From: an uncultured Acidobacteriota bacterium
Lineage (GTDB): Bacteria > Acidobacteriota > UBA6911 > RPQK01 > JAPXNP01
Direction: 5' to 3'
Length of the DNA: 64,000 nucleotides
Assembly (NCBI GenBank): GCA_963777605.1
Contig: CAVZRV010000007.1
Coordinates: 1,056,001-1,120,000, forward strand
Shown: positions 1 through 64,000 of the stretch, piece by piece
Position numbering within the stretch: the first letter of the stretch is position 1
Layout of the letters: each line of letters begins with the position of its first letter
Position numbers and translations under genes: made by a program
The notes under the pieces: generated by a model
The model's input: the letters and a program-made list of their open reading frames with translations, nothing else
The model's database searches: none
What the model was told of the DNA's origin: nothing

Positions 1-321
1 ACGCGACTCGTCGACGTTTTTGTGGAGTTTTCTTCAGCCGGATCGTTCCTGATGGAAGAGTACATTCTGGGGAGAATCACGATTGCCTCGGGTAGTGGTT
101 TGATTGCCCCTCGGTCGGCTGTCCTTCCGGAAGACAACCACTACACATTGTTCACGGTCAACCAACAGAGAGCCGTAAAGCACGAAGTCAAGGTCGGGTT
201 GGAGAACGATAAAGAAGTGCAGGTGCTCGGACCGAATTTGAAAGAAGGCCAGGATGTCGTGATCCTCGGAAACTATGTCCTCACGGACGGTATGGCAGTC
301 GAGATTCAGCCCGGTTCATAG
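1..321 (+). CDS. Efflux RND transporter periplasmic adaptor subunit, C-terminal part (5' end outside window)
   Basis: Membrane fusion protein C-terminus (IAPRSAV...VKVGLEND.EVQVLG.NLKEGQDVVILGNY.L.DG..V) directly upstream of an RND permease. Confidence 0.8.
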   Translation, partial: TRLVDVFVEFSSAGSFLMEEYILGRITIASGSGLIAPRSAVLPEDNHYTLFTVNQQRAVKHEVKVGLENDKEVQVLGPNLKEGQDVVILGNYVLTDGMAVEIQPGS

Positions 322-405
322 GCGCATGTGCTCGAAAGGCGATTGTGGGGTTCGGCAGGGATCGGTCTTGTGTCGAGGTGATGCCCCGGAAATCAGGCTT
401 GATAG

Positions 406-3400
406 ATGAATGTAACCAAGTGGATCCAGGAGCACCAGCGCTCAATTCTATTTCTCTTGCTCCTTCTCGTTGCAGGAGGGGTTCTGAGCGCGTTGAGGCT
501 TCCGGTCGCCCTGTTTCCGCACGTTAATTTCCCCCGAATCCAGGTCGCCCTTGACGCCGGGGATCGCCCTGCAGACAGAATGGGAGTGGAGGTCACGTTC
601 CCTGTCGAGGAGGCGGTTAGGGCCGTCCCCGGGGTCCGTCGGGTGAGGTCCACGACGAGCCGGGGAGGTGCCGATATCTCCATCAATTTCGAGTGGGGCG
701 AAGACATGATGACCGCCATGCTGCAAGTGGAATCGGCGATCAATCAAGTCCTCTCGACTCTGCCTGCTGGTACCAGGTTCACGGTCCGCCGCATGGATCC
801 CACGGTCTTTCCGGTGCTCGCCTACAGTCTGAGATCTGATTCCCATACGTTGGTTGAGCTTCGTGACATTGCCGTGTATCAGCTGAGGCCGATTCTCTCC
901 ACCGTAAATGGCGTTGCCAGTATCGGTGTTCTGGGAGGGGCCCAGGAAGAGTACCGGGTCACTGTCGATCGCTCAAAGCTCGCCTCGTTCGGACTGTCTC
1001 TCGGCGATGTTGCCCGAGCCCTGTCGGCTTCCAACGTGATCACCGCAGTCGGACGGCTGGAACAGCATTACAAGCTTTACCTGGTTGTCTCGGATACCCG
1101 GTTCAGAAGCCTCGCGCAGATCAGGGAGACGGTTCTTCGTTCCGGGGAGAACGGGATCGTACAGCTCGATGACGTGGCCAATGTAAGCCGGGAGACGGCA
1201 CCCCACTGGACGCGAGTCACTGCTGATGGCCAAGAGGCTGTCATCTTCCAGGTTTTCCAGCAACCTGGGGGCAACACCGTCCAGATCGCCGGCGAGCTGA
1301 AGTCGAAGTTGGCCGACTTCCGGAGTCGACTTCCATCCGGAATTCACATCGCTAACTGGTACGATCAAAGTCAGTTGATCCTCGCTTCGGCCGGAAGTGT
1401 TCGGGACGCCGTCATCATTGGAGTTGTACTGGCCGCCCTGACCCTGCTTCTTTTTCTCCGAAACCTCAAGATCACGCTGATCGCCATAATCGCGGTGCCC
1501 AGCGTTCTATCTGCAGCTGCACTCTTACTCTATGTCCTCCACAACAGCTTCAACATCATGACCCTGGGCGGCATGGCGGCGGCGGTTGGACTCATCATCG
1601 ACGATACGATCGTAATGCTGGAGCACATTATCCGACGGCTTCGCGGCGACCCGAACCGGCACGAGGGGAGGGTAATGATTGCGGTTCAAGAGTTTACGCG
1701 GCCCCTCGTGGGATCCTCGGCATCCACCGTCATTGTTTTCACTCCATTGGCTTTCCTGTCCGGAGTTACGGGCGCTTTTTTCAAAGCGCTGTCCCTTACA
1801 ATGGCTTCGAGCCTGATCATCTCTTTTTTTGTAGCCTGGCTCGCGGTTCCGCTGTTGGCGAACCATTGGCTTGGCGAAAAAGATGCCCGCCAGAGGGAGG
1901 CGGGACTGGTCACTCACTGGCTGCACGGAATCTACAAGCGTGGCATGACGCCGCTGTTGCGTTATCCCTGGCTGGTTGTTCTCCTGATCGTTCCTTTGGC
2001 ACTGGCGGGATGGTTCAGTTACCGTCATTTGGGTTCCGGCTTCATGCCGTCGATGGATGAAGGCGGATTCATTTTGGATTATCGCGCACCCTTTGGAACC
2101 TCTCTGACCGAAACCGATCGGCTGCTTCGACAGGTAGAGCAGATCTTGAAAGCGACTCCCGCGGTTCAAACCTACTCGCGGCGGACCGGCATTCAGCTTG
2201 GTGGGGGGATTACCGAAGCCAATGAAGGCGATTTCTTCGTCCGGCTGAAGCCTTTTCCCAGGGAACCGATCGATTCCGTGATCAATCAGGTCCGCTCCCG
2301 AATCGAGCAATCCGTACCGGGACTGCAGGTCGAGATGGCACAGTTGATGGAGGATCTGATCGGAGACTTGACGTCGGTTCCACAGCCGATTGAGATCAAG
2401 CTTTTCTCCGATGACTCGAGCGAGCTGTACAAAATGGCTCCAAAAGTTGCCCGGGAAATCGAGAAGGTCCAGGGCGTTGTGGACATCAAGGATGGCATCG
2501 TACTTGCCGGAGATGCCATCGATCTCCAAGTCGACCGTGTGAAGGCTTCACTCGAAGGAGTCGATCCCGAATCCGTGACTCAGACTCTGTTCAGCTACTT
2601 GAGCGGATCCGTCACAACCCGGGTTCAGAAAGGGCCGAAAATGGTCGGTGTCCGAGTCTGGATCCCGAAAACTGCTCGCTCAACGGAAGGGAACATTGAA
2701 GAACTACTTCTCCATGCCCCTGACGGCCACCTCTTTCCCGTCAAGCGAGTTGCCACGGTTTCAGTGATCAACGGCCAACGTCAGATCATGCGGGAAGACC
2801 TTAAGCGAATGGTCCCAGTTACGGCACGGATCAGCGGGCGAGACATGGGGTCGGTCGTCAGGGACATCAAGCAGGTTCTTCAGCGCCCGGGCATGTTCCC
2901 GCAATCGGTTTATTACGATTTTGGTGGATTGTACGCACAGCAACAGACGGCATTCGCCGGCCTGCTGATCGTGATCATGGCCGCAATTCTTCTCGTGTTT
3001 CTCCTCCTGCTGTTCCTATACGAGCAGTTCCGCGTTGCACTGGCGATCCTGTTTACAACCCTGACGGCGATGACGGCGGTCTTCATTGGATTGTGGTTGA
3101 CGGGTACACAGATGAACATTTCTTCGATGATGGGAATGACAATGATCGTCGGCATTGTCACCGAGGTCGGCATCTTTTACGTATCCGAGTATTACGATCT
3201 GCCCGGTGACACGACTCGTGCCACAGTTCTGATCGAAGCCGGAGTCAATCGGATGCGACCAATCGCCATGACAACCTGCGCCGCGATCCTGGCGCTGCTC
3301 CCGCTCGCGTTGGGGATCGGACAGGGGGCAGCTATGCAGCAACCGCTGGCGATAGCCATCATTTCTGGTCTGTTGGTCCAGCTTCCCCTGGTTCTCGTAC

Positions 3401-3459
3401 TTTTGCCGGTCCTTTTGGAAATTTCAAGGGTGAGGCAGCCCCACCATAGGAATTCTTGA
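406..3459 (+). CDS. Efflux RND transporter permease subunit (AcrB/CzcA family)
   Basis: 1017 aa; LPVALFP N-terminus, GLIIDDTIV TM4 motif, RMRPIAMT and QPLAIAIISG C-terminal motifs. Confidence 0.95.
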   Translation: MNVTKWIQEHQRSILFLLLLLVAGGVLSALRLPVALFPHVNFPRIQVALDAGDRPADRMGVEVTFPVEEAVRAVPGVRRVRSTTSRGGADISINFEWGEDMMTAMLQVESAINQVLSTLPAGTRFTVRRMDPTVFPVLAYSLRSDSHTLVELRDIAVYQLRPILSTVNGVASIGVLGGAQEEYRVTVDRSKLASFGLSLGDVARALSASNVITAVGRLEQHYKLYLVVSDTRFRSLAQIRETVLRSGENGIVQLDDVANVSRETAPHWTRVTADGQEAVIFQVFQQPGGNTVQIAGELKSKLADFRSRLPSGIHIANWYDQSQLILASAGSVRDAVIIGVVLAALTLLLFLRNLKITLIAIIAVPSVLSAAALLLYVLHNSFNIMTLGGMAAAVGLIIDDTIVMLEHIIRRLRGDPNRHEGRVMIAVQEFTRPLVGSSASTVIVFTPLAFLSGVTGAFFKALSLTMASSLIISFFVAWLAVPLLANHWLGEKDARQREAGLVTHWLHGIYKRGMTPLLRYPWLVVLLIVPLALAGWFSYRHLGSGFMPSMDEGGFILDYRAPFGTSLTETDRLLRQVEQILKATPAVQTYSRRTGIQLGGGITEANEGDFFVRLKPFPREPIDSVINQVRSRIEQSVPGLQVEMAQLMEDLIGDLTSVPQPIEIKLFSDDSSELYKMAPKVAREIEKVQGVVDIKDGIVLAGDAIDLQVDRVKASLEGVDPESVTQTLFSYLSGSVTTRVQKGPKMVGVRVWIPKTARSTEGNIEELLLHAPDGHLFPVKRVATVSVINGQRQIMREDLKRMVPVTARISGRDMGSVVRDIKQVLQRPGMFPQSVYYDFGGLYAQQQTAFAGLLIVIMAAILLVFLLLLFLYEQFRVALAILFTTLTAMTAVFIGLWLTGTQMNISSMMGMTMIVGIVTEVGIFYVSEYYDLPGDTTRATVLIEAGVNRMRPIAMTTCAAILALLPLALGIGQGAAMQQPLAIAIISGLLVQLPLVLVLLPVLLEISRVRQPHHRNS

Positions 3460-3494
3460 TATTCGAGGTGATGTGGAGTCGATAGAAGGAAACG

Positions 3495-3515
3495 AAAAGC
3501 CCATCTCGAGGCTTC
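3495..3515 (-). terminator. Possible intrinsic terminator between convergent genes
   Basis: Minus strand reads GAAGCC-N8-GGCTTTT just after the stop at 3519; short stem. Confidence 0.3.
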
Positions 3516-3518
3516 TGC

Positions 3519-4004
3519 TCAGTCAACCAAAGTTTCGGCAGTGGGACTCTTGAAGGAAATCCACAGCGGGTTCAACCATCCGATGATGGTTCCGTAGATC
3601 AAATGGAGGATCAACGTAACGAGCAAGTATTTCGGGCCTGGCGCCAGATGGAAAGGATCGTCTGGAGCGAGTTGACCGGCCTCTCCGAATCCGAAAAGAC
3701 CCCATCCTATGATGGGACTGTAAATGAGCATAAGGGCGAGCCAAAGACACAAGGCCAAACCAATCCCTCTGGCGATGTTGGTCTTCTCTTGAAAGAGCTG
3801 TACGAGCAGAATTGACCAGAGGGCTCCATACCCTAAATGGACGAGTAAGGCGAGAGGGCCGACATTCACTCCCAGTCGCTGAAGAAATGCCGCCGACGGG
3901 GTGATATTGAAGGGCGCCATTCCACTGTGGATTCCCAGCATCATGATGATGAACATCACGACACTTCCGACAATTCCGACTAGAGCCGGTTTCAACTTCT
4001 GCAC
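3519..4004 (-). CDS. Hypothetical membrane protein, about 4 TM helices with two intramembrane His
   Basis: 161 aa hydrophobic ORF, GTG start with AGGGAG upstream; LVHLGYG and ILHLIYG helices. Confidence 0.75.
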   Translation of the reverse strand: MQKLKPALVGIVGSVVMFIIMMLGIHSGMAPFNITPSAAFLQRLGVNVGPLALLVHLGYGALWSILLVQLFQEKTNIARGIGLALCLWLALMLIYSPIIGWGLFGFGEAGQLAPDDPFHLAPGPKYLLVTLILHLIYGTIIGWLNPLWISFKSPTAETLVD

Positions 4005-4370
4005 TTGAGTCTCCCTTGCAAATTTGTGCGGGGCAATTAATAACTACCATACACGCTATTTGAGAAGAGATAAAAGCGAGCATGGACAGGGCGCTCTTCT
4101 GTCCACGAGAAGTCCCAGGACGGTAGCGCGTTCCCAACTCCTGCTACGGCGGAACGACATAGCCGAATAGCATTGGTGATCGTTGATTTTTGAGTCGTGT
4201 CCTGGAGGCGAAAGCGCGGGATCCGGAGGATTGTTGAGATCCCGATCATTTCGTCCCGCAGAATGGGACTTGGGTTTGGTGAGACGCCGGAAGGAGATAC
4301 CGTCACTGAAGCTGGCACGGTTCGGCCAGTTGCCTCGCGCCCGGCAACAGAGGGGGGACCGCGCGATCGA

Positions 4371-4479
4371 ATGCCCGGTGAGAGGTAACGGAAGCTCTCG
4401 CTTCCTGACCGTGCCCGAACCGTTCCGCGGTGGGCAAGAGCGGAAGCTGCCGCTTCCGACACTCCATATTAAAGTGGCG
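4371..4479. repeat. REP/REPIN-like dispersed repeat, copy 1
   Basis: Aligns over ~110 bp with 58686..58794; two GGAAGC-N4-GCTTCC hairpins. Confidence 0.8.
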
Positions 4480-4672
4480 TTCTATCCACACCCACGTTGC
4501 TTGTACCGGCATCCGGCTTTCCTCCACCTTAACAGCCGTCAGAGAATCACCCGCCGCACCTGTACCGGGCAAAATGGTTGAGGCCTTGTGCCCCCCTGGC
4601 GCCTGTTGCGATTTCTCGTCAGGTGCCCGGGAGCGCAAGGCCCCGTGGAGTCACTTGTTGCAGCGACTGAGG

Positions 4673-6001
4673 TCAGGGTTGAACCGGTGAGTCGGCCTGG
4701 ACAGCGACCTGCTGGGTGGTTGTGTTGCCGACAGCGGCTTCCGGCCCGCGTTTTCCAACACCGTCCCAAGCCAGGCCAAGGGCCAGCATGAAGATCGCGG
4801 CGGCTCCCGCGAGGACCCACTTCATGACCCCGAGATTGGATCGACGGAGTTGTACCACGGCCGGGAGTTCATCGGTCAGATCCTCGGGAGTTGCTTCCGG
4901 GAAGATGTCCAGGTAGCGAACCGCCAAGGCGAAGATGAGGCACCCGATCCCGACGATGCTCAGGGTGACAGCCGCCTCGGACAGGCTGGGCATGTAGGAG
5001 AAGCCGGCTGCCCGCTCCATCCCGGTGATGCTGACGTTCAGGCGGTTGAAGATGAAGCCCGAGATCACCATCAGGGACGACACGAAGAGGCCCAGCTGGT
5101 TCTGGCGAATTTTGGGGATGGCCAGGAAGATGATCGGAGCAATGACCCCCAGGATCATTTCCGCCTGGAAGAGTCGGGCTTCGTAGTTGCTTCCCAGTGC
5201 CAGCGGGACGACGCCGCGATGGATCAGGTCCTGCACGCGCAGAACCAGAAACATCGACAGCACCCAGACGATGACCTTCCCCAGGTCGCTCAGCAGGGGA
5301 AGCTCAAGCCTTCGGCCGAAAGCGCGAAAACTGAGGAACGATTCGAAGATCGTCATCGCACAACCCAGCGCCACCGCCGACACGAAGAAGAAGAAGGGCA
5401 GCAGCGGGGAGTACCAGAGCGGGTAAAGCTTGCCGGGGACGATCAGGTAAAGCGTCCCCAGGGACGATTGGTGCAGCGAAGAGAGGACCACGCCCGCAAT
5501 GACGAGCGGGATCATCAGGCTCTTGACGACTTTGAGCGGCTTGGCCCAACCGAGCTTTTGAAAGACAGCCGGGCTGAACTCGAGGGCGAGGACCGTACTG
5601 TAGAGCATGACGCACCAGCCCACCTCGAACATGACCGAGCGCGGATTCCACATGATGAGCGGATGCCAGATCCGGTCGCTGCGGCCCAGGTCGAACATGA
5701 TTGCCACGACGACCAGTGAATAGCCGAGAAACGCGGTGAGGATCGTCGGGCGAATGATAGGGCGAAATCGCTCGATGTGGAAAACGTAGACGATCGCACT
5801 GATCGTGAATCCGCCCGCCGCCAGGGCGACCCCGCAGAGGACATCGAAGCCGATCCAAAGTCCCCAGGGGAACTGGTCGCTCAGGTTCGTACTGGCCCCA
5901 AGGCCGTGAAAGAACCTCAAATAGGTGCTGTAGAGTCCGCCAATCAGAACTCCGACCAGGACAATCCGCCAGAAAGTAGGTTTTGGAAGACTGATATTCA
6001 T
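4673..6001 (-). CDS. NrfD-family membrane subunit (HybB/HmcC-like)
   Basis: TNLSDQFPWGLWIGFDVLCGVALAAGGF, DLGR..RIWHPL, FEV.WC and LHQSSLG motifs; about 10 TM plus an extra C-terminal TM and linker. Confidence 0.92.
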   Translation of the reverse strand: MNISLPKPTFWRIVLVGVLIGGLYSTYLRFFHGLGASTNLSDQFPWGLWIGFDVLCGVALAAGGFTISAIVYVFHIERFRPIIRPTILTAFLGYSLVVVAIMFDLGRSDRIWHPLIMWNPRSVMFEVGWCVMLYSTVLALEFSPAVFQKLGWAKPLKVVKSLMIPLVIAGVVLSSLHQSSLGTLYLIVPGKLYPLWYSPLLPFFFFVSAVALGCAMTIFESFLSFRAFGRRLELPLLSDLGKVIVWVLSMFLVLRVQDLIHRGVVPLALGSNYEARLFQAEMILGVIAPIIFLAIPKIRQNQLGLFVSSLMVISGFIFNRLNVSITGMERAAGFSYMPSLSEAAVTLSIVGIGCLIFALAVRYLDIFPEATPEDLTDELPAVVQLRRSNLGVMKWVLAGAAAIFMLALGLAWDGVGKRGPEAAVGNTTTQQVAVQADSPVQP

Positions 6002-6768
6002 TTCGACAACTCCCCTCCCTCTGCGAGGCGAACTTCTTCACGGCGTTTGGTAATCCACCAGATGCCACCGAGGAATACCGAAGCAGCAACAGAGAACCGG
6101 GGTATCTTCTCAAGAACCGCCGCGGTCAGCTCAGGCAGCGGCTCGTTTCCAAGATTTACCGGGAAGCCGAGTTCTGCGGGTGAAACGTCTGAAATCACCA
6201 GCACTGATGTGCCACCGATTTCATGTTCCCCGTAGATGTGGTTGTAGTAGGTGTCGGGATCGGCCGCGATGCGGGACTTGGCTTCTGCCAGCATCTCGTC
6301 GCGGTCCCCGAACATGGTCGCGCCGGCCGGACAGGCTTCAGCGCAGGCGGTGGGTTGGCCCTGAGCCAGCCGGTCCGCACACATCGTGCACTTCCTGACC
6401 TTGGGGAGCCGAGCTTGCCAGGTGTACTTGGGTACGTCGAACGGGCAGGCCTGGACGCAATACCGGCAACCCATGCAACGGTCTTCGTGATAGACCACCG
6501 GACCCGCGGCCGTCTTTTCCAGTGCTCCAACCGGGCAGACGGAAACGCACGTGGGATCGACGCAATGCATGCACATTCTGCGGAGGTAGCGGTCGTCCTC
6601 GTCGACGAGAATCGTAAAGGTGTTTTCAGAGAGATGATCGTTCAGAAAGTCATCCGAAGTCTCAGGTAGTCCGTTCTTTTCCTTGCAGGCCTCGTAGCAG
6701 GAACCGCAACCGACACACTGAGTCGTGTCGATCAGCAGGGCCTTTGGGCTTGAACCAGTGGTAGCCAT
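5998..6768 (-). CDS. 4x[4Fe-4S] electron transfer subunit (HybA-like) with C-terminal membrane anchor
   Basis: CVGCGSCYEAC, CMHCVDPTCVSVC, CMGCRYCVQAC, KCTMC...ACAEAC; HIYGEHEIGGT; stop overlaps the NrfD start. Confidence 0.93.
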   Translation of the reverse strand: MATTGSSPKALLIDTTQCVGCGSCYEACKEKNGLPETSDDFLNDHLSENTFTILVDEDDRYLRRMCMHCVDPTCVSVCPVGALEKTAAGPVVYHEDRCMGCRYCVQACPFDVPKYTWQARLPKVRKCTMCADRLAQGQPTACAEACPAGATMFGDRDEMLAEAKSRIAADPDTYYNHIYGEHEIGGTSVLVISDVSPAELGFPVNLGNEPLPELTAAVLEKIPRFSVAASVFLGGIWWITKRREEVRLAEGGELSK

Positions 6769-6832
6769 TTGAATGCCGTCTCCTTCCAGGTCGTTATGAT
6801 GGGATCTTCGTGCAGAGACTGATACACGAGCT

Positions 6833-7510
6833 CTACATCTTCAGGAACTGAGTTTCGAACTCCGCAACCGTTGAAGAGTCGACGTGACGAAGTGCACCAG
6901 CGGCAAGGGTTCCACCATCGGGCATCGCCGGAACGGCGACAAGTTCGTCTACCCGCGGCGAATCAATCAGGAACGAGCGCATCCTGGCCAGTTCCGACTG
7001 GAGCCACTCAACGGCATTCTTGCCGAGACGAAATGCTCCAATTTCTTTCTGCATAGAGGACGGTTCGATCTCGCAGATCCAGTGCCGGTAAGGCGAGGAA
7101 CTGATAACCGGCGGTTCTTCAGCCGCTTCCTGGTTAATGCGGGTAACGGTCCCGGCAACAGGACTGGCGAAGCGAATCTGGCGATCGCCAAACTGTGCCG
7201 AAAAGAGGCCTTCTCCGGTCTTCATCGAAGAACCGGCCTGGGGAAGGCTGAAGCCGGACAATTTGCCAGTCAGCCCGGTTATCAGGGAATCGATCCCGAT
7301 CCTGACCTTTCCATCTTCACGAAGGGCAACCCAGGTGTGGCCGGGGGAAAGGAACAGGCCGCCGGGGACTTCCACTCCACCCAGAGTGAAGGGTTCAAGC
7401 GCCCTCTCCGGTGAGGCAGCAGCCTCGCGTTGCCGATCCTGGACAAACTGAACAACGCCGTCGGCCAAAACAAAACCAATGAGCGTGAGCACAACAAGTA
7501 ATGCAACCAT
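6833..7510 (-). CDS. Membrane-anchored glycine cleavage H-like protein lacking the lipoyl lysine
   Basis: GHTWV, VRIGID, LP..G and SPVAGTVTRIN..PY.HW GcvH motifs; N-terminal hydrophobic helix; AQFGDR where ESVK is expected; GGAGG RBS. Confidence 0.85.
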   Translation of the reverse strand: MVALLVVLTLIGFVLADGVVQFVQDRQREAAASPERALEPFTLGGVEVPGGLFLSPGHTWVALREDGKVRIGIDSLITGLTGKLSGFSLPQAGSSMKTGEGLFSAQFGDRQIRFASPVAGTVTRINQEAAEEPPVISSSPYRHWICEIEPSSMQKEIGAFRLGKNAVEWLQSELARMRSFLIDSPRVDELVAVPAMPDGGTLAAGALRHVDSSTVAEFETQFLKM

Positions 7511-7575
7511 TCAACACCTCCAAAATATGTCCGTTCTCCGTGGCAGACGGAATACATTCACCGCAGTTCTTACTC

Positions 7576-7590
7576 GCAAGATCCTTGCCA
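7576..7590 (-). promoter_or_regulatory. Sigma54 (-24/-12) promoter of the GcvH-like/HybA/HybB operon
   Basis: TGGCAAGGATCTTGC, exact spacing of TGGCACG-N4-TTGC, 65 bp upstream of the start codon. Confidence 0.75.
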
Positions 7591-7687
7591 AACTTGCGGT
7601 GAATTTCTGGAATTCGATTAATGCTTATGGCGCAAGGGTTTACGGGGGTGGGGTGATGAAAAATTAGCCGCCCGGAAGAATCCAGGT

Positions 7688-7783
7688 TGGAGAGATATTC
7701 AACACCGCTCTGCCCGGAGCTTTCCAGTGGAGCGTAAGTGGCCTGTTATCAGCCGCTTGCAGCGTATGTTGAAAATCTAAACA
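7688..7783. promoter_or_regulatory. Candidate pair of upstream activator sequences
   Basis: TGTTGAATATCTCTCCA (minus, 7688-7704) and TGTTGAAAATCTAAACA (plus, 7767-7783), 100-190 bp upstream of the sigma54 site. Confidence 0.45.
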
Positions 7784-7816
7784 CTGACTGTGAGGATTCT
7801 CAGCAGTTTGGCGATC

Positions 7817-9236
<1,420 letters not shown>

Positions 9237-9483
9237 GATGACTCCCTGCGGATTGTTGAACCGGACTCGAATTCCCTGCTTCCAGCCAACGTTAGCAAGT
9301 CAGAGTCCGGAAAGCCAGTTGTCAACATGACTTCTGGGCATGACTTCTGGGCATTCCCGATGACAAGCCGCGGGAGCATCTGCTAGTGTTCAGAAGGGTG
9401 AGGGATCCATCGGGAACTCGAGCGGGCGGGGGCAATCATCTGCCCGGCGGTATCGTGCCGGGACCAAAAAGGACGGAAGATCG

Positions 9484-10323
9484 ATGACCAGCCGGGAATT
9501 GGGCCGACAAGCGGGACTACTGATCGGGTTGCTGTTTTGGTGGTCCGGCAGCATGGGAGGCCTTTATGCTGCTGAACTCAAGCAAGAGACGCTGGACGCG
9601 TTCAAAAAGTACGTGGAGGCGGCCGAGGCCAACATGCAGCTTCGGGTCCGGGGCGACAAACCGTTTCTTCTCGTCGACGCGCAGCCGGAGAAGCGGAAAG
9701 AAGTTCTCACCGGGCAGGTGCCGATCGAACATCTCAATGAGCTGCCGGAGTTCGACGTTCCCGACGGAATGATCCACGACTGGGTCGGATCGGTATTCAT
9801 CCCGGCGACCCCGGGGCAGGTTCTCGAGGTTCTCCGGGACTACGATCACCACAAGGACATCTACCCGGAGGTCATCGATTCAAGGACGATCGAATCCTCA
9901 CCCGACAAGCTCACAGGGTATCTCCGGCTCAAGAAGAAGAAGGTGATCACGGTAGTCCTGGATACCGAGCACGAGGTGTTCTACCAGCAGCTTCCCGAGG
10001 GGCGCTGGTACATCCATTCGTACAGCACCAGGATCAACGAGATCTCCGATTTTGGCGAGAAGACCCAGAAAATCCTTCCGGCCGGAGAGGGACATGGCTT
10101 TCTTTGGGAATTGTATGCGTACTGGTTTCTGGAGCCGATGGAGGGGGGCACGATCGCCGAGTGTCGCGCAATCAGCTTGACCCGCGATATTCCGTTCGGG
10201 TTGGGCTGGATCATCAAGCCCTTTGTTACCGCGCTGCCGCGGGAATCATTGACCCAGACCCTGGCGGCTACCCGCGACGCCGTAATCAAGCGGGAACAAG
10301 CGACCTCAAGTCCAAAAGAGTGA
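9484..10323 (+). CDS. Hypothetical exported protein, possible START/SRPBCC-like fold
   Basis: 279 aa with signal-like N-terminus; host-like codon usage; fold call is tentative. Confidence 0.75.
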   Translation: MTSRELGRQAGLLIGLLFWWSGSMGGLYAAELKQETLDAFKKYVEAAEANMQLRVRGDKPFLLVDAQPEKRKEVLTGQVPIEHLNELPEFDVPDGMIHDWVGSVFIPATPGQVLEVLRDYDHHKDIYPEVIDSRTIESSPDKLTGYLRLKKKKVITVVLDTEHEVFYQQLPEGRWYIHSYSTRINEISDFGEKTQKILPAGEGHGFLWELYAYWFLEPMEGGTIAECRAISLTRDIPFGLGWIIKPFVTALPRESLTQTLAATRDAVIKREQATSSPKE

Positions 10324-10381
10324 ACGCGAACGCCAAAACCGGATCACCAGGGAAGTCACATCCTGCCCGAAACCCGAAACC

Positions 10382-11296
10382 CTACCGCAATTCCTCGAGC
10401 AACGCTTCGGCCAACCGGGCCAGGGTCACGGTGGCTTCGTTGTCCGGAGTCCAACGCCGGTCCTCGGAATCCTGGGCAAACAGGCTCAGAACGAAATCGC
10501 CATTCGGTGAAGACACCACGGCGATGTCGTTGCGGACCCGGTCGAGGGCACCGGTCTTGTTGGCCACCTTGTAGCCCTCCCACCGGGGGCCGACCAGGTT
10601 TCGGGGAACCTGCTCGAGGTCGCGTTGTTTTCCCAGGATCTCCAGCATTTTCGAGGTGGACTCCCGGTCTCCCAGTTCCCCTTTCTTGAGCCGCTCCATG
10701 ATAGCCAGCATGTCGGCGGCAGTCGTCACGCCGAGTCCGTAGTTCGCCCGTTCCTCGGGAAGCCCCTCGGGCGCGGGACGAAACACCTTCTTGTTGAGCC
10801 AGGTGTCGCGAAACCCGAAAGCGTGCATGCGCTGGTTCACAGAGTCAATTCCCACCTGATCGATCACCATGTTGGTGGCCGAATTGTCACTCAGTACGAT
10901 CATCAGGGTAATCGCGTCGAGAATAGTGAATTCCAACCCGTCCGAAAGATCCTGCAGGATTCCGGCACCGGGCACCCGGTTCGAGTTGTCGAAGTGGATC
11001 CGCTCCTGCAGGTTGAGGCGGCCTTCGTGGGCCTGCCAAAAGGCCTCGATCATGATCGGGACCTTGATCACGCTCGCCGTCTGCACCCGGCTATCCGGCC
11101 GGTAGGCAAGCGTACGTCCCGAGGTAAGGTTTTTCGCGGCAAAATACAGTTGACCGTGAAATCCCTGGACGATTGCCTGAATGGGTGACGGCAGCTCCTC
11201 CTTCAGCGATGCCCTTGAAAGGCTCTCTCCAAGCGTGGCCGGAACGAAAAAGCCGACCAGGACGAGAATCGCGATGCTTCGAGTCGATGCACTCAT
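10382..11296 (-). CDS. Serine hydrolase, class A beta-lactamase-like
   Basis: SxxK (ASVIK), SDN and KTG motifs; signal peptide. Confidence 0.9.
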   Translation of the reverse strand: MSASTRSIAILVLVGFFVPATLGESLSRASLKEELPSPIQAIVQGFHGQLYFAAKNLTSGRTLAYRPDSRVQTASVIKVPIMIEAFWQAHEGRLNLQERIHFDNSNRVPGAGILQDLSDGLEFTILDAITLMIVLSDNSATNMVIDQVGIDSVNQRMHAFGFRDTWLNKKVFRPAPEGLPEERANYGLGVTTAADMLAIMERLKKGELGDRESTSKMLEILGKQRDLEQVPRNLVGPRWEGYKVANKTGALDRVRNDIAVVSSPNGDFVLSLFAQDSEDRRWTPDNEATVTLARLAEALLEELR

Positions 11297-11946
11297 CGGC
11301 TGGCCAGAATGATTCCATCCCCCCGGCCTCCCCCGCTCTCGTTGGCGCGGGCGTCGGGGAACTGGCGAACTGCAAACTTCAAGTAAGCACGGTGATCGGA
11401 AGCGGTTTCCCGGAAATGCCCGACCAGGGCGACCAGAAATCCAACAGCGGAGACGATGGCGGAAACCGGGAGATTCGCCATTTCTTTTCGTGCCGCTTCG
11501 CGCAGTTCCTCAATCTTCTCGGTGAGAGTGCGGGCGAAGGACTGAAGGAATGGGTTGGAGGAACGGTGCTCGTAGATGATCCCCCGGCTTTCCGTTTGGA
11601 AGTTCTCCTGAAGCAGGGAAAGAGTGTCGAGCACATCCTGGTCAGTCAGCGAGCGGACCTGGCAGGCATATTCGGCCAGGTAATACTCGATCTCCTTGAT
11701 CAGGGGAAGCTGGCTTTCCAGGGCGGTCAGTAACTGGGAGCGACGGGTAGGCTCGTCGATCGACTCGAAGAGCGAGTTGTAGGCGCGTTTCCACTCGTGC
11801 TCGATCCCAACTCCGAGGTAGCTGCAATCGTTGGGGCAGGGAATCTCCAGAACCCGCTTCTCGCCACAGCACTGGGTGCAGATGTTTTGCCCCATTGCGG
11901 GACAGGGACGCTTGCCTTTGCGCTGATTACAGGACGGACATTTCAC
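11293..11946 (-). CDS. Hypothetical protein with Cys-rich, probably Zn-binding N-terminus
   Basis: CPSC..RPCPA...ICTQCC...IPCPNDC; overlaps the serine hydrolase start by 4 bp. Confidence 0.8.
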   Translation of the reverse strand: MKCPSCNQRKGKRPCPAMGQNICTQCCGEKRVLEIPCPNDCSYLGVGIEHEWKRAYNSLFESIDEPTRRSQLLTALESQLPLIKEIEYYLAEYACQVRSLTDQDVLDTLSLLQENFQTESRGIIYEHRSSNPFLQSFARTLTEKIEELREAARKEMANLPVSAIVSAVGFLVALVGHFRETASDHRAYLKFAVRQFPDARANESGGGRGDGIILASR

Positions 11947-11960
11947 GGGACCAGTATACT

Positions 11961-11995
11961 TGCGAAGTGCGAATTACGAAGTGCGAAGTGCGAAT
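11961..11995. repeat. Heptamer tandem repeat T(G/A)CGAA(G/T) x5
   Basis: tgcgaag tgcgaat tacgaag tgcgaag tgcgaat. Confidence 0.9.
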
Positions 11996-13015
11996 TCATA
12001 GGATCAGCATTGCGTCGCCGTAGCTGTAGAACCGGTACCGCTCGCGGACGGCTGTCTCATAGGCGCATCGAATCAGTTCGGTTCCCGCGAAAGCAGATAC
12101 CAGCAGGAGCAGTGTCGACCCCGGCAGGTGGAAGTTGGTGACCAGCCCGTCGATGGCCGTGAACCTGAACCCAGGGTAGATGAACAGGTCGGTGGTGCCG
12201 CTGGCCTCGACAATCTTCCCGTGAGCTTGGGCCACATGCTCGAGGGTTCGGGTCGTGGTCGTTCCCACGGCGATCACGCGCTTTCCAGAATCCTGCTGCC
12301 CGCGGATGGCGGCAGCGGCGTCGGCAGCCAGGGTGAACGGCTCGGCATCCATCCGGTGATCCTCGATCCGCTCGGCCTCCAGAGGCCGAAAGGTTCCATA
12401 CCCGACATGGAGGGTGATCTTGCAGTGACGAATCCGGGCCAGGAGTGCGTCGGTGAAGTGGAGGCCTGCGGTCGGAGCCGCCACCGAACCGGTTTGCCGG
12501 GCGAAAACCGTCTGATACCTGTGACGGTCTTCGTCCGTTGCCGCTCTGCGAATGTAAGGAGGCAAAGGAACTTGCCCGAGCCGGTCCAGTTCAGCCCAGA
12601 ACCGGCTTCCTCCAGGGGAGAATCGGAGGATCCGCTTCCCCAGTTCGCCGACTGTTTCGACGACGGCTTCGAACCTCCCCTGCTCGAGGATCAACCGGGT
12701 CCCCGGGGGGCATCGGCGCGCCGGGCGGATCAGGGCCTCCCAGCAGGCCGCATCGACCGGCTGCAACAGAAGAATCTCGATTGCCGTCCCGTTCGGCTTG
12801 GTTGCGCGGAGTCGAGCCGGCAAGACCCGGGTATCGTTGAGTACCAGGAGATCATCCGGGAGGAGCAGCGCCGGCAGTTCGTGAAAGCGCTGGTGCGAAA
12901 TATCCCCCGTCGCCCGGTTGAGAACCATGAGGCGGGAGTCTTCGCGCCGTTCCGACGGGAACTGGGCAATCAGCTCCTCCGGCAAGCGGTACTCGAAGTC
13001 CGATCGATGCGGCAC
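11996..13015 (-). CDS. queA: S-adenosylmethionine:tRNA ribosyltransferase-isomerase
   Basis: LPEELIAQ, NDTRVLPAR, PLPPYI, AAPTAGLHF, TNFHLP, YRFYSYGDAM. Confidence 0.97.
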   Translation of the reverse strand: MPHRSDFEYRLPEELIAQFPSERREDSRLMVLNRATGDISHQRFHELPALLLPDDLLVLNDTRVLPARLRATKPNGTAIEILLLQPVDAACWEALIRPARRCPPGTRLILEQGRFEAVVETVGELGKRILRFSPGGSRFWAELDRLGQVPLPPYIRRAATDEDRHRYQTVFARQTGSVAAPTAGLHFTDALLARIRHCKITLHVGYGTFRPLEAERIEDHRMDAEPFTLAADAAAAIRGQQDSGKRVIAVGTTTTRTLEHVAQAHGKIVEASGTTDLFIYPGFRFTAIDGLVTNFHLPGSTLLLLVSAFAGTELIRCAYETAVRERYRFYSYGDAMLIL

Positions 13016-13032
13016 AGGATTCCGTCCGCCAG

Positions 13033-13887
13033 TTACGGCTGAGCCTCGTCGAGCGGGCGGATCTCGATCCTCCGGAAGAAGACTTCGGCACCTTCCGACT
13101 GGAACATGATCTTGCCGCTGTTGAACGTCGAATCGGTGAGGTGGTTTACTTCGATTCCGTTGACGAAGTTCGTAATCTCGTTACCGCGGCAGATTACGTC
13201 CAGCCGGGTCCACTGTCCCCACGGGCTTTCCACGTCAGCGATACCTCTGACGCCGATTACGTCCATCCAATCCGGGTCCCTTCCGAACCAGTTGATGCGG
13301 CCGCTGTCGAATTCCCGAACCTGTCCGCGCGGATCGTATACCCACTCACCGTCACGGTCCTGGCGCACGGTTGCCTTTGCTTTCGGAGAAAGGCGGGTAC
13401 CGTCTTCCTCGAATCCCGCGACCAGAATGATGTCGGCAATTCCGCCCTCGATGAGCTGGGTCTCGATCGACCGCATCCAGGGTCCGTTGAAGTCCTTGCC
13501 CGTGTTGCCGTCCTTACCCCGACAGTGGAGGAGGATGCCGCTGTCACGGCTGTGCGTCTTGCGATTTCCCCAAGTCAGAAATCCCCAGCGCATCTCGACG
13601 ATGAGGTGATAATCGCGGTACTCGTCCTTGGTCGTAAAGCCGCCCCATTCTTCCCCACTTACCCGGATTGCAGGGGCGCCGTCGATCCGGTCAACCACGG
13701 TCACGACCCGCATCGGATCTTCGTAGTGGTGGTTAACGATCCATCGGTAGAAGCCGTCCAGGTTCTTTCCGTTGAAAAGGACGATCGGCTTCGTCGGTGT
13801 GATCGGGGCAGCCGTTGCCGGCAGCCAGAAACAGGTTAGCAGGGCAGCAATGAAGACAGTCTTTTTGAGCATGGTGATAGGGTCCAT
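13033..13887 (-). CDS. DUF1080 (3-keto-disaccharide hydrolase-like) exported protein
   Basis: Signal peptide, LFNGKNLDG, RDSGILLH, FQSEGAEVFFR. Confidence 0.88.
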   Translation of the reverse strand: MDPITMLKKTVFIAALLTCFWLPATAAPITPTKPIVLFNGKNLDGFYRWIVNHHYEDPMRVVTVVDRIDGAPAIRVSGEEWGGFTTKDEYRDYHLIVEMRWGFLTWGNRKTHSRDSGILLHCRGKDGNTGKDFNGPWMRSIETQLIEGGIADIILVAGFEEDGTRLSPKAKATVRQDRDGEWVYDPRGQVREFDSGRINWFGRDPDWMDVIGVRGIADVESPWGQWTRLDVICRGNEITNFVNGIEVNHLTDSTFNSGKIMFQSEGAEVFFRRIEIRPLDEAQP

Positions 13888-13955
13888 TCCTTTCTTTCAA
13901 CCTGACAGCTAGATTTAAACACTGTTGTGCTCGCCAATCTACCTTCAGGTGTGCG

Positions 13956-13964
13956 TGCTATGAT
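13956..13964 (+). promoter_or_regulatory. Extended -10 promoter for a leaderless hpt transcript
   Basis: TGCTATGAT then 6 nt then GTG start; no SD. Confidence 0.55.
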
Positions 13965-13970
13965 CGGCCC

Positions 13971-14519
13971 GTGGCCGGCACTGGCGAAATTGCGGAGATT
14001 CTGTTCACGAAAGAGCAGATCCAGAGTTGCGTCGAGAGACTCGGCCGGCAAATCGAAAAGGATTACCAGGGACGCGAGTTGCTCGTGGTCGGGGTGCTGA
14101 GGGGGGCGGCGATCTTCCATGCCGACCTGGTCCGGTGCCTGAGCCCCTCCATTCGCATCGACTTCATTGCAGTGTCGAGCTACGGCGCATCCACCCAAAC
14201 CTCGGGCGAAGTAAAACTGATCAAAGATCTGGAAACCAGCGTGGGCGGCAGCAATCTCCTGTTGGTGGAGGACATCGTAGACACCGGCCTCACCCTCGAT
14301 TACCTGCTCCGGTTGCTGCGCAGCCGCAATCCCCGGTCGCTTCGGGTCTGCAGCCTGCTGTCCAAGCCCTCGAGACGTCAGGTGGATGTCGATATCGACT
14401 ACCTCGGTTTCGAAATTTCCGATCTTTTCGTGGTGGGTTACGGCCTTGACCTCGACCAGAGGTGCCGTAATCTCCCCTTCATTGGAGTCCCCAGCGAACC
14501 CCAAATCCCAAAGCGGTAA
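13971..14519 (+). CDS. hpt: Hypoxanthine phosphoribosyltransferase
   Basis: LLLVEDIVDTGLTL PRPP-binding motif, VSSYG, FVVGYGLD. Confidence 0.95.
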   Translation: MAGTGEIAEILFTKEQIQSCVERLGRQIEKDYQGRELLVVGVLRGAAIFHADLVRCLSPSIRIDFIAVSSYGASTQTSGEVKLIKDLETSVGGSNLLLVEDIVDTGLTLDYLLRLLRSRNPRSLRVCSLLSKPSRRQVDVDIDYLGFEISDLFVVGYGLDLDQRCRNLPFIGVPSEPQIPKR

Positions 14520-14532
14520 CCGTAAATCGTTC

Positions 14533-16566
14533 TTAGACTTCGACCAAGTCGAAATTCTCAATGTGCATCAGTGGATCGGTCATGATCGTGATCTGTTTCC
14601 GCGTCATGTCCCTGAGTTCATCCTGAACGAACCGATGACTCGACCGAAGCGCTTCTCCAACATCCGGGTGACAGCGAATGATCAATTCCTGCCCCGGCCC
14701 GAACGAACTCAACGAGCGTCGCACTTCACCATGGATCGCGTAGCAGACGGTCCGAACCGACTTGGTCATTCCGGTTCCATCGCAGTAGATACAGGGCTGG
14801 CAGAGACTCCGCTCGAGTGACTGCTTGACCCGCTTCCGGGTGATTGCCACCAGGCCGAACTCGTTAAAAGGGAGCACCTTGGAGGGGGACTTGTCTTTGC
14901 GCAGTTCGCCCTGCAGTGCGTCCCAGACCCGCTGCTGGTTGCGCGTGTCGTTCATGTCGATGAAATCGACGATGATGATGCCGCCGAGGTCGCGCAGGCG
15001 AATCTGCCGGACCACTTCCCGGACTGCGTCCAGGTTGGTTCGGGCGATGGTGTCCTCCAGCGAGTTGGTTTTGCCGACGTACTTGCCCGTGTTGACGTCA
15101 ATTGCGACCAGCGCTTCCGTTTGATTGAGCACGATGTAGCCGCCGTTCTTGAGCCAGACCTTGCTGCGCAGCCCGCGTTCGATCTCGGCGGTGACGGCAA
15201 ACTCGTCAAAAATGGGGTTGCGCTTAGTGTAGAGGCGGATCTTGCTTACCAGCGCGGGGTTGAAGTTGCTGATGAACTCGCAAATCCGCGCGTATTCTTC
15301 CTCGTCATCGACCCGGATGGCGCGGTAATCGTCCGAGAAGAAGTCCCGAATCACGCGCTGGACCATGTCCAGTTCGCTGTGCAGAAGCGTCGGCGCTGAT
15401 CCCCCTTCCGCCTTGTTCTTGACCTGTTCCCAAAGCCGGGTGAGGTAAACCATATCGGCCTTCAAATCGGCCCGGGTCTTCCCTTCCCCTGCGGTTCGGA
15501 CGATAAATCCTTTTTCGAGGTCCCCCCTCAGTTCGACGACCAGGTCACGCAACCGCTGCCGCTCCCTGGAGGAGTCGATCCGGCGGGACACGCCCACGTG
15601 GTTGACGGTAGGCATAAAGACCAGGTATCGCCCGGGGAGCACAATATGCGACGTAATCCGTGCCCCTTTTTTCGCGATCGGCTCCTTGGCAACCTGAACC
15701 ATGATCTCTTGGCCCTCTTTCAGCAAATCTCCGATCAGGGGAACACCACTCGAACCATCCCGTCGCCGGCCCCGGGAGCCGCTGTTGCGGGGGGAGGGGA
15801 AATTCTGTTCCGTCGAAGGGGCGTCCACGCGGGCCTTGCGGGTTGGGGTCCGACGCCGCGTGGGTCGTCGCGTCCGCTTGGGTGCAGGAGGAGCGGCCAC
15901 CGTAAGCTCATCGGGAATAATCTGGGGCGCCGGCAGGTACTCTTCACTGCCGGTCAATCTCGTGGTCGGGAACTGGGCCTGGAATTCGAGTGCTTCGGGC
16001 AGGACCTGGGGGATGGCCTCCGGCTTCAATACCGTGACGGGCGGTAGCACCGGGACAGCAGTGGGAGGGGCCTCTGCCGGAGCCGGAGCCGGTTCCCTGG
16101 TTTTCTCGCTTCCGGCGGAAGAAGAATCGGCGGTTGCTTGTGTCTGAGCGGATTCGGCGCCGGGCCCCGAGTCTTCCGTGCGACTTTCCTCGTCGCGCCA
16201 CTGCGAAGAACGACGTCCTCGCCGCCCTCGCCGCGAGCGCCGCTCATCACTGGTTCGCTCGGTCCGCTGCTCTTCCTCGACGGCCGGCTCTTCCTCGAGC
16301 GAGTCGGTCACCTTCAGAAGATCTTCGTAGTCCTGGTAGTCTTCGAAGAAGTCGGTGACGTAAAGGAAGGCGTTGCGTTCCAGACCAATATCGACGAAAG
16401 CCGCCTGCATTCCAGGCAGAACGCGTGTGACTTTACCTTTGTAAACATTTCCGAGGATGTTGCGGGTCTGTTCCGATTCGATGAAGATTTCGGTTACCTG
16501 ATCATCCTCAACAATCGCTACTCTTTTCTCAAGGTTCGTCGCACTGACGACCAACTCCTTGGACAT
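14533..16566 (-). CDS. rne: Rne/Rng family ribonuclease with low-complexity insertion in the S1 region
   Basis: GNVYKGKVTRVLPGMQAAFVDIG, AIDVNTG, RLRDLGGIIIVDFIDM, CxxC; ATG at 16566 with AAGGAG RBS. Confidence 0.92.
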   Translation of the reverse strand: MSKELVVSATNLEKRVAIVEDDQVTEIFIESEQTRNILGNVYKGKVTRVLPGMQAAFVDIGLERNAFLYVTDFFEDYQDYEDLLKVTDSLEEEPAVEEEQRTERTSDERRSRRGRRGRRSSQWRDEESRTEDSGPGAESAQTQATADSSSAGSEKTREPAPAPAEAPPTAVPVLPPVTVLKPEAIPQVLPEALEFQAQFPTTRLTGSEEYLPAPQIIPDELTVAAPPAPKRTRRPTRRRTPTRKARVDAPSTEQNFPSPRNSGSRGRRRDGSSGVPLIGDLLKEGQEIMVQVAKEPIAKKGARITSHIVLPGRYLVFMPTVNHVGVSRRIDSSRERQRLRDLVVELRGDLEKGFIVRTAGEGKTRADLKADMVYLTRLWEQVKNKAEGGSAPTLLHSELDMVQRVIRDFFSDDYRAIRVDDEEEYARICEFISNFNPALVSKIRLYTKRNPIFDEFAVTAEIERGLRSKVWLKNGGYIVLNQTEALVAIDVNTGKYVGKTNSLEDTIARTNLDAVREVVRQIRLRDLGGIIIVDFIDMNDTRNQQRVWDALQGELRKDKSPSKVLPFNEFGLVAITRKRVKQSLERSLCQPCIYCDGTGMTKSVRTVCYAIHGEVRRSLSSFGPGQELIIRCHPDVGEALRSSHRFVQDELRDMTRKQITIMTDPLMHIENFDLVEV

Positions 16567-17003
16567 CGAATTCTCCTTCGAACAGGTACAATCCACCTAT
16601 CCGTATGGAGAAGAATCTCGGGAAAGACACCGGCAGACTACTCTCCCGCCGGAGAATGAATCGAGCGCAAATTAAAAACCGATACATCCGGCTTAGCAAA
16701 CCGGGAAGGGCCGATCACGTCGGGAAACAGGCCGCACTGATCCGGATTCCCCATCAATCCGGCGGTTGACAGAACGCCTTTGCCGACACTCAAATACCGA
16801 GGAGGTCTGATCATCCCGGGGCCCTGAAACTCTTTGTTTGTTGCGTCGAAATCGTTGAACACTTAACCCGACAAACTTCTCAAAAAACCAAACATAAGCC
16901 GTCGCTTACGACAGCCGACGGCATGCAAGTAGCAAGCTCTAAAATGCAGACTAATCCACTAGTCTGCCAAATTCGCTAGGTCCTGAATCGGCCTATGTAA
17001 ACA

Positions 17004-17033
17004 ATTATAGCGATCACTGCAAATATCTCGCAA
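17004..17033 (-). promoter_or_regulatory. Sigma70-type promoter about 430 nt upstream of rne
   Basis: TTGCGA-N18-TATAAT on the minus strand. Confidence 0.55.
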
Positions 17034-17066
17034 GCCTTGATTCGCGCACAGCGGTGGGGCCTTCCC

Positions 17067-18401
17067 CTAAACTGACACGAAATCGACGTCTTCGATCAGG
17101 AGATACTCGTCATCGATCTCCGAGACGAGGCCCTGCACCAGCCGGTTTCCGGGGATCTCCGGGGGGACCAGGGCCTTGAGATAATTGCCCGTAAGTCCTT
17201 CCCGTCGTCCCTTCCTCTCGTCGGTAAGAGTCAGCAGCGATACGTGACGTCCTTTGTACTGTCGCCGGAATTCCCCCAGCTTAGCCTGTCCGATCTCTCT
17301 CAGTTCAGCTGACCGGCGGGCGATGACAGCGGGAGAGACCTTGCCATCCATTTCGGATGCTTCAGTCCCCGGCCGATCGCTGTAAGGGAAGACGTGCACG
17401 TAAGTGAAAGGGCCTTCTTCGAGGACACGGCAGGTTGCGGCATGGTCCTCCTCAGTTTCGCCAGGGAACCCAACGATTAAGTCGGTTCCGATGGAGGCGT
17501 CAGGTATCGTGCCGCGAATCGCGTCAACGATGTTGAGGAATCGGCTGGTGTTGTACGGACGCAACATCCGGCGCAGGATGCGGTCAGAGCCACTCTGCAG
17601 GCAGATGTGGAAATGATGTGCAATCCTGGGATTTGCCGCGGCCAGGGCGATGACGCGGCGTGACAGTTCCATCGGTTCAATTGAGCTCAGTCGAAGCTGT
17701 CCCAAACCGGGCACCTCAACGATCCTTTCCAGGAGCTGGTCGAGCCGGAATCGTGGCTTGAGATAGATGCCGTAGGTACCGATGTGAATGCCGGTCAGGA
17801 CGATCTCCTGAAATCCGGCCTCCACCAGTTCTTGGACCTGTCCCAGTACCTGGTCGGGGGGGACGCTTCGGCTGGGGCCCCGGACGGAGGGGATGATGCA
17901 GTAGGTGCAGCGGGCGTCGCAGCCGTCCTGGATCTTCACGAAGGGACGGGTCTTGCCCCCGACCTGGGTTGCCGGCGCCAGGTCGATGCTGCGCACTTTC
18001 TCAAACGAATCACGGTAAATCGTCGCCAGTTGTTGCCGGTAGCCTCCGGTGCCGCCGGCGTGCGGATCGGTTGCGATTTCAACCAGATCCTGTTTCCGGG
18101 TGTTTCCGACGACGGCATCGAGCCCACTGATCCGGGCCAGGCGCTCAGGGGCGCGCTGGGCAAAGCACCCGGTGACGATGATTCGGGCAGTTGGATTCTC
18201 TCGGCGCATTTTCCGCGTCAGTTGCCGAACTTGCTGATCGGAGCGGTGGGTGACCGTACAGGAGTTCAGTACGATCACATCGGCGTCTCGATGACATTCC
18301 GCCTCTTCGAAGGAGGCATCGACGAAATCCTGGCGGATCGCCGCGCTGTCGGCCTGGTTGGTGCGACAGCCAAAGGTGGAAATGAAGAACTTGCGGCTCA
18401 T
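17067..18401 (-). CDS. mtaB: tRNA t6A37 methylthiotransferase
   Basis: TFGCRTNQ, NSCTVT, KIQDGCDARCTYC radical SAM motif, LTGIHIG, HVFPYS. Confidence 0.93.
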   Translation of the reverse strand: MSRKFFISTFGCRTNQADSAAIRQDFVDASFEEAECHRDADVIVLNSCTVTHRSDQQVRQLTRKMRRENPTARIIVTGCFAQRAPERLARISGLDAVVGNTRKQDLVEIATDPHAGGTGGYRQQLATIYRDSFEKVRSIDLAPATQVGGKTRPFVKIQDGCDARCTYCIIPSVRGPSRSVPPDQVLGQVQELVEAGFQEIVLTGIHIGTYGIYLKPRFRLDQLLERIVEVPGLGQLRLSSIEPMELSRRVIALAAANPRIAHHFHICLQSGSDRILRRMLRPYNTSRFLNIVDAIRGTIPDASIGTDLIVGFPGETEEDHAATCRVLEEGPFTYVHVFPYSDRPGTEASEMDGKVSPAVIARRSAELREIGQAKLGEFRRQYKGRHVSLLTLTDERKGRREGLTGNYLKALVPPEIPGNRLVQGLVSEIDDEYLLIEDVDFVSV

Positions 18402-18431
18402 GGTTTCAGGTTCCGGTCTATCCAAAATCGA

Positions 18432-19466
18432 TTAACTCTGTTCGAGGCAGGCAAGCTGCCCGCAGGCGGCAGACACGTCGTCGCCTCGCGTCTTTCGAAC
18501 GAATCCGGTGATCCCGTGCTCGGACAGAACCGCCTGGAAGTTTCGGACCCGCGATTCGTCCGGGCGGTCGTGGGGCAGGCCGGGGTTGGGGTTGTAAGGG
18601 ATCAGGTTCACTTTGGCCGGGATCCCGCGCAGCAGCCGGGCCAACCGGAATGCGTCTTCGTCCCGGTCCGTTTCGTCCCGGAGCAGCACGTATTCAATCG
18701 TGATTCTCCGACGGGGCTCGAGCGGGAATCCTCTCAGCGTCTCGAGCAGTTCCGCGATCGGCCATTTTCGGTTGATCGGCATGACCTGGTCCCGGATCTC
18801 GTTGGTAGTCGCATTCAGGGAGACCGCCAGGTTGGGCAGGAGAGGCTCTTCCATCATCCGCCTCAGGACGGGCACCACCCCGGACGTCGAGACGGTGATC
18901 TTCCGGTAGGAGAGGTTCATCCCGGTTTCGTCAACAAGGAGACGGAACGCCTTCATGACATTCTGATAGTTGTAGAGGGGTTCCCCCATCCCCATGAAGA
19001 CAATGTTGAAACCCTGCTCCGAGATGCGTCCGTCCCGGATGACCCGTAGAACCTGGCCCACGATTTCGCCCGCCCGAAGGTTCCTCTGGAATCCCATCTG
19101 TGCCGTCATGCAAAACGTGCAGCCGACGGCACAACCGACCTGAGACGAAATGCACAGCGTGTTGCGCTCTTCATCGGGAATGTGGACGGCCTCGATGAAC
19201 TGACCGTCTTCGAGGCGGAACAGGTACTTGCAGGTCCCGTCGCCCGACTCGGTCTTGCGGTGGATCTCGGGCAACCCGATGTGGTGGTAGTCTGAGAGCC
19301 GCGCGCGAAAAGACCGTGCCAAATCAGTCATCGAGTCGAAGTCCAGCGCCTTTCGCCGGTACAGGTGGGCGTAGAGCTGGCGGCCCCGGAAGGGTTTCTC
19401 CCCCAGAGAAAGTGCGACGTTCTCCAACTCTGTTTGGTCGAGTCCGATCAAGTTGCCTGGCTTCAT
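18432..19466 (-). CDS. rlmN: 23S rRNA/tRNA m2A methyltransferase
   Basis: CISSQVGCAVGCTFC, FMGMGEP, AACGQL. Confidence 0.96.
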   Translation of the reverse strand: MKPGNLIGLDQTELENVALSLGEKPFRGRQLYAHLYRRKALDFDSMTDLARSFRARLSDYHHIGLPEIHRKTESGDGTCKYLFRLEDGQFIEAVHIPDEERNTLCISSQVGCAVGCTFCMTAQMGFQRNLRAGEIVGQVLRVIRDGRISEQGFNIVFMGMGEPLYNYQNVMKAFRLLVDETGMNLSYRKITVSTSGVVPVLRRMMEEPLLPNLAVSLNATTNEIRDQVMPINRKWPIAELLETLRGFPLEPRRRITIEYVLLRDETDRDEDAFRLARLLRGIPAKVNLIPYNPNPGLPHDRPDESRVRNFQAVLSEHGITGFVRKTRGDDVSAACGQLACLEQS

Positions 19467-19552
19467 GTCTGTGCGATCATTATAGCGAGGTGGCGGCGCG
19501 ATCCCTCGGCATTGTCATCCCTTTAGGGTTGAATACCTCCAGTAAACGGCTT

Positions 19553-20335
19553 ATGAGAATCGTTGTCCTGGGCAGTGGAAGCGGCGGCAATTGTACCTGC
19601 GTTGAATCGCGGCAGACACGACTGCTGATCGACGCCGGGTTCGGCATCCGAAGCCTGGATCGCCGTTTTGCCGAGTCGGGGCTCCCTCCGTCGCCGGTTG
19701 ACGGCATCCTGATTACGCACGGGCACAACGATCACGTCGCGGGCGTCCCTTCCCTGGTGCGCAGACACCGTTGCGTGGTTTATTCGAGTGAGGGTACCCG
19801 CCGGGAGACTTCCCACCTGGCCAATCTCGATCGGCACGAGACTTTGAAGGAAGGCGAGACCGTGCAGATCGGCGATATTCAGATCACTCCTTTTCCGACG
19901 CCCCACGATGCCGCCCAACCGGTGGGATATCGCATTGAATCGGAGGGAGTTCGGGGAATCCTCGCAACCGACCTGGGCGAGGTAACTCCGGAACTGATCG
20001 AACATTCCAGGGGTTGCCACTGGATGGTCCTGGAGTCGAACCACGACGAAGAAATGTTGCGCCTGGGTCCCTACCCCTGGGACCTGAAGCGCCGCGTGCT
20101 GGGAAGGTACGGTCACCTGTCCAACGACGCCCTGGCCGATTTCCTGCTGGGTCCATTCGACGGTACGGCCTCCCACCTTTTTCTTGCCCACCTGAGCCGC
20201 AAGAACAATCTCCCTGAACTGGCTTTCGACACCGCCTCGCGGGTCCTTGGTGAACGGGCAATGCGGACCCGGCGCAACGGCGTCCACGTTCACTTGACTG
20301 ACCAAATCAAACCCTCCATAGTGATAAATCTATGA
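19553..20335 (+). CDS. MBL-fold metallo-hydrolase (YycJ/WalJ-like)
   Basis: LGSGSGGN, THGHNDH, PHDA, LESNHD, GHLSN, LAHLS; likely start ATG 19553. Confidence 0.9.
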   Translation: MRIVVLGSGSGGNCTCVESRQTRLLIDAGFGIRSLDRRFAESGLPPSPVDGILITHGHNDHVAGVPSLVRRHRCVVYSSEGTRRETSHLANLDRHETLKEGETVQIGDIQITPFPTPHDAAQPVGYRIESEGVRGILATDLGEVTPELIEHSRGCHWMVLESNHDEEMLRLGPYPWDLKRRVLGRYGHLSNDALADFLLGPFDGTASHLFLAHLSRKNNLPELAFDTASRVLGERAMRTRRNGVHVHLTDQIKPSIVINL

Positions 20336-21630
20336 TCGCGCGGTACACGACTCCCGAGATGGCGCAAGTCTGGTCGGACGAGCGCAAGTTCAGGGCATGG
20401 CTGGAAGTAGAAATTGCCGTGTCCGAAGTGCTCGCCGAACGGGGCGAGATTCCCAGCGAAGCTGTCGCGGTGATTCGTGAAAAGGCCGATTTTTCGGTTG
20501 AGCGAATCAAGGAGATTGAGAAGATCACCCGTCACGACGTGATCGCCTTCACGACGGCGGTTGCCGAGCACATCGGCCCCGAATCCCGTTTTGTCCATTT
20601 AGGGCTAACGTCAACCGACGTCGTTGACACGGCTCAGGCGCTTCAGGTCAGGGAAGCTTCCGAGCTGATTGAAACCGAATTGGTTCGATTGCTTGCAGTG
20701 CTCAACGAACAGGCCCACCGTTACCGTGACACCCCGATGATTGGTCGAACTCACGGAGTTCATGCGGAGCCGACCACGCTCGGGCTGAAGCTGGCCGTCT
20801 GGTATTCGGAGATGGAGCGGAACCTGGAGCGGTTTCGGCACGCACGCGCTGGTCTGGAAGTCGGCAAGATCAGCGGGCCGGTCGGTTCCTACACTCACCT
20901 TCCTCCGGAGGTCGAGGAAGCCGCCTGCCGGAAACTGGGCATTGCTTACGCCAACGTATCGACCCAGACGCTTCAGCGTGACCGACATGCCGAGTACATC
21001 TGTGCTCTCGCCATCCTGGGCGCGACCTACGACAAGATCGCGACCGAAATCCGGCACCTCCAGCGGACCGAAGTCCGGGAGGCTTCCGAGCCCTTCGGCA
21101 AGGGGCAGAAGGGGAGTTCGGCCATGCCCCACAAGCGCAACCCGGTGACCTGCGAACAGGTCAGTGGGTTGTCCAGGGTCCTCCGGGCCAACGCCGTAGT
21201 CGCGCTCGACAACGTGCCTCTGTGGCACGAGCGTGACATTTCTCATTCTTCGGCGGAAAGGGTCATCCTGCCGGACAGCACGACCCTGGCCCACTATCTC
21301 ACCCGGAAGGTTATTTGGCTGATCGGTGGACTGGTGGTCGATTCCGAGCAGATGATCCACAACCTCGACCTGATGGGGGGCCTGATCTATTCGGGCACCC
21401 TCCTGCTCGAACTGGTGCGCAAGGGTGTCCTTCGGGAAACGGGATATCAGTGGGTCCAGCGCAACGCCATGCGGGTCTGGGACGAGGGAGCCGACTTCAA
21501 GAGCCTGATCCTCGCGGACGAAGACATCCGCCGCCACCTGAGCGAAGAGGACATCAATCGGACGTTCGATCTCACCGAAAAGCTCAAGTATGCCCCCGTC
21601 GTCTTCAAGCGAGTGTTTGGAGAAGAATGA
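20332..21630 (+). CDS. purB: Adenylosuccinate lyase
   Basis: MIARY, TRHDV, GRTHGVHAEPTT, GSSAMPHKRNP. Confidence 0.97.
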   Translation: MIARYTTPEMAQVWSDERKFRAWLEVEIAVSEVLAERGEIPSEAVAVIREKADFSVERIKEIEKITRHDVIAFTTAVAEHIGPESRFVHLGLTSTDVVDTAQALQVREASELIETELVRLLAVLNEQAHRYRDTPMIGRTHGVHAEPTTLGLKLAVWYSEMERNLERFRHARAGLEVGKISGPVGSYTHLPPEVEEAACRKLGIAYANVSTQTLQRDRHAEYICALAILGATYDKIATEIRHLQRTEVREASEPFGKGQKGSSAMPHKRNPVTCEQVSGLSRVLRANAVVALDNVPLWHERDISHSSAERVILPDSTTLAHYLTRKVIWLIGGLVVDSEQMIHNLDLMGGLIYSGTLLLELVRKGVLRETGYQWVQRNAMRVWDEGADFKSLILADEDIRRHLSEEDINRTFDLTEKLKYAPVVFKRVFGEE

Positions 21631-23024
21631 GGCCCGATCCTCTATTTCTGAGCGCCGACAATCTGGCCCTGTGTACTGACCTGTATGAGTTGACGATGGC
21701 TGCGGCCTACCTGCGGGCAGGAGTGGCCGGGCGAGAGGCCGTTTTCGAACTCTACACGCGCGAACTGCCCCGGCGGAGAGGTTTTCTGCTTGCTGCGGGA
21801 CTGGAGCAGGCCCTTCACTATCTGACGAAAGCCCGTTTCACGGGAAGGTCGATCGACGCTCTCAGGAACTTGCCGGTTTTCAGCCAGGTGGACGATGCTT
21901 TCTTTGAATACCTGAGGGGCTTTCGATTCACGGGTGATGTCTGGGCGATGCCGGAAGGAACGCCCTTCTTCGGCAACGAACCGATCATGCAAGTCCGAGC
22001 TCCGGTGATCGAGGCACAGGTCGTAGAGACCCTTCTGATCAACACTCTCAATGTCCAGAGCATGGTGGCGACCAAAGCCGCCCGCTTCTGCCGGGCCGCC
22101 GGAGACCGCCCCGTGGTCGATTTCGGCAGTCGCCGGGCCCACGGGCCGCAAACGTCGGTGCTGGCAGCGCGGGCCGCCTACCTGGGTGGCTGTGCCGGGA
22201 CCAGCAACGTTCTGGCGGGGGTTGAGGTGGGGATTCCAGTCATGGGCACGATGGCTCATTCTTTCGTCCAGTTCTTCGACAACGAAGAGGAGGCATTTCG
22301 ACGCTTCCAGGAAACCTTCCCCAATGACACGGTTCTCCTGGTGGATACTTACGACGCGGAACAGGGGACCCGGCGGGCCGCCGCAATGCCCGGTGAGATT
22401 GCGGGTATTCGCCTCGACAGTGGTGACCTGGCCTCGCTCTCCCGCCGCTCGCGGCAGATCCTGGACGAGTACGGCCGGCCGGATGCCCGGATCCTGGCCA
22501 GCAGCGGCCTGCACGAAGAGGACCTGCTCGAGTTCGGGCGGCTCGATCTCCCGGTTGACGGTTACGGCGTGGGCACCGATCTCGTGGTTCCATCCGACGC
22601 TCCGGGTTGCGACCTGATCTACAAGCTGGTCGAAGTGGAGACCGCGGAGGGGCCTTCCGCACCCCGTTTTAAGGCCAGTACCGCCAAGGTTACCTATCCC
22701 CACCGGAAACAGGTGCACCGTTCATTCGAAAACGGGAAGGCCGTCGGAGACCTGATCACCCGGTTTGATGAAGCCCTGCCGGAGGGCTTCGAGGGAAGCT
22801 GCCCGTTGCTCTCTCAATATTTGAATCGGGGCGAGCTGTGCGTAGAATTGCCCCAGGTGAGCGAGATACGAAAAACTGCGGCGAAGCGGTTGGCGGCGCT
22901 GCCCGATTCTCTCTTCGGGAGCGAGCTTCGGGAACCCTACCCGGTCCGGTTCAGCAGGGCACTGGAGCAGGCGCTCGAACTCCTGACGGAGCGGTACACC
23001 CCGGACAACGGGCCATCGAGGTGA
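21627..23024 (+). CDS. pncB: Nicotinate phosphoribosyltransferase
   Basis: TDLYELTM, DFGSRRAHG, GTMAHS, LVDTYD, IRLDSGDL; ATGA overlap with purB. Confidence 0.93.
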   Translation: MRPDPLFLSADNLALCTDLYELTMAAAYLRAGVAGREAVFELYTRELPRRRGFLLAAGLEQALHYLTKARFTGRSIDALRNLPVFSQVDDAFFEYLRGFRFTGDVWAMPEGTPFFGNEPIMQVRAPVIEAQVVETLLINTLNVQSMVATKAARFCRAAGDRPVVDFGSRRAHGPQTSVLAARAAYLGGCAGTSNVLAGVEVGIPVMGTMAHSFVQFFDNEEEAFRRFQETFPNDTVLLVDTYDAEQGTRRAAAMPGEIAGIRLDSGDLASLSRRSRQILDEYGRPDARILASSGLHEEDLLEFGRLDLPVDGYGVGTDLVVPSDAPGCDLIYKLVEVETAEGPSAPRFKASTAKVTYPHRKQVHRSFENGKAVGDLITRFDEALPEGFEGSCPLLSQYLNRGELCVELPQVSEIRKTAAKRLAALPDSLFGSELREPYPVRFSRALEQALELLTERYTPDNGPSR

Positions 23025-23027
23025 CAC

Positions 23028-24410
23028 ATGGACAAAGTGATCAACTACATTGAGGGGAACTCAGAGCGATATCTCGACGAGCTTAGAGAATTTCTCCGGA
23101 TTGCCAGTATCAGTGCCGACAAGGGACGTCGGGAGGACATCCACCAGGCGGCCGAGTTCGTTGCTTCCCAGTTGAAGCAGGCCGGGATCGGTACGGTGGA
23201 GATCCACCCGACAGCCGGGAATCCCCTCGTTTACGGGGAGGCCACGGTTGATGCCTCCAAGCCCACCGTTCTGATCTACGGCCACTATGATGTTCAGCCG
23301 GTCGATCCGGTGGAGTTGTGGGAGTCGGGGCCTTTTGAACCGACGGTCCGCAACGGCCGGATCTATGCTCGGGGCGCTTCCGACGACAAGGGGCAAATGT
23401 TGGTTCACTTCAAGAGCATCGAAGCGCTCCGCAAGGTCAATGGGAGCCTCCCCCTCAACCTCAAGTTCGTCATCGAGGGGGAAGAAGAAATCGGCAGCCC
23501 GAACCTCGACCAGTTCATCGGGCGCAATCGTGACCGGCTGAAGTGCGATGTCGTGTTGATTTCCGACACCGCAATGTTTGCCAGAGGGGTTCCTTCGATT
23601 TGCAACGGTCTTCGCGGGCTGGCCTATATGGAGGTCAGGCTGCAGGGACCCAAGGGCGACCTGCACTCCGGCTCCTTCGGCGGCCCCGTACACAACCCGG
23701 CGGCGGTCCTGGTCGAAATTCTCGCTTCGATGAAGGACGAGCATGGAAAAGTAACCATTCCGCACTTTTACGACGATGTGGTCCCCCTGGGTACTCGTGA
23801 GAGGCAGGAGTGGGCCGCGCTTCCTTTTGACGTGGAGGAGTACAAGCGGGAACTGGGTGTCGAAGCGCTCAACGGTGAAGAAGGGTACACTCCCCTCGAA
23901 CAGCTGTGGGCCCGTCCCACACTTGAGATCAACGGGCTACTCAGTGGTTTCACGGGAGAGGGTGCCAAGACGGTGCTTCCGGCACGGGCGATGGCCAAGG
24001 TGAGCATGCGGCTCGTCCCGAACCAGGATCCTGGGAAGATAGAGAAACTATTCGAAGCCTACGTGCGCGAAGTCGCTCCTGCCAGCGTGAAGGTTCAGGT
24101 CAAGAACTTGCATGGGGGACGGCCGTGGGTGGCCTCTCTCGACCACCCGGCCCTGGTTTGTGCGGCCAACGCCATCGAAAAAGCATTCGGCAAGCGTCCC
24201 GTGTTTCAGCGGGAAGGGGGCTCGATTCCTATCGTGGCCACCTTCAGTGAATTGCTCGGCGCCCCCAGCGTCCTGATGGGATTCGGCCTGCCGGATGAGA
24301 ATGCCCACGCGCCCAATGAGAATCTGGACCTGGGGAACTTCTACGGAGGGATCAAGAGCTCTGCCTACTTCCTGGATGAACTGGGCCAGGCGGCCCTGGA
24401 TGAATCCTGA
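23028..24410 (+). CDS. M20 family dipeptidase
   Basis: YGHYDVQP, RGASDDKG, EGEEEIGS, DLHSG, HAPNE. Confidence 0.93.
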   Translation: MDKVINYIEGNSERYLDELREFLRIASISADKGRREDIHQAAEFVASQLKQAGIGTVEIHPTAGNPLVYGEATVDASKPTVLIYGHYDVQPVDPVELWESGPFEPTVRNGRIYARGASDDKGQMLVHFKSIEALRKVNGSLPLNLKFVIEGEEEIGSPNLDQFIGRNRDRLKCDVVLISDTAMFARGVPSICNGLRGLAYMEVRLQGPKGDLHSGSFGGPVHNPAAVLVEILASMKDEHGKVTIPHFYDDVVPLGTRERQEWAALPFDVEEYKRELGVEALNGEEGYTPLEQLWARPTLEINGLLSGFTGEGAKTVLPARAMAKVSMRLVPNQDPGKIEKLFEAYVREVAPASVKVQVKNLHGGRPWVASLDHPALVCAANAIEKAFGKRPVFQREGGSIPIVATFSELLGAPSVLMGFGLPDENAHAPNENLDLGNFYGGIKSSAYFLDELGQAALDES

Positions 24411-24433
24411 GGGGCACGCTCTAATACGAAACA

Positions 24434-25438
24434 ATGCAGGAAAATTTAGCCGGGCTCGTTGAGACACTGGTTTCCATTCCTTCCCCGACTGGGGATGAAG
24501 GTGCAGCCGGGGAAGTGCTTGAGAATCATCTCCGGGAGATTGGACTGGAGGTGCGCCGACAGTCTGTCGATGGTCGTCGGTTCAACTTGATCGCCACGAC
24601 CGGGGAAGTACCGCGCGTGCTGCTCTGCTCGCACATTGACGTAGTGGCTCCCCACCTTCCATTCACCCGGGTTGGCTCGACTCTGTTCGGGCGCGGAGTC
24701 TGTGACGCCAAGGGGGCTCTGGCGGCGATGGCATTCGCCGCTGAGAATCTTCTCGAAGAAGGGGAGCGGCGGTTTGGCCTCCTCGTGGTCGTCGGAGAAG
24801 AGCGGAATTCTGACGGGGCCAAGGCTGCCGCTTCCCTCGAGCTCGATTCGCGGTTTGTGGTCATCGGCGAGCCGACCGAGAATTTCCTGGTCAAGGCGCA
24901 GAAGGGGACCCTGGTATTCCGCCTCGACGTTGCCGGGGTGAGCGGCCACTCGGCGGTTCCCGATACCGGGCGCTCCGCGGTCCACGAACTGGTCCGAATC
25001 GCCTCCCGGTGGCTCGAAACCGAGTGGGGCGAACATCCCGAGTTGGGTGAGACCACTCTCAACTTCGGCCGGATCAGTGGAGGTTCAGGGCCCAACGTGA
25101 TCGCCGGGCAGGCCTCGGCCGAGGGAATTTTCAGGGTGTCCACGTCGATTGAAGAAGTCCGTGAGAAGGCGCTGAACTCTCTTCCCGAGTCGACCCATTT
25201 CTCGGCCCTCAGCCAGGCCGAGCCGCTGTTTCTTCACACGGTGCCCGGGTTCCCCCAGGTCATCGTCTCGTTTGGATCGGACGCCTCCCATCTGGGGACC
25301 CTCGGACAGGTCCTGATGCTCGGTCCGGGCTCGATCGACCATGCTCACAGCGACGACGAACAGGTGACTATCCAGGAACTCGAGGAAGCCGTCGATCACT
25401 ACGCCGACCTCGTCCGGACCCTGAACCGGGAAGGGTAG
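24434..25438 (+). CDS. M20 metallo-hydrolase (ArgE/DapE-like deacylase)
   Basis: SHIDVV, GRGVCDAKG, GEE, GEPT, GPGSI..AHS..E. Confidence 0.88.
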   Translation: MQENLAGLVETLVSIPSPTGDEGAAGEVLENHLREIGLEVRRQSVDGRRFNLIATTGEVPRVLLCSHIDVVAPHLPFTRVGSTLFGRGVCDAKGALAAMAFAAENLLEEGERRFGLLVVVGEERNSDGAKAAASLELDSRFVVIGEPTENFLVKAQKGTLVFRLDVAGVSGHSAVPDTGRSAVHELVRIASRWLETEWGEHPELGETTLNFGRISGGSGPNVIAGQASAEGIFRVSTSIEEVREKALNSLPESTHFSALSQAEPLFLHTVPGFPQVIVSFGSDASHLGTLGQVLMLGPGSIDHAHSDDEQVTIQELEEAVDHYADLVRTLNREG

Positions 25439-25481
25439 AATCAGACTTTGAATCGCAGTCGATAGAAAAGGAGATGCAGAG

Positions 25482-26900
25482 ATGCCAGACCCGTTCCAGA
25501 TCCAACCCAAGATCCAACCTCTCCTGGACCCCGAGTTTGTTCCTGTTGCCCTGTGGCATCGCGCGTTTCAGGATGCAGTGAAGCAGACCGGGAACGTCGC
25601 CGAAATTGGGATCGCCGTGGCCCAGGACCAGGCGGTTACGGCCATTCGCAGAAAGATCCTGCCCCATTCCGGAACGAACGCCGAACTGAACATCCGCTAC
25701 GTGGAGAGGCTCGTCAAGTTCCTGCTCTGGCAGAAGGGCGGTCACACCGTCCTGATCGCCGGGAACAGCGAGATTGCGGACGGCCTGGCCAAGGTCTACT
25801 CCGCTAACGGCGAACGGGCCTTCGACGCCGAGTTGATGGGAGATAAGGTGTTCGGGAAGCCATTCACCGTAAAAGCCATTGACTGGAAAGATTTTCCCGA
25901 GTCAAGGGAATCGAAGCAATTGCTGGGTGGCCACCTGGACGGATGTCGGATCGGATTTGATCTCGGCGGCAGTGACCGCAAGTATGCGGCCGTCGTTGAC
26001 GGGGAAGTTGTTCACAGTGAAGAGGTCGTTTGGGATCCTTACTTCGAGAAAGATCCCGCGTGGCACTACCGGGAGATCAACGACACTCTCAAACGGGCCG
26101 CCGCCAGGATGCCGAGAGTGGATGCCATCGGGGGCAGCTCCGCCGGCGTTTACGTGGACAACCAGGTGCGGGTCGCCTCCCTGTTCCGGGGTGTCTCTCC
26201 GGAAGATTTCAAGGCCAGGGTCCGTCCCCTGTTCCTGGATTTGCGGAAGGAATGGAACGACATCCCGTTCGAAGTGGTCAACGACGGAGAAGTCACTGCC
26301 CTGGCCGGAGCCATGGCGCGTAACGACGGGGGAGTCCTCGGCATCGCGATGGGAACCAGCCTGGCGGCCGGTTACGTCACCCTCGATGGCCACCTCACGA
26401 GCGGGCTCGACGAACTTGCGTTCGTGCCGGTTGATTATCGCGACAATGCTCCGAGCGACGAGTGGTCCGGTGACCTCGGTGTGGGAGCGAACTACTTTTC
26501 GCAACAGGCAGTGGCTCGACTTGCTCCGGTAGCAGGGCTCGATTTTCCCGCCGGCACACCATTCCCGGAACAGCTGGTCCGGGTACAGGAACTGATGAAG
26601 TCGGGTGACGAGCGCGCGCGACAGATTTACGAGACCATCGGGACCTTTTTCGGGTACGCGGTGGCCGAACTGGCCGAGTTCTACGCACTTCGCCACATCC
26701 TGTTGCTGGGACGGGTGCTCTCAGGTGATGGTGGGGACCTCATCATCGACCAGGCAAAAAAGGTTCTCCGGGCCGAATTTCCGGAGCTGCATGAAAGTAT
26801 CAACCTTGTCACTCCGAGCGAAAAAGAAAAGCGTCACGGCCAGGCCGTCGCCGCGGCAAGTCTCCCGGAGTTGCAGAAATCTGAAGGAGTCGAGAAATGA
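25482..26900 (+). CDS. ROK family protein (putative sugar kinase) with long N-terminal extension
   Basis: IGFDLGGSDRK, VVNDGEVTALA, AMGTSLAAG. Confidence 0.85.
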   Translation: MPDPFQIQPKIQPLLDPEFVPVALWHRAFQDAVKQTGNVAEIGIAVAQDQAVTAIRRKILPHSGTNAELNIRYVERLVKFLLWQKGGHTVLIAGNSEIADGLAKVYSANGERAFDAELMGDKVFGKPFTVKAIDWKDFPESRESKQLLGGHLDGCRIGFDLGGSDRKYAAVVDGEVVHSEEVVWDPYFEKDPAWHYREINDTLKRAAARMPRVDAIGGSSAGVYVDNQVRVASLFRGVSPEDFKARVRPLFLDLRKEWNDIPFEVVNDGEVTALAGAMARNDGGVLGIAMGTSLAAGYVTLDGHLTSGLDELAFVPVDYRDNAPSDEWSGDLGVGANYFSQQAVARLAPVAGLDFPAGTPFPEQLVRVQELMKSGDERARQIYETIGTFFGYAVAELAEFYALRHILLLGRVLSGDGGDLIIDQAKKVLRAEFPELHESINLVTPSEKEKRHGQAVAAASLPELQKSEGVEK

Positions 26901-27745
26901 AGTTTAATAATCCTACGGCGGACTTCTACGTTCCGGACGGCACGGAACCCGGTGCGGCCTTGAGCCGGACTACCCATCTTTGTGTCGGTGCCCACCAGGA
27001 TGACATTGAGATCATGGCGTACCACGGGATCGCCGAGTGCTTCGGGCGCAAGGATCGCTGGATGGCCGGTGTCGTGGTCACCAACGGAGCCGGCAGTTCC
27101 CGCACGGGGCTCTACGCGGACTTCACCGATGAGGACATGCGGGCGATTCGCCGCCAGGAGCAGCGCAAGGCTGCCTACGTGGGTGAGTATGCGGTCCAGA
27201 TCCAGCTCGACTACACCAGCGCTCTGGTGAAGGATCCGAAGGAGACCGTCGTGATCGATGATCTGACGGCGATCTTTACGGCGGCCCGGCCCGAAGTGGT
27301 TTACCTGCACAACCCGGGCGACAAACACGACACTCACGTCGGGAGCCTGGCTCGTGCGCTGACCGCTCTTCGCCGGTTGCCGAAGGAAGCGCAGCCACAG
27401 AAGGTGTACGGGTGTGAAGTGTGGCGTTCATTGGATTGGTTGGTGGGTTCTGACAAGGTGGTCCTGCCTTCCTCTGCCTACCCCAACGTGGCCGCTTCCC
27501 TGGTCGGACTTTTCGACTCCCAGATCTCGGGGGGCAAGAGGTACGACCTGGCGACCGCAGGCCGGCGCCTGGCCAACGCCACCTACTTCGACTCGCACGC
27601 GTCCGATGCGGAGACTGCTGCGAGCTACGTGATTGATCTCAAGCCCCTACTCGACAATCCTGATCTCTCCCTCGAGGAGTTCACCCTGGCGATAGTCGAG
27701 CGATTCGCGGATGACGTCCGCAGCCGCCTCGCCAAGTTCAGCTAG
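26897..27745 (+). CDS. PIG-L/LmbE family deacetylase
   Basis: AHQDDIE, R..EQ..AA, DKHDTH; overlaps the ROK stop. Confidence 0.88.
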   Translation: MKFNNPTADFYVPDGTEPGAALSRTTHLCVGAHQDDIEIMAYHGIAECFGRKDRWMAGVVVTNGAGSSRTGLYADFTDEDMRAIRRQEQRKAAYVGEYAVQIQLDYTSALVKDPKETVVIDDLTAIFTAARPEVVYLHNPGDKHDTHVGSLARALTALRRLPKEAQPQKVYGCEVWRSLDWLVGSDKVVLPSSAYPNVAASLVGLFDSQISGGKRYDLATAGRRLANATYFDSHASDAETAASYVIDLKPLLDNPDLSLEEFTLAIVERFADDVRSRLAKFS

Positions 27746-27881
27746 CTCCCCGTTTCAGCGTCTTTCCGCGGGCGCCCTTTCAAGGGCCCGGTGCTGCCAA
27801 TCTGTACCGGGCCCCCTCCGAAACCCGGTGCCCGAAACTCTGTTCACGGTGTCTATTCGTTCGAATCCAAGGAGATTGGTC

Positions 27882-29195
27882 ATGTCAAAGCAGCGGAACG
27901 TTCTCATCATGGGAGCCGCCGGTCGTGATTTCCACAACTTCAACGTCTACTTCAGGAACAACCCGGCAGAGAGGGTGGTGGCCTTCACGGCATTTCAGAT
28001 TCCCAACATCGCCGGGCGAACCTATCCTCCGGTTCTGGCAGGGGAGGCGTACCCGGAAGGGATTCCGATCTACGACGAGAAAGAGCTTCCCGAACTGATC
28101 GAGAAGCTGGAAGTCGACGAGGTGGTCTTCGCCTATAGCGACGTCGCCCATGAAGACGTGATGCACCGGGCTTCTCTGGTGAATGCTTGTGGAGCGGACT
28201 TCCGCCTGATGGGGATGGCCACGACCCAGATCCGATCCAACAAGCCGGTGATTTCGGTGGGGGCCATTCGAACGGGCTGCGGCAAGAGCCAGACCTCGCG
28301 GCGGATTGCGCAGTTGCTGCATGCCCGGGGAAAGTCGGCGGTGGTGATCCGCCACCCGATGCCCTACGGTGACCTGGCGGCCCAGGCCTGTCAGCGATTC
28401 GCCAAACTTTCCGATCTCGACCGCCACGAGTGCACGATCGAGGAGCGGGAAGAATACGAAGGCCACATCAACCTTGGGCACATCGTTTATGCCGGGGTAG
28501 ACTACGGCATGATCCTCGCTGAAGCCGAGAAGGAAGCCGACGTCATTCTGTGGGACGGCGGCAACAACGACACGCCTTTCTACAAGTCCAACCTCCACAT
28601 CGTGGTCGTCGATCCTCTGCGTCCCGGACACGAATACCGCTACCATCCGGGCGAAACCAACCTGCGCATGGCCGACGTGGCCTTCATGTCCAAGATCGGC
28701 AGTGCCAGCGCGCACGATATCCAGGAGGTGCGGGACAGCGTGCGCCGGCTCAACCCGAAGGCGAGGCTGATCGAGGCGGACTCGGTTGTCATGGCCTCGA
28801 GCCCTGAACAGATCGCCGGCAAACGGGTTCTGGTGGTTGAGGACGGCCCCACGCTCACGCACGGAGGAATGTCTTACGGTGCCGGGTTTGTCGCAGCCGG
28901 CAAGTACGGAGCAGCTGAAATCGTCGACCCGCGGCCCTACGCCGTGGGGACGATTCGAGACACCTTTGCCAAGTACTCCCAGGTCAAACATGTGCTTCCT
29001 GCAATGGGGTACGGGGATGACCAGGTGAGGGAGTTGCAGGAGACGATCAACGCGGTTCCGTGCGACCTCGTATTGGTGGGCACTCCCTTCGACCTCGGGC
29101 GCCTCGTCGAAGTCAACAAGCCGATGCTTAGAGTCACCTACGAGGTAGATGAAGCCGGGACCAAGGCCCTGGACGAACTCATTCAACATTTTTGA
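27882..29195 (+). CDS. COG2403 P-loop enzyme (cyclic 2,3-diphosphoglycerate synthetase-like; probable arginine synthetase ArcE type)
   Basis: GAAGRDFHNFN, RTGCGKSQ P-loop, RHPMPYG, TIEEREEYE, WDGGNND, EDGPTLTHG; ATG 27882 with AAGGAG RBS. Confidence 0.85.
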   Translation: MSKQRNVLIMGAAGRDFHNFNVYFRNNPAERVVAFTAFQIPNIAGRTYPPVLAGEAYPEGIPIYDEKELPELIEKLEVDEVVFAYSDVAHEDVMHRASLVNACGADFRLMGMATTQIRSNKPVISVGAIRTGCGKSQTSRRIAQLLHARGKSAVVIRHPMPYGDLAAQACQRFAKLSDLDRHECTIEEREEYEGHINLGHIVYAGVDYGMILAEAEKEADVILWDGGNNDTPFYKSNLHIVVVDPLRPGHEYRYHPGETNLRMADVAFMSKIGSASAHDIQEVRDSVRRLNPKARLIEADSVVMASSPEQIAGKRVLVVEDGPTLTHGGMSYGAGFVAAGKYGAAEIVDPRPYAVGTIRDTFAKYSQVKHVLPAMGYGDDQVRELQETINAVPCDLVLVGTPFDLGRLVEVNKPMLRVTYEVDEAGTKALDELIQHF

Positions 29196-29316
29196 TTTTT
29201 GATTTGTGCGTACCGTGGGGGCGTGAGCCGGGCGCCTCCGCGGGCGCAAACCGGAGACCCGGAGACTGGAGACAGGAATTGGGCGAGTTCGAACGGGCGT
29301 TCGCGGTCATGCCACG

Positions 29317-29345
29317 CTGAACTCTGAACCCGAAACCCGGAACCC
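29317..29345. repeat. Degenerate heptamer tandem repeat
   Basis: ctgaact ctgaacc cgaaacc cggaacc; a related (C)CGGAGA run lies at 29251-29277. Confidence 0.75.
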
Positions 29346-29810
29346 TACTTCTCCAGCCGAACCACCCAGCCTCCCCCCGGGGCGAGCTTTGCCCGGAGCA
29401 ACCCTGGCTCGGTTCCGGAGTGGCGGAAGTAAAGTCCTGCCCAGTCGTCGAGATCGGCCTCGGGCAGTGCCGCCCAGCAACCGTCCGAGACCTCGACCAG
29501 CAGGGGGCAGCCGATGACGTCGTTTGCTCCGATCTCGTTGAGCCGAATGCGCTGAAAGGGGGCTTCCTGGTGGGTCGTAAAGGAGCCGTAGTTGGTCGCC
29601 CAAACCCAGGGGTTTCCCGGGAAGCGGAACTCGCCCCGTTCCGAGGAGAGCTTGAAGTCTTCCCACCCGGCGTTGTCGGGCAGGACATATCGGAAGGCGG
29701 CACCGTCGTCGTATGCGCGGAAGACCAGCTCAAAGCGACGGCCCGGGGCCGCCCGATCCTGCAGGTGCAGCGTGAGTTCGTTTTTACCAAACCATTTTCC
29801 CCGTTGGATC
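29345..29810 (-). pseudogene. Fragment of a GH97 glycoside hydrolase N-terminal domain
   Basis: NELTL...VFRAYDDGAAFRY...EADLDDWAGLY; no signal peptide and no catalytic barrel. Confidence 0.7.
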
Positions 29811-29990
29811 GCTCCCGTCAAGACGGTTGCCGGACCCCGCATCTGAAAGACTCTGCTATAGTCCGAAGGAGATGCCTCGGCACGCTTGCGCGCGGTCGAC
29901 GTCGGTCCGAACCCGAAGGTTGAATCATCGCCCGGCGAGTTGCATCTAAAGGGATTGAACTTCGACAAAATCAGTTGGAAGGTTTTTCTA

Positions 29991-31523
29991 ATGAGTTCAG
30001 ATAAGCAGTTCACTCCTGAGGACCTCAGGAAGTTTCTTCAGGAGAAGTTTGGCTCGGGCATTCAGGTCGGAGTTGCGCCTCAGGCGCAGACCGCCGAAAC
30101 CGACGACGCGGAAGAGCGTGAAGCCCGGCGGCAGCAGGCGCTGGAATTTCGATACAAGCCGAGCGATATCAAGAAGTACCTGGACCGTTTCGTGATTCGC
30201 CAGGATGATGCCAAGAAGGTCCTGGCGACAGCGATTTGCGATCACTACCACCACCTCCAGGACTCGACTGCGGAGGAGAACTGGCGCGATTACAAGAAGC
30301 AGAACATCATTCTGATCGGCCCGACAGGAGTGGGAAAGACCTACCTGGTTCAGAACATCGCCCGCCTGATCGGGGTGCCCTTCGTGAAGGCTGATGCCAC
30401 CAAGTTCAGCGAAACCGGATATGTCGGCGGGGATGTCGAGGATCTGGTCCGGGAACTCGTGGCCCAGGCCAACGGGGATGTGGCTCTGGCCGAATGCGGC
30501 ATCGTCTACCTGGACGAGATCGACAAGATTGCCGCCCCGAGCAATGCCGTCGGCCGGGACGTCAGCGGCCACGGAGTGCAGCGCAACCTCCTCAAGCTGA
30601 TGGAGGAAACCGAGGTTCCGCTCCGTTCGTCAACCGACATTGCGGGCCAGATGCAGGCTCTGGTCGAGTTCCAGACCCGGGGCAAGGTTGAGAAGAAGAC
30701 CATCAATACCCGCCACATCCTGTTCATCGTCAGCGGGGCCTTCTCGGGCCTGACCGACATCATCAAGCGGAGGATCGGTTCGAAGCAGATCGGGTTCATG
30801 GGTGACAAACTGAACGCTGATGAAGAGCACCGTCTCTTCGAGCGGGTGCGGGCCATCGATTTCATCGAGTACGGGTTCGAGGCTGAGTTTGCCGGACGGT
30901 TGCCGGTCGTGGTGCACACCAGCCCACTCTCGGTGGACGACCTGTTCGATGTCGCCAAGTTTTCGGAGGGATCCATCCTCAAGCAGTACCGGAACGACTT
31001 CAAGTCGTACGGGGTGGACATCTACTTCAAGGACGACGGGATGCGGGCGATCGCCGAGATGGCGGCGACGGAGCAGACGGGAGCGCGCGGGCTGATGTCG
31101 GTCTGCGAGAAGATTTTCCGTGACTTCAAGTACCATCTTCCGGACTCCGACGCTAAGGAGTTCGTGGTAACCGCCGAAGTGGTCCACAATCCAGGAGGGA
31201 AACTGGCGGAGCTCCTCGAGACCCCCTCTCTTTACACCGCCGAGGTCCTCAACTGGAAGCTGGAACGTTTCCAGGATGAAATCCAGAAGGATTTCGGAGT
31301 GCGGATCCGTTTCACCGAGGATGGCGCAGCCGCCGTTCTGGGCAAGGCGCGCGAGGAGAACCGGGATGTCGGTGCGATCTGCCGGGAAATCTTCAGCAGT
31401 TACGAGCACGCCCTGAAGCTGCTCAACAAGCGATCGGTGGACACTGAGTTCGCGGTTGAAGCCGAGTTGATCGAGAATCCCGGCACCGTTTTTGAGCGGT
31501 GGATCCGGGAGTCGTACGGGTGA
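29991..31523 (+). CDS. ClpX-like AAA+ ATPase without zinc-binding domain
   Basis: GPTGVGKT, GYVG pore loop, YLDEIDKI, RDVSG.GVQ, IGF loop, TGARGL. Confidence 0.9.
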   Translation: MSSDKQFTPEDLRKFLQEKFGSGIQVGVAPQAQTAETDDAEEREARRQQALEFRYKPSDIKKYLDRFVIRQDDAKKVLATAICDHYHHLQDSTAEENWRDYKKQNIILIGPTGVGKTYLVQNIARLIGVPFVKADATKFSETGYVGGDVEDLVRELVAQANGDVALAECGIVYLDEIDKIAAPSNAVGRDVSGHGVQRNLLKLMEETEVPLRSSTDIAGQMQALVEFQTRGKVEKKTINTRHILFIVSGAFSGLTDIIKRRIGSKQIGFMGDKLNADEEHRLFERVRAIDFIEYGFEAEFAGRLPVVVHTSPLSVDDLFDVAKFSEGSILKQYRNDFKSYGVDIYFKDDGMRAIAEMAATEQTGARGLMSVCEKIFRDFKYHLPDSDAKEFVVTAEVVHNPGGKLAELLETPSLYTAEVLNWKLERFQDEIQKDFGVRIRFTEDGAAAVLGKAREENRDVGAICREIFSSYEHALKLLNKRSVDTEFAVEAELIENPGTVFERWIRESYG

Positions 31524-31657
31524 CCGGTTTCCCTGGCCGACCGGCGTCAGCCGGGGTGAAAAGGGCTTGATCTGGACACCCGGCGGTGCGACTATTCCTG
31601 CTTTTGCGCCGTGCTATACTTTGGTTTCTTGTAAATCCGCTACGGAGGAAACGCTCG

Positions 31658-33565
31658 ATGCTTCACCTGTTTCGTCGAAAGAAAGAATGGTTGCGGTGGG
31701 TGATGTTGGGGGTGATCATCGCCATCGGACTCACCACCGTACTGCTTTTTGTCAATACCCCGCAAGGGCTTCAGACGACTCTCGGCAACCGTGAAGTTGC
31801 CGTGGTTGCCGACCAGCCCATCTCCGCTGCGGAATTCGGGCGTTTCTACAGCCGGATGCTCGACATGTACCGGCAGATGTACAACCTGGACAAGCAGGAT
31901 CCGGCCGTGCTGAAGCAGCTTCGGATCGGAGACACCGCCCTGAACCAGTTGATCCGCCAGTACGCCACTTCCTATGCGGCCAGGCAGATGGGCCTGGGCG
32001 TTGCTCCGGAGGAACTGGTTTCACAGATCTCTCGCCTGTTCCAGGAAAACGGTACGTTCATTGGAACCGAACGCTACAAGCAGATTCTGCGCTCGAACAA
32101 CATGTCTTCCAACGAGTTCGAGGCAGCCATGAAGCGCGATCTGCTGGCCGAGAAATTTCGCGAAATCGTGACCGACGGTGTCATCGCCACGCCCTCGGAA
32201 ATCAGGCAGCGATTTCTGGAGACCAACCAGAAAGTCAAGGTCGAGTACGTCAGTTTCGATCCTGCGAAGCTGGTTGCCGACAAGATTCCCGAAGACAAGC
32301 TGCAGCAGTACTACGACGAGCACAAAGAGGAATTCCGCGAGGACGAGCAGCGACAGGTCACTCTGCTGACAGTCTACGTCAAGCCGACCGACGTCAAGGT
32401 AACCGAGGATCAGATTCAGGCCGAGTTGGCGAACATTCCCAACGAAGAGCAGGTTCACGCCCGGCACATTCTGATCCGGACCGATCCAACCCCCTCCGAG
32501 GAGGAGTTGGCCGCCGCCCGCAAGAAAGCGGAGGACATTCTGAAGCAGTTGCACCAGGGTGCTGACTTTGCCGAGATGGCGCGCAAGTACTCGGATGACA
32601 CGGCAAGCGCTGCCAAGGGAGGCGACCTGGGTTTCTTCGGGCGCGGTCAGATGGTTCCGGAGTTCGAGAAGGTGGCCTTCAGTCTCAAGCCCGGGCAGAT
32701 CAGCGACGTCATCAAGTCCCCATTCGGCTTCCACATTATCCAGACGCTGGCCATCTCGGGCCAGGGAGACACGACGCGGCGTCCCGCTGCCGAGTTCAAT
32801 GCCCGGCTGAAGGAAGCTCAGAAGGAAACCGTGGCTCTGGCCGGCAAAATTGAGCAGGAACTGAAGGATGGTAAATCGCTCGAGGAAGTGGCGAAGGAGC
32901 ATTCCTTCGAGACCGTCAATAGCGGGTTCTTCACCCGGGCCGACGGCCTGACCATGATCGGTGGAGGCCGGGCGTTGACGGACCAGATTTTCAACCTCTC
33001 CGTCGGCGGTGTTACTCCGCCCCAGGAAACGGCGGCCGGCGATACCATCGCCCGCCTCGACGATATCAAGGCTTCAAGCATTCCGCCTTTGGCCGAGATC
33101 AAGGAGCAGGTGATCGAGCAGTACAGGCAGCAGGAGGGGAACTCGATGGCCCGGGAGAAGGCCTTTGATTTCTTCCACGCTGCCGAAAAGACGAAATCGC
33201 TTGACGAAACTGCCAAACAGGAAAAGCTTCCTTCGGTGAAGACCGATTTCTTCACCAAGGGCGCCAACGTGGACGACACCTTGCGCTTTTCGCCGGAAGT
33301 TCACGAGCAGGCCTTCACGCTCCCCGTCGGCGGGATCAGTACTCCGATCCTGGTTGCGGGGAAGTACGTTGTCTTCGAAGTCCTGGAAAAGAGTGAAGTC
33401 AACGAGGCCGATTTCGAAACGGCCAAGGCGCAACTGGCTGAACAGTTGACCAACGAGAAGCGGACGGAGTTCTTCAACGCGTACGTACAGAACGTGGTGG
33501 ACAAGCTCCAGAGCGAACAAAAGATCGTGATCAACCGCCAACTGCTCGACGACCTGACCAGCTAG
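31658..33565 (+). CDS. PpiD/SurA-like peptidyl-prolyl isomerase chaperone
   Basis: N-terminal TM; parvulin motifs VHARHILI, GGDLGFF.RGQMVPEFE, SPFGFHII. Confidence 0.9.
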   Translation: MLHLFRRKKEWLRWVMLGVIIAIGLTTVLLFVNTPQGLQTTLGNREVAVVADQPISAAEFGRFYSRMLDMYRQMYNLDKQDPAVLKQLRIGDTALNQLIRQYATSYAARQMGLGVAPEELVSQISRLFQENGTFIGTERYKQILRSNNMSSNEFEAAMKRDLLAEKFREIVTDGVIATPSEIRQRFLETNQKVKVEYVSFDPAKLVADKIPEDKLQQYYDEHKEEFREDEQRQVTLLTVYVKPTDVKVTEDQIQAELANIPNEEQVHARHILIRTDPTPSEEELAAARKKAEDILKQLHQGADFAEMARKYSDDTASAAKGGDLGFFGRGQMVPEFEKVAFSLKPGQISDVIKSPFGFHIIQTLAISGQGDTTRRPAAEFNARLKEAQKETVALAGKIEQELKDGKSLEEVAKEHSFETVNSGFFTRADGLTMIGGGRALTDQIFNLSVGGVTPPQETAAGDTIARLDDIKASSIPPLAEIKEQVIEQYRQQEGNSMAREKAFDFFHAAEKTKSLDETAKQEKLPSVKTDFFTKGANVDDTLRFSPEVHEQAFTLPVGGISTPILVAGKYVVFEVLEKSEVNEADFETAKAQLAEQLTNEKRTEFFNAYVQNVVDKLQSEQKIVINRQLLDDLTS

Positions 33566-33590
33566 CCGGCGACGAACGGTTCTCAAATCG

Positions 33591-33626
33591 GCAGACTCCC
33601 CGGTTTGCTCAAGCTGGGGAGTTTGC
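33591..33626 (+). terminator. Hairpin after the PpiD-like gene
   Basis: 16-bp stem with G-U pairs and GCTC loop; no clear U tract. Confidence 0.4.
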
Positions 33627-33653
33627 GGTAGACTCTTGATTCTTCGATTGCGT

Positions 33654-33729
33654 GGGGCTGTAGCTCAGCTGGAAGAGTACCTGAATGGCATTCAGGGGGC
33701 CACGGGTTCGAATCCCGTCAGCTCCACCA
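33654..33729 (+). tRNA. tRNA-Ala(GGC)
   Basis: 76 nt; GGGGCTG/CAGCTCC acceptor stem with G3:U70; CCTGA-ATGGCAT-TCAGG anticodon arm; GGTTCGAATCC; encoded CCA. Confidence 0.97.
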
Positions 33730-33869
33730 ACCTGTTCAATAGTTTACGGTGACAACCCCAACCCACCAAAAGTCACCGGGTGCGGATAGGGAGCAGGCAG
33801 CAGAATTGTACAGAAAGTCGGCGGTGCAGGGCATCCTTGCGCACAACAGGTGCATGCGGATTTACGACT

Positions 33870-36455
33870 CTAGAACCGAACGGAATGTTTCCCTGTTGAC
33901 AGTACACCGGCGCCCGAGGTTGTGGGAAAGTTCAATCGAACCTGAATCCCTTCCGGCACTTCCACCTGGAGGTGGCCCTCCTTCAGGTTCCACCGCACGG
34001 ACAACCTGCCGGCAGGAGTCGGCAGGGAGCCCTCGATCTCGCTGAGACCGCACTCCGGACGCGAAAGTTCGACCTCCCTCAAGCCGGGTTTCAGGGGGCG
34101 GATACCCAAGACATATTGACCGAACAGTGCGGGCGGGAAGGCACTCTCCGTCTGCGCGTCGCTGCGGGTGCGCTTCACGAACCTGCCGGTTCGGCCGGTG
34201 CCGTCGAGCCACCACTCCTCCCAAAGCGTCTGATTGGTTTCAGGAAGCAGCATCTTGCCGAAGCGCTTCTCGAGCAGAGCCAGCGATTCCTTCACAAAGC
34301 CGTATCGGCACAACCCGGCATGGAGGAACCAGGACATGGCGGGAGTCACCATGGTCATTCCACCGTCACGCCGGATGTAACTGCCGTCATCATCCAGGAG
34401 CAGTTGAGCGGCGATCGCTCTGGCCTGCTCGCCGGTCGCAATTCCCATCGCGAGTGCCATGGCATTGGTCTGCTCACTGAACATGCCAGACTGCTTCTGA
34501 TCAACCAGTGCATCGCTGAAGAGTTGTCTTTCCGGGTTCCAGAACTTCTCTCGAAGAGCCTGGCGCAATCTCCCCGCCCTGAATCTGAATTCGTCCGCCC
34601 CCGACTCCTCCAGCCATTCGAGCAGATCAGCAAAGCTCTCCAGTGCTCCCAGGTACTGTCCGTTCATACAGAAGTTGGCGCCGCGCCGGTCGATCAGTGC
34701 ATGGTCCAGCCAGTAGGGATAGGGCGGGTTGTCGAGCAGCCCCAGTTCATTCGTGTAGGCGATCAACAGGGACATCAGCTTCCGTCCGGCGGGGAGCAAC
34801 TCCCGGGCAATCGCGTCGTCGCCGGAATAGAGCAGATAGTCCCGCAGCCCGCGAAGCCAGGCCGTGTTCGAATCCAGGATGACCATGTAATCGTCCCCAA
34901 AGCGGGGAGCGTAAGCCGGCATCATGCCATTGGCTTCCTGTTCCTCGGCCGCCTGTTTCAAACAGCGGCGTTGCAGGGCCAGATCTCCATAGGTCCAGTA
35001 ATTGCCCAAGGCGGCGTAGTAGGCGGTCTGCACGTACTGTCGGCGTTCCCGATAGTTGTCCGTGTAAGCGTCGGTTGTGCAGACTTGAATCGTTTTTGCA
35101 GCCGCCTTCCAGCAGGCTTCAAGCCATGGGTTTCCCGGCGTTCGAAGACTCCCTTTCAGATCAAAGGGATAGGCCATCTGATGGATTCCGATCTCACGCA
35201 GGGTCACCGGACCGGTGGCTCCGCGGATAACGATGCCCATAAAACGTGTCGGCTTGAAATAGGTAGCCTCCCACCGGTCCCGCCTTCCGGAGAGAACGAC
35301 GCGGTCGATCCATTGCGAATCGACGATGTTGGCGGTGAACCGATCACCAACGATGTAAGGCCCACACATCACGTCAACGACTGTACCCGCCGGCCCCTCG
35401 ATGTCGAGCCTCGGCATCCCGTTGAGGACAGTTCCCAGGTCATAAAGCAGAAACCAGCCTTCGCCACGAGCGGGTGGAATCACCAGGGAGCCGCTTCTGT
35501 CGAATGCCTGCTGGATGGCCGGGTCGATCCGACTGGTCAGGGCCACTGCCTTGATGATTCTGATCCCGTCTTTCTCCGGCATGCCAAATTCGAAAGCCTC
35601 GTCGGCAATCGGCAGGGCCTCGACCGGACGGGGAGTGGCCACATCCCGTTCTTTCAGGTAAGGAATATCGCGGCGCTCGAGCAGGGTCCAGGGCGGAGTC
35701 AGAGCGTGCGGTTTCGAGTCGGGCTGGGGAGCAGGCCAGCCGACGTTACGCATCAAAGGGGTAGCCCGATCCCACCCGGAATCATCATATCCGATGGATT
35801 TCCAATCCCCCGGCCGTCGACGCAGATCCACCCGGTCACACAGTTCCGGGTGAAAACGGCTCATGCGCGGCGAAGACGCATCCCAGGCCGGGTCTGCCAG
35901 GACCCGCCAACTTCGATCCGTGGCGATCGTCTTTTCCAGACCACCCAAATCCACATCCAGTTGGGCCAGCAGACCGGCCCGGCCGCTATGATGGTACGAG
36001 ACCGTACCCTCCTGGTAATGCACACGGACCGCCAGGGTGTTGCGGCCTTCCCTGAGTTCCTGCGTGACGTCAATATCATCGTAAGACTGATGGTGCGGGG
36101 CACAGCGCGCCGGACCGCGGCCGACGTAGCGGTCATTGACGTAAAGCTGGTAAACGGAGCTGGCTGTGATCCGAAGGCGGGCCGTTTCGGGAGCCTGGTG
36201 AAGCGTGAACTCGCGACGGGCGAGCAGCATCGAAGGTGCGGGTTCCCCGCCGAGCCAGATCCACTGGGCCAGCCAGCCTTCCTGCTTTACTTCAGTTTCT
36301 TGCTGGGCCTGCGCAGGCTCTGACCCACGGGTTCCTGCGGTCAGAAAAAGCAGCAGGAAGGAGCCGGCTAAAGCTTTGGTGCCACGAAGCAAGGCGTTCA
36401 CGTTTGAACTCCTCCGTCTCGGCACGAAGGCATGTCCGGTACGAAGCTCCGTCAT
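33870..36455 (-). CDS. GH78 alpha-L-rhamnosidase-like glycoside hydrolase
   Basis: AQWIW, ITASSVYQLYVN..VGRGP, YDLG, D..RERRQY, TLWEEW, LPTPAG.LSVRW. Confidence 0.85.
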   Translation of the reverse strand: MTELRTGHAFVPRRRSSNVNALLRGTKALAGSFLLLFLTAGTRGSEPAQAQQETEVKQEGWLAQWIWLGGEPAPSMLLARREFTLHQAPETARLRITASSVYQLYVNDRYVGRGPARCAPHHQSYDDIDVTQELREGRNTLAVRVHYQEGTVSYHHSGRAGLLAQLDVDLGGLEKTIATDRSWRVLADPAWDASSPRMSRFHPELCDRVDLRRRPGDWKSIGYDDSGWDRATPLMRNVGWPAPQPDSKPHALTPPWTLLERRDIPYLKERDVATPRPVEALPIADEAFEFGMPEKDGIRIIKAVALTSRIDPAIQQAFDRSGSLVIPPARGEGWFLLYDLGTVLNGMPRLDIEGPAGTVVDVMCGPYIVGDRFTANIVDSQWIDRVVLSGRRDRWEATYFKPTRFMGIVIRGATGPVTLREIGIHQMAYPFDLKGSLRTPGNPWLEACWKAAAKTIQVCTTDAYTDNYRERRQYVQTAYYAALGNYWTYGDLALQRRCLKQAAEEQEANGMMPAYAPRFGDDYMVILDSNTAWLRGLRDYLLYSGDDAIARELLPAGRKLMSLLIAYTNELGLLDNPPYPYWLDHALIDRRGANFCMNGQYLGALESFADLLEWLEESGADEFRFRAGRLRQALREKFWNPERQLFSDALVDQKQSGMFSEQTNAMALAMGIATGEQARAIAAQLLLDDDGSYIRRDGGMTMVTPAMSWFLHAGLCRYGFVKESLALLEKRFGKMLLPETNQTLWEEWWLDGTGRTGRFVKRTRSDAQTESAFPPALFGQYVLGIRPLKPGLREVELSRPECGLSEIEGSLPTPAGRLSVRWNLKEGHLQVEVPEGIQVRLNFPTTSGAGVLSTGKHSVRF

Positions 36456-36534
36456 GAACGTTTTCCTCCTGCAGGGGAGACTACCCTATTCTTGTGCGGT
36501 TGTGCCATGCTGCAGAAGAAGGAGATCCGACAAG

Positions 36535-36783
36535 ATGGGACTGAACCGCTTCAGACGGGCTGTGATAGGAATCGTGGTTGCCGGTTTGGTGTTTTGCGCG
36601 GCTCCAGCGGAAAGGAGGGACTCACCGCAAACGATGTCACTCGACGGGGTCTGGGAGATCGCCTTTGACCCGGACAACGTCGGACGGCGTGCAGGCTGGA
36701 GCGATGACGCCGTCTTTGCGTCCTTTGCCGGTCGACGGCGGATCCCTGTCCCAATCTGTTGGGAACTTCACGAGGCCGGTTGA
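36535..36783 (+). pseudogene. 5' stub of an exported GH2-like glycoside hydrolase
   Basis: Signal peptide then MSLDGVWEIAFDPDNVG...IPVP.CW; stops after 82 codons. Confidence 0.6.
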
Positions 36784-36812
36784 TTCAGGACCGCGCGTGT
36801 CGAGCGGAAGCT

Positions 36813-38159
36813 TCAACAACCGGGACCGGATTTCCCTGCGTGCGGGTGTAACGGCAGGATCAGTCGGGCTTCACAACCCGGGCCGTCGTTGCGGTTATCA
36901 AGTGTCATACTGCCGCCGTGGGTTTCAACAATCTGACGCGACACTACCAATCCGATTCCGGAACCATTGGGCTTCGTAGTAAAGAACGGTACAAAAAGAT
37001 TACCCGTACTGGGCAAGCCGGGGCCCTCGTCCTTAACGGAGATTTCAACAGAACGCCCGTCAACCCTCCAGCTGACTTCAACGCCTCCGCCGGTTTCAAT
37101 CGCAGCATCGACGGCATTCCGGATCAGATTGATCAACACCTGCTCAATCTGGTCTGCATCAGCGAGGACGGACACGGAAGGCCCGGGTGAGATCGCAACC
37201 TTGATTCGTGTCTCAAGCTCGGTGGCGGAGCGAACGCACGAAGCGAGGTCCATCTTGCCGAGCTGAGGTCGGGGCAGACGGGCCAGTTTGGAATAGGACG
37301 CCGTGAACCGACCCAGGGCTGCCGTTCGAGAGGCGATCACCTGGAGTCCACGCCGCATGTCCGCTTTCCATGCATCGGGATGCTCATTCTGGGACAACAT
37401 CTTTTCGAGGCTGCCCGCGATTGACTTAATTGGAGTCAGTGAGTTGTTGAGCTCGTGCCCAAGGACCCGGATCAGACGTTGCCAGGCCTCCCGTTCCTGT
37501 TCTCGCAGCGGACCACTCATGTCGGAGAGAACGAGCAACTCATGCGGCCGCCCCTTTTCGCGGAAGATCGTTCGATGGACGGCCCACCGTCCACGTCTCC
37601 CGGCGAACTCCCTGTCCAGAGTTGAGAGCGGTTGAGCGGTGAGGCAATCCTCCAACTGGACGTCAGCAGCGCTTCGACCAAGGACATCTATTGCCGATTT
37701 GAGGAGCAGTCTTTCCCCTGCGGGATTGATCAGACGCAGGCGCCGGTGAGCGTCAAAAGCGAACACCGCCACATCGATTTCATTCATCACCTTCTTGAGC
37801 AGGGCCCCCGCTTCGACAGCGCCAAGACGTTCGCGATGCAGCGTATCGCTCAAGGTATTCAGTTCCCGCACAAGTTCGGTGAGCCCTGATCCTTTCCGCG
37901 CAGAACGAGGGCGAACTGAAAAATCCCCTTCCCGGAGAGCCGCGATAATGTTGGAAAGGGTTTGCATTTCAAAGATCACACGGCCTCTAACCGCGACCGG
38001 GAGGCCGACCCAGAGCCCCAGGATCAGCAGGGTTAAAGTCCACCGGGATTCGATCGTATAGCCTCCTGTCCAGAGCAGGGCAATTGAGACAACTGCGGCG
38101 GGAAGTCCGGCTGCCAGTGCGAGGAGGAAGAGGCGGGATTCGAAGGTCGGTTTCTTCAC
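36813..38159 (-). CDS. Sensor histidine kinase (NtrY-like)
   Basis: 2 TM; H-box LGHELNNSLTPI, N-box NLIRNA, DEGPG, FFTTK, GSGIGL. Confidence 0.93.
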   Translation of the reverse strand: MKKPTFESRLFLLALAAGLPAAVVSIALLWTGGYTIESRWTLTLLILGLWVGLPVAVRGRVIFEMQTLSNIIAALREGDFSVRPRSARKGSGLTELVRELNTLSDTLHRERLGAVEAGALLKKVMNEIDVAVFAFDAHRRLRLINPAGERLLLKSAIDVLGRSAADVQLEDCLTAQPLSTLDREFAGRRGRWAVHRTIFREKGRPHELLVLSDMSGPLREQEREAWQRLIRVLGHELNNSLTPIKSIAGSLEKMLSQNEHPDAWKADMRRGLQVIASRTAALGRFTASYSKLARLPRPQLGKMDLASCVRSATELETRIKVAISPGPSVSVLADADQIEQVLINLIRNAVDAAIETGGGVEVSWRVDGRSVEISVKDEGPGLPSTGNLFVPFFTTKPNGSGIGLVVSRQIVETHGGSMTLDNRNDGPGCEARLILPLHPHAGKSGPGC

Positions 38160-39526
38160 AGTCCGTACTTTTCCATCCGACGGTAAAGTGCACTACGGCT
38201 CAGGCCCAGCGACTCGGCGGCTTCACTGACGTTTCCATTCGTTCGTTTCAGGACTCTCGAAATGACGAGACGCTCCGCTTTCTCGAGAGTCATCTCCTCC
38301 AGTCTTTCCAGCTTCTCTTCCCCGCCGACAAGCCCAAGCTCGTCGGCATGAATCACCTCGCCGCGGGCCATCAAGATGGTCCGTTCCACGACGTGATCGA
38401 GTTCACGCACATTCCCGGGCCAGGAGTATCTCGTCAATTCATTCAGCGCCGGTCTGTCGAACCTCGCCGCGCCTTTCTGATACTTCTGCGAATACTGGCC
38501 CAAGAAGTGCGTCGCAAGGCGCGGAATGTCTTCTCGTCGATCCCGCAGCGGTGGCAGGTGGATGTTCACGGTATTCAAGCGAAACAACAGATCTTCCCGG
38601 AATCGTCCTTCACGGACGGCTGTCTTCAGGTCGGCGTTCGTTGCCGAAATAATGCGGGTGTTTACCCGAATCGTCCTGGAGGAACCAACCCGCTCCATCT
38701 CGCCTGTTTCCAATACTCTGAGGAGGTTGGCCTGCTGGCTCATGGGAATATTGGCGATTTCATCCAGGAAGAGGGTCCCCTGGTCGGCAAGTTCGAATCG
38801 GCCGACCCGGTCCGTCCTGGCGTCGGTAAAGGCCCCTTTGACATGTCCGAAGAGTTCACTCAGGAAGAGGGTCTCGGAAAGACCACCGAGATTGACCGTA
38901 ATCAACGGCCGAGAAGCTCGCTGAGACGCCGCATGGAGTGCTCGTGCGATCACTTCCTTTCCCGTCCCGTGTTCGCCGGTGATCAGGACATTGGCGTCAG
39001 AGGGGCCAACCCGGTCAATGAGGGCCAGAACCGGTTGCATGGCAGGCGAGCTCGCAATCAGAGTGACCGGCTGCTCGGAACGAAGCAACGCGTTCTCCGC
39101 CTCGAGACGAAGCCCCTGACGCAGTGCCTGGCAAAGTTCCACCTGGGTCCTCAAAACGGAAAGCAAACGCTCGTTGTCCCAGGGTTTCTGGATGAAATCC
39201 CGGGCCCCAAAACGCATCGCTTCGACTGCTACCTCTACGCTGCCCCAGGCTGTCATCACAACCACCGGAAGTGTACTGTCCAGCGCTTGGAGCTTGGCCA
39301 GCAGGTCCAGCCCCTCACGCCCGGACGTAGTGTCCCTTGCGTAATTGAGGTCCATCAGGACGACGTCGAAATCCTTGCTTTTGACCGCTTCCAGGACCGC
39401 CCGAGGAGACTGGACCCCTTCAATCTGATACTCCTCCGACCGGAGGAGCAGACGAAGGGATTCCAGGACGTCCACCTGGTCATCGGCAAGCAATATACGG
39501 GGCTCGGACGCGCCACGAGTAGTCAT
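38156..39526 (-). CDS. Sigma54-dependent response regulator
   Basis: Receiver domain (LADD, LMD, QKP), GEHGTGKE, ELFGHVKGAFTDA, WPGNVREL, Fis HTH. Confidence 0.95.
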   Translation of the reverse strand: MTTRGASEPRILLADDQVDVLESLRLLLRSEEYQIEGVQSPRAVLEAVKSKDFDVVLMDLNYARDTTSGREGLDLLAKLQALDSTLPVVVMTAWGSVEVAVEAMRFGARDFIQKPWDNERLLSVLRTQVELCQALRQGLRLEAENALLRSEQPVTLIASSPAMQPVLALIDRVGPSDANVLITGEHGTGKEVIARALHAASQRASRPLITVNLGGLSETLFLSELFGHVKGAFTDARTDRVGRFELADQGTLFLDEIANIPMSQQANLLRVLETGEMERVGSSRTIRVNTRIISATNADLKTAVREGRFREDLLFRLNTVNIHLPPLRDRREDIPRLATHFLGQYSQKYQKGAARFDRPALNELTRYSWPGNVRELDHVVERTILMARGEVIHADELGLVGGEEKLERLEEMTLEKAERLVISRVLKRTNGNVSEAAESLGLSRSALYRRMEKYGL

Positions 39527-39648
39527 GACCTTCCGCCATCAACATTACACCGCAGGTCACCGTTTTGCGAGACCATCAGCCGCTCTCCAGCCAGCCGTCC
39601 CGCAAGGGGATCATGCGGTTGCCGAAGGGCAGATTTCAGATCATTCAT
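39523..39648 (-). pseudogene. Stub of a second ADOP permease paralogue
   Basis: MNDLKSALRQ; 26 of 30 nt identical to the permease start at 42130. Confidence 0.6.
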
Positions 39649-42130
39649 TGCGCAAAGCTTCCAGAGGATCGATGCGGGCGGCCCGCCGGGCCGGGATGCA
39701 GGCGGCGGCGATGGCAGTGGCAAGCAGAACAGCTGCTCCTGCCGCATAGGTCAGCGGATCCCGGGTGCTGACCTCGAAGAGTTGACTCTCCAGAAGACGA
39801 GTCCCGGCGTAAGCGCAGCCGACTCCGACGACGAGACCCGGAACGACAAGGGCAAGACCCCGGGCGAGGACGCTGCGAATCACATCAAGACGGCTCCCTC
39901 CGAGGGCCATCCTGATCCCGATCTCCCGCGTCCGGCGGCCCACGTTGAAGGCCAGGACGCCATAGATCCCGATGATCGCCAGCACCAATGCTGTCCCGGC
40001 GAAGCAGGTGAACAGATTGCCGTTGAATCGGCGGTCTGCCGTCGACGCGTCGATCCTTTCCGAGAGGACTCGAATATCCCGGATCGTGGTACGGGGAAGA
40101 GCGGAAGTGATGGCGGTCCGAACTGAGTTGGCTGCGGCCAACGGTTCGAGTTTTGTGCGCACGACCAGGTGCAGTCCAAGGGGAATCGGCCATTGATTCA
40201 GCGGAAGGTAGAATTCCGTCGATTCACCCTGGTCGAGGCCCATTTGCACGGTGTTGCCGACTATGCCGACAACTTCGACCGTGGGCAGGCCCAGGCCCGG
40301 AGGACCCATGTGAAAACGTTTGCCGATCGGATCCTCTCCCGGCCAAAAACGCTCCGACATTTTCCGACTGATCAAGCCGGAGATCGTAAAGTCCTTGAAG
40401 AGGGCACCCAGATTGTCTGGCGTCAGGACTGCACCCTCGGGCAAGGACGTACTCCGGCTCGGTTCCGTCGAAAAGGTGCCCTCGCAGGAGGGGAATCCCC
40501 ATGGCTCGAAAGTAGCCCGGGCTGACCGAATGGGAGTGGGCGTAAGGAAATTGACCTGCCGCCGGCGTAGGTTGATCCTCACGGTAAAAGGAAAGGGTGC
40601 TGGAGCGCCCGGTGAAGGGAAGGTCCGAGGCCACTGCCGCCACATCGACCTCCGGCAAATGCTCGACCGAGGCGATAACCCTCTCGTAGTGTCGGGCGAA
40701 GCTTTGTGGATCCCGCTGGAACTGCTCGACGGGAGGTGCACCCACCTCGAGTGTGAGCACACGGCTCGCATCGTAGCCGGGATTGACCTCGAGCAGGTTC
40801 TGAAGGCTGCGGATCAGGAGACCGGCGCCGACGAGCAGGATCAGAGCCAGCGCCACTTGGGCCACTACCAGTAGAGTCACTCATCCGGATGCGGCCGAAC
40901 CAGGTGCGTCCCAGCCCTTCCCTTTGTTTAAGTGCCTCCGCCGGGCGCACGTGGGAAAGCTGCAACGCGGGCACCAGCCCGAAGCAGACCCCGGTCACGA
41001 TCGTCAGGCCCACGATGAAGAGGGCCATCCGCAGATCGAAGGATGCTGTCTCCAGAAACGACGCGCTGAATCTGTGTGGGCAGGAGCCGGCCAGCAAACC
41101 GGGTAGCCCCAGACGCCAATCAAGGTTCCGGCGGCCTCCACCGGCGGTCGCGAGTACCAGGCTCTCGACGAGCAGTTGTCGCAAGAGTTGCAGGCCGGGA
41201 TGCACCCAGCGACGAGCGGATCGCCATCTCCCGCTCCCGCGCAAAGGAGCGGGCGAGGAGCATGTTGGCCACGTTGACGCAGGCAATGAGCAGGACCAGG
41301 ACAACGGCTCCGAAGAGCAGGAATAGCTCAGTGCGTACGGAACCCGACATCCATTCACGCAGCGGCTCGACCTCCACGCCAACTCCCTTGTTCGCCTCGG
41401 CGATATTCATCGGAGAGGTGCGTGGCGATCAGTTTCAGGTTTGCCCGCGCCGCCTCCAGCGAGACTCCCGGCTCGAGACGCGCGATGACCTGGGTGTTGC
41501 TGCGATTCTGTCGTGTATCCAGGAAGAACTGGCGGGCAAAGGGTGCGATCGCCGTGATCAGATCGGTATTTCGGTAGAAGCGAAAACCGGGAGGCAGAAT
41601 GCCGGCGACGGTAATCGCTCTGGCCGTCAAGGACGATGGACCTTCCCACCAGGCTGGGATCATTTTCGAAGAAGCGCTCCCAGGCGCTATCCGTGACCCA
41701 GACTGCCCGTTCGGCGCCGACTCGGTCATCTTCCGACGTAAGACTTCGTCCTAAGGCAGGCCGGACATCCAGGACATCGAAAAAATCGGCGGAAACGTGG
41801 TCGACGGAGACAATCTCCGAGCGTTCCCCGGTCTGGAGAGTACCGTCGGCTCCATGGAAGATGGCCAACCCGCTGAAAACCTCCTGCTGTTTGTGCCAGT
41901 CGAGAAAGTTCGGATACGCGACCGATATCTCATTTCCTGACCTGTTGGTTTCGGAGACGTGCACGAGCCGGTCGGGTTCAGGATAGGGAAGCGTGTTCAG
42001 GAAGGCCGTATTGATGAGGCTGAAAATGGCCGTGTTGGCGCCAATTCCGAGTCGCAAGCGAGAGCACCGCGATCGTGGTGAACCCGGGATTCCTGCTCAA
42101 TTGACGAAGGGCAAACTTCAGATCGTTCAT
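39641..42130 (-). pseudogene. ADOP/MacB-type ABC transporter permease split by at least 6 frameshifts
   Basis: Successive frames give MNDLKFALRQL..NPGF, LGIGANTAIFS, LLIACVNVAN, LVVAQVAL, RTREIGIRMALG, IPARRAARIDP. Confidence 0.85.
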
Positions 42131-42918
42131 AGGTAAGAGCCCTTGTTCTGTCTAACTGGATTCGGATTCGGTTGACGGACCCGAACCCGGAAACGTCGTG
42201 CGGATAGATCAGTTCCATCTCCGGCTTACAGGTCTCATCGACAATCTGACCGTCGAAGAGATGCACGGTACGTTCGGCATACTCGGCATACCGGGGATCG
42301 TGGGTAACCATGCAGACCGTCGCTCCTCCCTGGTGCAGTTCGAGAAGGAGATCCATGACGACCTGGCCATTACCCGAATCCAGATTCCCCGTCGGCTCAT
42401 CGGCAAGAAGGATCGAGGGATGCCCGACCAGGGCCCGTGCCACTGCAACGCGCTGCTGCTGACCGCCGGAAAGCTGGGCTGGATAGTGCCGGGCTCGATG
42501 CCCCATTCCGACTCGCTCCAACGCTTCCGCGACCCGCGCCTTTCGGTCGAGCCCCCGGCATCCCCCGGTAGGTCAAAGGTAGTTCGACGTTTTCGTAGAC
42601 TGTCAGGTCGCCGATGAGGTTGAATGCCTGGAAGACGAATCCGATTTCCCGGTTTCGCACCTTGGACCGTTGATAGGTCGATAACTCGGAGACCGACCTC
42701 TCCTTGAGGCGATACTCTCCCTCCGTCGGGGTATCGAGCAGGCCCATGAGAGACAACAGGGTTGACTTGCCGCAACCGGAAGGACCGGCAATGGTCACGA
42801 ACTCGCCTTGATTGATCTCCAGGTAGATCTCGGAAAGGGCGTGCGTTTCAACCTCATCAGTGTAAAAGACCTTGGAAACGCTCTCCATGCGAATCAAAGG
42901 CTGTACGTTCTCGCTCAT
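42127..42918 (-). pseudogene. ABC transporter ATP-binding protein (MacB/LolD-like), frameshift near 42545, 3' end uncertain
   Basis: GPSGCGKS in one frame; LSGGQQQRV, LADEPTGNLD and VTHD in the next. Confidence 0.85.
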
Positions 42919-42969
42919 ACGGTTTCCTCTGCATCGGGCGACTTGAGGCCGCCTCTGTCATCTGGGTTA

Positions 42970-44226
42970 CTAATCGAGCCGGATGCGGTCGTATTCATCC
43001 CACCGGGAGGCGTCCGACAGGATGACTTCATCTCCCGGCTGCAAGCCCTCGAGCACTTCGATTTCGCTCACGGAACTGCGCCCAAACCGGACATGGACAC
43101 GGTGCGCGTGGACACCGTCCGCCTCAATCCGAAACACGCTCACCGTTGAATTTTCCTGACCGAACGCTGGTCGGGGCATGTAGACGATGTCCATGAGGTG
43201 CTCCAGCTCAACCGTTCCATCAACCGGCAAATCGGGACGGGCACCTTTAGGCAACTCATCGGTCAGTTTAATGTCCACATTGACCAGTCCCTCCTGCACC
43301 GCCGGGTCGATGCGCGAGACCATCCCTGGAACGACCCCGTTCCGGGTATCGACCTGGGCTGTCTGGCCGACTTGAATGTCGCGGGCCTGAGTGGCGGCTA
43401 CCCGGATTTCCGCCTTGAGGCGATCAGGAACGGCGACCCGTGCCAGATTGGTTCCCGGGGTCACCTGCTGCCCAACTTCCACCAGGATCTGCTGCAAGAC
43501 GCCGGCAATTCCCGCGCGGACCCTCAGCGAATCGAGTTGACGCGCTCGAAGCCGATACAGGCCCCGTCTTTGAGCAACCTCCACTTCTTTGGCCTGAAGC
43601 TGCGCCGCAGATGCCTTGGAAAAGATCTCCAGCCGCTCCTTCTCAAGTAGGCGGCGCGTCGCCAGTGACTCAGCCCGAGCCTGTGAAATCCTGGCTGTCA
43701 CACGGGACACCAGGCCGTCTTTGGACAATTCCTGGTCCGCTTCCGCCCGCAGACTGGCCTGGGTGAACTCGGACTCGATATCGGCAGCCTGCGCTTTCTG
43801 ATTGATCAGCTGACTCTCAAGCTGAACTTGCAGGTTCTCTTGTTCTGCCTGCGCCCGCTTGTGTTCACTTTCGGCTTCAAACACCGTTTGCTCCAGCTCC
43901 GGATTACTGAGGTCCAGAATCACAGAGTCCGCCGTTACGGTTGCGCCCGGCTGGAGAAGGATACGCTCAATTCTCCCGTTACTCCCAGCCGGAATCCAGC
44001 GAATCGTTTCCGGCACCAGCCGGCCGGCCCCGCGCACTTCTCGGATTATGTCGCCTTGCTTGACCTCGCCAGTCCAAACCGAACTTCGCTCCACTGTCGG
44101 AGCAGCCGGAGTCAACGTCGACAACCACGCGCTGATCGCGAGTATTCCAATCGCAGCCAGCAAGACATAACCGACTTTCCGAATCCGGCGGGACCGAGCA
44201 ACGGTAGCGGGGCGCTGAATGTCCAT
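42970..44226 (-). CDS. HlyD/MacA-like periplasmic adaptor subunit
   Basis: N-terminal TM, coiled-coil hairpin, VRAGIAGVLQ, GLQPGDEVILSD. Confidence 0.9.
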   Translation of the reverse strand: MDIQRPATVARSRRIRKVGYVLLAAIGILAISAWLSTLTPAAPTVERSSVWTGEVKQGDIIREVRGAGRLVPETIRWIPAGSNGRIERILLQPGATVTADSVILDLSNPELEQTVFEAESEHKRAQAEQENLQVQLESQLINQKAQAADIESEFTQASLRAEADQELSKDGLVSRVTARISQARAESLATRRLLEKERLEIFSKASAAQLQAKEVEVAQRRGLYRLRARQLDSLRVRAGIAGVLQQILVEVGQQVTPGTNLARVAVPDRLKAEIRVAATQARDIQVGQTAQVDTRNGVVPGMVSRIDPAVQEGLVNVDIKLTDELPKGARPDLPVDGTVELEHLMDIVYMPRPAFGQENSTVSVFRIEADGVHAHRVHVRFGRSSVSEIEVLEGLQPGDEVILSDASRWDEYDRIRLD

Positions 44227-44245
44227 AACTATTTCTCTTCATAAG

Positions 44246-44260
44246 GCAGCTTCCGTACCA
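44246..44260 (-). promoter_or_regulatory. Sigma54 promoter of the ABC exporter operon
   Basis: TGGTACGGAAGCTGC with correct GG/GC spacing; IHF-like TTTCAACTAGTTG near 44289. Confidence 0.65.
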
Positions 44261-44352
44261 GACTCGAGACTCTCCAGAAGATCCATGATTTCAACTAGTT
44301 GTCCGGCAAAACAGAAACTCTCTACGCGGACCTTTTGTTCGATTCTGGGAAT

Positions 44353-44374
44353 CGGTGTCCGAAAACGGACACCG
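44353..44374. promoter_or_regulatory. Palindromic upstream activator sequence
   Basis: CGGTGTCCG-AAAA-CGGACACCG, about 100 bp upstream of the sigma54 site. Confidence 0.65.
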
Positions 44375-44499
44375 GAAGTCGCCCGTCAAAATCATCGTCT
44401 TCGAACCACACCAGTCTTCCCCGTTGGCCAACTTCAGAGTAACCGACTCAACGGTCAGGCGGTCCCACTCGAAAGTCTCCGTGGACGAGTGGTTGTATT

Positions 44500-45033
44500 G
44501 TTAAATGATTAATTATAAATTCAAGGAGTACTTCTATGGATACACAGGATTTTGTCCCATACCTAAACATAAAAGGTGCAAGTAAAGCGGTGGAATTTTA
44601 TTCCAAAGTTTTTGAAACTTCACCATGGGTTATTCTAAATATGCCAGATGGCCGAGTAATGCACTGCGAGTTCCGTATAGGTGGTGCTCGACTCTTTTTA
44701 AGTGAGGAACTTCCTGAGCACGGTGGCTCACCAAGTCCGGAAACACTAGGTGCATCGAGCGTCGTAATTCATCATTATGTTTCAGACTGTGATCGCATGG
44801 TAGAAAAGATGCGAGCCCAGGGTTCTGAAGTTCTTATGGAACCAGTCGATATGTTTTTTGGAGAGAGGTTCGCTCGCGTTCGTGACCCATTCGGTCATGA
44901 GTGGGGAATAGCAACAAAGACGAAAGAGATGAGCCCAGATGAACTTAAGTCGGCCGCAGAAAACTTTTTTAAAGAGAATAGTGAATAGCAACACCATCAT
45001 CTAAAGAATCACTGCACTGGATTTTTACTCCGC
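44500..45033 (+). mobile_element. Integron gene-cassette-like unit with truncated attC
   Basis: GTTAAAT (GTTRRRY) at the AT-rich boundary, one ORF, then ATCTAAA and AATCACTGCACTGGATTTTTACTCCGC resembling an attC left arm. Confidence 0.5.
44536..44988 (+). CDS. VOC family protein (PhnB/glyoxalase-like)
   Basis: PYL...GA..AVEFY..VF, MPDGRVMH, DMFFGER.ARVRDPFGHEW; AAGGAG RBS; AT-rich. Confidence 0.92.
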   Translation: MDTQDFVPYLNIKGASKAVEFYSKVFETSPWVILNMPDGRVMHCEFRIGGARLFLSEELPEHGGSPSPETLGASSVVIHHYVSDCDRMVEKMRAQGSEVLMEPVDMFFGERFARVRDPFGHEWGIATKTKEMSPDELKSAAENFFKENSE

Positions 45034-45073
45034 ATTTTGCAGCTCGGCTGATTTTTTTGACCTCACGATATTT

Positions 45074-45096
45074 TAGCGCGCTGCCAATTCCGCTAC
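45074..45096 (-). other. Degenerate tRNA-Leu-like D-arm remnant
   Basis: GTAGCGGAATTGGCAG-CGCGCTA versus typical GTRGCGGAATTGGCAGACGCGCTA; rest of cloverleaf absent. Confidence 0.45.
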
Positions 45097-45107
45097 GAAA
45101 GAAGCCG

Positions 45108-46421
45108 CTAGGAATCGAGCGTTTCGCGCACTTTTTTCAGGCGGCTCTCAAACCGCGCCCGGTCGTGCGGGGACTCGATGGTGCGTTCGGCCAATTCGGC
45201 GATCCATTGGAGCTCTTCGCGAAGCATGCGTCGCCGACTGGGACTTTCCGTAAGACTGCCGATGGTTTGCAGCGCGCCAAGCATCCGCAGGATCACGCCG
45301 ACATTGCCGACGGCGCTGACTCGAATTTGATCGAAGGATTCGGCCACCAGGCCGGCAAAGGTCGGCCCGACGGTGATCACCCTCAGAACCCCTTCTTCAT
45401 ATCGATGCGATGAAGGAATGCTCCGAGAGGCCACCCGCGACAGAATCGCTGTCAGATAATCCACGCACATCACAGCCGTAGTGGTGTCATTGATGCCTGG
45501 GGAGAGTGCTCGCAGAGCCATGTCCACGAGCTGCCGGATGCCGAAAGCGGAATCCTGTTCCACCGTTCGATGGCGGGCGATGCCGCAGGCCGCCTGCAGG
45601 TCGGCGATGATCTCTTTTGCCGATGGCTCTTCAAGGGCGAGCGATGCGAGTGGGGTGCCGTGAACTAGAAATTCGCCGATGCCGCGTTCCATCCGTACGA
45701 TGGTCTTGTGCTCCCGCGCCAACCGCAGGAGCGTCGCGTTATCCACGCTTTGAAGGTAACCATTCCCCTGAACCGGGACGACCTGCCATTTCCGTTCCAG
45801 CAGAGCGGGCGGGGTCTGATCTTCAGCGTCGTCTGACAACTCTTCTCCAAGCTTCTCCGGGAAGAGCCGGTCCACAGCCACCATGGTTTCCGCGGCTACC
45901 GAGGCAATAATGCTCGATGCCTGGATCGACGAGGCGATGTGATGAATGAAAAAAATGAGGGTGGCGATGCCGCCGATCGCCAGCACCACGGCGAAAGATA
46001 CCGCCAGGCTTGGAACAAATGCGCCTTCGTCTCCGCTGCGGATGGTGCGCAAGACGATCAGGCAATAAGTGAAAATGCCCGTGAAGATTCCGAGCACGAC
46101 CTGCACGACGCGGTCCCCCATAAAGTTCCGCATGATGCGCGAAGTGTATTGGCTGGAGGCCAGAGCCAGCGTCACCAGGGTCATTGAAAATGTGACCCCC
46201 ACCACGGTCATCATCGAACCCGAAATCGTCGAAAGCATGCCGCGCGCGCCCTCCGCGCCGGCCCCAAACATCCGTGGCCAGCGAGCCAGCCAGAGTTCAC
46301 TCCCACTGGAATCCACTTCGATCAACGCCACCGCGAGAAGGATGCTGAGCGCGACAATCAGTGAAGGCACAAACCAAAAGCTCGTCCGCAAATTTCCCCA
46401 GAGCCGTTTGAGCTTATTCAT
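45108..46421 (-). CDS. DUF2254 family membrane protein
   Basis: SFWFVP, LASSQYTSR, QD..FGIRQLVD.A.RALSPGINDTTTA. Confidence 0.9.
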   Translation of the reverse strand: MNKLKRLWGNLRTSFWFVPSLIVALSILLAVALIEVDSSGSELWLARWPRMFGAGAEGARGMLSTISGSMMTVVGVTFSMTLVTLALASSQYTSRIMRNFMGDRVVQVVLGIFTGIFTYCLIVLRTIRSGDEGAFVPSLAVSFAVVLAIGGIATLIFFIHHIASSIQASSIIASVAAETMVAVDRLFPEKLGEELSDDAEDQTPPALLERKWQVVPVQGNGYLQSVDNATLLRLAREHKTIVRMERGIGEFLVHGTPLASLALEEPSAKEIIADLQAACGIARHRTVEQDSAFGIRQLVDMALRALSPGINDTTTAVMCVDYLTAILSRVASRSIPSSHRYEEGVLRVITVGPTFAGLVAESFDQIRVSAVGNVGVILRMLGALQTIGSLTESPSRRRMLREELQWIAELAERTIESPHDRARFESRLKKVRETLDS

Positions 46422-46451
46422 GAGTCAACCTTTCATCATCAGCGTTCGGCC

Positions 46452-47315
46452 TCAAAGCTCCTTGCGGATGGCCTGCAATTCCTTGCGGCGCGCCTTATCG
46501 ACTGTCGGATAACTCATCCCGAGTTCCTTCATGGTGTCGAGGATAATCTGCGAAACGATCAGCCGGGCGTTCTTCTTGTCGTCGGCGGGAACGACATACC
46601 AGGGCGCGTGAGCGGTGCTGGTCGCGTTCAGACACGCCTCATACGCATTCATGTAATCATCCCAGCGCTTCCTTTCACGCACGTCCGCGACGCTGAACTT
46701 CCAGTTCTTGTCCGGCTCATCGATGCGCGCCTGAAACCGCTTTCGTTGTTCGTCCTTCGACAGGTGGAGAAAGAATTTGATGATCCGGGTGCCGTTGCGG
46801 TGGAGATGCGCTTCGAAGTCCACGATCGAACGATATCGCTCCTCCCAAATGGCCTGCTTGGCGATTAACCCTTCCGGCAACCCCTGGCTGCGAAGTATTT
46901 CCGGATGGACGCGAACAACGAGCACCTCCTCGTAATAGGAACGATTGAAAATGCCGATCCGACCGCGTTCCGGCAGCCGGCAGGTCGTGCGCCACAGAAA
47001 ATCGTGCTCCAGTTCTTCGGCACTCGGCTGTTTGAAACTGAACACCTGGCAGCCCTGCGGATTGACTCCGGACATAACGTGCCGAATCGCCCCGTCCTTG
47101 CCGGCTGCGTCCATCGCCTGGAAGATCAGCAGGATCGCATGACGATTGGACGCGTAGTGCAGGCGTTGCAACTCGCTTAGTTCCTCAACGCCTTCATCGA
47201 GACGTTTATGATAGTGCTTCTTCGACTTGAAGAAAGGCTTCACCTTCGTCGCGCGCTTGCTGAGTTCGAACTCTCTTTCAGGAGGCACCTGGAAGTCTGC
47301 AGGATTGATTTTCAT
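46452..47315 (-). CDS. ppk2: Polyphosphate kinase 2 family protein (class III-like)
   Basis: [33 protein letters not shown]. Confidence 0.93.
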
Positions 47316-47450
47316 ATTGTTCCTTTCGGGCATGAAAGCCGTGGTAAACGTCCCAGACTATTTTCTTGCAGCTACCTTCGGTACGACAACGGAAATTTGT
47401 ACCACACTCCTGCGGGAACCATTGGGTAGTCCTTGAGACTCTTCCGAAGC

Positions 47451-47840
47451 CTAACGGAGGTTTCTTGCGAGCATGATGTCGATCTCCTCCCGGTCCCGCA
47501 CGACATAGCGGAACGACTGTCCGTCGGCTGAGACCGACTGGGATGGTCCACTCATGTTAACGCGTGTCTTTTCCGGTAATTTGACAACCGTGGACAGCCT
47601 GTTGCTGCCGAACGTGAGACAGTCAATACTCGGGCTGTGTCCGGGTGCGTCATCGATAACGCAAAGGCCATTGTCGTGAATTGACCAGAGATTTGGCATG
47701 CCTCGCGGAACTACGAGCGACTCGCTGCCGCCGGCGACGGGTTTCCGCCAGATCCCCCGCTGATTCATCTTGGTGTAGTAGACGAAGAGTCCGTCCGACG
47801 ATTCAGCTGCATCTGCACCCCCTCCGAAAAGACCTCCCGG
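47451..47840 (-). pseudogene. C-terminal fragment of a TolB-like beta-propeller protein
   Basis: AAESSDG.FVYYTK, IWRKPVAGGSE, SVSADG...DIML..N; no credible start. Confidence 0.55.
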
Positions 47841-47954
47841 ATCCTTCTGTATTGCTGAGGTGTGAGTGCCCGCATATCCCGACGTTGAATGTTGTACCGC
47901 GGGAACCCGGGCCCCGAAACCTTTCCAGTCCCGGGTCCCGGGCATCAGGTACGC

Positions 47955-50042
47955 TTACTTCTTCTCGCCCTTGACGTATTTCCCGTACCACGCCAGGTAC
48001 CGTTCCAGTCGGTCTTTCTGGTAGCTGGGGGTGCGGATTCCGTGGTGTTCTCCGGGGTAGACGACCAGTTCGGTTTTGCGACCGAGTTGGCGCAGTGACT
48101 GGTACATGTGCTCTGAACCGATGATGGGTACGTTCCAGTCGAGCGCGCCACCCATGTAGAGGGTGGGAGTGGTGATTTTCTCCACGTTATAGAAGGGGAA
48201 GGAGATCTTCTCCCAGATCGCGCGGTTGCGCCACGGAACGCCGAGTTCCGCGACGTATTCCCTCTGGTAGTGGTCATGCCCCCAGTGCGCCGTCCAGAGC
48301 GCTCCACCCGCGCCGGAGATGGCAGCCTTGAACCGGGTGGTGGTGGCGATGACGTAATTGGTCATCATTCCTCCGTACGACCAGCCTCCGACACCGAGGC
48401 GGTCCGCGTCAACGTACCCCTGGGAGACGGCATAGTCCACGCCGGCCAGTACGTCCTGGACATCCTTGTTGCCCCAGTCGGCGAAGATGGCGCGCGAAAA
48501 ATCCTGTCCGTAGCCCGAGGAACCACGGGGATTCACCATGATGACGATGTAACCATTGGCGGCGAAGAGCTGGGCCTCGAAGTTGAAGCTTTTGCTGAAC
48601 TGGGCTACCGGTCCGCCGTGAATTCTCAGCAGGGCCGGATACTTCAATTCCGCTGTGAAGGCGGGCGGCTTGACGATGAATCCCTCGATCGGCGTGCCGT
48701 CCTTGCTCTGGAAGTGGACTTCTTCCATGTCGGCGAGCCGGACCTGCTCGAGGAACTTTTCATTGACGGTGGTCAACTGGTGAAGGGGTTCGTCACCCTG
48801 CAAAAAGATTTCGCCCGGAAGCTGAGGATCACTGATCAGGGCGGCAATCGCGCCATCCTTTCCGACGGTGAAGTCCTGCACCGTGCGAGGGCCGTCGATG
48901 GCGTGCGTTACCTCGCCCCCACCAGCGGGGGCCTTGGCGAGAAACTGCTCCCCGCTGTCCTCGAGCAGAAAATAGATCGACGATCCGTCGGGGGAGAATT
49001 CGGGTCCCCTGACATTGCGGTCGAGAGGCTCGGTGATCAGCAGCGGTGTGCCCGGGGTTCCCCCTGGCACCGGTGCCGTGGTGACGGCCAGATGGTTGGT
49101 CGAGTACCAGAGCAGTTCCGGGTGAATGCTGGTGACGAAGGCGATGTGTTTCCCGTCGGGACTCCAGGCCGGCTGGTTGTCCGAGCCGGGATTGGTGGTG
49201 ACCTGGGCGAGAGTCTCTCCCTTGTCCGGGTTGTCGGCGGCAACCACCCAGATATTGGAATCGTAGTTGGCGTCGGGCTCCTCGGTTCGGTTGCTGACGA
49301 AGGCAAGGAAGCGACTGTCCGGGCTCCAGACCGGTTGCTGGTCGTCGAAATCGCCCGAAGTGACCTGGGTCAGCTTCCGGGAGGCGACGTCGAAGACGTA
49401 AAGATGCGTCCGGCGGTGATCGAGGTAACCCTGGTAGTCGCGCTTGAACTGGAGTCGGTCAACGACTGCGGGAGGCGGAGTTTTCGACCGGATCGGACGG
49501 ACTCCCTGCTCCCGCTGCTCGTTGGAGGTCACTTCCTCGGGGCTCGGGTCCCGAATCAGCAGCACCAGCCGGGAGCTGTCGGGGGACCAGTCGAATGACT
49601 GCACTCCCTGCATGACCTCGGTCAATTGCTGAGCTTCACCGCCTCGCCGATCGAGCAGCCATACCTGTGACTTGGCCCGGTCGCCACCGCCGTTCCCTTT
49701 AGAGCGGGCGGACAGGAAGGCCAGGTACTTCCCGTCCGGCGAGAACCGTGGCCGGGACGCCGAAGTCCCCTCGACGGTCATGGGCAGGGCATCGCCACCG
49801 GCGATCGGAATCATCCAAAGGCGGCTCTCCGACTTCTCCTCCTTCAGATCGGTGGTGCCGACGGTGTAAGCAACCCAATTCCCATCCGGGCTGATCTGCG
49901 GGTCTCCGACACGCTTGATTTGAAAGAGGTCGTCAATGGTTATGTTTCGCTCTTGTGATGCGGTTGACTGGCCCTGGCCGGCCACCATTGCCGGCAACAG
50001 GAGCACAACCAGGACAGAGAAAATGGCTAGGTGGCGCTTCAT
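47955..50042 (-). CDS. S9 family peptidase
   Basis: Signal peptide, SPDG propeller repeats, IHGGP, GWSYGG, YPGEHH. Confidence 0.95.
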   Translation of the reverse strand: MKRHLAIFSVLVVLLLPAMVAGQGQSTASQERNITIDDLFQIKRVGDPQISPDGNWVAYTVGTTDLKEEKSESRLWMIPIAGGDALPMTVEGTSASRPRFSPDGKYLAFLSARSKGNGGGDRAKSQVWLLDRRGGEAQQLTEVMQGVQSFDWSPDSSRLVLLIRDPSPEEVTSNEQREQGVRPIRSKTPPPAVVDRLQFKRDYQGYLDHRRTHLYVFDVASRKLTQVTSGDFDDQQPVWSPDSRFLAFVSNRTEEPDANYDSNIWVVAADNPDKGETLAQVTTNPGSDNQPAWSPDGKHIAFVTSIHPELLWYSTNHLAVTTAPVPGGTPGTPLLITEPLDRNVRGPEFSPDGSSIYFLLEDSGEQFLAKAPAGGGEVTHAIDGPRTVQDFTVGKDGAIAALISDPQLPGEIFLQGDEPLHQLTTVNEKFLEQVRLADMEEVHFQSKDGTPIEGFIVKPPAFTAELKYPALLRIHGGPVAQFSKSFNFEAQLFAANGYIVIMVNPRGSSGYGQDFSRAIFADWGNKDVQDVLAGVDYAVSQGYVDADRLGVGGWSYGGMMTNYVIATTTRFKAAISGAGGALWTAHWGHDHYQREYVAELGVPWRNRAIWEKISFPFYNVEKITTPTLYMGGALDWNVPIIGSEHMYQSLRQLGRKTELVVYPGEHHGIRTPSYQKDRLERYLAWYGKYVKGEKK

Positions 50043-50112
50043 CTGGAATTTCCCCTTTGAGTCTGTCGTTTCCTTTTTGACCAATGCCGGCCGGAGAATA
50101 CCACGCTCTCGG

Positions 50113-50412
50113 CTAGAACTCGATCACCATCAGCATCAAACCGAAATAGCTCACAAAGAGAAACAGGCTGCCCCAGACGAACGTTGCCCATTCCGATTCA
50201 AGGCGTGCTGATCCCGCTCCCCGTGAACGTTCCACCCGCCGCAGGACACTGCGATACCAAATAACGTCCGCGGCTACCAGGATTGCCCCGTAGGCGGCGA
50301 AGATGAGCATGATCCCAAGGTGCCCGGACAGGTGGAGTTCGTGACGAAAAGCCGACAGGGTCAGGATCCCAAATGCGAAACCGAGTAGAAAGGAAGGCAT
50401 TCCTCTGGGCAT
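50113..50412 (-). CDS. Small hypothetical membrane protein (3 TM)
   Basis: Hydrophobic 99 aa ORF filling the intergenic space. Confidence 0.6.
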   Translation of the reverse strand: MPRGMPSFLLGFAFGILTLSAFRHELHLSGHLGIMLIFAAYGAILVAADVIWYRSVLRRVERSRGAGSARLESEWATFVWGSLFLFVSYFGLMLMVIEF

Positions 50413-50492
50413 CAGGCAAATCTAGCCGAATTACTACCCGCTGGCAAAAGAGACCGGCATGCAAGGAGTTCACCTTGGATCGGGAGAGTGGT

Positions 50493-50510
50493 TGGGTAGG
50501 TGCGTACCCA
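50493..50510. promoter_or_regulatory. Candidate upstream activator sequence
   Basis: TGGGTA-N6-TACCCA palindrome with further CTACCC half-sites near 50435 and 50525. Confidence 0.45.
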
Positions 50511-50594
50511 CTTCGGTTCCGTGGCTACCCATTACCGCCAGCCGTGTTTTCGCAAATGTGAAGAGATTCCTCGACTTATGGCCCGCCTCTAATC

Positions 50595-50609
50595 TGGCAT
50601 CGGATTTGC
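50595..50609 (+). promoter_or_regulatory. Sigma54 promoter
   Basis: TGGCATCGGATTTGC followed by T; near-consensus -24/-12, 20 bp before ATG 50630. Confidence 0.75.
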
Positions 50610-50629
50610 TTCATAATTGTCCGCGAAAG

Positions 50630-51589
50630 ATGGGGGAACGGCCATTGCTAGAGTTGGACAAACTGGAAATTGAGCTGCAAAAAGAGTTGGATTGCCCGAG
50701 CGACGCGATGAAACGCGTCTACGCGCAGGTCGGGCGCATTGCCCGGACCGATCTCGATGTCCAGATCGTGGGAGAGCCAGGTGTCGGGAAGGCAACGATT
50801 GCCCGCCGCCTTCACCGGGAATCTGATTACGCCTCGAGTCCGTTCGTCACAATTCAGGCCCCTCGTCTGGCTGCGGGCTGGATGGACTCCGCCTTCCTCG
50901 GTACCAAGGCGTACGCCCCGGAGTGGGCTGCCCTGAAGGCCGGGGGGGCCGCGACTCTGTTCATCCCCGAATTGACCGAGCTCGAACCGAATGCCCAGGC
51001 CGCTCTGCAGCACATTCTCACCGACCGGGATTCACATTCCTCCCCGACCCGCCTGCGAGTTATCGCGGCCACTTCATCCGACCCGGACGAGGAAATCAGG
51101 GAAGGACATCTCCGGGAGGACCTGCTGCTTCGGCTCGGTGCCATCACTATCCGTGTGCCGGCGCTCCGGGACCGTCGGGAGGACCTGCTCCCACTACTGG
51201 AGCATTTTATCCATCTGGCTTCTCGCGGGAACGGGAACGGCAGCGGGATCGACTTCCCCCGGTCCAGTTTTGCTCCGTTGCTGGGTTATCACTGGCCTGG
51301 AAATGTGAAGGAGTTGCGCGAGCTCTCCGAAGAACTCGTGCAAAGCGGGGCCGATCCCGCCTGTCTGGTTCCGGAGGAGAGACAGTCCGAGCAGGGCCCG
51401 CCTGAATCGGAGCACAGCCCGGCAATGTCCCTGGCCGATGCTGCCCGGATCGCCAGCGAAGCGGTGGAGAGACAGCTCATCGTGCGGGCCCTGGAAGAGA
51501 ACGGATGGAATCGAAAGCGGGCTTCTGAGAAATTGCACATCAGCTATCGAGTTCTCCTTGATAAAATCCGGCGGTTGGGGATTCGGTAG
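50630..51589 (+). CDS. Degenerate sigma54 enhancer-binding-like protein (AAA + Fis HTH, no GAFTGA, no sensor domain)
   Basis: GEPGVGK, RVIAAT, WPGNVKEL and HTH kept; GAFTGA loop absent; Walker B reads LFIPE. Confidence 0.85.
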   Translation: MGERPLLELDKLEIELQKELDCPSDAMKRVYAQVGRIARTDLDVQIVGEPGVGKATIARRLHRESDYASSPFVTIQAPRLAAGWMDSAFLGTKAYAPEWAALKAGGAATLFIPELTELEPNAQAALQHILTDRDSHSSPTRLRVIAATSSDPDEEIREGHLREDLLLRLGAITIRVPALRDRREDLLPLLEHFIHLASRGNGNGSGIDFPRSSFAPLLGYHWPGNVKELRELSEELVQSGADPACLVPEERQSEQGPPESEHSPAMSLADAARIASEAVERQLIVRALEENGWNRKRASEKLHISYRVLLDKIRRLGIR

Positions 51590-51662
51590 GGGCGAGACAG
51601 TTCGAATTCCGGACGTTGGTCTTCATTCATCGAAGTTGTGTGTTCTCCCAAGCGGGGCTGCC

Positions 51663-54600
51663 ATGAAACAGACTCTCATCATCTCGTTGTTTCTCTCGTT
51701 GTTGCTCCTTCCAGCCGGGGACGTGGAGGCCTCCACTGAAATGCCGGCACTCCCGTTGAGGTTCGAAGCGTTGCCCAACGGTGACCTGGTCAGTCGGGGA
51801 ACCGGGTTTAAGGTCCTCCTGCCCGCAGGCTCTCCTGAGGTTCGCCTGGTCCTTCCCGGTTCCGGGGCGGCGCCACTTACCATGGAACTGGGAGGAAGCG
51901 ATGGAGTGACCGGATTCGCCGGCGAGGAGCCGCTCCCCTTCAGGACCCACTATTTCAAGGGGGAGGCCCGTTCCGGCTGGCGGACGGATGTCGCCGCTTT
52001 TGGGAAGGCTCGGGCCCGATCGGTCTATCCGGGAGTAGACCTGGTCTTTTACGGTTCCGGCAGGGAACTCGAATTCGACTTTGAAATTTCTCCAGAAAGC
52101 GATCCCTCTCAAATCGCTCTGGGCTGGAACGGGGCTGCATCGCTTTCCGTCGCTCCGACGGGCGACCTGGTTTTCAACTCGCCCGGCCGCGAGTTCCGAC
52201 TCCGGGCTCCCCGCGCGTTCCAGCGCGTCGGCGGGGGAGAGCGCCCGGTGGCCTGCCGATTCGCTCTTCTGAACGACCGTTCGGTCAGGTTCGTGGTCGG
52301 TGACTACGACAGGGCGCTCCCTCTGGTCATCGATCCGGTGCTCAGCTTCTCCACTTACCTCGGGTGGGCCGAATCGGATTCCCTCAGCGGAATCGTGCAG
52401 GACTCGGGCGGCAACTACTATGTGGCCGGTTGGACCGATTCGGTGGGATTGCCGACCGGTAGCGTGCTGCAGGACGAGAAGGGCGGGGGGAAGGACGTCT
52501 TCGTCGCCAAACTGACGCCGGCCCGGCAGCTTTCGTGGATCACCTATATTGGCGGGGCGAAAGACGACCTGGCGTCGGACATCCGACTCGATTCGAAGGG
52601 CGGGATCTACGTAGTTGGTTCGACCGGGTCAACCGACTTTCCCGTAACCGAGGGAGTCAAGCAGGGAACCTACGGCGGAGGCGTCTCTGACGGATTTCTG
52701 CTCGAACTGAACTCTTCGGGTTCTGAATTGACCCTGTCAACCTACCTGGGCGGGTCGGGCGAGGACATCGCCAATACCCTTTCGTTTGCTGCAGCCGGAG
52801 ACATTCTGGTTACCGGGTCCACCCGTTCGAGCAACTTCCCCGTGACCAGCGGTGTTTTCCAGTCAACCTTTTTCGGCGGCACCGACGCGTTTGTCTCCCG
52901 CCTCTCTCCCAATGCGTCGAGCATGGTTTTTTCGACCTATTTCGGAGGGAGGAGCAACGACAACCCGGTCGCCATCCTGGAACAGGGAGACGGCCTGATT
53001 CTGAGCGTCGGAACCACCAACTCGGCCGACCTCCGTCTCGAAAGACCGATCCAGGACAGCCTTGGTGGGAGCAGCGACATCTACATTTCCCTGATCCGTT
53101 CCGACGGGAAGGGGATGGAGTTTTCCACCTTCCTGGGCGGCCGCGGTGCCGACACGGCCTACGCGGCGGCAATCGACGACAGGGGTGCCGTTGTCGTCGG
53201 GGGCGAGACGAGCAGTGACAACTTCCCGCTCGTCGATCCGATCCAGCCGATTTACAAGGGCGGTACGGACATGTTCATCGCCCGGCTGGAAGTGGATCTC
53301 AGCGGGATTTCGATGTCCACCTACCTGGGCGGCCGCGGCTATGACTCCCTTCGTGGACTGGGCCTGCTTTCGAACGGCCGGGTCTATCTCGGGGGTGTTT
53401 CGAACTCGACCGATCTGCCGTTGACCGGGGCGACCGCGCTCGACCGGGGCAACGCCGAAGTGGTCGCCGCCGCCGTGGACCTCGACCGGTCCTGGTTGGC
53501 CTACTGCACCTACCTGGGTGGTTCGGGGAACGAGATCCCCGGCGGAATCTCGCTCGGGCTGCAGGAGAGACTCCTGATTGCCGGGGCGACCAATTCTCTC
53601 GACTTTCCCTCGGTTGCCGGGTTCCAGGCTTCGTTCGGAGGAACCGGGATCGTTCGATCAACAACGGGTGGTCAGCAGTGGGCCGAGACCGGGAGCGGCA
53701 TCCCGGATCCCAACATCCAGGCGATCAAGGTCGTGAAAGGTTCTGTCTACGCCGGAACACTCTCGTCCGGCATATACGTCTCCAGGGATCAGGGCGGCAC
53801 CTGGGAGGCGATCGGCCCGGAGGGCCGGGGCGTAATCTCTATCGCCGTGGATCCCAACGACAACGATGTCGTCTATGCGGGCACGACCAGTGCACTGATG
53901 CAGACCACGGATGGCGGGGCGACCTGGCAGACCCTCAGCGACGGGGACCGCCTCCCATTTACATCGTTTACCGCTCTTGCCTTCGACCCCAAGAACAGCA
54001 GCGTGGTCTACGCGGGCACTTCCCAGACCGGCCTGTTCAAGACCGACAACGGGGGAGCAAAGTGGGTCCGGCAGACCAGTAGTCTCGATGCGGCCGGAAA
54101 TGCGATCTACAGCATAGTCGTCGATCCGGTGGACACGGCAACACTCTACATTGGGACCGCCGGAAGCGTCTACAAGTACATCCCCAACCCCCCGTCCGGT
54201 GAAGGTCCCTGGAAGAAGATGAGCGTGATCAGTTCCGACGGCATCAGGGGCCTGGGCATTGACCCGGCCAATCCCCAGCGCCTTTACGCCGCCGTCTATG
54301 TTCCGTCGGGTCCTCAGCCGGGCTACTACGTGGCGAGAACGGAGGATGCGGGAACGAACTGGAGAACTTCGGCCAATACCCTTCCGGCGGCGATCACCGG
54401 GCTGGCCGTCAGCCCGTCGGATCTGACCGTGATTTTCGCTGCCACCAATGGGGAGGGGATTTTCAAGAGCACCGACAGCGGCGAGTCGTGGAACGGGTTG
54501 AACCAGAACCTTGATGTCCGGAAAGTCCTCACCTTCGCCGTGGACCCGCAGAGCGCCTCCCGGATGTACGCCGGCTACCAGAGCAGTTCCGACGGTTTCA

Positions 54601-56097
54601 TGGCAGAACTGAAGCCGGTCAACCAGTTTTACTTCCCGCAGATCGCGGACGGCGTGCAGGTGCAGGGCCGGATCAAGTTCCAGACCGCTTTCGCGTTCGT
54701 CAATACCGGAGACGACACCACGATCCGGATGGAGTTCTTCGACTCGGACGGGAAGCCTCTGGCGATCGCGGTCGGGTCGAACCCCCCTGCAGCCGAACTC
54801 GAGATTCCGGTCCAGGCCGGGGGTGCCTACTACGCCCAGACGCCGGCCGATCCCGGACTGCGGGTCGGCTACGCCCGGGTCACCGCGGGTCCGGGTGTTG
54901 ACGGGACCGCTATCTTCACGCGGACCGACAACTACTCGAAGATACCCCTTTACGAGGCGGGAGTCCCGGCTACCCGGGCCGCCGGCGATTTCGTCTTCCT
55001 GCTCGATTCACTGGGCGATCGGGATACCGGCATCGCCCTGGTCAACACCGCCGAGGGGCTTCCTGACGAGGAGGATCCTTCTACGATCGAGCTCTCTCTT
55101 CGGGATTCGGATGGATACCTGATTGAGGAAACCACGGTCAGCCTCGCCCGAGGGCACCACCTCGCGAAGTTTATCGGCGAGTTGTTCCCGTCGGTGGCCG
55201 CTCAGGTTTCGGAACTGCGGGGCGTGATCACGGTCAAGTGCCCGGTTCCGGTCGCGGCCCTGACGCTGCGTCAGCGCGATAAGCCACTGGTGGAGTATCC
55301 GAACGAAGTGGCGTCGCTGACACCGTTTCCGGTCATGGCGCCGAGCAACCTGGGTTCTACGCTTTACTTCCCCCAGGTGGCTGACGGCCTCTTCGGGTCG
55401 GGTCTGACCCAGAGCGACCAGTTCCAGACCACCTTCTTCATCGCCAATCCCGGATCGGGAGGCTTCTCGACCAGCTTCGCGCTGGAGTTCTTCAATTCGG
55501 AAGGGCAACCGATGTCTCTTGAGCTGGGCAGCGGGCCGGCGGTCAGCAAGGTCACCGGCAGCCTCGCCCCGGGCCGGTTCAGGGTTTTTGAAACCACCGG
55601 CACCGGCAACTCCGCAGATCGGTTACGCTCGCTTGACCGCGTCCAGTCCGGTGATTGGGGGTACGGCCGTGTTCACCCAACTCTCTCACAACCTGACCAT
55701 GTTCGAGGCGGGGGTCGCCGCGACCCTGCCGAGGCGCAAGTTCAGCGTTTTTCTCGATTCGATCGGAGACCACGACACCGGCCTGGCACTGGTGAATACC
55801 TCCACGGAAGCTGCCGAAATCACGGTGCGCCTCTATGACATGGACACCAACCTGGTCTACGAAAAGACCCTCGATCCGCTGGAGCCCGGGCAGCACCTTC
55901 CGCAGTTCATCTTCCAGATGCTCCCGGAGGTTGCGGCCCAGGCATCGGAAATGCGGGGAGTCGTGACGGTGGAGAGCACCCAGCCCCTGGCCGCGGTCAC
56001 CCTGCGGCAGAAGAACAAGGTTGGAGTGGAGTTCCCGACGGAAGTGCCGACGCTGACGACCTTCCCGGTCATCGCCGGGTTTGCCCCGATCGAGTAG
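51663..56097 (+). CDS. Large exported SBBP-repeat/beta-propeller surface protein, one frameshift near 55608
   Basis: Signal peptide, YPGVDLVFY, LVIDPVL, STYLGG repeats, xTDxGxxW (BNR-like) repeats, two YFPQ.ADG domains; deleting one A at 55608-9 joins the frames. Confidence 0.88.
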
Positions 56098-56320
56098 GGT
56101 TCCGAGGTTCCGAGTGGAAAGAGTTCGTCCAGTCGGACGGTTCCGGTGTGGGACAGGCCGTCCGGCGCAGGCGTGTCTCTGGGGCAAAGTCCTCTTCGGC
56201 ACGCCGTTTCTGGTTCCTTGCCCCGGGTAGCGAGATTTCCCGTCTCACGGTTGCCTATCTCAAATTCCACCTTCACAATCGGCGCGAAATAGGCCATCCT
56301 TATCGCCGGGGGGGCGAGGA

Positions 56321-56749
56321 TTGAAGGGTGTGATGCGTGTTGAGAGCAAACTGGGCAAGGTGATCATTCGGACCCGGGACAAGCGGGTCTTTCGGGGATT
56401 CTCCAAATCTGATCTGATCAACGATCAGGTCAACCTCATCGATGCCAAGGGAAATCAGCAAGGCTTCGAACTGGACGAGTTGAAGGCAGTCTTCTTCGTC
56501 AAGGACTTCGACGGAGATCCTTCCTACCGCCCGGTCCGGTTTGTCAGGGGAAGCACCGTACCCCCATGGTTATGGGCCCAGGCTACCTTCTTCGACGGTG
56601 AAGTCATCGAGGGAAGGGTGCGCAACGAGATGAGCTTGTTCGACCCGCGGGGGATCTTCCTCTGGCTCTCCGACGAAGAGGCCAACAATGAAGTCGCCTT
56701 CGTGGTTCGATCCGCCCTGCGCGACTTTAGAATCGTCGGAATTGCCTGA
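56321..56749 (+). CDS. Conserved hypothetical protein (DUF6982-like)
   Basis: KVIIRTRD, ELKAVFFVKDFDG, TFFDGEVIEG; start uncertain. Confidence 0.75.
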   Translation: MKGVMRVESKLGKVIIRTRDKRVFRGFSKSDLINDQVNLIDAKGNQQGFELDELKAVFFVKDFDGDPSYRPVRFVRGSTVPPWLWAQATFFDGEVIEGRVRNEMSLFDPRGIFLWLSDEEANNEVAFVVRSALRDFRIVGIA

Positions 56750-56854
56750 TCCCTCAAATTCGAAAGCCGAAAACAGTGCTCCGCCCTGACGGAAGGTTGT
56801 TGCTCCGAGAAATGCGAGGACAGCTGTCCCACCCGGAACCCGGAACCCCGAAAC

Positions 56855-58255
<1,401 letters not shown>

Positions 58256-58410
58256 TCCGCTCCCTCCCAGAAACCACCGCCAACAAAAGCTCCAGTCTAG
58301 ATTTACATTGAATTTGCTGTCAAGAAGGTAGTGGGAGCGGCAGAGGCGGTTTCTGGTTTTCTGGTTTCTGGTTTGACGTGTCTCGTCGGGATTCGGGAAC
58401 CGCAAGGTAA

Positions 58411-58457
58411 TCCAGGCAGCCCTGCCTGGAATGGCGCGCCAGGCAGCTTGCCTGGCG
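58411..58457. repeat. Two tandem palindromes CCAGGCA-N3/4-TGCCTGG
   Basis: tccaggca-gccc-tgcctgga and cgccaggca-gct-tgcctggcg. Confidence 0.8.
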
Positions 58458-58685
58458 ACAGTCGACATCTACTCTCTACAATTCTAAATTTGTGATTGGG
58501 AAGCGAAATTCTTGAGGTGCACCGTTCGCCCATGTCGTTCCGCGGGGGGCCCAGGACTCGAGACAATGAACGAGAACCGGGCAACTCAGAACGTCGAATT
58601 GCGGACATTCGAAGTCGGGAATCCCGAACAGCGAACCCGAATGCCGAAGTTGAAGTGTGAAACCGAAATACGAAGTGCAAACTGG

Positions 58686-58794
58686 ATGTCCGGATGAGAG
58701 GCAACGGAAGCTTTCGCTTCCTGATGGTGATCGAACCGTGCCGTGTCCGCAAAAGCGGAAGCTGCCGCTTCCGACACTCCAGATTGAGGTGCCG
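58686..58794. repeat. REP/REPIN-like dispersed repeat, copy 2
   Basis: Matches 4371..4479, including identical AGCGGAAGCTGCCGCTTCCGACACTCCA. Confidence 0.8.
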
Positions 58795-58917
58795 GCTGAC
58801 CCGAAACGTTGAACTTTGAACGAGGAACCAGGACACTCCCTGCCCGCTTCCCGCTTCCCGCCCTCCGCTTGACTTTCTCTCCCGCTGCGCCATGATCAGG
58901 GGACAGGGAGGCACACC

Positions 58918-60138
58918 ATGCAGGAAGAACGGAGCCAGGTCAGTCGGAGAAACTTTTTCAAGGCGACGGCGGGCAGTGCTGTCGGCCTCAGCATCATGTC
59001 GTCCCGGACCGCGTTCGGGTCACAGGCCAACTCCAAGGTCACCATCGGAATGACCGGGTGTGGCGGCCGGGGAAACTTCGTGGCCGAGCGATTCGAGAAG
59101 CACAGCAACTCGAAGATCGTTGCACTTCACGACTACTTTGCCGACCGGGTCAACCGGACCGGTGACAAGTTTCAGGTCGATCCGAGCCGCCGCTATGTCG
59201 GGCTCGATGGATTCCGGGAGTTGCCGGCGTCCGACGTTGATGTCATCGCCGTCATGAGTCCTCCCACTTTTCATCCCGACCAGATCGTGTCCGGCATCGA
59301 AGCAGGCAAGCATGTCTACATGGCCAAGCCGCTGGCGGTGGATGTGCCGGGGTGCCGGAAGATCCTGGAAGCCGCTCGCAAGGTGAAAGGAAAGCAGAGT
59401 CTTCTGGTCGACTTCCAGACTCGCAATCACCCGCTTTTCCGGGAGGCGGCTTCCCGGGTGCACCGTGGTGACATCGGGTTTCCCGTCCTTGGGCAGGTCT
59501 ACTACCAGGCCGGCCGGCTGACTCCCCAGGCCCAGGGGCACTCTTCGATGGCGCGCCTGCGCAACTGGGTGTTCGATATCGCCCTCTCGGGCGACATCAT
59601 CGTGGAGCAGAATATCCACGTGATCGACGTAGCCAACTGGTACACGAAGGCCCAGCCCTACAAGGCGCAGGGAACCGGGGGCCGCAAGGCCCGGACCGAT
59701 GTAGGGGACTGCTGGGATCACTTTGTGGCCACGTTCTGGTATCCCGATGGAGTCTTGGCCAACTTCAGTTCGGGGCAGTACCTGAAGGGGTATGACGACC
59801 TCTGCATCCGCTTTTTCGGCTCGGAGGGAACGGTCGATTCTCACTACGGCGGGCCCGTCAAGATCACCGGGGACCATCCCTGGGAGGGCGGTTCGACCGA
59901 GGGGATCTACAACGACGGAACAGTCAACAATATCAAGGATTTCCACGCCTCTGTTGCGGAAGGAAAACCGCTCTACGACACCGTCGAGGAGAGCATTCAC
60001 AGCAACCTGACGGCGATCCTCGGCCGTATGGCGGCCTACAGCGGAGAACCGGTCACCTGGGACGAAATGTATCGTTCCACCGAGGTCCTGGAACCAAACC
60101 TGGACCTGCCTCCCGACGGCCCGAGCTGGAAACCATGA
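58918..60138 (+). CDS. Tat-exported Gfo/Idh/MocA oxidoreductase
   Basis: SRRNFFK Tat motif, GCGGRG, GKHVYMAKP, VEQNIHVID; GGGAGG RBS. Confidence 0.92.
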   Translation: MQEERSQVSRRNFFKATAGSAVGLSIMSSRTAFGSQANSKVTIGMTGCGGRGNFVAERFEKHSNSKIVALHDYFADRVNRTGDKFQVDPSRRYVGLDGFRELPASDVDVIAVMSPPTFHPDQIVSGIEAGKHVYMAKPLAVDVPGCRKILEAARKVKGKQSLLVDFQTRNHPLFREAASRVHRGDIGFPVLGQVYYQAGRLTPQAQGHSSMARLRNWVFDIALSGDIIVEQNIHVIDVANWYTKAQPYKAQGTGGRKARTDVGDCWDHFVATFWYPDGVLANFSSGQYLKGYDDLCIRFFGSEGTVDSHYGGPVKITGDHPWEGGSTEGIYNDGTVNNIKDFHASVAEGKPLYDTVEESIHSNLTAILGRMAAYSGEPVTWDEMYRSTEVLEPNLDLPPDGPSWKP

Positions 60139-60428
60139 AGCATCTGTGATTTCTGACTTGAAACTTCACCTGAAGCTTGGACCCTGGGTCCATTTGAAAC
60201 GTGGAATGGCACGGACACAGAGCCGGGGGTAAGGCGAAGCCGCGCCCCCGGGTTCGCGGACCCAGTTCACTCTCTGAATGATCCAGCGCCCGGGCCGTTG
60301 GCACTCCTTCCGGTGGCTACTGGACGTCCGGAGTAGCGCTCGTTCCTCTCGCGTTCAGAAATGCAGGCCCATGGTCCTGTCGAAAACTTGTCACGTTGAT
60401 CATCGAACGCGGAACGAGGACACTCTTA

Positions 60429-60481
60429 CCCGCTTCCCGCTTCCCGCTTCCCGCTTCCCGCTTCCCGCTTCCCGCTTCCCG
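60429..60481. repeat. Perfect heptamer tandem repeat (CCCGCTT)x7
   Basis: Seven exact units plus CCCG, just before the TGCTAAAAT extended -10 of metH. Confidence 0.95.
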
Positions 60482-60524
60482 TCTCCTGCTAAAATGATCC
60501 TTTTCACAGCAACGCCAGGCGACT

Positions 60525-63500
60525 ATGACCGACCGGGAACGACTCCTTCGACAGCAACTGGGACAGCGAATCCTCGTCCTCGACGGTGCCATGGGGACGA
60601 TGATCCAGTCTTACCGGCTCGGCGAGGCCGAGTACCGCGGGACGCGGTTCGCTGAACACGCGGTTGACCTGAAGGGGAACAACGACCTTCTCAGCCTTAC
60701 CCAGCCCCGGGTGATTCGGGAGATCCACGACAAGTACCTGGCGGCCGGTGCCGACATTATCGAGACCAACACGTTCAACGGCACGGCGATCTCTCAGTCC
60801 GACTACCGGCTCGAGGCCCTGGCCTACGAAATCAACCTGGCCGCGGCGCAACTGGCCCGTGAAGCTGCGGACGCCTGCACCGCGCAAGATCCCAACCGGC
60901 CTCGCTTCGTGGCGGGAGCATTGGGACCGACCAACCGAACTGCCTCGATTTCCCCCGACGTCAACGACCCGGGTGCCCGCAACATTACGTTCCGTGAATT
61001 GGTCGAGGCTTACCAGGAAGCTGCGCGGGGCTTGGCCGACGGTGGTGCCGACCTCCTCATGATCGAAACCATCTTCGACACTCTGAACGCCAAAGCCGCC
61101 ATTTTCGCGGTAGAGAGTTGTTTCGAGGAGACCGGGGTGCGGCTTCCGGTCATTATTTCCGGCACTATCACGGACGCCAGCGGGCGGACGCTTTCGGGCC
61201 AGACCACGGAAGCCTTCTGGAATTCGATCCGTCACGCCCGCCCGCTGGCGGCCGGACTCAACTGCGCGCTTGGTGCTGGAGAACTGCGGCCCTACATTCA
61301 GGAGTTCTCCCGGATTGCCGACGTCAACATTTCGGTCTATCCCAACGCCGGATTGCCGAACGAGTTCGGGGGTTACGACCAGAGCCCGGACCAGATGGCC
61401 CGCCACCTCGAGGAATTCGCCCGGGCCGGCTTCGTCAACCTGGTCGGGGGCTGCTGTGGGACGACGCCGGACCACATTCGGGCTATCCACGACCGGGTTA
61501 GCACCATTCCACCTCGAACCGTTCCCCGGATCGAACCGCGCTGCCGTCTCAGCGGACTCGAGCCCCTGAACATCGGCCCCGACACGATGTTCGTCAACAT
61601 CGGGGAGCGAACCAACGTGACCGGATCGAGGAAGTTCGCCCGCCTGATCAAGGAAGAGGACTACGAGGTGGCACTGGACGTTGCCCGCCAGCAGGTCGAG
61701 AACGGGGCCCAGATGATCGACGTCAACATGGACGAGGGGATGCTCGATTCGAAGGCGGCGATGGTGCGTTTCCTCAACCTGATCTCTTCGGAGCCCGACA
61801 TCTGCCGCGTGCCGGTCATGCTGGATTCCTCCCGCTGGGAGGTAATCGAGGCCGGCCTGCGCTGCCTGCAGGGCCGCTCGGTGGTCAATTCGATCAGTTT
61901 AAAGGAAGGCGAGGAAGAGTTCCTCCGCCACGCCCGGTTGGCCCTGAAGTACGGGGCTGCCGTGATCGTGATGGCGTTTGACGAAACGGGGCAGGCCGAT
62001 ACCCGGGACCGCCGGATCGAAGTCTGCCGGCGGGCTTATCAGCTCTTGACCGAACGGATCGGTTTCCCCGCCGAGGACATCATTTTCGATCCGAACATTT
62101 TCGCGGTTGCTACCGGGATCGAGGAACATCAGAACTACGCCGTCGATTTTCTGGAGGCAACCCGCGAAATCAAGCGCGCGCTTCCCCACGCCCGGATCAG
62201 CGGCGGACTGAGCAACCTCTCCTTCTCGTTCCGGGGCAACGACCCGGTGCGGGAGGCGATGCACTCGGTGTTTCTCTACCACGCGATTCAGGCCGGACTG
62301 GACATGGCCATCGTCAACGCCGGTCAGTTGGCGGTCTATGAAGACATCGAGCCGGTACTGCGGGAACGGGTCGAAGACGCCATCCTGAATCGCCGCCCCG
62401 ACGCGACGGAGCGGTTGCTCGAAATCGCCGCCAACTACTCGGTTCGCGAGAAGAAAGAAGAGGAAGAGCAGGAGTGGCGGAGCCGGCCGGTGGGCGAGCG
62501 GTTGACCTATGCCCTGGTTCACGGGAATCCCGACTTTATTGAGGCCGACACCGAGCAGGCCCGCAAGGAGTTCGATCGGGCCATCCAGGTCATCGAAGGT
62601 CCGCTCATGGACGGCATGAACGTCGTCGGAGACCTTTTCGGAGCGGGCAAGATGTTTCTCCCCCAGGTCGTCAAGAGTGCCCGCGTCATGAAGCGTGCGG
62701 TGGCCTACCTGATTCCTTTCGTCGAAGCGGAACAGTCCGAGACGGGAGTCCACAAGTCCAAGGGGAAGATCCTTCTGGCGACGGTCAAAGGGGACGTCCA
62801 CGACATCGGGAAGAACATCGTGGGCGTAGTGCTCCGCTGCAACAATTACGATGTCATCGACTTGGGGGTCATGGTGCCGGCCTCCCGGATCCTCGAGGCC
62901 GCCCGCAGGGAACAGGCGGACATCATCGGTCTGAGCGGGCTGATCACTCCGTCGCTGGACGAGATGTGCACGGTGGCCTCCGAGATGGAGCGGCAGGGGT
63001 TCCAGATTCCTCTGCTGATCGGAGGCGCAACGACCTCGTTGGCCCACACCGCGGTGAAGATCGCTCCCAACTATTCGGGGCCGGCCGTCTATGTGACCGA
63101 CGCATCCAGGGGAGTGACGGCCGCCTCCAGCCTCCTCGGGGAGAACCCGCAGGCATTCATCCAGAAGACGGCCACCGATTACGAGGAACTCCGCCGGCGT
63201 CACGCGGGACGAACCCGGAGCACCGAGTTTGTCTCCCTGGACGAGGCCCGCGCCAACCGGATCGACCTGGATTGGGAGTCCTACGTTCCCCCTGCCCCGG
63301 CTCACATCGGCGTGCGTGAGTGGGACGACTTTCCTCTCGCCGAGTTGGCCCGGTACGTCGACTGGAGCCCCTTCTTCAAGACCTGGGAGTTGCAGGGAAA
63401 GTACCCGGCGATCCTGGAGGACCCGGTGGTCGGCCAAGAGGCGTCGACGGTGCTGGCCGATGCCCGGGCGCTGCTCGATCGCATGATCCGGGAACGGCTC

Positions 63501-64000
63501 CTGCAGGCGCGTGGGGTTGCCGCTCTCTACCCGGCCAACTCAGTCGGAGACGATGTCGAGATCTACCGGGATGAGAAACGTCGCGGAATCCTGGGAGTGT
63601 TTCACTTCCTCCGCCAGCAGACTCGCAAGGGCGAGGGACGGCCCAATCGCTGTCTGGCCGACTTCATCGCTCCCCGCGACTCGGGAAAGATTGATTTTCT
63701 GGGCTTCTTCGCAGTGACGGCGGGACACGGCATTGACCAGGTCGTCGCCGGGTTCGAGTCGGAGTATGACGACTACGGAGCAATCATGGCAAAGGCGCTG
63801 GCGGACCGTTTGGCGGAAGCATTTGCCGAGCGCCTTCATGAACTCGTGCGGCACGAAGTCTGGGGCTATGCCCCGGAGGAAGGGTTGGAAAGCCAGGACT
63901 TGATTCGGGAACGTTACCGGGGAATCCGGCCTGCGCCCGGCTACCCGGCGTGCCCCGATCACACCGAAAAGGGTCCCCTGTTCCGCCTGCTCGACGCCCC
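60525..64000 (+). CDS. metH: Cobalamin-dependent methionine synthase (runs off window end)
   Basis: [51 protein letters not shown]. Confidence 0.97.

Follow-up and report, generated by a model that had tools for sequence, protein, structure and literature searches.

Pairs of an iron-sulfur (FeS) subunit and an NrfD-family membrane protein are standard quinone couplers of anaerobic respiration, and the H-protein is the textbook carrier of lipoate. The locus considered here has the pairing known from HmcB/HmcC of the Desulfovibrio Hmc complex and from E. coli hydrogenase-2 (HybA/HybB), in which a ferredoxin with four clusters and a tail anchor is combined with a 10-helix NrfD-family quinone subunit. 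Stand-alone modules of tail-anchored FeS and HybB/NrfD-like proteins with c-type cytochromes are also known (Microbiology 2024, PMC10924467); the portion of that paper available to us further describes a signal-less FeS/HybB-like/[FeFe] hydrogenase module, in which the Tat-bearing hydrogenase acts as carrier, and a Tat-bearing FeS-NrfD tandem whose flanking genes show 'no pattern of conservation'. As to the H-protein fold, LbpA of sHdr sulfur oxidation bears lipoate on a conserved Lys and has two conserved Cys, according to the accessible part of PMC6067878.

The window analysed here, a stretch of 64,000 nt from an uncultured Acidobacteriota bacterium, contains three genes that bring these two kinds of protein together (Table 1). 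They lie where a first-pass annotation of the sequence had put them, with Pfam and NCBIfam matches, and the FeS and NrfD ORFs overlap by 4 nt. As that annotation had also stated, no hydrogenase, molybdoenzyme or cytochrome c gene adjoins the trio in the window. The best explanation of the data, to which we give roughly even credence, is that the trio forms one membrane complex with redox-sensing two-component control and a GcvH-like adaptor.

Table 1. Genes and candidate control elements of the trio (positions within the window)
Feature	Position	Strand	Size	Remark
GcvH-fold protein gene	6833-7510	minus	225 aa	ORF, GCV_H match
HmcB/HybA-like 4x[4Fe-4S] ferredoxin gene	5998-6768	minus	256 aa	Fer4_11 match
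HmcC/HybB-like NrfD-family membrane protein gene	4673-6001	minus	442 aa	NrfD match
Sigma-54 -24/-12 element, TGGCAAGGATCTTGC	7576-7590	minus		80 nt upstream of ATG
Candidate enhancer, inverted repeat	arms 7693-7704 and 7767-7778			heptamers TGTTGAA/TTCAACA
Two imperfect dyads (CTGGA-N-TCCGGGC on minus strand)	7670-7727			42 nt start to start

The GcvH-like protein scores 52.3 bits with Pfam GCV_H (PF01597; cut-off 22.2) and misses the GcvH equivalog cut-offs (TIGR00527, 44.3 vs 115.85 bits; NF002270, 49.1 vs 117 bits). Its AF2 model has a pLDDT of 91, and the best Foldseek matches are H-proteins (1onl, 3a8i and others, E about 1e-11); over the best 21 chains, GcvH-L (5a35) among them, the TM-score on the target is 0.76 to 0.92. 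An N-terminal TM helix (MVALLVVLT...) is followed by the H-protein domain (residues ~50-160) and by a helical extension at the C-terminus, which is particular to the family and bears a DGG motif. When the protein is aligned with the canonical GcvH of the same genome (ESVKAVSE), the lipoyl-Lys column is occupied by the Asp of GDR in the hairpin. Among 148 family members, this column holds G (41), D (26), N (15), A (12), E (12) or S (11), K being outside these six commonest residues, and the next column holds R in 99 members and K in 26. The alignment thus places no Lys at the lipoyl hairpin, as had been claimed for this membrane-anchored H-protein. The canonical gcvH sits elsewhere in the genome, after a frame labelled GcvT-like from its translation, and the GcvH-like gene is without gcvT/gcvP context. 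Together, the missing Lys, the Arg at +1 and the separate gcvH near gcvT bear out the earlier view that the fold has been repurposed and is not a lipoyl carrier.

At E<=1e-30 the GcvH-like family comprises 1,220 representative clusters. Its current label, 'glycine cleavage system H protein', misstates what these proteins do, and its use would lead to too many glycine-cleavage calls in metagenomes. Between relatives whose FeS and NrfD proteins share 72-78% identity, the GcvH-like proteins share just 36-40%, a pattern that would fit a fast-evolving accessory and equally a loosely constrained one. The family includes natural fusions, of the type TM-REC-GcvH-like (P0112) or signal peptide-periplasmic domain-TM-GcvH-like (P0144, P0153); such joining to a receiver or a periplasmic domain points to signalling.

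A complex model, built on our own alignments, which lie outside the calibration of the tool, gave an ipSAE of 0.77 (best of three controls, 0.00); 116 of 157 solved complexes attain this mark, as do 2 of 215 mismatched pairs. Runs share at least 80% of contacts, and the partner pLDDT is at least 71. In the model, the conserved N-terminal helix of the GcvH-like protein docks on helices 8-9 of NrfD (residues 1-21 with NrfD 277-284, 310-326 and 335-338). Since the N-terminus of the docked helix is outside, the H-fold domain would be in the cytoplasm, which is also where the positive-inside rule puts it. Confident contacts are confined to the TM helix, leaving the H-fold domain without a placed partner. 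The model gave no confident contact between the FeS and GcvH-like proteins, a null that weighs little because only the partner was scored. We know of no solved complex of like kind.

The FeS protein resembles HmcB and HybA, its best NCBIfam matches, and stays below both cut-offs (241.7 bits vs 420 and 211 vs 263, respectively). The 16 Cys for four [4Fe-4S] clusters (C18, 21, 24, 28, 66, 69, 74, 78, 98, 101, 104, 108, 127, 130, 142 and 146) are invariant across 37 FeS sequences. The C-terminal TM anchor, read by eye, consists of a hydrophobic stretch at ~225-241 followed by KRREE; it aligns with the anchors of Tat-bearing relatives, and positive charges follow the helix in both groups. Identity to E. 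coli HybA is 35%, starting from FeS residue 10, which corresponds to HybA residue 39, so that the first 38 residues of HybA have no counterpart. The FeS ORF has no Tat or Sec signal: its start codon, the first to follow a stop, is nine residues ahead of the first cluster motif, and there is none upstream. Cysteines, anchor and missing Tat signal are therefore as first described. This protein belongs to a Tat-less clade that makes up 23 of the 39 FeS genes in related loci. A Tat or Sec signal is absent from all 23, and in 14 of them the frame is open for at most nine codons ahead of the aligned start; the FeS subunits of sister clusters do have Tat signals. The missing signal is real, and taken alone it does not put the FeS domain in the cytoplasm. 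A Tat-bearing partner was sought in all 23 Tat-less clusters and none was found, so that the function of a periplasmic FeS wire is not assured.

The third protein was rightly assigned to the NrfD family (PF03916, 84.1 bits vs 25.8); HmcC and HybB are its best NCBIfam matches, both below cut-off (317.2 bits vs 550 and 304 vs 450). With the helices set by eye, a 10-helix core is followed by an 11th helix and a tail of 29 aa without heme motifs. The protein is 34% identical to E. coli HybB. Mapping by hand the HybB quinone-site and proton-path residues listed in the available part of PMC8076601, we found 8 of 10 kept: D58, R89, Y99, D109, S129, E133, E148 and H184 correspond to D53, R84, Y94, D104, S122, E126, E141 and H177, while S105 is replaced by A and S190 by T. 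The loops hold 17.6 K+R on the cytoplasmic vs 6.3 on the periplasmic side, which gives the usual N-in topology and agrees with the bias in the Tat-bearing sister group. In 6 of 20 NrfDs of the Tat-less group, a C-terminal multi-heme cytochrome c domain lies behind the 11th helix.

Is the trio an isolated module? The word 'orphan', used in the first-pass annotation, holds inside this window and fails overall, for the trio belongs to a larger conserved cluster. Among 48 related loci, the FeS gene is found in 37, FeS plus NrfD in 34, a histidine kinase whose periplasmic sensor has CxxCH in 27, a sigma-54 response regulator in 25, an archaemetzincin (M54) in 21 and at least two GcvH-like genes in 33. 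In 30 loci the FeS gene comes immediately after the seed GcvH-like gene, and in 11 loci there are GcvH-like genes but no FeS/NrfD in the surroundings covered. The loci span Acidobacteriota, Ignavibacteria, Bacteroidota, Chlorobi, Chromatiales, Gemmatimonadota, Zixibacteria, KSB1, Latescibacteria and others. Within 30 relatives, FeS orthologues of at least 62% identity adjoin the GcvH-like gene in the same six genomes that have a GcvH-like gene, and none at this identity occurs in the other 24. In related clusters the trio often stands between the GcvH-like genes and the kinase gene. Judging from these neighbourhoods, the two-component system, GcvH-like paralogues and archaemetzincin appear to share a cluster with the trio in most genomes. 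Here the regulatory half lies ~67 kb from the trio (G000:C7, ~992.9-998.1 kb); this second locus comprises two GcvH-like genes, one Cys-rich and the other with a TM, together with genes for a HAMP kinase, a sigma-54 regulator and M54. It is one of the cases, with L026 and L027, in which GcvH-like genes accompany the kinase while FeS/NrfD are elsewhere. Full-text searches of the literature returned no described function for the cluster, and the supplementary tables of PMC10924467 may list members. The suggestion of an adaptor or signalling subunit gains from the co-occurrence with FeS/NrfD, the helix modelled on NrfD, the fusions, and the tie to kinase and sigma-54 regulator.

In 26 of 27 kinases, the sensor CxxCH lies at residues 106-128, and residues C112, C115, H116, C155, C160 and H161 are invariant. 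The AF2 model of the sensor (pLDDT 89) matches WalK, KinD and DctB sensor domains in Foldseek, as well as the heme-c sensors GSU0935 and GSU0582 (3b42, 3b47; 19% identity). Heme binding is predicted from the CxxCH motifs.

A -24/-12 promoter with paired upstream sites had been proposed ahead of the trio. The bare GG-N10-GC motif is not rare (5 in the window vs 2.1 expected); however, its place is conserved, as 27 of 48 related loci have a -24/-12 score of at least 9 ahead of the first cluster gene, vs 191 of 3000 random windows, and three relatives from the same family have the element at 81-82 nt. The genome has rpoN. A sigma-54 operon is thereby supported as the likely reading, and transcription would be expected to start near 7564-7566. 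Paired sites do exist, in two forms. The heptamer of the inverted repeat occurs two to four times upstream of the orthologous operon in four relatives, and two copies within 120 nt are found at just 20 places in the 6.7-Mb genome; we infer a candidate activator binding site. The two dyads are not kept in the relatives inspected, which makes them the weaker candidate.

No catalytic, hydrogenase or Hmc partner for FeS/NrfD was found next to the trio or elsewhere in the genome, which is 96.7% complete and has tatC. It encodes two [NiFe] hydrogenases, both of cytoplasmic types: one has NAD-linked, Nuo51-type neighbours, and the small subunit of the other is without a Tat signal and adjoins an HdrA-like protein. 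Neither a periplasmic nor an [FeFe] hydrogenase was found, and there is a single molybdopterin-family match besides ActB.

We propose the following working. An electron wire of the HmcBC/HybAB type, with four [4Fe-4S] clusters, would sit on an NrfD-type quinone and proton subunit, and the non-lipoylatable H-fold protein would be a third, family-specific subunit, its helix lying against helices 8-9 of NrfD, the N-terminus outside and the H-fold domain in the cytoplasm, as modelled. The operon would be read from the sigma-54 promoter, activated most probably by the NtrC-type response regulator that belongs to the dedicated two-component system, a link suggested by the neighbourhood in other genomes and the recurring heptamer. 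The kinase, through its periplasmic PAS/Cache-like sensor with c-type heme motifs, would sense the periplasmic redox state and switch on the module, which would exchange electrons between periplasmic carriers and the quinone pool; we infer the direction of flow and also the side on which the Tat-less FeS domain ends up. The cytoplasmic GcvH-like domain would serve as a protein-protein adaptor, reporting the presence or state of the module to signalling proteins.

Alternatively, net electron flow may not be the purpose. The assembly could be the input device of the two-component system, like a regulatory hydrogenase feeding a kinase: it would equilibrate with the quinone pool or periplasmic carriers, and the GcvH-like domain would pass its state to kinase, regulator or protease. 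This would account for the tight clustering and intermediate position of the trio, the several GcvH-like paralogues in 33 of the 48 loci, the REC and periplasmic-domain fusions, the GcvH-like genes that stay by the kinase without FeS/NrfD, and the lack of a catalytic partner in the genome. However, NrfD keeps the HybB quinone-site and proton-path residues, and the earlier 'rather than an enzyme' is not supported; the purifying selection on FeS and NrfD is strong and exceeds the apparent need of a mere redox reporter, and the multi-heme fusions look like an electron inlet or outlet. We consider this reading rather unlikely.

The relay facing the cytoplasm that had first been suggested, with the FeS domain beside the GcvH-like domain, tail-anchored next to NrfD and moving electrons between cytoplasmic donors and the membrane, seems to us quite improbable. 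The uniform lack of export signals and short upstream frames in the Tat-less clade, the absence of a Tat-bearing partner from its clusters, the genome's lack of periplasmic or [FeFe] hydrogenases and of further molybdoenzymes, and the cytoplasmic GcvH-like domain are what one would expect of it. But NrfD has the same orientation as in the Tat-bearing group, the cytochrome c fusions fix its C-terminus outside, the FeS anchor is charged as in that group, and, in the available part of PMC8076601, the quinone site and FeS docking face of the family are on the outer side. NrfD moreover has no cofactor to carry electrons across, and the FeS-GcvH-like contact is missing from the model, with the reservation made above. 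A cytoplasmic FeS domain would also require the charged tail behind the anchor, 15 to 60 or more residues long, to traverse the membrane. Finally, the pair might be an ordinary HybAB/HmcBC module for a Tat-exported partner encoded elsewhere, the FeS protein being a hitchhiker and the GcvH-like gene an unrelated neighbour. Signal-less, tail-anchored FeS subunits exported with a partner (FdnH-type), and a case in which a Tat-bearing [FeFe] hydrogenase accompanies an FeS/HybB-like pair, are on record in the accessible text of PMC10924467, and tatC is present; yet no exported partner was found in the 23 clusters or in the genome, with its cytoplasmic hydrogenases and lone molybdopterin match, and the GcvH-like gene is co-conserved and its product modelled as bound. 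This we judge very improbable.

A quinone coupler and a lipoyl-carrier fold are joined here in one widespread cluster. The preferred reading, one membrane complex with a GcvH-like adaptor, would, if the adaptor role is right, offer a testable example of a membrane redox complex talking to a two-component system. The Tat-less clade raises a further question: can a protein with four clusters get across the membrane with neither a signal nor a visible carrier, and by what means? A bolder possibility, rather unlikely in our estimate, is that the Lys-less membrane H-proteins are a new cytoplasmic signal-transducing subunit, attached to NrfD by a single conserved helix, that passes the state of the module to heme-c kinase, sigma-54 regulator and archaemetzincin, with the Tat-less FeS proteins taking an unknown route to the periplasm or using the 'wrong' face of NrfD; if true, complexes of respiratory type would also act as sensors in many phyla.

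In the regulatory [NiFe] hydrogenase HoxBC with the kinase HoxJ, and in PspA/PspBC with the sigma-54 activator PspF, a redox or membrane-state module is coupled via an adaptor to a kinase or sigma-54 activator. The trio and its two-component system may work in a like manner, although these systems have no sequence relation to the cluster and the coupling is here deduced from neighbourhood and fusions only. The Geobacter chemoreceptors GSU0582 and GSU0935 have a periplasmic heme-c PAS-like domain, and the cluster kinase likewise has a PAS/Cache-like domain with CxxCH; it differs in carrying that domain on a HAMP histidine kinase and in a second invariant C-x(3-4)-CH motif. GcvH, LbpA and the GcvH-L of Firmicutes share the H-protein fold with the GcvH-like family and carry lipoate on a conserved Lys, whereas the family has no Lys there and is set apart by its N-terminal TM helix and C-terminal extension. 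Compared with Hmc and Hyb, the FeS protein lacks a Tat signal, partners such as a hydrogenase, the HmcA cytochrome or HmcEF are missing, all NCBIfam scores are below equivalog cut-offs, and NrfD has an extra 11th helix and is joined by a GcvH-fold third subunit. Like the modules in the available part of PMC10924467, the locus has an FeS-NrfD tandem that no classical catalytic subunit accompanies, an FeS protein with a C-tail and no signal and, in some relatives, a fused or adjacent cytochrome c; unlike them, it has no evident carrier, and the GcvH-like genes, heme kinase, sigma-54 regulator and M54 that flank it are conserved.

The observation reported in the first-pass annotation is confirmed, in that the trio of genes, the H-protein fold and the promoter element are all present. 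The trio comprises a GcvH-like gene, an FeS gene of HmcB/HybA type and an NrfD gene of HmcC/HybB type (see the table), and we regard it as belonging to a variant of FeS/NrfD quinone modules that is widespread and apparently undescribed. For the FeS protein, the top curated matches are HmcB and HybA, each under cut-off, and the HmcC and HybB matches of the NrfD protein are under cut-off as well.

Features of the trio, its flanks and the separate regulatory genes (window positions, except for the last row)
Feature	Positions	Strand	Remarks
Trio	4673-7510	minus	three genes closely packed
GcvH-like gene, first	6833-7510	minus	225 aa; Pfam GCV_H 52.3 bits, cut-off 22.2
FeS gene, second	5998-6768	minus	256 aa; Fer4_11 four-cluster ferredoxin
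NrfD gene, third	4673-6001	minus	442 aa; NrfD family, nearest HmcC and HybB
Inverted heptamer pair	7693-7704 / 7767-7778		TTCAACA/TGTTGAA
Dehydrogenase gene	7817-9236	minus	two ORFs instead of one
Dehydrogenase ORF	8220-9236	minus	N-terminal domain and profile positions 1-128
Dehydrogenase ORF	7817-8179	minus	profile positions 169-229
Gene-less spacer	3460-4672		1.2 kb
Repeat piece in spacer	4300-4486		~90-190 nt
Second spacer piece	~3517-3583		67 nt
Further copy of repeat	near 58686-58794		
Regulatory half	6930-12134 and 12537-13184		positions in L054 (G000:C7:986001-1002000)

The GcvH-like protein starts with MVALLVVLTLIGFVLADGVV, followed by basic residues, and scores far under the GcvH equivalog cut-offs. 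In its AF2 model, based on 111 relatives (pLDDT 91), a linker joins a single long N-terminal helix (residues 2-32) to an H-protein domain, and the C-terminal extension is helical; H-proteins are the top Foldseek matches (1onl, 3a8i, 3ab9; TM-score on target about 0.9). The genome encodes a normal GcvH (…VESVKAVSE…) elsewhere, downstream of a gcvT-like reading frame, and in an alignment with it the window protein has Asp in the column of the lipoyl Lys. Over 148 relatives, in an alignment restricted to proteins of 190-300 aa and omitting the truncated P0006, this column contains mainly G (41), D (26), N (15), A (12), E (12) and S (11), and the next one Arg (99) or Lys (26). Because the Lys is missing, a function in glycine cleavage or as a lipoyl carrier is ruled out, and the earlier proposal of a repurposed H-fold holds. 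A profile search retrieved 10,881 representatives of the family with a threshold of E<=1e-3, of which 1,220 stay at E<=1e-30, the best 150 being mostly 213-250 aa long and spanning the full profile. Family members are annotated at source as 'glycine cleavage system H protein', and a Protein Atlas search gave 'glycine cleavage H family' clusters only.

A -24/-12 element, TGGCAAGGATCTTGC, lies 80 nt 5' of the ATG of the trio. The bare pattern occurs five times in the window for 2.1 expected, and is thus weak proof by itself; the conserved position of the element is the stronger point. In the 300 nt ahead of the first gene of the cluster, a score of at least 9 was reached at 27 of 48 loci vs 191 of 3000 random windows, and a score of at least 10 at 19 of 48 vs 54 of 3000, most scored elements being 70-95 nt ahead of the start. 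Since the eight loci found in a metagenome scan with P0001 were all distant (26-37% identity) and offered no close relatives for footprinting, relatives from a genome search were used. Among same-family relatives, the element is found at 81-82 nt in three and at 126 nt in one, and one has none upstream of the operon. With rpoN present in the source genome, sigma-54 control, as claimed in the first-pass annotation, is well founded. Upstream of the promoter lies the inverted heptamer pair, which recurs in two to four copies upstream of orthologous operons, while two copies within 120 nt are found at only 20 places in the genome; it is a candidate site for the regulator. In a regulon search, six places in the genome combined a heptamer pair no more than 120 nt apart with a -24/-12-like motif; the one other place inspected, C7:766278, was dropped as a chance match, its surroundings lacking intergenic character. 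A search of sequencing runs for the locus retrieved no RNA run, and two DNA runs with 5-6% of words.

The upstream neighbour of the trio is the end of a Glu/Leu/Phe/Val dehydrogenase gene, whose division into two ORFs may reflect a frameshift, a pseudogene or misassembly. On the other side, the NrfD gene is followed by the spacer, without credible gene, and then by an AcrB-type pump gene on the opposite strand. The spacer contains a dispersed repeat: about 30 of the 35 other genomic places listed match the larger piece with 72-87% identity, one copy lies in the window and a run of copies immediately past its end, and the second piece has two additional copies (87%). An Rfam search of positions 3300-8000, spacer repeat included, gave no match.

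The module had also been described as an orphan, which is wrong or at least unsupported, as the trio belongs to a wider cluster. A scan of species representatives gave 48 loci in many phyla, where tblastn with the proteins of the source genome detected the FeS gene in 37 loci (in 30, directly after the seed GcvH-like gene), FeS plus NrfD in 34, at least two GcvH-like genes in 33, a kinase in 27, a sigma-54 regulator in 25 and an M54 archaemetzincin in 21. FeS/NrfD genes were not within reach in 11 loci, three of which have less than 2.1 kb downstream. Pfam annotation of 83 neighbours from ten loci gives the following order, with optional genes in parentheses: (Cys-rich GcvH-like), TM GcvH-like, FeS, NrfD, (GcvH-like), (cytochrome c), HAMP kinase, sigma-54 regulator, (M54). 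In the source genome the cluster is divided: a regulatory half with a Cys-rich GcvH-like gene, a second TM GcvH-like gene, kinase, regulator and M54 lies about 67 kb from the trio, at ~992.9-998.1 kb of contig C7. An IS200-like transposase fragment comes next, possibly a trace of the separation. Among 30 relatives, which are kin rather than independent and several of them incomplete, a close FeS orthologue (62-77% identity) sits beside the GcvH-like gene in the same six genomes, and the search of the other 24 showed neither of them at that level. FeS and NrfD proteins are 72-78% identical within the family, the GcvH-like protein only 36-40%. Three Ignavibacteriales/Bacteroidota MAGs (L011, L017, L049) have a variant operon, in which a sigma-54-like promoter precedes two TM GcvH-like genes and then a gene for a 194-aa protein without Pfam match, with no FeS/NrfD within 8 kb.

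The question arises as to which side of the membrane the FeS domain occupies. Of the 39 FeS genes, a group of 23, to which the window type belongs, has no signal, and the other 16 carry RRxFLK-type signals (RN in L032); in 14 of the 23, no more than nine codons are open 5' of the aligned start. Both groups share a C-terminal anchor with basic residues behind. In the NrfD partners, K+R in the N-terminus and even loops vs odd loops amount to 17.6 vs 6.3 in the Tat-less group (21 sequences) and to 16.0 vs 6.6 in the Tat group (13 sequences), and 6 of 20 Tat-less-group sequences, vs 0 of 13 in the Tat group, have an 11th helix together with 3 or 10 CxxCH motifs. By charge bias and cytochrome fusions, NrfD is N-in, with the customary quinone region at the outer face; the bias being alike in both groups, the earlier description of the module as cytoplasm-facing is mistaken, or at least lacks support. 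Eight quinone-binding or proton-path residues of HybB, as listed in the available part of PMC8076601, are kept in NrfD. By homology, the FeS domain should lie outside, though signal-less; weighing outside against inside, we put the two close to even. In two loci (L030, L048), a Tat-less and a Tat-bearing FeS/NrfD pair share a 16-kb stretch, both with GcvH-like genes nearby, and the Tat-less FeS proteins of L019, L021 and L022 carry an insertion of ~45 residues between the third and fourth cluster motifs.

An outside location could be reached with a Tat-bearing partner as hitchhiker carrier. The source genome has tatC, and none of the 23 Tat-less clusters contains such a partner. A crude genome-wide scan by eye for ORFs with RR signals gave 91 candidates, chiefly dehydrogenase- or isomerase-like N-termini plus ActB, with no evident partner, although one may exist. 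No periplasmic hydrogenase was seen in the source genome: one [NiFe] enzyme adjoins NAD-linked proteins of Nuo51 type, the other is next to an HdrA-like protein and its small subunit lacks a Tat motif at the start, and a search for an [FeFe] hydrogenase found none. There is one molybdopterin-family match besides ActB, which belongs to an alternative complex III adjoining a caa3 oxidase. The only other NrfD-family gene of the genome (L075, G000:C29:79001-91000) is an ActC-ActD fusion of this complex; its position next to the caa3-type oxidase genes indicates that the organism also respires oxygen.

A three-chain model of the trio, from our own alignments, reached an ipSAE of 0.77 (best of three controls, 0.00). 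In a benchmark whose calibration holds only roughly for such input, 116 of 157 solved complexes attain this value, against 2 of 215 mismatched pairs. Contacts agree to at least 80% across runs, with partner pLDDT of at least 71. We are aware of no comparable solved complex, so that memorization is an improbable source of the model. The confident contacts join residues 1-21 of the GcvH-like protein to NrfD residues 277-284, 310-326 and 335-338, plus 10-11, 47-52 and 226. With our own helix assignment, this model would put the N-terminus of the GcvH-like protein on the outer side and leave its H-fold domain in the cytoplasm, in agreement with the basic residues following the helix. Fusions among the best 150 representatives hint at a role. 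P0112 combines an N-terminal helix of the family type with a receiver and a GcvH-like domain; P0144 and P0153 have a signal peptide, an outer domain of ~330 aa, one helix and a GcvH-like domain. These layouts are signalling-protein architectures, and it is mainly they that lead us to read the H-fold domain as a putative cytoplasmic adaptor. In P0037, an FAD-oxidase/FeS/CCG (HdrD/GlcF-like) protein bears three H-domains, all Lys-less.

The cluster kinase is a candidate heme-binding sensor. CxxCH occurs at residues 106-128 in 26 of 27 cluster kinases, the exception (L053) being a different kinase, and C112, C115, H116, C155, C160 and H161 are invariant. A model of the sensor domain (pLDDT 89) shows a PAS/Cache-like fold flanked by two membrane helices, with Foldseek matches to the sensors of WalK, KinD and DctB as well as to the heme-c sensors GSU0935 and GSU0582.

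A full-text literature search, covering main texts, found no description of a GcvH-like/FeS/NrfD cluster, and none of the papers searched paired 'glycine cleavage system H' with 'NrfD'. Two papers mention PSRLC3, a two-gene complex in green sulfur bacteria, with which the cluster may have a link; one of our loci, L023, is from a Chlorobiaceae MAG. The papers retrieved on GcvH-like proteins concern lipoylated LbpA and GcvH-L, and the available part of the NrfD review lists no complex with an H-protein-like subunit (PMC8076601). Among the closest described systems are the FeS/NrfD pairs of Hmc and Hyd-2, together with two types of module in the accessible text of PMC10924467: stand-alone tail-anchored FeS/HybB-like modules with cytochromes, reported there without conserved flanks, and a signal-less FeS/HybB-like/[FeFe]-hydrogenase module with an evident Tat carrier. 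The present variant has a new third subunit, the GcvH-like protein, and a dedicated circuit of a predicted heme kinase and a sigma-54 regulator.
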